From Octopus bimaculoides (lineage: Eukaryota): DNA of 41,801 nt. Below, in pieces: positions 1 to 41,801 of this stretch (position 1 is its first letter; each line of letters starts with the position of its first letter). The stretch covers positions 91,725,637 through 91,767,437 of the forward strand of contig NC_068988.1 of NCBI RefSeq assembly GCF_001194135.2, read 5' to 3'. A program made the translations under genes and the position numbers. The notes under the pieces are model-generated. The model was not told the origin of the DNA. It did no database searches and worked only from the letters and a program-made list of their open reading frames with translations.

Positions 1-417
1 GTGGTTTCCCTTCATGGCAGAATTAATAGACAAGACTATTTAAGCATTTTATCTGATCAAATCCATCCAATTCACACAGCTAAAGTTGTTACTGAATGGC
101 ACGAGGAACATTCTAGTGAAGTTGAATATCTTATCTGGCCACCACAGTCCTCAGATTTCAATATTATTGAACATTGATGGTGCATTTTAGTAAAACAAGT
201 AAGGAGTCGATATCCTCCACCATCATCACTACAAGAACTGGAGACTGTTTTTAGCCGAAGAATGGACAAAAAATTCATTTGGAAACAACTCAAACTTTGT
301 ACGAGTCCATACCTCGTAGAATTGAAGCTGTAATTACTGCCAAAGGCAGTTCTACCCCCATATTAAAATAAATTTCTTTGAACTTTTAAGGTGTTTCCAT
401 TATTTTGTCCAACCCTG
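1..417 (+). mobile_element. Tc1-like DNA transposon, 3' remnant with right TIR
   Basis: + frame reads VSLHGRINRQDYLSILSDQIHP/IHTAKVVTEW...IWPPQSSDFNIIEH*W...LYESIPRRIEAVITAKG, i.e. the WPxxSPDLNPIE motif and Tc1 C-terminus, with stops and frameshifts. The TIR GGTGTTTCCATTATTTTGTCCAACCCTG (390-417) is followed by TA. Confidence 0.9.
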
Positions 418-726
418 TATATGTGTGTGCTCACAAATTCATCCTCATATACACATAGGTGTCTGCATGCATACATATATATTTAGACATTTATCCGTAA
501 CATCAAGGCAAGAAGGTCGTGAGTACTTCCTACAACTATACAAATTCGTTGTTCAAGCTTGTTACTGCGCAATATACAACCATCTCGTTCATATTTCACA
601 CTTCTTTTTCGAGTGGTTTATCTCCTGAAGATGTCAATTTCGTTAAAAGTTTCTTTTTGAATGATTCAGTATTGCAGGTGGTGGGTGACAAGACTGAGGT
701 GACGCTTATTAGGTTTGCTGGTCAGC

Positions 727-729
<3 letters not shown>

Positions 730-796
<67 letters not shown>

Positions 797-800
797 AAGA
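730..800. repeat. (GA)n microsatellite
   Basis: Direct reading; explains the RERERE run in ORF 519..878. Confidence 0.98.
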
Positions 801-805
801 GAAGT

Positions 806-1790
806 GCATCTCTCGCGATATTCGAGGTATGCCAGCTCCTCAAACGTAACTTTCAGAATGTCGAAGATCACCGCATGAGTTACCTCTCAACAGTCAATGT
901 ATACATGTATCAATATCCCGCCCGTTTAATTCTTTCGCTGGAACGTCTACATCGAAGTCTCACCTTTATAGTATGGAGGAGAATTCCTTCCACCTGACTG
1001 TCTATTATGAAATACGGCCCATTATTGAATAGCATCGACCCCGATGAAGAATTTATCCAGAGGCAAAATTGGATAAAGAAGAATTATTACTTTACGCGAG
1101 AAGAATATAATGGGAATAAGCGAGATATCATTGATGAAGTGGTTACCGAACTGCTGAAGTCTCTTTGACATGGTTTCATTAAGATCGACAATGGCAAGAC
1201 CTACAACGATCATAAATCACGCGTTACAACTGCAGACAAGGTTTCAAAACCGTGTTGTTCGTGCGTTGTGCAGTGAGTCACAAAAGATTATAGTAATACT
1301 GTCATAACTGATAAAATCTTCAACGCCAGATAGCCGTCTCGTTGTATTTGTTTCAACTCTCTGCACCTTGAGCTCAAATTTTGCTGAGATTAGCTTTACC
1401 TGGATAGCCAGAATTCTAAGAACATCGGACAAGACGCCTCGCGTTATTTGTTCCACTCCTGTGAGCTCTGAGTTCAAATCCCATCATTGCCTATTCGAGT
1501 GGTAGACAATCCATCGCCCAGTTTAACACTACCACCTGGCACTTTGAGTCTATCAACAGAGTCCACTCTTTTTGCATGCAATCACAGTCAAGTCTCCAGT
1601 TTAAAGATACCTCCATCCTTTCTTCCCGCCAGTCTCAGAAACCCTGAAAAAGTCGCTGAGTACCTATTTAGAGCTAGATTGTTTCAATAATGATTTCAGT
1701 AGTGTTTTCTTTTTTCTGTCCTGGGTATGTCTTTAAACTGCACCCGGGGGCCATGACCCGGGAGTTCCAGAGTTTTGTAGAGTGTGGAAC
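806..1790 (+). pseudogene. Heavily decayed coding-like frame, possibly the 3' part of an I-group LINE (RNase H plus C-terminus)
   Basis: One + frame runs about 185 codons (806 to ~1370) with only 4 internal stops. ASLAIFEVCQLL and LTFIVWRRIPST weakly resemble RNase H motifs, and ...NPEKVAEYLFRARLFQ* (1487..1690) resembles an I/Nimb ORF2 C-terminus. Confidence 0.3.
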
Positions 1791-1817
1791 AACCTCTTAG
1801 TCACTATTTTTCCAGTG

Positions 1818-2060
1818 GGTAGCGTGGCTTAGTGGTTAGTGAGTGGTTTAGTGAATTCATGATCGTAAGATTGTGGTTTCGATTCCTGGACCGAGCGAAC
1901 ACTTAATTTAACGTTGGTCCAGTCCACTCAGCTGGCAAAAATGAGTAATCCTGTGACGGAACGGCATCCTGTCCAGGTGGAGAATATATATGCCATGAAA
2001 CCGGGAAACCGGCCTTTATGAGTTGGCATGACTCAAGGAGATAATTTTACCTTTACTTTT
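1818..2060 (+). mobile_element. tRNA-derived SINE (family D, decayed)
   Basis: A-box-like GTGGCTTAGTGG and B-box-like GTTTCGATTCC; body GGTCCAGTCCACTCAGCTGGCAAAAATGAGT is homologous to the copy at 13015-13349. Confidence 0.8.
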
Positions 2061-2824
2061 TACTATTGATCCAAGGTCTATTTTGATTCGAAGTTGTAGG
2101 ACTTGTCAGGGTGCCAGCTATGGGTAATTTAGCATATTAGGGCTTGCCTACCTATGTATATGAAAACAGGATCCGACGGACTATGCGGAAGAAACCTTTA
2201 TGGTTCAGCGCATTATTGAGTGCAGATAGTAAGATCAGGCAACTAAAACATCTTGGTCATCCACTGCGCTCGTCTCCATCTCAAGTCGTCTTGATCTGGC
2301 CATAACACTGGATTGAAGATAGTCACAGACGATAGAATAAGGTTGACAGCGCGCAACTCTTCTTCACTGTAAAGAAAGTCACCACGCAAGTTATCAGTTA
2401 ACCTTTAGGATGACCAGATAGTCCTCGTTATACTGATGGCTGAACATGACTCTTTTTTTTAAAACTAGGTGATCTTAGGGTTATCCGTAACCTCCATACA
2501 GTACTTGCTTATACGTAGATTCCCTCGTTATTATTCTATACCTCTACAAAAAGTCTGTTTATAATTAAGCGATCTCGTTTATTTAAGAGTGAAGTCTGTC
2601 TGCCAAAGAAATAACGCAATATCGTTGACAATCTAACGCTGCAACATTTTAATATCACACTGTCGACAATTAGTTGCCTCTCACATCTGACTTAGCCATA
2701 AAAAATTATATCTCATTAATTAATTAATAATGCGATACAAATTTTCTGTATCATTGTATTATTAGTTAAATGAGAAATATGAACAGATTTTAATGTCATG
2801 TCCAGTAATGGGATTAAGCGCTAA

Positions 2825-3495
2825 TAAGATCATTGGGGTTGGGTAGAGAAGACGGTGAAGAGGAGTAGACGACGGTGAGGGTGATGGGGTAGAAAAGACA
2901 ATGATGACCGAGGGGGTATAGTGGACAAAGGTGAAATGGGTTCGGCGGATAATGAGATGCATCGGAGTAGTTTGGACAAAGAGGTGAAGTTAGTAAGGTG
3001 GCATAGAAATGATGTAGTATGGCTGAGTGGAGTATGGTGCGGAGGTGGAGGGTGAACAGTGAGGTGGATGGGATAGAATGGACATTGCGGTGTGGTGGGG
3101 GTAGAGTGGACACTGAGGTGTGGTGGGGGTAGAGTGGACACTGAGGTGTGGTGGGGTGTAGTGGACAATGACGTGTGGTAGGTATAGTGGATACTGAGAT
3201 GAGTTGAAGTAGAGTGGACATAGAGGTGTGGTGGGGTACAGTGGACACTGGGGTGTGGTGGGGGTGGAGAATATACTGAAGTGTGGGAGGCAGAGTGGTG
3301 ATTGAGATGTGGTGGGGTAGAGTGGACATAGAGGTGTAGGGGTAGAGTGGACATTGAGGTATGGTGAAGTAAATGGACACTGAGCTATGATGGGGGTAGA
3401 GGGAACATTAGGTGTGGTGGGGTAGAATGGACATAAAGATTTAATGAGGGTAGAGAGGACGTTGAAATGTGGGGGTAGTTTGGACATTGAGATGA
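2825..3495. repeat. G-rich minisatellite, 27-28 bp unit (GGTGTGGTGGGGTAGAGTGGACACTGA)
   Basis: More than 20 degenerate tandem copies; source of the Pro/His/Thr-rich minus-strand ORFs. Confidence 0.92.
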
Positions 3496-3996
3496 GTTAG
3501 AGCACAATAGCCAAAACTGCACACGTGACTAAAAATGATGGAACTAAAATGTCAGCAGTTGTATTAGTCCTACTGAAACCTAGATTCGTGCTGTATGTGT
3601 GTGTGTGTGGAGGGGGGTGCGTGTGTGCGTGCGTGTATCAATAAATAGTAATCGGAGTGATGACTTAAATGAAGAACTTAAGAATGAAACATACGAACGT
3701 GTTCTGCGTGAAAAGCTAATGATAAGTCTGTGTTAACATTTTTATTGTAGTCAACCAAGAAATTATAATCAATACAGCCGTGACGACGAGAAAGAATCAT
3801 TAGTTTAATTCTGGTCAGGAAAAGCAAACATTGTGAAACAGAAGAAGAGAAATACTCACGTAGACGGTATTGAAGTGGTGTGTGTCTCTTTCGTTTGATT
3901 GGGAGCCAGTTTTGTACAGCACAGCATTACCAGCTGTCACTCGTGAGCAATCATTGCTTGATAATAAGTACTATAAATAAATATTAGCGACAGAGG

Positions 3997-4433
3997 CAGT
4001 ATTAATACCGAGAGGTAATATTTATGTACATTTAAACGTGGGTGTTCGGTTAGAACAAAGTATACTGCAGCAGATTCCATGAGAGAAACTCTCATATTGG
4101 CTTTTGGTGCAAAATGCACTCTTGCTTAGATCGCTAACGGGGAGATAAGTTTCCGTCACCTCCAGCGCAGAGGCCATCAGATCACATGATTTCGACCTTC
4201 CTTGGTGTTGTCAGTGATGGACGCTCGACCGGTAGAGATAGTAGCGACTCATCTCCCCGTCAGTGATAGAAAGACAGTACCACAACAGGCGCTGGTATCG
4301 CGATTCGCCTGTGAGCTTGTTAAAAAATATGCATTAGCACAAAGTCAGTATTAATACCGAGAGGTAATATTTGTCCCCCACTTAAACGTGGATGTTCTGT
4401 TAGAACAAACTACACTGTGGTAGATACCATGAG
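3997..4433. repeat. Pair of ~87-bp direct repeats (3997-4083, 4346-4433), period 349 bp
   Basis: Both begin CAGTATTAATACCGAGAGGTAATATTT and share TTAAACGTGG..GTT..GTTAGAACAAA...CCATGAG. Confidence 0.9.
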
Positions 4434-4550
4434 CGTACTATGCCTTCGCTAATTGTTTTAGGTGTATGTGTATTCGTGAGCAGACGTAGATACTCTTTCG
4501 GCTCCTGTACGCTTTGACCCAGCAGTACATCAAGGATTTGGCTCCTGGGG

Positions 4551-4556
<6 letters not shown>

Positions 4557-4595
<39 letters not shown>
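4557..4595. repeat. (GA)n microsatellite
   Basis: Direct reading. Confidence 0.97.
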
Positions 4596-4597
<2 letters not shown>

Positions 4598-4599
4598 TA

Positions 4600-4752
4600 C
4601 GCCAGCAGGAGGCTGGTACTCATTTACAACAGAGTAGACTGAAGCAGTTTTAAATGAAGTGCCTTGTACAAAGACACCACACATTACTAGGTCTAGAAAT
4701 TGAACTTACGGCCCTATGATCATGAGACGAATACCCAGCCGCTAGGTCACAT
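4600..4752 (-). mobile_element. Decayed tRNA-derived SINE (family D-like)
   Basis: Minus strand shows a tRNA-like head with GTTCAATT B-box-like motif, then the TTGTACAAGGCACTT...CAGTCTACTCTGTTGTAAATGAGTACC body. Confidence 0.6.
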
Positions 4753-5164
4753 CCAAGTCGCTGGTTATACTAATCTATAGGTAAAGGGGTGGTTTCTCAA
4801 ACTCCATATCTTAAGGTGCCGTCTTAAGGCATGCACACACTAGATATTTGTCCAGACGCCTCGTGGTTTCAGGGACCCAAATCTATGTATGCCGAGACTT
4901 GCTGCCAATAAAACAAATATTGCATGACTCAATATACTGATTTGCCTGGTGGTCTGTAATGCTGTTAGGACGGCCCTGCCGGTCCCCGAGGTTAATGATT
5001 TGAAGTTTCAGATCCGACATGACTGGCCAAAAACTGAACTTTCTATCCGGAACAGAAAATACTTCATCCCTTCAACGACTACTGACTCTCCATCAATCTC
5101 AGGTGAGACCTACAATGGAGTACTCCTGCACCCATAAATGTACCCGATATCGCATCTAGAGACC

Positions 5165-5310
5165 ACCCAATTGATTGGCTTGAAGTTGTTCACTATTGCA
5201 CTCCAATCTCTGGGTCACACAATCACTGCCACCTCTTTCTGTCTCTTCTGCGGCAAGCTCGTACAGTCGCTTATACTTCTCGGCAGCTAGTTCTGTGGCG
5301 TCTTCCTATG
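5165..5310 (-). mobile_element. Decayed REL-endonuclease retrotransposon fragment (HERO-like C-terminus)
   Basis: Minus frame S*EDATELAAEKYKRLYELAAEETERG, then after a frameshift PEIGVQ; resembles the VPWEDAxEEAYERKxLxYxELAAEAxxRGW...PVExGCRG motif. Confidence 0.5.
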
Positions 5311-5502
5311 AAAGGTGTGTGGAATGTGTAGGGCAGACATGGGGAATCTGTTTCTTGCGGTAGGGCTTGTAAGATATAGCTCATCATAAATCAGACTACA
5401 TCACTAAAAATCACACTGTATGTAGTTACTTTGTGGTGGGGGTACCTAAATGAATGAGAGAAAGAAACAAAACTGTCAACTTATCTTAACAGTTGGAATA
5501 AT

Positions 5503-5730
5503 CCTTTCTACTATAGACACAAGGCCTAAAATATTGGTGGTTTAGGGGGGTTGAAGAGGGTTAGTCCGTTACGTCAACTCCAGTAGTCAAATGATACTCA
5601 TTTTACAGACCCCGAAAGGATGAAAAGCAAAAGCCGAACTTGGCGGAATTTGAACTCAGAACGTAAAGTAGATAAAATGCCGGTAAGCATCTTATCTGGC
5701 GTGCTAACGTTTCAGCCAGCTCATCATCTT
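5503..5730 (-). mobile_element. SINE family A (GAGCTGGCAGAAACGTTAGCA head) with TSD
   Basis: Colinear with 22791-23005; flanked by AACAGTTGGAATAAT (5488-5502) and AACAGTTGAAATAAT (5731-5745). Confidence 0.88.
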
Positions 5731-6065
5731 AACAGTTGAAATAATAAAACAGATTGTTGCAAAATTTTTAGTAAAAAAAAAAAGTGTTTATGTTTATAAT
5801 AACATGATATTTCGCGTGCGATATAAAACAGCGCATTAATAAAAGCATTAATTTCTCCATGACGGCTGCGTGTTGCAGTTTGCTTAAACCTGTTGCAGAG
5901 CGCTCATTACAATGAGCCCATCCACCAACACACAAAGCCAGCAGTCATAAGACATAAATCTTGTGATTTGTGTATATAAAACAGCTGACTTTGTGGCAGA
6001 AATTATTGTTTAGCCTAGATTAGACTTGACTGGAAAGACCGTTGATCAGAGATTTTCCAAGCTTA

Positions 6066-6206
6066 GGCATAGCTTTGTGATTAAGAAGATCGCTTTACAA
6101 ACCACGTGCTCTCGGGTTCAATCCCACTAGGCTGTACCGTTGACTAGTGTTTTCTACTATATTCCTGGACCGACCAATGCTTTGAATTTGGTAGAAGGAA
6201 ACTGTC

Positions 6207-6207
<1 letters not shown>
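6066..6207 (+). mobile_element. SINE family B 5' half (decayed)
   Basis: GGTTCAATCCC B box plus TTCTACTATA...GGACCGACCAATGC...TTTGGTAGAAGGAAACTG, homologous to 26193-26345. Confidence 0.8.
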
Positions 6208-6240
<33 letters not shown>

Positions 6241-7278
6241 ATATATATATATAAATAAATATATATATATATANNNNNNNNNNNNNNNNNNNNNNNNNNN
6301 NNNNNNNNNNNNNNNNNNNNNNNNNNNNNNNNNNNNNNNNNNNNNNNNNNNNNNNNNNNNNNNNNNNNNNNNNNNNNNNNNNNNNNNNNNNNNNNNNNNN
6401 NNNNNNNNNNNNNNNNNNNNNNNNNNNNNNNNNNNNNNNNNNNNNNNNNNNNNNNNNNNNNNNNNNNNNNNNNNNNNNNNNNNNNNNNNNNNNNNNNNNN
6501 NNNNNNNNNNNNNNNNNNNNNNNNNNNNNNNNNNNNNNNNNNNNNNNNNNNNNNNNNNNNNNNNNNNNNNNNNNNNNNNNNNNNNNNNNNNNNNNNNNNN
6601 NNNNNNNNNNNNNNNNNNNNNNNNNNNNNNNNNNNNNNNNNNNNNNNNNNNNNNNNNNNNNNNNNNNNNNNNNNNNNNNNNNNNNNNNNNNNNNNNNNNN
6701 NNNNNNNNNNNNNNNNNNNNNNNNNNNNNNNNNNNNNNNNNNNNNNNNNNNNNNNNNNNNNNNNNNNNNNNNNNNNNNNNNNNNNNNNNNNNNNNNNNNN
6801 NNNNNNNNNNNNNNNNNNNNNNTATATATATATATATATGGGGATAAACAAATTAGACACATCGAATATATTAAATATATTAAATACATCAACTACAAAA
6901 TATATATATGTGTGTATATATGCTCCATCTTTGAACTTCACTGCATTAAGATCTGAAATGTAAGACCTTCTCTACCCTAATGACGGAGGCTCGTCTCATC
7001 CTATGTTATATGCATCCATACGGCCACAAATTGTGATGAACGAAATATACTAACATTATTATAGATTACCGAACCCCCAGAAACAGCTATTGGACTTATA
7101 ACACCTTTCTTCTATCCCTTTAACTTTCTCTGCCGTTTGTACTCTGTGTAAGTGGGACCTATTAATATATATATCTATATATTTATGCACAAAAATTCAT
7201 CATCTGAAATTTTCCACATTTTTGCTTTCTCTTGTTTTGCATATATACTTAAATACATATGTCGTATTTGATATATTT

Positions 7279-7475
7279 GAGCTGGCAGAAACGTTAGCAC
7301 GCCGCGCGAAATGCTTTGCGGTATTTCGTCTGTCTTTATGTTCTGAGTTCAAATTTCGCCGAGGTCGGCTTTTTCTTTCATCTTTTCGGGGTTGATACCA
7401 GTTGCGTTCTGGAGTTGAGCTAATCGGCTGGTCCCCTTCCCAAAAATTTCGGACTTTGTGCCTCGAGTAGAAAAG
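7279..7475 (+). mobile_element. SINE family A
   Basis: GAGCTGGCAGAAACGTTAGCACGCC...TTCTGAGTTCAAATT...GTGCCTCGAGTAGAAAAG. Confidence 0.92.
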
Positions 7476-7751
7476 CATATTTGATGTGTTTAATTTTTCT
7501 TATCCTCATAATTGCTTCTACACGCGTTCAACTTGATCCCTTTTTACCTTGTGGAATGATTTCCCGTAAAGACATCGGAGTCCAAGTTTGAGCACTATTG
7601 TCTTCTATACAGAGAATATCTTGATCTCTGTCTTGTTTTCCATTTGTGTCTTTCGTTGTTCGAAAAAATAGTTCATATTCCATGTACTCGTATTTCGTAT
7701 TTTTTTGGTGTACACGTTTCATGACGTCCTGTACTCGATCTTCCACAGTTT

Positions 7752-7895
7752 TCATCTACCTAATCCACTCACAAAGCATTGGTCAGTACGGGGCCATAGT
7801 AGAATAGACTTGCTGAAGGTACCATGCAGTGGAACGGAACCTGATGTCACGAGGTTGCAAAGTGAGCATGTTAACCACACGGCCATACCACGGAC
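7752..7895 (-). mobile_element. SINE family B 5' half (decayed)
   Basis: CTACCTAATCCACTCACAAAGCATTGGTC...GCAGTGGAACGGAACCTG matches the reverse of family B. Confidence 0.8.
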
Positions 7896-8351
7896 ATATC
7901 TATTGTTTTTAAATTTTATCTGAGATAACCCTTGTTCTTATATTCCGAAGACCCAGAATCAATCACCATACGACATACGCTATACCTGATTCTAAAAACC
8001 ATATTTCGATCCTGTAGAAATTCAATGACATTATCTAGATAAATGTTATTCATTCCAGCTTTTTGTAATTCCAAAAACCTAGAATCCAAGTTAGATGGAA
8101 CTTACCCCCGAATGTTACAGAGTAGACTTACCGAATGACCAGTCCGTGTTTTCTTTGTATCGTCTATCTGGATGTTTTGTCCCTTTCTTGTATCACCTAA
8201 CTGTCTTGATGTTTTGCGTTCTTGTCCCATTCTGTATTATTTATACATACATACATACATACATACATACATACACATACATACACACACGCACATGCAT
8301 ACATACATACATAAATACAAACGTATCTTGGAGAACTCATCCCACCTAGAA

Positions 8352-8862
8352 ATAGCAGTACGGAGGTCTCTTGTCTGTTTCCACCATTATAAGAGAAAGG
8401 CGCATGCGCTTTGAGGGGCGTTGCTGGCGAACTAAACAAGAGCTGGCAAGTGACCTACTTTTATGGGTCCCAAGACATGGCTATACTCAAGCTGATCGTC
8501 CGAACACAACGTATGTAGCTCAACTCACCAGTGTTACTGGCATGATCATAGCTAAGTGGATGCACTGGATGGCCCTTCCCCCTTACTATTCAATGGTACA
8601 TCCTCGGATTTACAGTGATACTTTTATTTCGAAACTCCACTTTAGCTTTATAACAAATTAGAGCCCACTCAGAATATTCTGAAGCACCCACACGGGCACC
8701 AAAGTCCGGCGACGGGCCCGGACACTGGATGCCTCCTCGAAGACTTCCCTCAACTAATGCAGGACCGACATGTATGGTGTGTGCAGACTCGACCAGATGA
8801 TGATGATGATGATGAAGATGATGAAGATGATGATGACGACGACGACGACGATGATGAGGATG
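8352..8862 (+). mobile_element. RTE-clade LINE 3' ends (two pieces) with (GAT/GAC)n tail
   Basis: IRERRMRFEGRCWRTKQELASDLLLWVPRHG...RPNTTYVAQL (8371-8545) and HPHGHQ...DTGCLLEDFPQLMQDRHVW (8685-8780) are RTE ORF2 C-terminal motifs; trinucleotide tail at 8797-8862. Confidence 0.8.
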
Positions 8863-8934
8863 TTATTCATTACACCCCTGCCGGAGTCTAACACTCACGT
8901 TGAAGGGTTTCGAATTAGCACTATTTACTTGAAC

Positions 8935-9200
8935 ATAGACCTTTGGACATTCCTATATGGACTTCACGGCAACCAGAAGTTGCCTATGAATCCTAAACTC
9001 CTGCAAAACCCATCACAACATGTCCCGCAGCATGTGGCCGTATGCCTTTTCGTGGTTTACAAAGTAGGCGTACAGCTCTTGGTAATATTCCCAGGATTTC
9101 ACGAAGACCTGCCGTAGACTGAATATTTGATCGGTTGTGCTGCGTTGAGGACTCAATGGAGGAGATACTTGAAGATTCTACCCCCAACAACTCTCCCAGG
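8935..9200 (-). mobile_element. RTE-like reverse transcriptase fragment (decayed)
   Basis: A minus frame not in the ORF track reads RSTTDQIFSLRQVFVKSWEYYQELYAYFVNHEKAYGHMLRDML*WVLQEFRIHRQLLVAVKSI, matching RT subdomains 2-3 (STTDQIF..RQ..EK; FVDLEKAYD). Confidence 0.8.
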
Positions 9201-9515
9201 AATAGTGGGCGGAACAGGTAAGTAAATGTATTCATTAGCAACTTCAAATTCAGAGGCGAGAGGAATTTGCGTTTATCGAACTAAGAAGAAAGAAGGAAAT
9301 TATTCGACAATGAGCGCATTAACGAACGGAAGTGTGCTATATGAGAGCGGAAGTAGCCAACCAAAATTAGTTTCACTTTCTCCGTATTGATTAAGGCCCA
9401 ACCATTATCTAAAATGTATCCCTTAAGTTGTTATTGTTGTTGTTGTTGCTGTTGTTGTTGATGATGATGATGATGTCGACGACAATGATGACAGTGAAGT
9501 TAGTAAAGATTTGGG

Positions 9516-9802
9516 GGTACTACTAAAGCAGCGCGGACCCGAACGCGCAGTCGCGCGTCCGCGCTAGCTAGTCGTGAGTGGTCGATCCTAACCCTAACCC
9601 TATTCCTAACTCTAACCCTAACCCTAAACACGTATTCATTTGCACACGCGGGTTAGGGATAGGGTTAGGGTTAGGGATAGGGTTAGGGTTAGGGTTAGGG
9701 TTAGGGTTAGGGATAGGGTTAGGATCGACCACTCAAGACTAGCTAGCGCGGACGCGTGACTGCGCGACTGCGCGTTCGGGTCCGCGCTGCTTTAGTAGTA
9801 CC
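9516..9802. mobile_element. 287-bp palindromic MITE with telomeric-repeat TIRs and 8-bp TSD (Merlin-like)
   Basis: Arms 9516-9586 and 9724-9802 are inverted copies apart from an 8-bp indel and one mismatch, and continue inward as (CCCTAA)n 9587-9627 and (TTAGGG)n 9650-9723. Termini GGTAC...GTACC; TSD GATTTGGG at 9508-9515 and 9803-9810. Confidence 0.9.
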
Positions 9803-9808
9803 GATTTG

Positions 9809-10018
9809 GGATCTTTTTGGTTTGACGGGCAACATTTTTTTATGTAGTGTTTTTTGTACCGAAACACTTTCAAACTTCGTATACTTGTATATTTTGTGGT
9901 ATAGAACAGATAAAAATTCTTGTATTCGAAGTTATTTCACGTTAAAAATTGTCTTATTTCGATAATTTGAACCAATCGCTTAAGAAAACAAGTGTTGCCC
10001 GTCAAACCAAAAAGACCC
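9809..10018. mobile_element. Internally deleted copy of the GGATC-TIR element family (Merlin-like), reverse orientation to 20062-20777
   Basis: TIRs GGATCTTTTTGGTTTGACGGGCAACA and TGTTGCCCGTCAAACCAAAAAGACCC; the arms match 20062-20777; TSD AAGATTTG at 9506-9513 and 10019-10026. Confidence 0.88.
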
Positions 10019-10212
10019 AAGATTTGTTTATCCTCAGGTCAACTTTGATCGTGCAGACCTCTGATCAAAGGCGTTTGCAGCAACGACCGACCCAGTGTTT
10101 TTTAATCGTATATAGGACAGTATTATCTAGCGTATATTTCACTTTCTCGTGACGGTAAGCTGTGATTTATTGTTCGTGCTACTATTTATAGCAGGTTGAG
10201 CGTTAAATAATA

Positions 10213-10315
10213 AAACCTGTATCAGTAGCCTGTCTGGAGGTGTAGGAGTTGTTGTTTAGCCCCAGGCCAACCGTAATCGAGGAAATCTGTGATGGAAAAC
10301 ATTCCAGCTGTGGCT
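10213..10315 (+). repeat. Short interspersed repeat (family G); related pieces at 10032-10080 and 6005-6062
   Basis: Shared motif TTGTTTAGCC..AGG.CAAC..T.ATCG.G.A.A.CT.TGAT.AAA...ATTCCAGC in three places. Confidence 0.55.
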
Positions 10316-11652
10316 ATTCTGACACTTATCTATACTTTCAAACATTAATGCATCTAGGGCTAAACTATTCAATAATTTGTTTTAAAAAAAAAGCAACAGA
10401 AATTTTAAGATAGTACCGCGTGATTTGTGAGAGATTTGACTGCTATTTCTAGCAGAACGAGCGACCTTGTAGCGACTCTGATTAGATATATATATATATA
10501 TATATGTTTACACACAATAACATCTGTGACAGTGAATGAAACTGCGATGGCAAGGAATTTGTTATTCATTGTCCTGCATTTACGGTTATCAAATAACTTA
10601 GCTTGGATTGTTTGGTAGTAAATATAGGAAAGGGTTAGATAGAGCGAGAGAGATGAAGTGAAAGAAAGAGAGAGAGAAAGAGAGAGGCAAAGAAAAAAAG
10701 TCAGTGAGAAAAAGAGAATGAGAAAGATATTTTATTATTATGACGGAGTGAGAGAGAGAGAGAAAGAGGTGGTGTTTGCAGGCTTTTAATGGGAGTCCAT
10801 ACATTCACACGTCTNNNNNNNNNNNNNNNNNNNNNNNNNNNNNNNNNNNNNNNNNNNNNNNNNNNNNNNNNNNNNNNNNNNNNNNNNNNNNNNNNNNNNN
10901 NNNNNNNNNNNNNNNNNNNNNNNNNNNNNNNNNNNNNNNNNNNNNNNNNNNNNNNNNNNNNNNNNNNNNNNNNNNNNNNNNNNNNNNNNNNNNNNNNNNN
11001 NNNNNNNNNNNNNNNNNNNNNNNNNNNNNNNNNNNNNNNNNNNNNNNNNNNNNNNNNNNNNNNNNNNNNNNNNNNNNNNNNNNNNNNNNNNNNNNNNNNN
11101 NNNNNNNNNNNNNNNNNNNNNNNNNNNNNNNNNNNNNNNNNNNNNNNNNNNNNNNNNNNNNNNNNNNNNNNNNNNNNNNNNNNNNNNNNNNNNNNNNNNN
11201 NNNNNNNNNNNNNNNNNNNNNNNNNNNNNNNNNNNNNNNNNNNNNNNNNNNNNNNNNNNNNNNNNNNNNNNNNNNNNNNNNNNNNNNNNNNNNNNNNNNN
11301 NNNNNNNNNNNNNNNNNNNCTCTCTCTCTCTCTCTCTCCCTCCGTCTCTCTCTCTCTCGTCCTTCTCGGGTGAGTCAATAGCTGTGAATTCTGAAGCTGA
11401 CATCACAGATGTACCAGAGCCGTGATGTCTTAACACATGACCTGTACACGTGATCAGATAGGTGTTCTATTTATTCAAATACTTTTGTTTCCTGATTGCT
11501 TACCTGCCTCATTGTTAAAAACAGGTAAATAACGTGTACAAATAAAACTTGTTTACTTCCTCATCTAATGCAAAAACAAAACAATCCACTGGAGATCGCT
11601 GTCACCAAAAATTGAGGACATGAAATTCTGGTAAAAGAAACAACAGCTACAC

Positions 11653-12142
11653 TGTGGCCATGCTGGAGCACTGCTTTGAAGAAATTTCAGTCGAATTAAT
11701 CGACACCAATACTCATTATTTTTTCAAGCCCTAATACTTATTCTATCGGTCTCTTATGCCGAACCGCTATGTTGCGGGGACGTAAACACACCAGCACCGG
11801 TTGTCACTTGGTGGTGGTGGTGGTGGAGGACAAACATACTCACAATGACATACACGCACACATACACATACACACATAGATACATATGTGTATCTTATGT
11901 GCTTCTTTCAGTTTCCATCTACCAAACCCACTCACAAGGCTTTGGTTAGCCCGAGGCTATATAGTATAGGACACAAGAACACTAGAACACTTGCCCAAGA
12001 TGCAACGCGNNNNNNNNNNGAGGCTATATAGTATAGGACACAAGAACACTAGAACACTTGCCCAAGATGCAACGCGGTGGGACTGAACCTGGAACCATGT
12101 GGTTGGAAAGTAAACTTCTTACCACACAACTACACCTGCACC
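11653..12142 (-). mobile_element. Full-length composite SINE (family B head, central CA/TA repeat, family C tail)
   Basis: GGCCATGCTGGAGCAC...CCGAACCGCTA...GTAAACACACCAGCACCGGTTGTC...CTACCAAACCCACTCACAAGGC...GGGACTGAACC...ACCACACA; the tRNA-like head is at the right end on the minus strand. Confidence 0.92.
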
Positions 12143-12187
<45 letters not shown>

Positions 12188-12514
12188 ATGCGTATGCAAC
12201 GATAAGTGTTAGAGTCGGAGGGGTCACCAGTTGTAACGGTTTGTTATATGTGATGATGATGATGTTGATGAAGAGAAAGAACAGTGGTTGAAATTGATGT
12301 TGGCTCCAAATTTTATTTACCGTTACTTATGTATAGCCACACATGAGTTAATTTTTCCTTGTATAAGTGTGTACATGTTCTTACTATTCTAGTAGTAGGA
12401 AAAAGGTAGATAGAGTGATGTTTGTTTGAAGAGAAAGATGAGCCAGTGAGAGTGAGAGAGAGCAGAGGTAAGTTGTATCATAGCGGCCGATTGTTTGACC
12501 GTCAGCCTCCAGTA

Positions 12515-12590
12515 GTCGTCTCTGGCCGTTTCTGGTCGTCTCTGGCCGTTTCTGGTCGTCTCTGGCCGTTTCTGGTCGTCTCTGGCGTTT
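12515..12590. repeat. 20-bp tandem repeat (TCTGGCCGTT-TCTGGTCGTC) x ~4
   Basis: Direct reading of alternating 10-mers. Confidence 0.95.
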
Positions 12591-12891
12591 GCTTTCCACC
12601 AACTTGTATTTATAAGAATACAGAACAACCAGAAAAAGAGATATATCGTTTAAACAATGGATAGATTAATGTAGGTCGCCTCTTATCTATTTCAACTTTT
12701 TATGGCGTAAAAGAGGTTAAAAGTTTAAGGGGAAGAGACATAAATTGACTTGGCAAAGTCATGTATTGAATGCAATTCCTATCAACTATCGTTTTCCTGT
12801 GAGAAAAATGTTGAAATGTCAGAGGAAATTTGCCGATTCATGTTCGAATCTACTCTATGCCCAAATGAAGTCACTACATATATACATATGC

Positions 12892-12922
<31 letters not shown>

Positions 12923-13014
12923 CATACATATATATNNNNNNNNNNNNNNNNNNNNNNNNNNNNNNNNNNNNNNNNNNNNNNNNNNNNNNNNNNNNNNNNN
13001 NNTATATATATGTA

Positions 13015-13349
13015 TGCTGAGCTGCTGAGACCCCCTTCGGCCATGACTGACCATGGGATTGCACCTAGAAAGTTACCCTCCGAGGCACAAGTCCGGGCAA
13101 GGTTGTTTTATGGAAGACCAGCAGTGGCCCATGCATACCAGCCTCCCCTCTCCACACCACCAGTGTTATCCAAGGGAAGGGCAAAGGGGCCGATACAGCT
13201 TGGCACCAGTGATGTCGCAACTCATTTCTACAGCTGAGCTAACTGGAGCAACGTGCTCAAGAACACAACACGCAGCCCGGTCCGGGATTCGAACTCACAC
13301 TCTCACGATCGTAAGCTCGACGCTCTAACCACTAAGCCATGCGCCTTCA
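13015..13349 (-). mobile_element. tRNA-derived SINE (family D), well preserved
   Basis: Minus-strand head GGCGCATGGCTTAGTGGTTAGAGCG...GTTCGAATCCCGG (A and B boxes), then a ~260-bp non-tRNA body. Confidence 0.92.
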
Positions 13350-13367
13350 CACACACACACACACACA

Positions 13368-16309
13368 CCAATTGAATGGCCCGGCGTTGCCCGGGCTACT
13401 GGTATCCTTGTTCAGATTAATAAACAATAAATATAAAGATATATTCTCATAATTATTTCATGTGTAATTTTTTGTTGGTGTTGAAATGAATGAATTGTTG
13501 TCACTTCCAACTCGCGAGCAAGTAACATAGAGTTGGCCGTGGGAGACGCATGTAGTAGAGAGATCAAGTGCAACTACCAAGAGAGATTGACTCTGAGGTT
13601 TGCTAATTGAAATACATGGAAACTGAAGCGTCTTAAATTCAAATGGAACGTCTGTAGGTATGAGAGGAATTTTTGGAATAAAGATATTTCCTCCTTTGTG
13701 ACTACGTGTTATGATTGCTGCCTGTGGGACATGAGGCTTCATGGAAGTAACAATTAAGCGAGTTCCATTACACAGGTGAGATGGGTCAAGGTTCCTAAGC
13801 AACATTACTGGAGCACCCAGATTTAGTGTCAAGTTATGCGGTGGCATCCCACCGGGTTCAAATGTGTTCAGAAATTCAATAGAGTATTGAACAACCTGAT
13901 CTTGATCGACTGTTGTCAGTTGATCGAAAAGTAATTTCTGACGTATCTGTTAACTTTTGAAGAAGTTCATGATTGAGTTTATCAACCATTTCATTAGTTG
14001 GAGCTAGTATAGCTGTTTCACATAACCAGTTTACATCAATGTAATTGACAGATAAATTAGGAAATACTTCCCTAGGAGAAAGTAGCATTTGATCGCATGT
14101 AATTTTATGTAGCTGAAGTCTTGAGTTGAATGTTAATATCCTATTACTAATATTAAGAAGCTCGTATGATCACCTTGTAGAAGTACTGTGATGTTTCTTG
14201 TAAGATGAAGTTTTTTCACTCGTCTCCAAAAGTACAATTTTTTAATTTTTTAATTTTTTAAAGCATGCATTGACCTCATCAGCTTTTGATCCTTTGGAAT
14301 AACTGGCAACATTTGACGAAAATCTTCTGCAAGAAGAATTGTTAGTCCTCCCATGAGCGTGCTATTGGTTTTCTTTTCTTGGAGGGTACGGTCAAGTTCC
14401 TCTGGAGCTCCACGATGTGACAGGGCACTCATCCCAAACAATGAGACAAGTTTGTTGGAGAACTGTTTCCATTGCAGAGTTTTGGGAAATGTTGCACATT
14501 TGAGATTCTTTCATTGCAAGGTTTAGAGGGAGCTTAAATATGGAATGAGCAGTTCTTCCCCCATTGAGGAGGGTAGCTGCAATACCAGAAGATGCAACAC
14601 TGGAAGAATAGATTTTATTTCCTCCCATTTAGGATTGCAGGTGAAAGTGACAAAAAGATCTGGTTTTCCACATGTCATAGTATCTTGTGTTCGTTCGTGC
14701 ATATATCGAAGACCACATGTGAATGATGGTGGGAGGATCATAAGTTGCCCCATGTTTTGAATATCACCCTCTGTCCTCAGAGCATCTTGGAGATGAACAT
14801 AATTTTTAGCCCTTAACTTTTTTTGATTGTTACGAATATAGAGGAGACGCTAACTCTCAATTTTAGTATACATATCAACCAGGTATTGTTGAAATAGATC
14901 ACGATACATGTATAACTGATTTGATTGTTCTGGTCTTAACATCAGATGGCAATAATAGAAGTCATTTGACGACACCTTTTTGTTTGTAATTGGCTCTCTT
15001 GTTGCAGGTTCATTCTGTGGAATATTGAAATGATACCCATCTTGCCCATTCCATACAATAAGAGGACACTGAAGAGCATCATAAGAGGATGAGTCTCTGA
15101 AACACGAATGAGAATATCACGATTTTCATGGGGATCACCTACCATAAGGATAGCTACTGCATTAGATGTGGGCTCATTAAAACGGCGTAAAATGTCCTTT
15201 GCTATAGTTTACTATAGACGTAACGAACGCGGAAGCACACACGCTCACAGACACATACACACTCATTAGAATTGATGAATACTGAAAGCAACAAAACGCA
15301 CACACGAAGTTCAAACGAAACGAAACGTTGTAAATATAGGTGCAAAACATACTTTCTGTAGCAAAGTTATGCTATAAGAAATTTTTTTAGGGAATATTTT
15401 CAAAAGAAATATTTCAGCGTCGGAAAGTCACAAATTTAGCAGATATTTCTATGCGTCACCAATGTAACAAAGTACAGAAAATCAACATTTATTTGGAACA
15501 TGTACTAAATGTTATAAAATTCAAGATTGAATGTCACGTTGAAGAAAGTCAAGTGCCAAGAAAATTCAGAAGGCATAATTCAATTTTTCATACAAAAAAA
15601 TTTTACAGTTTTTAAATGAACGCTGAATAAAAGTGTGAACAAGGGATATGTTGCTGTTGTGAACGTTAATTAATTTAAAACATTTGCTGAAGGATGTATG
15701 TAGCAAGACATAAATTAATTTGACATCACTTAATATATATTTTAACTGAGTAAGGTTAGGGGTGTAGAATAAATACTGACTAACACAGTAAAAAGGTTAC
15801 GCGGCGTTGAATACTAACATTGTTAAAGCAGCATAGCAGGAATACGATAAGGACGCTAGGACTGTTAAAAAAGCATTATCTTCAAACTGGTTATAAGAAC
15901 TGGAATAACATTTCTGGGATTACTTTGAAAGAGCCGCTAAGGCTTTCTACTTCGCCAGGTTTCCGAATTTGTTATAATAACCAGAATAGCATTTTTTTTT
16001 TCAGATATATTTGCGAGTGTTGTGAATGCTGTCAAATCATCCAAATCTTCATGTTGGTTATAAAAACCAGGATAAAATTTCAGCACATAAGTAGTGATAA
16101 TCGTTAATGCTGTTTAAACCGCAACTCTCCATAAGAAAAGGAAAATCCAAACAGTGGTACTTCAACGTCCAGGCCACAACTAAACAAAACCCTTTCAAAA
16201 TCGGCGCGTTTCACTGTTGGGTGGTACAGTCACATACATATACTAAGACAGACACACACAGACATACATTCACGCACACCTCAGGCCTATCTCTGTCCTT
16301 TTGTGTGTT

Positions 16310-16356
<47 letters not shown>

Positions 16357-16582
16357 TTTTACGCCGTCGCTAGAAGGGGACTTAACTCATGTTTGCAAAT
16401 GCGCGGACTTGAAAATTGTTAGAAGTTATGGTTTAAAATTATTTTCAATGCAAAAATTCACCTGTTAGGAAGGAAGAAAAAAAATAAATAAATAAATGGC
16501 CGATTCCGGGCATTTTCGACCATGAGGAATTCATTGGTGCGACTCCCAAATTGCTATCTTGTAAGGTGTGGCTTTCTATAGA
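13368..16582 (-). mobile_element. Non-autonomous (internally deleted) Helitron, probable full extent
   Basis: 3' end on minus: hairpin GCCCGG-N5/6-CCGGGC (13379-13396), then TTGG|T at 13368 (degenerate CTRR). Candidate 5' end A|TCTATAGAAAG at 16582. RepHel remnants lie inside. The 5' boundary is less certain than the 3'. Confidence 0.7.
13458..15200 (-). pseudogene. Helitron RepHel pseudogene (pre-Rep region, Rep motif 1, PIF1-family helicase)
   Basis: RRFNEPTSNAVAIL..RDI, SYDALQCPLI.WNGQDGY, FQQYLVD, LPPSFTCGLRYM, GKPDLFVTFTCNPKW; then VASSGIAATLLNGGRTAHS.FKLPL, IVWDE, EDFRQMLPV, LAPTN, GMPPHNL...LLRNLD...CNGTRL, HGQLYVTCSRV. Multiple stops and frameshifts. Confidence 0.96.
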
Positions 16583-16845
16583 TGCAACACACACACACAC
16601 ACAAACTCNNNNNNNNNNNNNNNNNNNNNNNNNNNNNNNNNNNNNNNNNNNNNNNNNNNNNNNNNNNNNNNNNNNNNNNNNNNNNNNNNNNNNNNNNNNN
16701 NNNNNNNNNNNNNNNNNNNNNNNNNNNNNNNNNNNNNNNNNNNNNNNNNNNNNNNNNNNNNNNNNNNNNNNNNNNNNNNNNNNNNNNNNNNNNNNNNNNN
16801 NNNNNNNNNNNNNNNNNNNNNNNNNNNNTATATATACACACAATT

Positions 16846-16895
16846 CTCGAACCGCTAAGTACCGTGGTGTAAACACACCAGCATTAGTTGTCAAA
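16846..16895 (-). mobile_element. SINE family C fragment
   Basis: GAACCGCTAAGT...GTAAACACACCAGCATTAGTTGTCAA. Confidence 0.7.
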
Positions 16896-17466
16896 CTCTT
16901 GTAACTGTCGAAACTCTGCGGCTTACCCATTTAACCAGACATGTATGATAAACTCCGTCATATACCTGGCTGAAGTTACAACTACGCTTCAAATAAATCA
17001 AGTGGAAAGAAGAATTACATCGGGTTATGTGATTTCCGGGCAGCGTTTATATTTTTAACGCTGAATTGAATGGTATTACCCAGGTGTCGAACTCATAGTG
17101 ATATCCGATTGGAAAGCTAACGACAGGGATGCACATAAGTTATGCTCGCTTGTGAATTTCTTATATTTTACTCCCATTATTCTGGGTTGTTCTTCATTTT
17201 CGAAAAGTGGAAAGCGTTTGTGGACTCATAGTTTGTGGGTATCGCTTACTATATATAGTTTGGGTTTCTTCATAAGTAACCTACCTACTTAGGTTTGGAC
17301 AAGGCTTAGATAGTGGTGTCTAGTTTTGGGAGGATTTGTGACATGTATGTGTGTGCGTGTGTGTGTGTGTGTGTGTGTGCATGTATGAATATACACCCTC
17401 TCTCTCTCTTTCTCCATCTCTCTCTCTTTCTCTATCTCTCTCTCTTTCTCCATCTCTCTCTCACCA

Positions 17467-17507
<41 letters not shown>

Positions 17508-18015
17508 AAGTAATACCTATCATAGCACTTGAGATACATTTCTAAAAAATGCAGCGCTAAAGGAAACAGCGCTGTATGTGTTGATTATTAAGTCATTTTA
17601 ACAAAGAATAAATTGAGTTAAGAGGCGGTTTTAATGGGTTTATTCCAACACTGTATAAAGTTATGTGGTTATTTTTATGCGGTCATCGTGAGATCATTGT
17701 AGCATAGCATATATAGAGTTACAAGGCTATTTTTACAATGTCATTAGGAAGACATTATAACATCACATAAATGAAGTTACACGGCTATTTTTAACAGTGA
17801 TGCAGATGCATAAGGTGATAAACATCGTGGTATATCAAGGAAAAGCTCACTGTAACATATAATTTTTCCTATAACAATTTTTGATAACCTCACAAAACAA
17901 GGTGTCATTGTCATACAAAGTTGTGATAAAATTCAGAAACAAGTGTTTTGTTTGTTTGTCTTTTTTTTTTATGAATTAAACACTAATGTTATTGTAAAAT
18001 TATTAAGCATTTAAA

Positions 18016-18195
18016 ATTCTTTCTACTACAGGCATAAGGCCTAAAATTTAGTAGGAGGGAGCTAGTCGGTTACATCCACCCAGCACTGAACTGGTAGCTA
18101 TTTCATCGATCCGGAAAGGATAAAAAGCAAAGTCTATTTTGAACTCAGAATGTAAAGACGGAAAAATGTCGCTAAGTATTTTTGGTCGGTTGCCT
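18016..18195 (-). mobile_element. SINE family A (decayed)
   Basis: TTTCTACTACAGGCATAAGGCCTAAAATT...GAAAGGATAAAAAGCAAAGTC...TGAACTCAGAATGTAAAGACG. Confidence 0.85.
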
Positions 18196-19149
18196 TATTA
18201 AGCAGTTTAAATTAATACTTTGCATATTATGGGAGTCACCAATGACTCTCCACGCTATGTACTTAATGTGGCGCACAATGCACTTGGTGGGAAAATGTTA
18301 ATCAACTTAAATACCTTTAATAAATAGGCCGTCTCACCGTAAATTCAGAAGAAGCTGATGTCAAATTTGAGATGATGGTCCAAGCTTGGGTTCTGCTTCG
18401 CACTATTTTCATTAAATCAACAGCACACGGAAAATTTTCAAATTTATCATTTTGTACAGCATATTTTTGTAAGTTATTTTCATAACCTCTCCACTTTTAC
18501 TTTTCAATAGTGAAAATGTTCCTTACCCGCTTATAAAGCAACATTAAGTTTATAAAACACCTCAAAACTATCCGACAAATAGCACAATGTACTTATACTC
18601 ATCATGAAGAATTATGCGATACACCATTTCTTTTTTGATAAAACATTGTTTCGTCTTGTTTTACGTGTTTTTTTTTTATTTTTGGAAAATAAATCTACTA
18701 CTGGCTTCAAACCTCTTGTTAACTATCTTCCTATGTTTGCATATAGTAAACATTTGCTGACTCAGATTTCACATCCGGTTATAGATTGGCCAATAGAAAG
18801 TTATTCAATGCTTGACCTTCCATGAAATCGATAGTATTATGCCTCTCGATGAATCATGCAATAAGTGAATATAAGTAGGTGGATTACTTTGCAAACTTTT
18901 ACATGAAATCTTACACTAATACAATCATTCATTTTGAGGCCCACTTCCTTAAAGAAATGGCCCACTTCATTCGTATGCCCAACTTAATTGTTGACAAATT
19001 AGAAAATCCCCATGCACTCTGTTTCCATATGAATACCTGGCACATACAAATAGTTGGGTCGGTGAATTGCAAATTTTGTAATTCCTTTAATTCTTTTAAT
19101 AAGTTGTACACTATATTTTGTCCGCAAAGATCTGTCGCTGAAAATTTTC

Positions 19150-19436
19150 CATGGTTCTTCATGCAGGAACATAAGATACTGTGGGATTTTTCAATCCAAT
19201 GTGACTCCCTAATTGAGGCTCGGAAACCAGATATTGTTGTGGTAAACAAAGGAAGAAAGGAAACCAAGATCTTAGATATTGCAATACCTGTAGATGCACG
19301 CATAAATGGTAAACTATAAAGGCTTGAAAAGTACAGACTACTAAAAGATGAAAACTGCAAGAATGTAGACTATGTTATTCCAGTATTTGTAGGAGCAGTC
19401 GGAGCACTAACCACCAAGTTCGAGAAATATGTCAAA
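19150..19436 (+). mobile_element. R4/Dong-like non-LTR retrotransposon, REL endonuclease fragment
   Basis: EHKILWDFSIQCDSLIEARKPDIVVVNKGRKETKILDIAIPVD...EKYRLLKDE; closely similar in DNA to 22240-22520. Confidence 0.9.
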
Positions 19437-20061
19437 TTTTCGCAAATCATATATGGTTTCTTACATTTTGCAATAAAGCACAAGTTGTAAGTATATTTTT
19501 AACCAGCGTATGTCTTTCAGAAAATAGTGTTCCTACTTTCAAAGATTTCAGGAACTTCTTGTAAAAGTATAGTAAAGATTTGCCCTGCATAGGAAGTATG
19601 TCTAGTATCAACATGCTTCTTTTTTTTTTTTAGCAAACTTCATACTTATTCTCATCGAATATTCATTACAAATTTAGCAGGCTGGACGATGCTCTTCCTA
19701 AGAGCACCGTCCATACCAATGAGAGGAGAAAGCAAATCAATAACGTAAAAACAAAAGAAAAAAGAAAGATTTATCGCATAGTTTCTGTTTAATATGGAAC
19801 TGCTCAGCTTCAAGCTTCATTCATTTTCCAGTTCATGTTACGGCATCCAGGATTCTGTTGGAATTTCTGCATTGTTTTGGTTATTAACAGTGAAAGAAGA
19901 AAAAGCTTAGCCAAGATGAATTTATTTATAAGTTTTAAATTGTATAATAAATTTTAAATTAAGCATTTAAAAATGTTGTTTTATCACATTTATTAATTTC
20001 ATGAATTTATTTATTTCAGCATAATGCTATTCTGGAAAATGGACAGAATTACATAAATATT

Positions 20062-20777
20062 GGATCTTTGGGGTTTGACGGGCAACATTTGTTTTCTTAA
20101 CGAAACACTTCCAAACTTGGGACACTGGTAGAATGTGTCATATAAAACAACTTCTTCTCTTAACCTTCTTAACAAAAAATTGTACATCGCAAGTTATTTC
20201 ATGTTAAAGTTGTCGTATTTCTGTAATTTTAACCAATCACTGACGTCTATTCAGCTGAATACAGTTACTGCTGTTCGGTGTCAAGTGTGTTATTCCCTGT
20301 TTAATTATATCATTATTCCCTAGTAAGGGTTTAGGGTTTTAGGGTTAGGGTTCGGGTTTTAGGGTTAGGGTTAGGGTTTTAGGGTTAGGGTTGGGGTTAG
20401 GGNNNNNNNNNNNNNNNNNNNNNNNNNNNNNNNNNNNNNNNNNTAACCCTAAAACCCTAATGCTAAAACCAGTACAAACGCACGAACGATGTCATAAATA
20501 AGAGTAACACGGGTAGTTGTTGACAAACAACGGGACTAATTTTATTCAAGGGAAAAGATCCCATGACACCGTTACGGCATTAATTGTTTTCACCTCAATA
20601 GACGTCAGTGATTGGTTGAAATTACCGAAATACGACAATTTTTTACATAAAATAACTTCGAATACAAAATTTTTTATCTGTTCTATACCACAAAATATAC
20701 AAATATTCGAAGTTTGAAAGTGTTTCGGTACCAAAACACTACATAAAAAAATGTTGCCCGTCAAACCCCAAAGATCC
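20062..20777. mobile_element. 716-bp non-autonomous DNA element with long imperfect TIRs, 8-bp TSD and a central telomeric array (Merlin-like)
   Basis: Terminal GGATCTTTGGGGTTTGACGGGCAACATTT is perfectly inverted at 20749-20777; arm similarity runs ~190 bp; TSD TAAATATT at 20054-20061 and 20778-20785. Confidence 0.92.
20324..20460. repeat. Interstitial telomere-like repeats, (T2-4AGGG)n then N gap then (CCCTAA/CCCTAAAA)n
   Basis: Direct reading; the junction is hidden in the 41-N gap 20403-20443. Confidence 0.93.
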
Positions 20778-21984
20778 TAAATATTTGCTGATTGTATGAG
20801 TAAAATTATAGAGGTCAAAATTAAATAATCTCAACGAATACAGATGATAGCTTCACGGTTCATAGCTTATCTATATTTCTGGGGCGAAAATTTATAATCA
20901 AGGTCGAAAACTAACGTCGCATTAATACTGTTCACACAGGTAAATCAACATAAATCATGCTATACTTACGAAAGTAAAAAGCGATAACAAAATATATTCT
21001 TAAAATTGTATGTAAATATTCGGTTGCACAACCAACAAAGGTTTTTTTAACAATATATGTTAGAGACGTCAGATATCGCTCACTGTATAAAAATAAAAGT
21101 ATGGAATGAAAACTGAACAAAAACAAAATAAGGATAGTCTGTCTACTTGTTCTGTTCAATATCAATTTTTTTTTTCCACTAGGCAAACTTTATTGCATGC
21201 ATTTTTCTTTCTTTGTGCTGATAAAATACCTTTATAAACAAAGCAAATATAAATTTTAGATTCCTCTATGACAGTTCCGTAATCCCAAATAATCTTTATG
21301 CGACCCCACTCCCCAATTTAGGAACTGCTGTAATTAAGCTAACTCCCTTTCAAACAGGTATTGCGCATTTACATTTTTTTCTCTGTCAACTTAACCTATA
21401 TATAGCCAGTAGTATTACACTTTGTTGACAGACAGGGCTGTAACACAAGTTAAATATATATATGAGTGTATCAACATATCTGATATTAGTACAAGCAACA
21501 GATAAATTAGATGTGTTTTTCATTTAAGAAAACATTGTTTCTTACTCTAACGTTTTTCCATGCATTGTGTCAAGTATCACAGTACTTCACTTGTTTAGGA
21601 ACAAACTATAAAAGGCATGCATCTGTTTGGTTTACTAGCATCGTAGCTATTGTATCCAGAAGAAATACAAATATCACGGTAGTTTTTTAAAACTGACAAC
21701 GAAAACAGTGTCAGTATAACAGTGAAGTTTGGCTGGCTGGTATTGAGTAAATCCTTCAGAAATTAGAGATGATGCTATATTCAATTAACCTGGTGGAAAC
21801 CGTCACCAGCAACTGGAAGCCATTGCTATCTCCGATGTCACCGTTTAAGGTCGATGAAATAAGTATTAGTTGAACTCTAGGTTCAATAATCAACTGCCTC
21901 CTGCCTCCCAAATTTCAGGCTTTGTGCAGGTCGTTCGGCAAAAGCTGAACGCTCATACGTTGTTTTCGTCGGGAGAGTCCATCG

Positions 21985-22660
21985 TCATTATCATCATTTT
22001 TATTACTGTTGCTTTTACTCCTCAGGAAGTTCGGTCATGATTGTTCTGGTAGATTCTGTAAGAGCAGACAGCAGCTTGCCGTCAGATGTCTCACAGGGTC
22101 TCTTTCCGCACATTATAAGCTTTGCTACTTGGTTGTTAATTATCGTGGGAGGCATTCGACATCCAAGTACCAATCTCAAAATCTAACCGTCCCCAGCAGA
22201 GTAGTTTTTTGGGCTTGCTCTACTCTCATGTCAATTCCGACTTCTTTGACATATTTCTCGAACTTGGTGGTTAGTGCTCCGAGTCCTCCTACAAATACTG
22301 GAATGACATAGTCTACATTCTTGCAATTTCGTCTTTTAGTAGTCTGCACTTTTCAATCCTTTCTAGTTTGCCATTTATGCATGCATCTCCAGGAATTGCA
22401 ATATCTATGATCTTGGTTTCCTTTCTTCCTTTGTCTACCACAACAATATCTGGTCTCCGAGCCTCGATTAGGGAGTCACATTGGATTGGAAAATCCCACA
22501 GTATCTTATGTTCCTCGTTCTCAGTGACTACTTCTGGTTCATGTTCGTACTATTTCCGTGCTCTGTTCAGGTCGTACTTTTCACACAGCTTCCTGTGGAC
22601 GAACTTAGCTACGTTATCGTGCCTCCTTTTGTAATGCATTTGAGCCAGCTTGCTAACTCA
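21985..22660 (-). mobile_element. R4/Dong-like retrotransposon, 5'-truncated 3' end
   Basis: Minus: YKRRHDNVAKFVHRKLC...EHKILWDFPIQCDSLIEARRPDIVVV...DIAIPGDA...VIPVFVGGLGALT...QKTTLLGT, then 3' UTR and a (GAT/AAT)-type tail. Confidence 0.92.
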
Positions 22661-22661
22661 C

Positions 22662-22666
22662 ATTAT

Positions 22667-22718
<52 letters not shown>

Positions 22719-22726
22719 GCTACTAC

Positions 22727-22790
<64 letters not shown>
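22662..22790. repeat. Compound (TAC)n(TAT)n microsatellite
   Basis: Direct reading. Confidence 0.98.
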
Positions 22791-22792
<2 letters not shown>

Positions 22793-23005
22793 GGTGGCGA
22801 GCTGGCAGAAACGTTAGCATACTGGGCAAAATGCTTAGCGGAATTTCGTCTGTCTTTACGTTTTGAGTACAAATTCCGCCGAGGTCGACTTTGCCTTTCA
22901 TCCTATCGGGGTTGATAAATTAAGTACCAGTTGCGTAGTGGGGTCGATCTAGTCGACTGGTCCCCTCCCTCAAAATTTCGGGCTTTGTGCCCAGAGTAGA
23001 AAAGA
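22791..23005 (+). mobile_element. SINE family A, near full length
   Basis: AAGGTGGCGAGCTGGCAGAAACGTTAGCA...GTACAAATTCC...GAGTAGAAAAGATTATT tail. Confidence 0.95.
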
Positions 23006-23037
23006 TTATTATTATTGTTGTTGTTGTTGCTTGTTGT

Positions 23038-24445
23038 TTTGATTCTCGCGGCACTATTTGCGGTTGTTCTTTACATGAAAGCAGGCAATAGCAAATCACC
23101 AAATGTTTCAAGTAGTGTCTTCTCCTGTGACTCAAAAAGACAATACTCTCCTTAGAATGTGACCTGTACCCAACAATGCTATCTTTTGGATCACCTCAAG
23201 CCTAACAGCAGCCCCAATATTCTTAATATGTTTTTCAAGGCTCTTGGAAACTGCTCCCAATGCTCCAATTACCACCGGTATCACCATTACTTTCCACATG
23301 CTCCATAGCTATTTTTTTATCTCGTCCTGCAGTGGCTGGTATTTCTCATTCTTTTCTGTTTCTTTACATTTCAGCCTCGAATCGCCTAGTATTGCAACAT
23401 CTGTTATCTTTGTTTCTTTTTCATTTTTATGGATGATCACTATATCTGGCCGTCTCGCCTCTATGACTTGGTCGCACTCTATGTTAAAATTCCAGAGTAT
23501 TTTGTAATGTTCGTTGTCCATTATTCCCTCTGGCTTGTGTTCATACCATTGTTCGGCTCTCTCGAGGTTTGCTTTACCGCACAACAGCCAGTGGACATAT
23601 CTGGCCACATTGTTGTGTCTCCTTTTGTGTTCGCGTTGTGCGAGCTTACAGCACTCACTAACAATATGGCTTATACTTTTTCCCTTCTCAGAGCACATCC
23701 TACACTGTGGCGAGCCAGTGCTTTATCAATGTGATATTTAGAGTGGTTTGTTCTGAGAGCTTGTTCTTGGGCGCTGCACTTTAATGCATCAGTGGGCCCT
23801 TTTAAGTCTCCTTTCTGTAGCCATTGTCAGGTTCTATTCCAATCAATCTCATCTTTATTCTTCAAGAATTGACCGTGCATTTTCTTGTCCTGACAAATTT
23901 TCTTCATCTGTCTTTTCTGGTCTTTCTTAAATAGTGCTAGATCTACGGCTTCGTTCACTTTTAAGGTTCCCTGCATTTTCACTGCTTCAATCATTTCTTC
24001 TTTACTCCCCTTGACATACCAAGCCAGGCTATTTTCTTCCCTTACACAATCTTCACAACACACCAATCCCCGTCCTCCTTCTTTCCTCTTTGCATACAGT
24101 CTTGACACATCACTCTTGGGGTGTAGTTCCTTGTTCATTGTTATTAATTTACGTGTTCTCCGGTCTATCTCTTGTAACTCATTCTTCTTCCAATATACTA
24201 TTCCTGCCCCATATCTTATCAAAGCAGCCGCCCACGTGTTAATTGTTCTAATCTTAGAGCAGTCATTTAGCTTCGATTGGAGCACAAGCCGACTTCTCCT
24301 CAAATACTCTTTCCTGTACATTTCTTTCATCTTGTGTCCATTCATCTTATCTCTTTCAATGACACCCAGGTACTTATATCCTTCTTCTCCGACTTCCTTT
24401 ATAGTTTCGCCACTTTCCCGCTTCTCAGTGAATAGAAACCTAAAA
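23038..24445 (-). mobile_element. R4/Dong-like retrotransposon, 5'-truncated (RT end, thumb, CCHC, REL)
   Basis: GEEGYKYLG, INTWAAALIRYGAGIVYW, LHPKSDVSRLY..RKEGGRGL, C..K..SISHIVSEC (zinc knuckle), ARRPDIVII...DVAILGD...EKYQPLQDE, PVVIGALG...LLGTGHILRRVL*; (AAC)n(AAT)n tail at 23006-23040. Confidence 0.96.
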
Positions 24446-24806
24446 TATATGCTCTAACGGAGACATGACAACCTAGTTTCCGTTAAAGGCACTAATACAC
24501 ATTCGCTACACATATGAAAGATAGTATTGTACTTCACCCTCATATGACACGAACACACAAGTAGGACTTTCATCAAAGTCACTACAAATACTAGACACCA
24601 AAATCTTAATGATCCCCCACAGTGGCCCCCACCAGATGTATGTATGTACGTATGTATGTACGTATGTATGTACGTATGTATGTATGCCATTATTCAGAAC
24701 ATTTCAAAATTTCTTGCTAATAGAGCAAGATCTGATTTCATTGGAATTTCAACAACATCAACAGGATATTTTTGCAAGTATGGGTGTATATGTGCAGTCA
24801 ATGCAC

Positions 24807-24890
24807 GTGCAGGTCTGTATGTTTTGTTTTATGTATGCATATTTATGCGTGTAATTGCATGCCTAGACATGCGCATATATACCTGAACTT
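24807..24890 (-). mobile_element. 3'-UTR remnant of the (CATA)n-embedded REL family
   Basis: GTGCAGGTCTGTATGTTTTGTTTTATGTATG...CTAGACATGCGCATATA aligns by eye with GTGCAGATTTGTAAGATTTGCTTTATGTATG...CTAGACATGCACATATA at 32828-32910. Confidence 0.65.
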
Positions 24891-24920
24891 ATGTATGTAT
24901 ATATGTATGTATGTATGTAG

Positions 24921-25506
24921 CATGTTAGAAGAAGTCGCGGTGGCTGTCTTAAGGATGAATAATTGGAGGTCTCCGGGTATGGATGACATTCATGCAGAGT
25001 CGTTGCAGCATGGTGGTGAGAAACTTCTGCAGCAACTTCACTCCTTGTTTGGCAGGATATGGCGTAGTGAATTTGTACCTGAGGACTGGAGAGATACAGT
25101 AATGGTGGTCTTATATAAGGGAAAGGGTAACAGGAATGACTGTGGTAACTACAGGGGAATATCATTGCTTTCTGTCGTAGGAAAGGTTCTATGCAGGGTA
25201 CTTCTAGACCGTCTGCTGAAACACGTTGCAGATTGTGTTCTTCCAGAAAGTCAATCTGGCTGTCGTGTGGGACGCGGCACTGCTGTTGTGATCTTTTCAG
25301 CTAGACAGCTTCAGGAAAAGTGTGTGGAACAGGGTCTCGATTTATATCAGGTTTTTGTCGATCTGACAAAGGCCTTTGATACAGTTAACAGAAAAGCACT
25401 ATGGAAGATCCTCCAGAAACTTAGTTGTCCTGAAAAGTTCCTTGCTGTGGTTAGGTCTTTTCATGAAGACATGAAGGGTAGAGTTAATGTTAGAGGTAAA
25501 AAAAAA
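24921..25506 (+). mobile_element. Internal RTE/BovB-like RT fragment, open frame, between (TATG)n tracts
   Basis: LEEVAVAV..M..WRSPGMDDIHAE...NYRGISLLSVVGKVL...LPESQSG...QLQEKC...FVDLTKAFDTVNR; ~190 codons without a stop, ending in A9. Confidence 0.95.
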
Positions 25507-25624
25507 TGTCGTGTATGTATGTATGTGTGTATGTATGTATGTGTGTATGTATGTATGTGTGTATGTATGTATGTATGTATGTATGTATGTATGTATGTAT
25601 GTATGTATAAATATATATAGCATT

Positions 25625-25960
25625 ATTAAAACGAGCCTGGCGACTAGGTTTTCTCTTCAGAGCTCGAAAATGGATCAGTTGCGATCAGTTACTGTGCTCA
25701 AGTGAGACTCACATCAGAATGTTGTTCGCACATATGGGACACTGCCGCTGCTACACAGACAAACATCCTAATCCCACCTCCAAAAGAAGATCATTCAGCT
25801 GACTGACAATGGATCACTCAGCAACTCATGAGAACACCTGGTACACTGATTTTTCTTTTTCATCTCATATTACAATGACCTTTGGTCTTCAAAGCTACTT
25901 AGCAACTTCCCCTCTACATGAAACATCATTCTCGTTGCCCACTCTGTCTCATACTTCAAA
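25625..25960 (+). mobile_element. Decayed CR1/Jockey-group LINE, post-RT fragment
   Basis: KRAWRLGFLFRARKW...AQVRLTSECCSHIWDTAAAT resembles LYKAQVRPxLEYCSHIW. Confidence 0.6.
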
Positions 25961-26192
25961 TCTTCTCGTTGCCTATGTTGCATCTCACACCTCAAATCTC
26001 GTAACACGAAATCTCGTACATCTCTAATCTAGTACTATATTGCTTTGTCCAATTTTTCCTCTATTGATCAAAATCATATTATAGCAAGAAGAGAAAGTAG
26101 TGTACAGGACCGTTTACGGCAGTGATTCTCAACTAGAGTTTATGTGACCCTTGGGGTTCCATACAAGATTTTGTTATTAAAATCTATATGCA

Positions 26193-26345
26193 GTGGTAAG
26201 TAGCTTGCTTACCAACCACATGGTTCTGGGTTCATTCCCTCTGCGTGGCACCTTGGGCAAGTGTCTTCTACTATAGCCTCGGGCCGACCAAAGCCTTGTG
26301 AGTGGATTTGGTAGACGGAAACTGAAAGAAGCCCGTCGTATATAT
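26193..26345 (+). mobile_element. SINE family B 5' half
   Basis: GTGGTAAGTAGCTTGCTTACCAACCACATGGTTCTGGGTTCATTCCC...GGTAGACGGAAACTGAAAGAAGCCCGTCG. Confidence 0.93.
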
Positions 26346-26907
26346 GTATATATATATATATATATATATNNNNNNNNNNNNNNNNNNNNNNNNNNNNNNN
26401 NNNNNNNNNNNNNNNNNNNNNNNNNNNNNNNNNNNNNNNNNNNNNNNNNNNNNNNNNNNNNNNNNNNNNNNNNNNNNNNNNNNNNNNNNNNNNNNNNNNN
26501 NNNNNNNNNNNNNNNNNNNNNNNNNNNNNNNNNNNNNNNNNNNNNNNNNNNNNNNNNNNNNNNNNNNNNNNNNNNNNNNNNNNNNNNNNNNNNNNNNNNN
26601 NNNNNNNNNNNNNNNNNNNNNNNNNNNNNNNNNNNNNNNNNNNNNNNNNNNNNNNNNNNNNNNNNNNNNNNNNNNNNNNNNNNNNNNNNNNNNNNNNNNN
26701 NNNNNNNNNNNNNNNNNNNNNNNNNNNNNNNNNNNNNNNNNNNNNNNNNNNNNNNNNNNNNNNNNNNNNNNNNNNNNNNNNNNNNNNNNNNNNNNNNNNN
26801 NNNNNNNNNNNNNNNNNNNNNNNNNNNNNNNNNNNNNNNNNNNNNNNNNNNNNNNNNNNNNNNNNNNNNNNNNNNNNNNNNNNNNNNNNNNNNNNNNNNN
26901 NNNNNNN

Positions 26908-27034
26908 GGTTTAGCGGGTCACCAAGACATTAGTCTTGGTGACCCGCTAAACCTGTGTTTATAATTGGTCTTGGTGACCCGCTAAACCTGTATTTATAAT
27001 TGGTCTTGGTGACCCGCTAAACCTGTGTTTATAA
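26908..27034. repeat. 21-bp perfect hairpin fused to a 35-bp tandem repeat x3
   Basis: GGTTTAGCGGGTCACCAAGAC-ATTA-GTCTTGGTGACCCGCTAAACC; units start at 26933, 26968 and 27003. Confidence 0.95.
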
Positions 27035-27460
27035 AGAAGCGGGAAGGAATCACCAACCGAGATTTGGCTTGAATGCTTGCAACGAAGAGGACCTCGATAA
27101 AGGCTCCCAGCCAAGGGACCAAATAACGGTTACCCGGCAGTTATTAACAAGAAAAACTACAAAGTGAATATTAAAACCCATCGGATTCTCCGCCCACTTT
27201 CAACGGTCATCAATGCAGCCCCCGCCTACCAGCCCCTGCTTACCTTTCTGTCTTTGTAATAACAACAACAAAAATGTCACCCACTCACTACACTCCGTCC
27301 AACGAGTCAACAGTCGTTTACAGCAATTGGTGAAACCAATCAATTCACCTTTTGGTGAGCGTCAAATGTGTCTTTTTATGTGTGTGCGTGTGAGTTGTGT
27401 GAGACTCTGTGTGTGTGTGTGTGTGCGTATTTGTGTATCAATGTGCATTTGCGCGTATCA

Positions 27461-27526
<66 letters not shown>

Positions 27527-27639
27527 TTGAATACTCGTTAGTCGGCTTCAAAGGATTATCTGTGGCCCTTTATTGAGATCAGGATTTAATCCTACTACTT
27601 AGAGCTGAACAGCTTTACGGTAATTAAGGAATAAGTAGT

Positions 27640-27825
27640 AGTAGTAGTAGTAGTAGTAGAGTTGTTACTGGTGATGGTGATGATAGTGGCATTGGTACAG
27701 ATCGTGATTGTGGAGGTGGTGGTAGCGATGGAGAGATCTTGGTCGTGGTAGATGTGGTGATGGTGGCGGTAGTGGCAGGAGTATTGGTCATGGTGGTGGT
27801 CGTGGTGTTGGTTATTGCTTAGCAT
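27640..27825. repeat. Degenerate trinucleotide low-complexity tract (GTA/GGT/GAT)
   Basis: Direct reading; gives the poly-T/H ORF 27595..27825. Confidence 0.9.
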
Positions 27826-27846
27826 AAGGTCAGCTTCGATCTAGAA

Positions 27847-28146
27847 CAGTGGTTCTTAAACGGGGCCCATATGGGCCCTGATGGTCCATATAAGGCTTCT
27901 GGGGATCCACAGTAGTATATTAAGGGCCCCTGATAAAAATTATGTTTTAGATGTATGTATCGGTATGTATTGCAAGGAACAGCTTAGTTTCTTTGTCTAA
28001 CATTTTACATAATTCAAACTACACACGCTAAAGGGTGAGAAACAAGATAGGAATTTTGAAAGAAGTATCTATAAAATTAGTTTTTAAACATCGAATGGCT
28101 ACGAAGGTCCACCGGAATAGAATAATAATCAAAGAGGTCCATAGAT
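27847..28146. mobile_element. hAT (Charlie-like) MITE, left part; same family as 39919-40284
   Basis: Starts CAGTGGTTCT after ATCTAGAA (NTCTAGAN-type target); shares ATAGGAATTTTGAAA.AAGTATCTATAAAA with the second copy; right end lost under SINEs. Confidence 0.75.
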
Positions 28147-28445
28147 AGGCGTAGGAGTGGCTGTGTGGTAAGTAGCTTGCTTACCAACCACATGGCACCT
28201 TGGGCAAGTGTCTTCTACTATAGCCGCGGGTCGACCAAAACCTTGTGAGTGGATTTGGTAGACGGTAACTGAAAGAAGCCCGTCGTATATATGTATATAT
28301 ATATGTATGTGTGTGTATATGTTTGTGTGTCTGTGTTTGTGCCTCCACCCCAACATTGCTTGACGACCGATACTGGTGTGTTTACGTCCCCGTAACTTAG
28401 CGGTTCGGCAAAAGATTCCGATAGAATAAGTACTAGGCTTACAAA
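28147..28445 (+). mobile_element. Composite SINE B/C with B-box deletion
   Basis: GGCGTAGGAGTGGCTGTGTGGTAAGTAGC...ACCACATGG|CACCTTGGG...GTTTACGTCCCCGTAACTTAGCGGTTCGGC. Confidence 0.92.
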
Positions 28446-28742
28446 GAATTTGAACGCAGAACGTAAGGACGGACGAAATGCTGCAAAGCATTTTCCCGGC
28501 GTGCTAACGATTCTGCCAGCCCACCGCCTTAATGATAATAATCCTTTCTACTTTTAGCACAAGGCCTGAAATTTGGGGATGGGGGATGATCGGTTACATC
28601 AACCCCAGTACTCAACTGGTACTTTATTTATCGACCCCGAAAGGATGAAAGGCAAAGTCGACCTCGGTGGAATTTGAACTCAGAATGTAAAGACAGACGA
28701 AATGCCGCTAAGCATTTTGCCCGGCGTGCTAACGATTCGTTG
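28446..28742 (-). mobile_element. Two tandem SINE family A pieces (28446-28530, 28540-28742)
   Basis: Two successive GGCGTGCTAACGATTC head motifs; the second copy is nearly complete. Confidence 0.88.
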
Positions 28743-28745
28743 CAC

Positions 28746-28793
<48 letters not shown>

Positions 28794-28795
<2 letters not shown>

Positions 28796-28936
28796 ATTGT
28801 CGGAGCCCTGGGAACAGTGAGTAAAAGTCAAGAGATGTACATGGAACAAAGAGGCTGCAATAACGGTAGAGCACTTGCAGAAAACAGCACTGCTTGGAAC
28901 TTCTCGAATAATCTGGACGGTGCTCGAAAAATAAGG

Positions 28937-28938
<2 letters not shown>
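28794..28938 (+). mobile_element. R4/Dong-like extreme 3' fragment between (TAG)n and (TAA)n
   Basis: IVGALGTVSKSQEMYMEQ...TVEHLQKTALLGTSRIIWTVLEK* with one frameshift; (TAG)n at 28746-28793 and (TAA)n at 28939-28990. Confidence 0.85.
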
Positions 28939-28990
<52 letters not shown>

Positions 28991-29481
28991 CATATACATT
29001 GTTTTGTCTTGGTATAAAAAGATGGGCTACAGCAAATATTCTGCTTAATACCACAGATTTGCTTGTCAGCCGTTTGACCTTAAACAGTTGAGCATGTCCC
29101 TTGGTGGCTGACGATATGTGTATCTCTGATCACGAGCAGAAGTAGTGGGGGAGCATCATGGCCATGTGTTGAGAGGAATTCTTTGGGGTTTGAATAATTC
29201 ACCTTTGGAAACATGGGTATTTTGCTCAACATCCTTAAACAAACCTTATTCAGGGACCTTTTGAGCGGTATGGGCTACTCAATCTGAAGAAAATTCTAAC
29301 TGGGCCCCACCTGCGAGGTCATGCGCCGTTTATCTTGAAATGAGATCACCATGTCGCGTACATATGGTTGTGATGCATGTGCCTGGTGTACCCTTAACAG
29401 ACGGGTAGTCATGATGGGTGTACTGGGCTTCGTATATTTTACCCCAGTGTCACTTTGATGGCATGCACTGCTCTCTCACTC
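28991..29481 (+). repeat. Interspersed repeat ending in (AAT/AAC)n, probable non-LTR 3' UTR
   Basis: Non-coding 490 bp bracketed by (TAA)n on the left and (AAT/AAC)n at 29482-29529. Recalled as a common octopus repeat; not verified. Confidence 0.55.
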
Positions 29482-29529
29482 AATAATAATAACAACAACA
29501 ACAACAATAATAATAATAATAATAATAAT

Positions 29530-29742
29530 CTTTTCTACTCTAGGCACAGGGCACAAAATATTTGGGGAGGGGACCAGTCGATTAGATCGACCTTAGAATG
29601 CAACTGGTACTTAATTTATCGACCCCGAAAGGATGAACGGAAAAATCGACCTCGGAGGAATTTGAACTCAGAATGTAGCGACGGAAGAAATACCGCTAAG
29701 CATTTTGTCCAGCCTGCTAACGATTCTGCCATCTCGGTGCCT
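29530..29742 (-). mobile_element. SINE family A
   Basis: CTTTTCTACTCTAGGCACAGGGC...GACCCCGAAAGGATGAA...GCTAACGATTCTGCC. Confidence 0.92.
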
Positions 29743-31043
29743 TCCTCATAATAAAACAAGAAAAACACAATGAGACATATGAGTTAATTCTGGTTTCTTC
29801 CCACACTCCGTAGAAACAGTTTCAATTCTCGGTTGCAGCTCACTTCATTTTCTTTCGGTCACTTCATATGATCGGATCATGCATGAACGTCACATATTCC
29901 TCGTAAGCCTCCTTTTCTCTCTTTTACAAGCAACATCCAATGCTTCCATATCTGAAATCGATATTCCATTACTTAAGCACATGATTTGCTGACGCACGCT
30001 TGCACACACGCACACACGCACACACGCACACACGCACACACGCACACACGCACACACAGACAGGACAGACAGACATTCATTCATGCGCGAATAGGCATAC
30101 GCACNNNNNNNNNNNNNNNNNNNNNNNNNNNNNNNNNNNNNNNNNNNNNNNNNNNNNNNNNNNNNNNNNNNNNNNNNNNNNNNNNNNNNNNNNNNNNNNN
30201 NNNNNNNNNNNNNNNNNNNNNNNNNNNNNNNNNNNNNNNNNNNNNNNNNNNNNNNNNNNNNNNNNNNNNNNNNNNNNNNNNNNNNNNNNNNNNNNNNNNN
30301 NNNNNNNNNNNNNNNNNNNNNNNNNNNNNNNNNNNNNNNNNNNNNNNNNNNNNNNNNNNNNNNNNNNNNNNNNNNNNNNNNNNNNNNNNNNNNNNNNNNN
30401 NNNNNNNNNNNNNNNNNNNNNNNNNNNNNNNNNNNNNNNNNNNNNNNNNNNNNNNNNNNNNNNNNNNNNNNNNNNNNNNNNNNNNNNNNNNNNNNNNNNN
30501 NNNNNNNNNNNNNNNNNNNNNNNNNNNNNNNNNNNNNNNNNNNNNNNNNNNNNNNNNNNNNNNNNNNNNNNNNNNNNNNNNNNNNNNNNNNNNNNNNNNN
30601 NNNNNNNNNNNNNNNNNNNNNNNNNNNNNNNNNNNNNNNNNNNNNNNNNNNNNNNNNNNNNNNNNNNNNNNNNNNNNNNNNNNNNNNNNNNNNNNNNNNN
30701 NNNNNNNNNNNNNNNNNNNNNNNNNNNNNNNNNNNNNNNNNNNNNNNNNNNNNNNNNNNNNNNNNNNNNNNNNNNNNNNNNNNNNNNNNNNNNNNNNNNN
30801 NNNNNNNNNNNNNNNNNNNNNNGCATCACACTACACAGCAAAGGGGTGGGAGAGAGTGGTTTATGTCCCCACCCTCTCCCCTGCACCTATCACATTAGCC
30901 CATAGCACTTGTTAGACTTTACCGATGACTCATACCAGTGGTTTTTGTGAATAGAGACAGAGGGGGGGAGTGGTGAGAGGGGGAGAAAGAGAGGGGAAAA
31001 GAGAGAGCGGGAGTGCGATTTAATGAGTCAAGCAAGCCTTTGG

Positions 31044-31089
<46 letters not shown>

Positions 31090-31155
31090 CCTCTCTCTCT
31101 CTCACTCCCACTCTCCTACTCTCTATGTGTGTGTGTATACATACATATATATATG

Positions 31156-31186
<31 letters not shown>

Positions 31187-31877
31187 GTATATATGCACAC
31201 AATCACAAATATACACATACACACAAGCTCATAAATGCATATATCTATCTTTATGTGTGTGTGAGTGCGTATGTGCGTGAGTGTGTGTGTGTGCGTGTAT
31301 GTGTGTGTGTGTGTCTGTCCATCTATATAAATATATACATACACGCACACATACACGCGCTGTGCACACATATACACACACTCACAGTGATATACATATA
31401 CGTGAATGTGTGCCTTGATTCATGTTATATGCTTTTTGGTTTTCTGTTTTAGGTATTACACACACACACACAAACAAACACACACACAAACAAACACACA
31501 CACAAACAAACACACACACACACACACACATATTCAATGCGGTGCTCCAGCATGGCCGCAATCCTATGACAGAAACCGTTAAAAGAATATATATATATAT
31601 ATATATATATCACATATATCGCATAGGTTAGAACTATTTCACTTCAACGGGCCCCCGGTCTCTTTAACATCATGCCAAGGAACATAAGAGAAGAAAAAGA
31701 TTTCATAACATTCAAACATTTCCTGGACGAATAACTCTAGCAACTTCCAGAAAAGCAGACTAAACCTGCAAACAATAGCTCTTCTTTTCACTCGAATGGG
31801 CTTTTGTGCCCAAAGAATGACTGTAATACGAAACACCAATACGTTCTTTTATTATTCATTTATTCATTTATTCATTT

Positions 31878-32104
31878 ACTTGTTTCGTTCAGTTTGCTCC
31901 ATGCAGGAGTATCGCTTTAAGGGGTTTTTAAATATTTTTTTAGTCGTAACAATTGACCCCTGAACTTATTCTTTACAAGCCTAGTACTTATTCTATCGGA
32001 TCCTTTTGCCGAATCGTTAAGTTACGGGGGTGGAAACAAACCACCAACGGTTGTCAAGCGATGGTGTGGGGGACAAACACAAACACAAAGACACACACAC
32101 ATAA

Positions 32105-32150
<46 letters not shown>

Positions 32151-32548
32151 ACATATATATATATTCTTTTATTCTTTTATTTGTTTCATTCATTTGATTG
32201 CGGCCATGCTGGAGTATCGTTTTTAGTCGAACAAATCGACTCCAGGATTTATTTTTTTAAAGCCTAGTACTTATTCTAACGGGCTCTTTTGTCGAACTGC
32301 TAAGTTACAGGGATATAAACACACCAACACCGGTTATCAAGCACTAGTAGGAGACAAAGACAAGCACAAGCACACGCACATGCACATATATACGACAGGC
32401 TTCTTTTCAGTCTCCGTTTACCAAATCCACTGACAAGGCTTTGGTCTACCCGAGACAATAGTAGAAGACACTTGCCTAAGGTGCCACGCAGTGAGACTGA
32501 ACCATGTGGTTGGGAAACAAGCTTCTTAACACACAGCCATACCTGCGT
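31878..32548 (-). mobile_element. Two tandem composite SINE copies (31878-32100 partial; 32190-32548 near full)
   Basis: The AAGCCTAGTACTTATTCTA...GCCGAA..G.TAAGTTAC.GGG block occurs twice; the second continues into the family B head ending CACACAGCCATACCTGCG. Confidence 0.9.
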
Positions 32549-32827
32549 CTATATACATTCATTTATTTAATATAAGCTTACATCTACTTCAGATATGCAT
32601 TTGGGTGAATTCAATTTTCACTTTTATCAATCGATCGATTGATCGATTGAAAATATCAGGAGGGTGACCCGCACTATGATATCGTCTTCAGAGTCGTAAC
32701 AAACCAACTATGTTTGTATGCATGTATTAATGTATGTATGCATGTATTAATGTATGTATGCATGTATTAATGTATGTATGTATGTATGTATGTATGTATG
32801 TATGTATGTATGTATGTATGTATGTAT

Positions 32828-33232
32828 GTGTGCAGATTTGTAAGATTTGCTTTATGTATGTATGTATTCTCATGTATATAGTTGCATATCTAGACATGCA
32901 CATATACATTTAAATGATTAACTTCCGGAAAGTTGTACAGATTTTTATAATTCTAGTAATGGCTTGGATCTGCAGTCTTCGAATAATCTTTTTCCTTTCT
33001 GCCTTTGAGAAGCCTAATTTCTCAAGATTGGTATTTAGGCAGTTTGTTACATATCCCAGTGCCTCAATAATTACAGGTATAAATCTGAACTTGTAATCTG
33101 GGTAGAGTAACTGTAGATTTCTCAACAGTTCAGTGTAGGTATTTTCTTTTTCGCTGATCTTTATGTTAACATCCGCTGGGTAGCTGATTTCCACAACTGT
33201 GCTCAGTCTTTCTTTTCTATTCCAAATCATTA
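32828..33232 (-). mobile_element. 5'-truncated REL-endonuclease retrotransposon (R4/Dong-related) embedded in (CATA)n
   Basis: Open 106-aa frame 32910..33230, MIWNRKERLSTVVEISYPADVN..EKENTY..L..LQLLYPDYKFRFIPVIIEALG...KICTTF, resembles the D..E..K and IP.IIGALG REL C-terminus; ~80-bp 3' UTR; (TATG)n on both sides. Confidence 0.85.
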
Positions 33233-33296
33233 TGTATGTATGTATGTATGTATGTATGTATGTATGTATGTATGTATGTATGTATGTATGTATGTG

Positions 33297-33543
33297 TGGA
33301 TCTGGAGGCTAGAAAAATACAAGAGAAAGAGGACATCTATAGACCATTGATAAGGAGTTTTCAAATCTAGTACCCATAATGCACCTTTAGATTCATACCT
33401 ATTACTACTGGAGCAACAAGATATGTGCCAAGAACTTGGGTACTGATGGAGGGAATGCAGCTCCTTGATTCATACTCTACGAATGATCTCGATGCCTGGA
33501 ACAATAAAAAACCCGCAAAGATTTCTTAAGATTTAAAGGATAA
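33297..33543 (+). mobile_element. Decayed, divergent REL-family 3' fragment, head-to-head with 32828-33232
   Basis: VDLEARKIQEKEDIYRPLIRSFQI*YP*CTFRFIPITTGATRYVP...GTIK..K.FLRF aligns with DVNIKISEKENTYTELLRNLQLLYPDYKFRFIPVIIEALGYVT. Confidence 0.75.
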
Positions 33544-33764
33544 TAAACAAAACAAGATGCTTTCTTTCACAACCTTGCTACCAAGCAGGTGGCCGGTCAA
33601 AATTAACTCTAAATTAAAAAGAGAAAGAGAACGTACATATCAATGTGGATATCCGGCAAAAAACGAGAAAAGCTCATCATACAAATAATGTGGAGTTATT
33701 TGTTCATTGAAATAATGGCACTTACAAGACTAGTCGTATTTCATTCGAATATCTTATCGTTAGA

Positions 33765-33950
33765 AAGGCCGCCAGCAGGCAGAATCAAAGCATTTCGTTC
33801 GTTTTTGCGTTCTGAGTTCAAATACCGTCAAGGTTAGCTATGCCTTTCGTCCTTCCTGGGTTGATAAAATAAGGACCAGTTGAGCACTGGGGTCAGTGTA
33901 ATCGACTTACCCCTCCCCTGAAGTTGCTGGCCTTGTGCCAAAATTTGAAC
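33765..33950 (+). mobile_element. SINE family A (decayed)
   Basis: GCAGGCAGAATC...TTCTGAGTTCAAAT...GGTTGATAAAATAAGGACCAGTTGAGCACTGGGGTC...GGCCTTGTGCC. Confidence 0.85.
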
Positions 33951-34149
33951 CAATATCCTTAATCATCAGATGTCACAGATGATTTTGATATTTTGTGTAT
34001 GTGTATGTATGTGTGTGTGTATGTATGTATATCTGTGTGTGTGTCACTGTGAGTGTGTGTGTGTATATTTTTGTCCGTATTATAATAAAGACACGAGTTT
34101 ACTTTCATTAAATATTTTTCATATTTTTCATATTCTTTCATTCGTTTTC

Positions 34150-36412
34150 TGAATAAAGTGATGAAAGTGACTTCGTGAAGCCACGACCGCTGCCGCCGAG
34201 GCGATGATCGACTTTGTCCGGAAAAAGGACCAAGACCGGTTTGACGAGTATGATAAAACCATCTCCAGTCTTATCGAACCCAAACTCCGGACGCGCCTGT
34301 CCCATGCCACTGCGGAGAACAAACGAAAACACCAGCAAGCATCAGGGGAATGCTAGCGAGGAATTCGCGAAGTTCCTAACATCTGGTGACAGAGGAAAGC
34401 AAAGGAGTTGCAAAACTATGCGCACCAACGAGACTTGCGGCCCCATAAGGTCATCAGTGGGCGGCCTGGAGAACGCAGCTGGCTCTACTATAACCGACAC
34501 TCAGGGAATCCTCCTTCGCTGGAAGTCCCATTTCAAGGGCCTACTTAACGACCACTCAAGCACTCCTGACGATCTCCTCCAAAACACCCCACAGCTCCCC
34601 ATCCGCCATTGGATGTCCCTGCTGCCCTCACACCATGAGTTCAACAAGGCACTTGCGCGCATGAAGCCGGGGAAAGCTCCAGGACCAGACAACATTCCGT
34701 TTGAGTCTTTCACGTACGGAGGTCTTGAGCTGAGAAATCATCTGATATTCCTTATCCTCAAGATCTGGGAAAGCAAGACCCCCAACGAACGACTTCTGCG
34801 ATGCAACTATCATCAGCATCTACAAGAAAGGAGACCTAGAGGATTGCAACATCTATCGGGGCATCTCACTTTTGAGTATTGCAAGTAAGATCTTCGCCCG
34901 TATCCTACTCAATCGCTTTCACATCCTCGTGGAAGACGTACTCCCTGAGTCACAGTATGGCTTTCGACCCTCTCGAGGCACAATCAACATGATCTTTTAT
35001 GCCCGTCAACACCAGGAGAAGTGTCAGGAACAACAAAGCCTGCAATGTTCATCTTCTGGGATCTAAAGAAAGCCTTTGACAAGGTCCTCTGTCCTGCAAT
35101 GTGGGCCGTCCTTGACCGGTTTGGATGTCCGGGGGACTTCATTGCCCTGGTCCGCTCCCTTCACGATGACATGGTGGGTCGGGTATGCCATCAAAATGCC
35201 CTCACAGACCCGTTTCCCATCACTGGGGGTATTAAGCAAGGATGCGTCCTGGCACCAACCTGTTTCTCTTTGCACATGACCGCTATGTTCAACGAAATCA
35301 CACTAGACTCGCCTTCCATCAGCATGCGCTATCGCTTGGATGGCGGACTCTTCAATCTCGCACGTCTCCGTGCAAAGACGAGGACCTCCGTTATCTCAAT
35401 CCGTGAGATGCAGTACGCCGACGACAATGCCACTCCGATCCGGACCGCAGATGGTCTACAAAGGACGGCCGATCTTTACAACGCGACTTACGAACGCTTC
35501 GGGATGCAGGTAAACACATTAAAGACCAAGACACTGATCCAACCTGCACCAGGCCAGAACAGTCCACCCACAAACATTAAAATCAACGGCCAACCCCTAA
35601 AAGTTGAATACTTCACATACCTTAGAAATATCCTTTCGAAGACCCCCCACGCGTGAAAGGGACGTAAAGAACCGGATTGGGGCTGCCCACTCCGCCTTCG
35701 GCAATCTCAGCCAACTTGTATTCTTCAATCATGCGCTGACCATCCGGACAAAGATCATGGTCTTCTGTGTCATTGTCCTGTCAACTCTACTCTACGCTTG
35801 TGAGACTTGGATGTTGTTCTGCCGTGATTTCAAGCGCCTTGAATGCTTCCAACAATCGAAGCTACGACAGATCCTCAACATACAATGAGCAGATCACGTT
35901 ACCAACAACGAGGTTCTTCGCCGCGCCTCACTACCAAGTGTCGAAGCCACCATTCTACGCCATTGTCTCCGCTGGGTGGGTCACGTCCAGCGTATGGAGC
36001 CCTCTCATCTCCCAAGGATCGTGCTCTACGGAGAACTTGCAATCGGAAGAAGACCCAGAGGAGGTCCGAAATTCCGTTTTAAAGACCAGCTCAAACGGAC
36101 CTTGGCTCAAGTTAACATCCAGCCATCCTCATGGGAATAGATTGGCATGGACAGGACAGCCTGGAGGACTGCTACCCGCAATGGAGCCAGCTCCTTCGAG
36201 CAGAACAGACAACAGAATGGGGAGGCGAAGCGCAGAAGAAAGGAACGTTTTCAGCATCCTTGACCTGCACTGACCATCCCATGCGAGTTCTACCCACGAC
36301 TCTTTCACCACCGACTTGGACTCAAAAGTCACTTTCGACACAAACATCAGCCGAGGAGACTGGATGGAAACTGACGAATCCAATGCTCGGATACGAGCTG
36401 GAGCCGACACGC
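34150..36412 (+). mobile_element. RTE/BovB-like LINE, 5'-truncated, frameshifted
   Basis: RKKDQDRFDE; MKPGKAPGPDNIP; DCNIYRGI; LPESQYGFRPSRGT; DLKKAFDKV; GIKQGCVLAPT; MQYADD; TLLYACETW; RLRWVGHV.RM; C-terminal R...SH..H. No APE domain remains; at least 4 frameshifts. Confidence 0.96.
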
Positions 36413-36489
36413 AGTTACAAGCACATACAGTTATATATAAATTAGCACACTAATATACAAACCATTATACATGGTACACACACAGAGAG

Positions 36490-36695
36490 TTTCAAATTTT
36501 GGCACAAAGTTAATAATTCCGGGGGAGGGGGTAAGTCAATTACGTCAGCCCTCAGTACTCACCTAGTACTTAATCTATCGACCCCAAAAGGATGGAATGT
36601 AGAGTCAACTTTGGCGGAACTCGAACTCAAACGCAAAGACGGATGAAATGCCCGTAAGCACTTTGCCTGGGTAGCCTACGATTCAACCAGCTCAC
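36490..36695 (-). mobile_element. SINE family A (decayed)
   Basis: GGCACAAAG...ATCGACCCCAAAAGGATG...GGCGGAACTCGAACTCA...ATGCCCGTAAGCAC. Confidence 0.82.
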
Positions 36696-37235
36696 AACCA
36701 TANNNNNNNNNNNNNNNNNNNNNNNNNNNNNNNNNNNNNNNNNNNNNNNNNNNNNNNNNNNNNNNNNNNNNNNNNNNNNNNNNNNNNNNNNNNNNNNNNN
36801 NNNNNNNNNNNNNNNNNNNNNNNNNNNNNNNNNNNNNNNNNNNNNNNNNNNNNNNNNNNNNNNNNNNNNNNNNNNNNNNNNNNNNNNNNNNNNNNNNNNN
36901 NNNNNNNNNNNNNNNNNNNNNNNNNNNNNNNNNNNNNNNNNNNNNNNNNNNNNNNNNNNNNNNNNNNNNNNNNNNNNNNNNNNNNNNNNNNNNNNNNNNN
37001 NNNNNNNNNNNNNNNNNNNNNNNNNNNNNNNNNNNNNNNNNNNNNNNNNNNNNNNNNNNNNNNNNNNNNNNNNNNNNNNNNNNNNNNNNNNNNNNNNNNN
37101 NNNNNNNNNNNNNNNNNNNNNNNNNNNNNNNNNNNNNNNNNNNNNNNNNNNNNNNNNNNNNNNNNNNNNNNNNNNNNNNNNNNNNNNNNNNNNNNNNNNN
37201 NNNNNNNNNNNNNNNNNNNNNNNNNNNNNNNNNNN

Positions 37236-37585
37236 GCGGTCATAGGATCGCGGTTTCGATTCCCAGACCGGGCGTTGTGAGTGTTTATTGAGCGAAAACA
37301 CCTAAAGCTCCACGAGGCTCCGGAAGGGGATGGTGGCGAACCCTGCTGTACTCTTCCACCACAACTTTCTCTCACTCTTACTTCCTGTTTCTGTGGTGCG
37401 TGTAATTCAAAGGGTCAGCCTTGTCACACTGTGTCACGTTGAATATCCCCGAGAACTATGTTAAGGGTACACGTGTCTGTGGAGTGCTCAGCCACTTGCA
37501 CGTTAATTTCACGAGCAGGCTGTTCCGTTGATTCGATCAACTGGAACCCTCGACGTCGTAAGCGACGGAGTGCCAACAACAATCG
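37236..37585 (+). mobile_element. tRNA-headed SINE (family E), head cut by gap
   Basis: GCGGTTTCGATTCCCAGACCGGGC B-box-like head, 300-bp body, end at GAGTGCCAACAACAA. Confidence 0.75.
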
Positions 37586-37651
37586 ATTTGAGCGAAGAAC
37601 ATGTTCTATAGTAGTTTTCTTCTTCTTCTTCTTCTTATTATTATTATTATT

Positions 37652-37960
37652 TTGCCTTCTAGTAAGTTTGTTGATAGATGGGTAAATGTTGGAAGAATGG
37701 CCAGTGTGAAAGGACCAATTCTGAGCGTGCACCTATGAGAAATAAACGAAGGGGGTCTTGCCCTGTTGATCAAGCATCCGTGGCTTTTGTGGGGTTTTTT
37801 CCACGAGGACCTTAAAGCGCCTCCCCTATTGGGAGTTTTAATTTGTTCCATTTTATTTGCGCGCTGAAAACCCATTGTATCGTCCCGTTTTCGTCTTTTA
37901 TGTTGTTGCATGTCCTTTAATGTTTTTGTATGCGAACCCTTGTGGCTAATAAAAGAATAA

Positions 37961-37961
<1 letters not shown>
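37652..37961 (+). mobile_element. Probable L1/Tx1-type LINE 3' end between (TTA)n tracts
   Basis: LPSSKFVDRWVNVGRMASVKGPILSVHL* (37652-37738, FxxRW C-terminal motif); T-rich 3' UTR; AATAAA at 37948; (ATT)n to 38007. Confidence 0.5.
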
Positions 37962-38007
<46 letters not shown>

Positions 38008-38399
38008 GTTGCTGTTTTTTTTCCCAATCTTTTATCTCTTTATGGTTGTGCCCTTTTAACATTTGTTTCGAGTACATGGTTTTGACTTAAAAAAAGGACC
38101 TCCTTCATTGTTTTACTCCTTTTCTCATCTGCCTCCCCCACAACACACATTCACACATACTTCCCTCACCCTCACACAATCGTTTCATCTTATAGATCTT
38201 CCTTAGGATCAATAGTCTCGTCTCTCTCATTCTTTCTTTCACTTCCAGGGTTGCTTTCGTTTCCTTGATGTTTTTCACTTTTTTTATTTTATTATTGCAT
38301 TTTTCTTTACTTTTCCATATTCGATCTCCCCCCCCCTTTCTATTTCGTTCAGCAAGGATCCATCGTCTTCTTAAATTCTTTTTGTTAATTTTTTTTTCA

Positions 38400-38735
38400 T
38401 GCACAGGCACAGCTGTGTGGTTAAGCGTTACGACCACTTGACAACCAGTGTTGGTTTGTTTACGTTGCTGAGACAAGTGGTTCGGCAAAAGCGTTCGACA
38501 GAATAAGTAACAGACTTTAAAAAAGAAACAAGCACTGGGGATGATTTGTTCGACTAAACCTCTTCAAGTCGGGGCTCCAGCATGACCTCAGTCCAAAGGC
38601 TGAAACAAGTAAAAAAATAAATGAGAAAAGAAGCAAAAAAATAATTAATTTTGTTTTTTAAACTAAAACCCTTCCAGGCAGTGCTTCAGCATGGCCGCAA
38701 TCTAATAACTGAAACTAGTAAAAGATAAAAAGCGG
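38400..38735 (+). mobile_element. Decayed composite SINE B/C with duplicated tail piece
   Basis: CAGCTGTGTGGTTAAG...GTGGTTCGGCAAAAG...GATAGAATAAGT-like...CTCCAGCATGACC, then a second GCTTCAGCATGGCCGCA tail at 38680-38735. Confidence 0.75.
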
Positions 38736-38789
38736 AAAGATAAAAGCAATTTTCTTTCAACCTTTTCCGCGGGTTTGGAAGCTACGGGA

Positions 38790-38965
38790 TATTTTTATTT
38801 GATTAGGGTCGCCATACCACCAAGTTTCCCTTGATGCTGCTATGGTTACTAAAGTAAATTAGGTTAGTTAGCCTAATGATGTTTTGGATTTACTTCAGTG
38901 GAAAGAATTTCTTGGAGAAGAGTCTGGTTGTGTTTGTATTTAGCATTTATTTCTATTTTACCCTT
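38790..38965 (-). pseudogene. Possible decayed APE endonuclease N-terminus of a LINE
   Basis: Minus frame KYKHNQTLLQEIL...GKLGGMATLIK resembles the LQET and GGVAxLIK motifs; many stops. Confidence 0.35.
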
Positions 38966-39690
38966 TTTTTCTTTTTGTTTCTAGAGATGTTTGATTATTC
39001 GTTGCTTGTGGAAATTGATTCCAGTTTATCGATCTTGTTATGGTCAGTTCTAATTTATTTATTGTTCTTGATAGATTTTTTTCTTTTTGGCATTGCCGAC
39101 AGTGATTAACGTTTTAGTTTTTATTTTCGTTTAGTTATTTTATTGTGTGAGTGTAAAGTAGAGAATATATTTCTGTTGTAGTCGTGTATTTATCTACTTT
39201 TTATTAATTTATTTATTTATGTGTTTGCATGCCTATATTGCAAAAGGTGAACCATAGCATCTTTGGTTGTGGGTTTCCGGCGAGTCATTCACAGACTCAC
39301 TGGATTTCTGCCTGCAAAGGATTTCGTTAAAAATCCCGGTTTTTAAGGTGTCTTTTTTTTAGGTGAGTATATGCGTGCGAATGTGCGTATGTGTATGCAT
39401 GCGCGTACATGTATGTGTATCATCATATATATATCATCATCATTTAATGTTCATTTTCCCTGATGACATATCCATACATACATACAAGCACACACACACA
39501 TACGGATAAATACATATATACATACACATATATGTGTGCATGCGCGCGCGCGTGTTTGTACATACTCGGTATGTACATACTATTATTATTGAACCGGGAG
39601 CTTAACAGCGGTCTTTCTGTAGCACTTACATAGCCTTACCTGCCTTTTGGGTCTTCTGGATACTAAAACATTTCATATTATATATATATA

Positions 39691-39717
39691 CTAGCAGCTA
39701 AGCCCGGTTTCACCCGG
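39691..39717 (-). mobile_element. Orphan Helitron-type 3' terminus
   Basis: Minus: ACCGGGTGAAACCGGGC hairpin, 8 nt, then CTAG|T; same geometry as 13368-13396. Confidence 0.65.
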
Positions 39718-39918
39718 TCTGTTTGGATGATGTGGCTGTCATCGTTTTCGGTTTGGCATAATCTATAACAGCGTTTCTCAATCTTATCATTTCGGGTCCC
39801 CTGTTTCGATTGGAGCCTCCAGCTGTATGAAAATTTCCTGACTCCCCCGCCCTTGTCAGAAAACAGCTTCAGGAGGGGGACCATTGGTAAGGAAAATGAA
39901 AACAGGTAAAGGTTAGAT

Positions 39919-40284
39919 AAGTGGTTCTTAACTGGGGTCCATATGAGCTCTGGAGGTCCATATAAGATTTTGGGGGTCCACACAAGCAAAATAGTAAATC
40001 GGGGACCCGCAGCAGTAGTTTAAGGGTTCTTGAAAGTAGTTTTGCCTTAGATGTATTTATTGCAAGGAGCAGCAAGTGTTTTTTCTCTAACGTTTTACAT
40101 AGTTAAACTACGCGAGTAAATGTGTGAAAAACAAAATAGGAATTTTGAAAAAAGTATCTATAAAACTAATTTTTAAACTTTGAGTGGCGATGGAGATCCA
40201 TCAGTGTAAAATAGTAGTCAAAGTGGTCCTTAGGTAGAAAAAATTAAAAAAAGAAAAAAAGAAAAAATCAGTTGAGAACCACTG
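39919..40284. mobile_element. hAT (Charlie-like) MITE, complete
   Basis: TIRs (A)AGTGGTTCTTAACTG and CAGTTGAGAACCACTG; degenerate 8-bp TSD GGTTAGAT / GGATAGAC. Confidence 0.85.
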
Positions 40285-40537
40285 GGATAGACGAAGATGA
40301 TATTAACAAAAGGGGTGAGAGACAGCAGGAAGTAATAAATGGAAGAGTCGAATAGATGGCACATCGAGATTCTCTATGTGATTGAAAGAAATTGAAATAG
40401 AGGTTTGATGTTAAGACAAAGCTTATCGAATATGTACATGAACAACTTCCGATGAAAAAAGGAAACGACAAGCTGGAACCACTAAACATCTCTAAACATT
40501 TCTAAATTAAAGTGCTTTATTGTTTATAAAACGCACC

Positions 40538-41082
40538 CAGTAGCGTAGCTAATAGCGGAGCAAGGGAAAGCAAGGGAGTGACCGCTCCTCACGAGTGCAT
40601 TTTTCAAAATTGGCGCCTTTTCAACAATTTATTTAAAGTTCTTTAGTTCATTTGTGCGATAAAAATCAAATCTCTTTTTGTTTTGTTAATGGACTTTGAA
40701 GAGCTTTCTGGAGTCATTACTATACTAGACCAGCCTCCCGCGTTTTTGAACTGTCTGCTCAATCTCCTGTGATGTGTTGTGTTGGTGGTCGCTGATATCT
40801 GAAGAACCAAAACAAACCCTGACGTCATAAATTCTTGCCATTGGGCGATCCCGTGGAGTTTCATCTTTTTCACGTCACACTTGTATCAGTAGTTTAAGGC
40901 TTCATACATAATGAGATTGTTACTGAAATAGGAAATTAAGCAATGTAGAGTACAATTACCTATATTACAACTAATGAAATTTTTCTTATAAGAGAACAGA
41001 CTTAAAAATTGTTCGGTGTGTATTACGGCGCCCTTTTTTATGAGCTCACTCCCCCTAACTTTAGGACCTGGCTACGCCTCTG
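40538..41082. mobile_element. hAT (Tip100/Blackjack-like) non-autonomous element
   Basis: TIRs CAGTAGCGTAGCTA and TGGCTACGCCTCTG; subterminal GGCGCC motifs in both arms; degenerate TSD AACGCACC / AATACACT (differences are transitions). Confidence 0.75.
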
Positions 41083-41801
41083 AATACACTATATATAAAA
41101 CGGCAGTTAAGTCAGATTAATTAGGCTTAGTAATCATAAGATCCTTCATTGGCTCGTAGAGTAGTATTTATATTATACGCATGAAATACCTAAATATCTG
41201 AAGTGCGCCGATAATGTCTACAAAATGTACCATAAAACGGTAATTAACTCTGTTTAATTAATCTTAGCCATCGCTTATGTAAAACGATGATTTATTAGTA
41301 AACTGAGTATGTGTAGCATGTCTTTTCTATGTAGTCTTTGTAGAGGAGGTCGCTGTCTGCCTGCATATACAAATTGTTAAGCTATTGGACTTTATTAGCG
41401 GAAGACAAAATTCGATAACTTACTTATATGAATGCACGATTGAGGACGTCATTGTTAGATGAACGTAAAAATTATTGAAAACATATTGCGCCAAGACGTA
41501 AAATGCAACCTGATACCACTTAACCTTACACACTCTGGCTGTTTCCTATTCATGTAGCTTTCGCAATGACAATCGATAATCCTAAATATCAAACAAATAA
41601 AATAAGTTTATTCTCGGTCGATTTATTTGACTACTTGGACTACTGTATGTAGCTTCACAGATGATATTGTTGTAGGAACAATGCTGAAAAGTCACCAAAT
41701 CACCTACGCGGAAATTTTTCCAGTTATAAAACTGTCTTCTAAACTCTAAACTCTTATATAATCTAGATACTTAATTCCGGTGTATATATATATATATATA
41801 T

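What the first reader, a model, noticed from the sequence alone, without database searches (positions are those of the whole stretch)
9506..10026. One 8-bp-TSD element inserted 2 bp inside the terminus of another; order reconstructable
Seen: removing 9516-9802 plus one GATTTGGG restores AAGATTTG|GGATC...GACCC|AAGATTTG, a GGATC-family element with its own perfect TSD. The younger MITE's TSD is therefore 6 bp of the older TSD plus the older element's terminal GG. Inference: either chance, or a preference of this transposase class for pre-existing transposon ends, such as end-bound transpososomes or local hopping between cross-mobilised families.
Basis: partly seen in the sequence, partly recalled or inferred. 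Interest (0 to 1): 0.7.

Follow-up and report, generated by a model that had tools for sequence, protein, structure and literature searches.

The report
Nested Merlin-type MITEs in an octopus genome
A small non-coding transposon landed across the very edge of an older one, and the order of the two events can be read from the duplicated target bases; it is an ordinary nested insertion, and one case cannot show any preference for transposon ends.

Summary
Element A (9516-9802, 287 bp, GGTAC...GTACC, 41-bp perfect inverted ends) is flanked by the perfect 8-bp duplication GATTTGGG. Removing A and one duplicate restores element B1 (210 bp, GGATC...GACCC) flanked by AAGATTTG. A's duplication is 6 bp of host flank plus B1's terminal GG, so B1 came first and A arrived later at this locus.

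Both elements fit the Merlin (IS1595-like DDE) superfamily: terminal GG plus 8-bp duplications. A's first 75 bp are 79% identical to the ends of an Octopus sinensis element that encodes a DDE_Tnp_IS1595 transposase. B has two more copies with perfect 8-bp duplications. A B-like end also lies downstream of an 82%-identical Merlin transposase gene in O. bimaculoides. The window is most likely octopus.

The proposed preference for transposon ends is untested. I found only one A copy and could not search any octopus genome by DNA. Under a uniform null, about 0.07% of sites straddle a B-family end. About 1-3% straddle the end of some repeat in a genome that is 45% repeats. Chance is therefore sufficient. 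Interest is low.

The parts
9506..9513 (.). Left target-site duplication of the older element B1 (AAGATTTG)
   Evidence: It is identical to 10019-10026 (D9).
9514..9515 (.). Original terminal GG of B1, now separated from the rest of B1 by A
   Evidence: It is part of A's left duplication. B family termini are GG in three copies.
9508..9515 (.). Left target-site duplication of the younger element A (GATTTGGG): 6 bp of host flank plus B1's GG
   Evidence: It is identical to 9803-9810.
9516..9802 (.). Element A, a 287-bp Merlin-derived hairpin-like MITE (GGTAC...GTACC)
   Evidence: Its 41-nt inverted ends are perfect, followed by 84-nt arms that are 93% complementary. The DNA fold is -137 kcal/mol, z = -23. 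The first 75 bp are 79% identical to the ends of the Merlin element L009:9415-11751.
9587..9627 (.). CCCTAA-type telomere-like array in A's left arm
9650..9723 (.). TTAGGG-type telomere-like array in A's right arm (18-bp higher-order unit)
9803..9810 (.). Right target-site duplication of A (GATTTGGG); its last GG regenerates B1's terminus
9809..10018 (.). Element B1, 210 bp, with complete inverted ends (GGATC.../GGGTC...). It is an internal-deletion derivative of a B2/B3-type element.
   Evidence: B1 positions 1-172 match the reverse complement of B2's right arm at 91%. B1 positions 172-210 match the reverse complement of B2's left end at 90%. Alignment.
10019..10026 (.). Right target-site duplication of B1 (AAGATTTG)
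   Evidence: D9
20062..20777 (.). Element B2, a longer copy of the B family (716 bp including a 41-N assembly gap). It is flanked by a perfect TAAATATT duplication at 20054-20061 and 20778-20785.
   Evidence: It is 95-97% identical to B3 in L008.

Best explanation
Two non-autonomous transposons of the Merlin superfamily (IS1595-like DDE transposase) sit one inside the edge of the other in what is most likely an octopus genome. B1 is a 210-bp deletion derivative of a roughly 710-bp B-family element. It integrated first and duplicated AAGATTTG. Later, a Merlin transposase supplied in trans integrated the 287-bp hairpin-like MITE A by ordinary cut-and-paste, with an 8-bp staggered cut over GATTTGGG. 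That target straddled B1's left boundary: 6 bp of host flank plus B1's terminal GG. Gap repair duplicated those 8 bp, so B1 keeps a complete inverted end at 9809 and an orphan GG remains at 9514-9515. Shown: the anatomy, the order of events, that A inserted at this locus, and the Merlin affiliation of A. Inferred: trans-mobilisation, and that the position at B1's end is coincidental rather than targeted.
For: The duplications and inverted ends are perfect at the stated coordinates. B boundaries are confirmed in three copies with different 8-bp duplications. Merlin is defined by terminal 5'-GG plus 8- or 9-bp duplications (PMC8101967). That paper reports O. bimaculoides as unusually Merlin-rich, with 191 sequences. 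A's arms align with both ends of L009:9415-11751, which carries a PF12762 DDE_Tnp_IS1595 gene. A B-like subterminal stretch of 59 bp (88-91% identical) plus a GGATC end lies at L008:4505-4602. It sits next to a subterminal motif shared with the L009 element and downstream of a transposase 82% identical to L009's. Chance estimate: 28 of 38,254 possible 8-bp targets in the window (0.07%) straddle a B-family end. With 45% repeats (PMC9115989) and assumed mean fragment lengths of 200-1000 bp, 0.6-3% of random targets straddle the end of some repeat.
Against: The single A copy seen sits on a B-family end, which has a prior of about 0.07-0.2% under a uniform null within this window. Both elements are Merlin-type and appear tied to closely related transposases, so a shared mechanism is conceivable. 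The target also lies in a 17-bp palindrome, AAAGAT-TTGGG-ATCTTT, formed by host flank and B1's end. Either point could mean the site was favoured rather than random. No reads or second assembly were available to confirm the junctions.
Confidence: 0.78

Rival explanations
1. Sequence- or shape-driven target choice. The junction of host flank and B1's inverted end happened to form a favourable, partly palindromic target (AAAGAT-TTGGG-ATCTTT), and A's transposase chose it for that reason, not because it was a transposon end.
For: The 6+6 palindrome around the target is visible in the reconstructed pre-insertion sequence. Palindromic target motifs are documented for other DDE transposons such as the P element (PMC2577343, listed).
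Against: The 8-bp duplication is not centred on the palindrome; it is offset by about 1.5 bp. The five Merlin-type duplications seen (GATTTGGG, AAGATTTG, TAAATATT, TAACGTTG, CAAAAGAG) show no clear consensus. A 6-bp inverted repeat near a site is only mildly improbable once spacings and offsets are allowed, roughly 1-2% by my own estimate made after the fact.
Confidence: 0.1
2. End-directed targeting. A Merlin transposase bound at B1's inverted end, or a transposase complex assembled on it, tethered the incoming A complex, so that integration occurred at the end. This would resemble the way IS30 and IS911 target their own inverted repeats, or local hopping between related families.
For: Both elements are Merlin-type. 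Transposases 82% identical are linked to A-like ends (L009) and to a B-like end (L008). The only A copy seen lies on a B end, at a prior of 0.07-0.2%. A precedent for end targeting exists in bacteria (PMC9333248).
Against: The sample is a single case chosen after the fact. The inverted ends of A and B differ at about 16 of 24 positions. B2 and B3 have clean ends with nothing inserted nearby. The other nested Merlin-type event seen, C in the L009 transposase gene, is far from any end. IS30 end targeting makes end-to-end junctions rather than a normal target duplication, whereas a normal 8-bp duplication is present here.
Confidence: 0.07
3. Assembly artefact. The palindromic, telomere-repeat-bearing element A was wrongly joined to the B1 end in a gap-rich short-read draft.
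For: The window has nine N runs. A is a near-perfect hairpin with low-complexity arrays, and such sequence is prone to misassembly.
Against: A misjoin would not create a perfect 8-bp duplication that includes 2 bp of B1 and leaves B1's own duplication restorable. The junctions lie in unique sequence inside a gap-free block, 6823-10814. A's ends are homologous to real Merlin ends in another species.
Confidence: 0.03

Closest known systems
Merlin superfamily DNA transposons and their non-autonomous derivatives (Feschotte 2004, as summarised in PMC8101967)
   Same: Both have terminal 5'-GG inverted ends and 8-bp target duplications. A's ends are homologous to those of an element encoding a DDE_Tnp_IS1595 transposase. 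The host clade, octopus, is already reported as Merlin-rich.
   Different: A and B encode nothing. A is almost entirely a hairpin built from one Merlin end duplicated in inverted orientation. Both carry internal telomere-like hexamer arrays, which I did not find described in the papers I searched.
Nested MITE insertions ('MITE multimers') used to infer insertion order and preference in maize and rice (Jiang and Wessler 2001, recalled from my own knowledge; nesting statistics for MULEs in PMC3903597)
   Same: A younger element with an intact duplication lies inside an older one, and removing it restores the older element and its duplication.
   Different: Here the insertion straddles the very terminus, 2 bp inside. 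The host is an animal (a cephalopod), and the superfamily is Merlin rather than Tourist or Stowaway.
IS30 / IS911 targeting of their own inverted repeats (PMC9333248)
   Different: Those are bacterial copy-out-paste-in elements that target their own ends and form end-to-end junctions. Here the ends are heterologous and there is a normal 8-bp duplication, as in any ordinary integration.
hAT superfamily MITEs
   Same: They also make 8-bp target duplications.
   Different: hAT ends typically begin YARNG (my own knowledge). A and B begin GGTAC and GGATC, and A's ends match a Merlin element, not a hAT element.

Membership tests
Merlin superfamily (non-autonomous member) | Inverted ends that begin with 5'-GG | tested here: met
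   A reads GGTAC at both ends. B1 reads GGATC and GGGTC, and B2 and B3 read GGATC at both ends. The criterion comes from PMC8101967.
Merlin superfamily (non-autonomous member) | Target-site duplication of 8 or 9 bp | tested here: met
   A has GATTTGGG. The B copies have AAGATTTG, TAAATATT and TAACGTTG. All are perfect 8-mers.
Merlin superfamily (non-autonomous member) | Terminal sequence homology to an element encoding a DDE_Tnp_IS1595 transposase (element A) | tested here: met
   A positions 1-75 match L009 9415-9490 at 79% (E = 6e-12). Both L009 ends align with both A arms. The gene at L009:10001-10711 matches PF12762.
Merlin superfamily (non-autonomous member) | Terminal sequence homology to an element encoding a DDE_Tnp_IS1595 transposase (element B) | tested here: inconclusive
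   L008 4505-4602 carries a B-like subterminal stretch (88-91% over 59 bp) and a diverged GGATC end. It lies downstream of a PF12762 gene and next to a Merlin subterminal motif. No matching left end or duplication was found, so a separate B fragment lying next to the gene is not excluded.
MITE (miniature inverted-repeat transposable element) | Short, non-coding, with inverted ends and a target duplication, present in many copies | tested here: inconclusive
   Size, lack of coding capacity, ends and duplications fit. Copy number is the open point. B has three copies in about 50 kb of sequence. A has one copy only, and no octopus genome could be searched by DNA.
hAT superfamily | 8-bp duplication together with YARNG termini and a hAT transposase partner | tested here: not met
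   The duplication length fits. The termini are GGTAC and GGATC, and A's partner is a Merlin element.
End-targeting transposition (IS30/IS911 type) | Integration next to an end of the same element family, forming an end-to-end junction, seen recurrently | tested here: not met
   The ends are heterologous (about 8 of 24 identical) and a normal 8-bp duplication is present. It is a single event. B2 and B3 ends are unoccupied. The definition comes from PMC9333248. Recurrence genome-wide could not be tested.

The most novel reading that the evidence does not exclude
Octopus Merlin transposases preferentially integrate at or across the termini of resident Merlin-type elements. This would be end-directed target choice by a eukaryotic cut-and-paste transposase, mediated by transposase bound at the resident end. 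It would build clusters of Merlin MITEs and leave the resident element's end intact.
Probability: 0.06. Interest if true: 0.6.

Novelty: new member of a known kind. Interest (0 to 1): 0.2.

Why it matters
As it stands, the finding gives a clean relative dating of two Merlin-type MITE families and ties both to Merlin transposons in octopus, a clade already reported as Merlin-rich. That is useful for repeat annotation but not surprising. It would matter only if genome-wide mapping showed that Merlin MITEs seek out transposon ends. Such a result would be an unusual target-choice mechanism for a eukaryotic cut-and-paste transposase, with a bacterial precedent in IS30. The telomere-like arrays inside several unrelated hairpin elements are a separate small curiosity about how these MITEs arose.

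Tried and rejected
1. Exact-pattern scans for A and B ends in viral, metagenome and prokaryotic genome collections all returned nothing. These collections evidently hold no DNA of this species carrying these elements.

2. I tried to fish A copies through the protein index, using a concatenation of A's six-frame ORF pieces as the query. It gave no real hit.

3. I looked up window ORFs as recorded genes to find the source record or allelic contigs that might carry the empty site. Three tries found nothing on record.

4. Loci fetched through reverse-transcriptase relatives (L001-L007) hold no A or B sequence.

5. hAT classification was rejected on the terminal sequence and on A's homology to Merlin ends.

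6. The order 'A first, then B' was rejected because B's flanks would then not match.

7. I considered a composite A+B moving as one unit. This was rejected because the outer flanks (GATTTGGG and AAGATTTG) are not a duplication, and A's duplication contains locus-specific host bases.

8. I searched L008 for a left end and duplication partner of the B-like end and found none.

9. Inverted-repeat scans of L010-L012 were swamped by microsatellites and gave nothing usable.

Full report
**Observation.**
- Element A spans 9516-9802 (287 bp). It starts GGTAC and ends GTACC.
- Its outer 41 nt are perfectly complementary, followed by 84-nt arms that are 93% complementary.
- As single-stranded DNA, A folds into one long hairpin (-137 kcal/mol against -46 for shuffles, z = -23).
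- A is flanked by GATTTGGG at 9508-9515 and at 9803-9810.
- Joining 9515 to 9811 restores a 210-bp element, B1. Its ends are GGATCTTTTTGGTTTGACGGGCAAC and GGGTC..., matching at 24 of 25 positions. B1 is flanked by AAGATTTG at 9506-9513 and at 10019-10026.
- Neither end sequence occurs in shuffled windows.
- A de novo scan for GG-ended inverted repeats with 8-bp duplications, run over the window and 12 fetched loci, returned only four real elements and nothing spurious.

**Order of events.**
- A's duplication consists of 6 bp of host flank (GATTTG) plus B1's terminal GG. A therefore integrated at this locus after B1 was already there.
- The reverse order fails. The 8 bp left of B would then have to equal its right flank, but they read CCGATTTG and AAGATTTG.
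- B's boundaries are independently fixed by two more copies:
  - B2 in the window (20062-20777, duplication TAAATATT);
  - B3 in an O. bimaculoides contig (L008 5575-6284, duplication TAACGTTG).
- Because the staggered cut duplicated the GG, B1 still has a complete end at 9809, and an orphan GG remains at 9514-9515.
- B1 is an internal-deletion derivative of a B2/B3-type element of about 710 bp.

**Host organism.**
- The window is a gap-rich draft (nine N runs). It is full of microsatellites, reverse-transcriptase fragments and a Pif1/Helitron-like fragment.
- The best named relative of one reverse-transcriptase ORF is from Octopus vulgaris, at 79% identity.
- B2 is 95-97% identical to B3 in O. 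bimaculoides.
- The window is therefore most likely from O. bimaculoides or a close relative.

**What the elements are.**
- Merlin transposons are defined by ends beginning 5'-GG and by 8- or 9-bp duplications (PMC8101967). The same paper singles out O. bimaculoides as Merlin-rich, with 191 sequences.
- I took an O. bimaculoides Merlin protein from that paper's supplement and used it to fetch octopus loci.
- In O. sinensis, L009 holds a 2.3-kb element (9415-11751) with a DDE_Tnp_IS1595 gene. Its ends begin GGTACTATTTAAGAAG... and align with both arms of A over about 75 bp at 79% identity, up to the shared GCTAGCTAGTCGTGA.T.GTCGATCCTA.
- A is therefore a Merlin-derived MITE built from one Merlin end in inverted duplicate.
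- For B the link is suggestive rather than proven:
  - In O. bimaculoides L008, a Merlin transposase gene (3223-4056) is 82% identical in protein to the L009 one.
  - It is followed by a subterminal motif shared with L009, and then by about 97 bp of B-like sequence ending in a GGATC-type terminus at 4602.
  - I found no matching left end or duplication.

**Chance or preference.** I could not map other A copies.
- DNA scans of the available collections were empty.
- A protein-index trick failed.
- Window ORFs are not on record as genes.

Rough nulls are as follows.
- In the window itself, 28 of 38,254 possible 8-bp targets (0.07%) straddle a B-family end, and 0.2% lie within 10 bp of one.
- With 45% repeats in coleoid genomes (PMC9115989) and assumed fragment lengths of 200-1000 bp, 0.6-3% of random targets straddle the end of some repeat.

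One case, picked after the fact from a scan of many windows, is thus what chance would deliver. Four further points bear on the question.
- The ends of B2 and B3 are unoccupied.
- The only other nested Merlin-type event I saw lies far from any end. It is family C, inserted in the L009 transposase gene, with L008 as the empty site.
- The inverted ends of A and B share only about 8 of 24 positions, so direct cross-mobilisation is unlikely, even though related transposases may serve both families.
- The target sits in a 17-bp palindrome, AAAGAT-TTGGG-ATCTTT, formed by host flank and B1's end. This is a weak hint of sequence-driven choice. The duplication is off-centre, and the five duplications seen share no motif.

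**Comparison with known systems.**
- Nested MITE insertions with reconstructable order are well known (plant 'MITE multimers', from my own knowledge; nesting statistics in PMC3903597).
- End targeting exists for bacterial IS30 and IS911 (PMC9333248). It involves the element's own ends and forms end-to-end junctions. Here there is a normal duplication next to a heterologous end.

**Verdict.**
- Both elements can now be assigned to the Merlin superfamily: A firmly, B probably.
- The preference hypothesis is neither supported nor excluded, and chance is the best explanation.
- This is an ordinary nested insertion involving probably undescribed Merlin MITE families. Interest is low.

Noticed in passing
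window 9587-9627 and 9650-9723; window 20326-20402 and 20444-20466; L008 5897-6022; L009 7390-7488: Telomere-like hexamer arrays (TTAGGG/CCCTAA and variants) sit at the centre of several unrelated hairpin-like elements: A, B2, B3 and another inverted-repeat element in L009. In A the C-rich array comes first and the G-rich array second. In B the order is reversed, as in a head-to-head telomere fusion. The origin is unexplained, and I found no description in the papers searched.
   Followed up: partly
L009 10779-11248 (empty site at L008 3996-4003): A third GG-ended MITE family, C, interrupts the Merlin transposase gene in O. sinensis. It is 470 bp with 44-bp perfect inverted ends (GGCGATGTTTCGC...) and the duplication CAAAAGAG/CAGAAGAG. 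The O. bimaculoides homologue shows the uninterrupted site. Related copies occur twice each in L010-L012.
   Followed up: partly
L008 3223-4602 versus L009 9415-11751: Two Merlin transposase genes that are 82% identical in protein are associated with different terminal sequences: A-like ends in L009 and a B-like 3' end in L008. They still share a subterminal motif, CTTTCACTTCTGACA.C.AA.GCATGA. This may reflect end replacement between Merlin lineages, or a B fragment abutting a truncated element.
   Followed up: partly
window 9504-9520 (pre-insertion sequence): A's target lies in a 17-bp palindrome, AAAGAT-TTGGG-ATCTTT, created by the host flank and B1's inverted end. It is not present at B2 or B3.
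   Followed up: partly
window 20403-20443: A 41-N assembly gap lies in the middle of B2, between the two telomere-like arrays. The ungapped B3 copy in L008 shows what the region should contain.
   Followed up: yes
window 19165-19436 and 22245-22515: Inverted arms of about 270 bp (93-95% complementary) enclose roughly 2.8 kb that includes B2. ORFs in the arms resemble the one at 23309-23698, so these are probably inverted fragments of a retroelement.
   Followed up: no
window 6255-6839: The 'perfect 292-nt palindrome' reported by the repeat finder is an artefact of the N run at 6274-6822. The low-GC bins in the composition profile are likewise caused by N runs.
   Followed up: yes
window 13458-13847, 24772-25620, 34214-36273: There is a Pif1 2B-domain fragment (probably a Helitron remnant) and two reverse-transcriptase fragments (Pfam RVT_1). 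The window is mostly decayed mobile elements and microsatellites, and no host gene was recognised.
   Followed up: partly
window 3052-3433: A G-rich 27-bp tandem repeat (about 14 copies, 72% matches) produces the strong GC skew in that bin.
   Followed up: no
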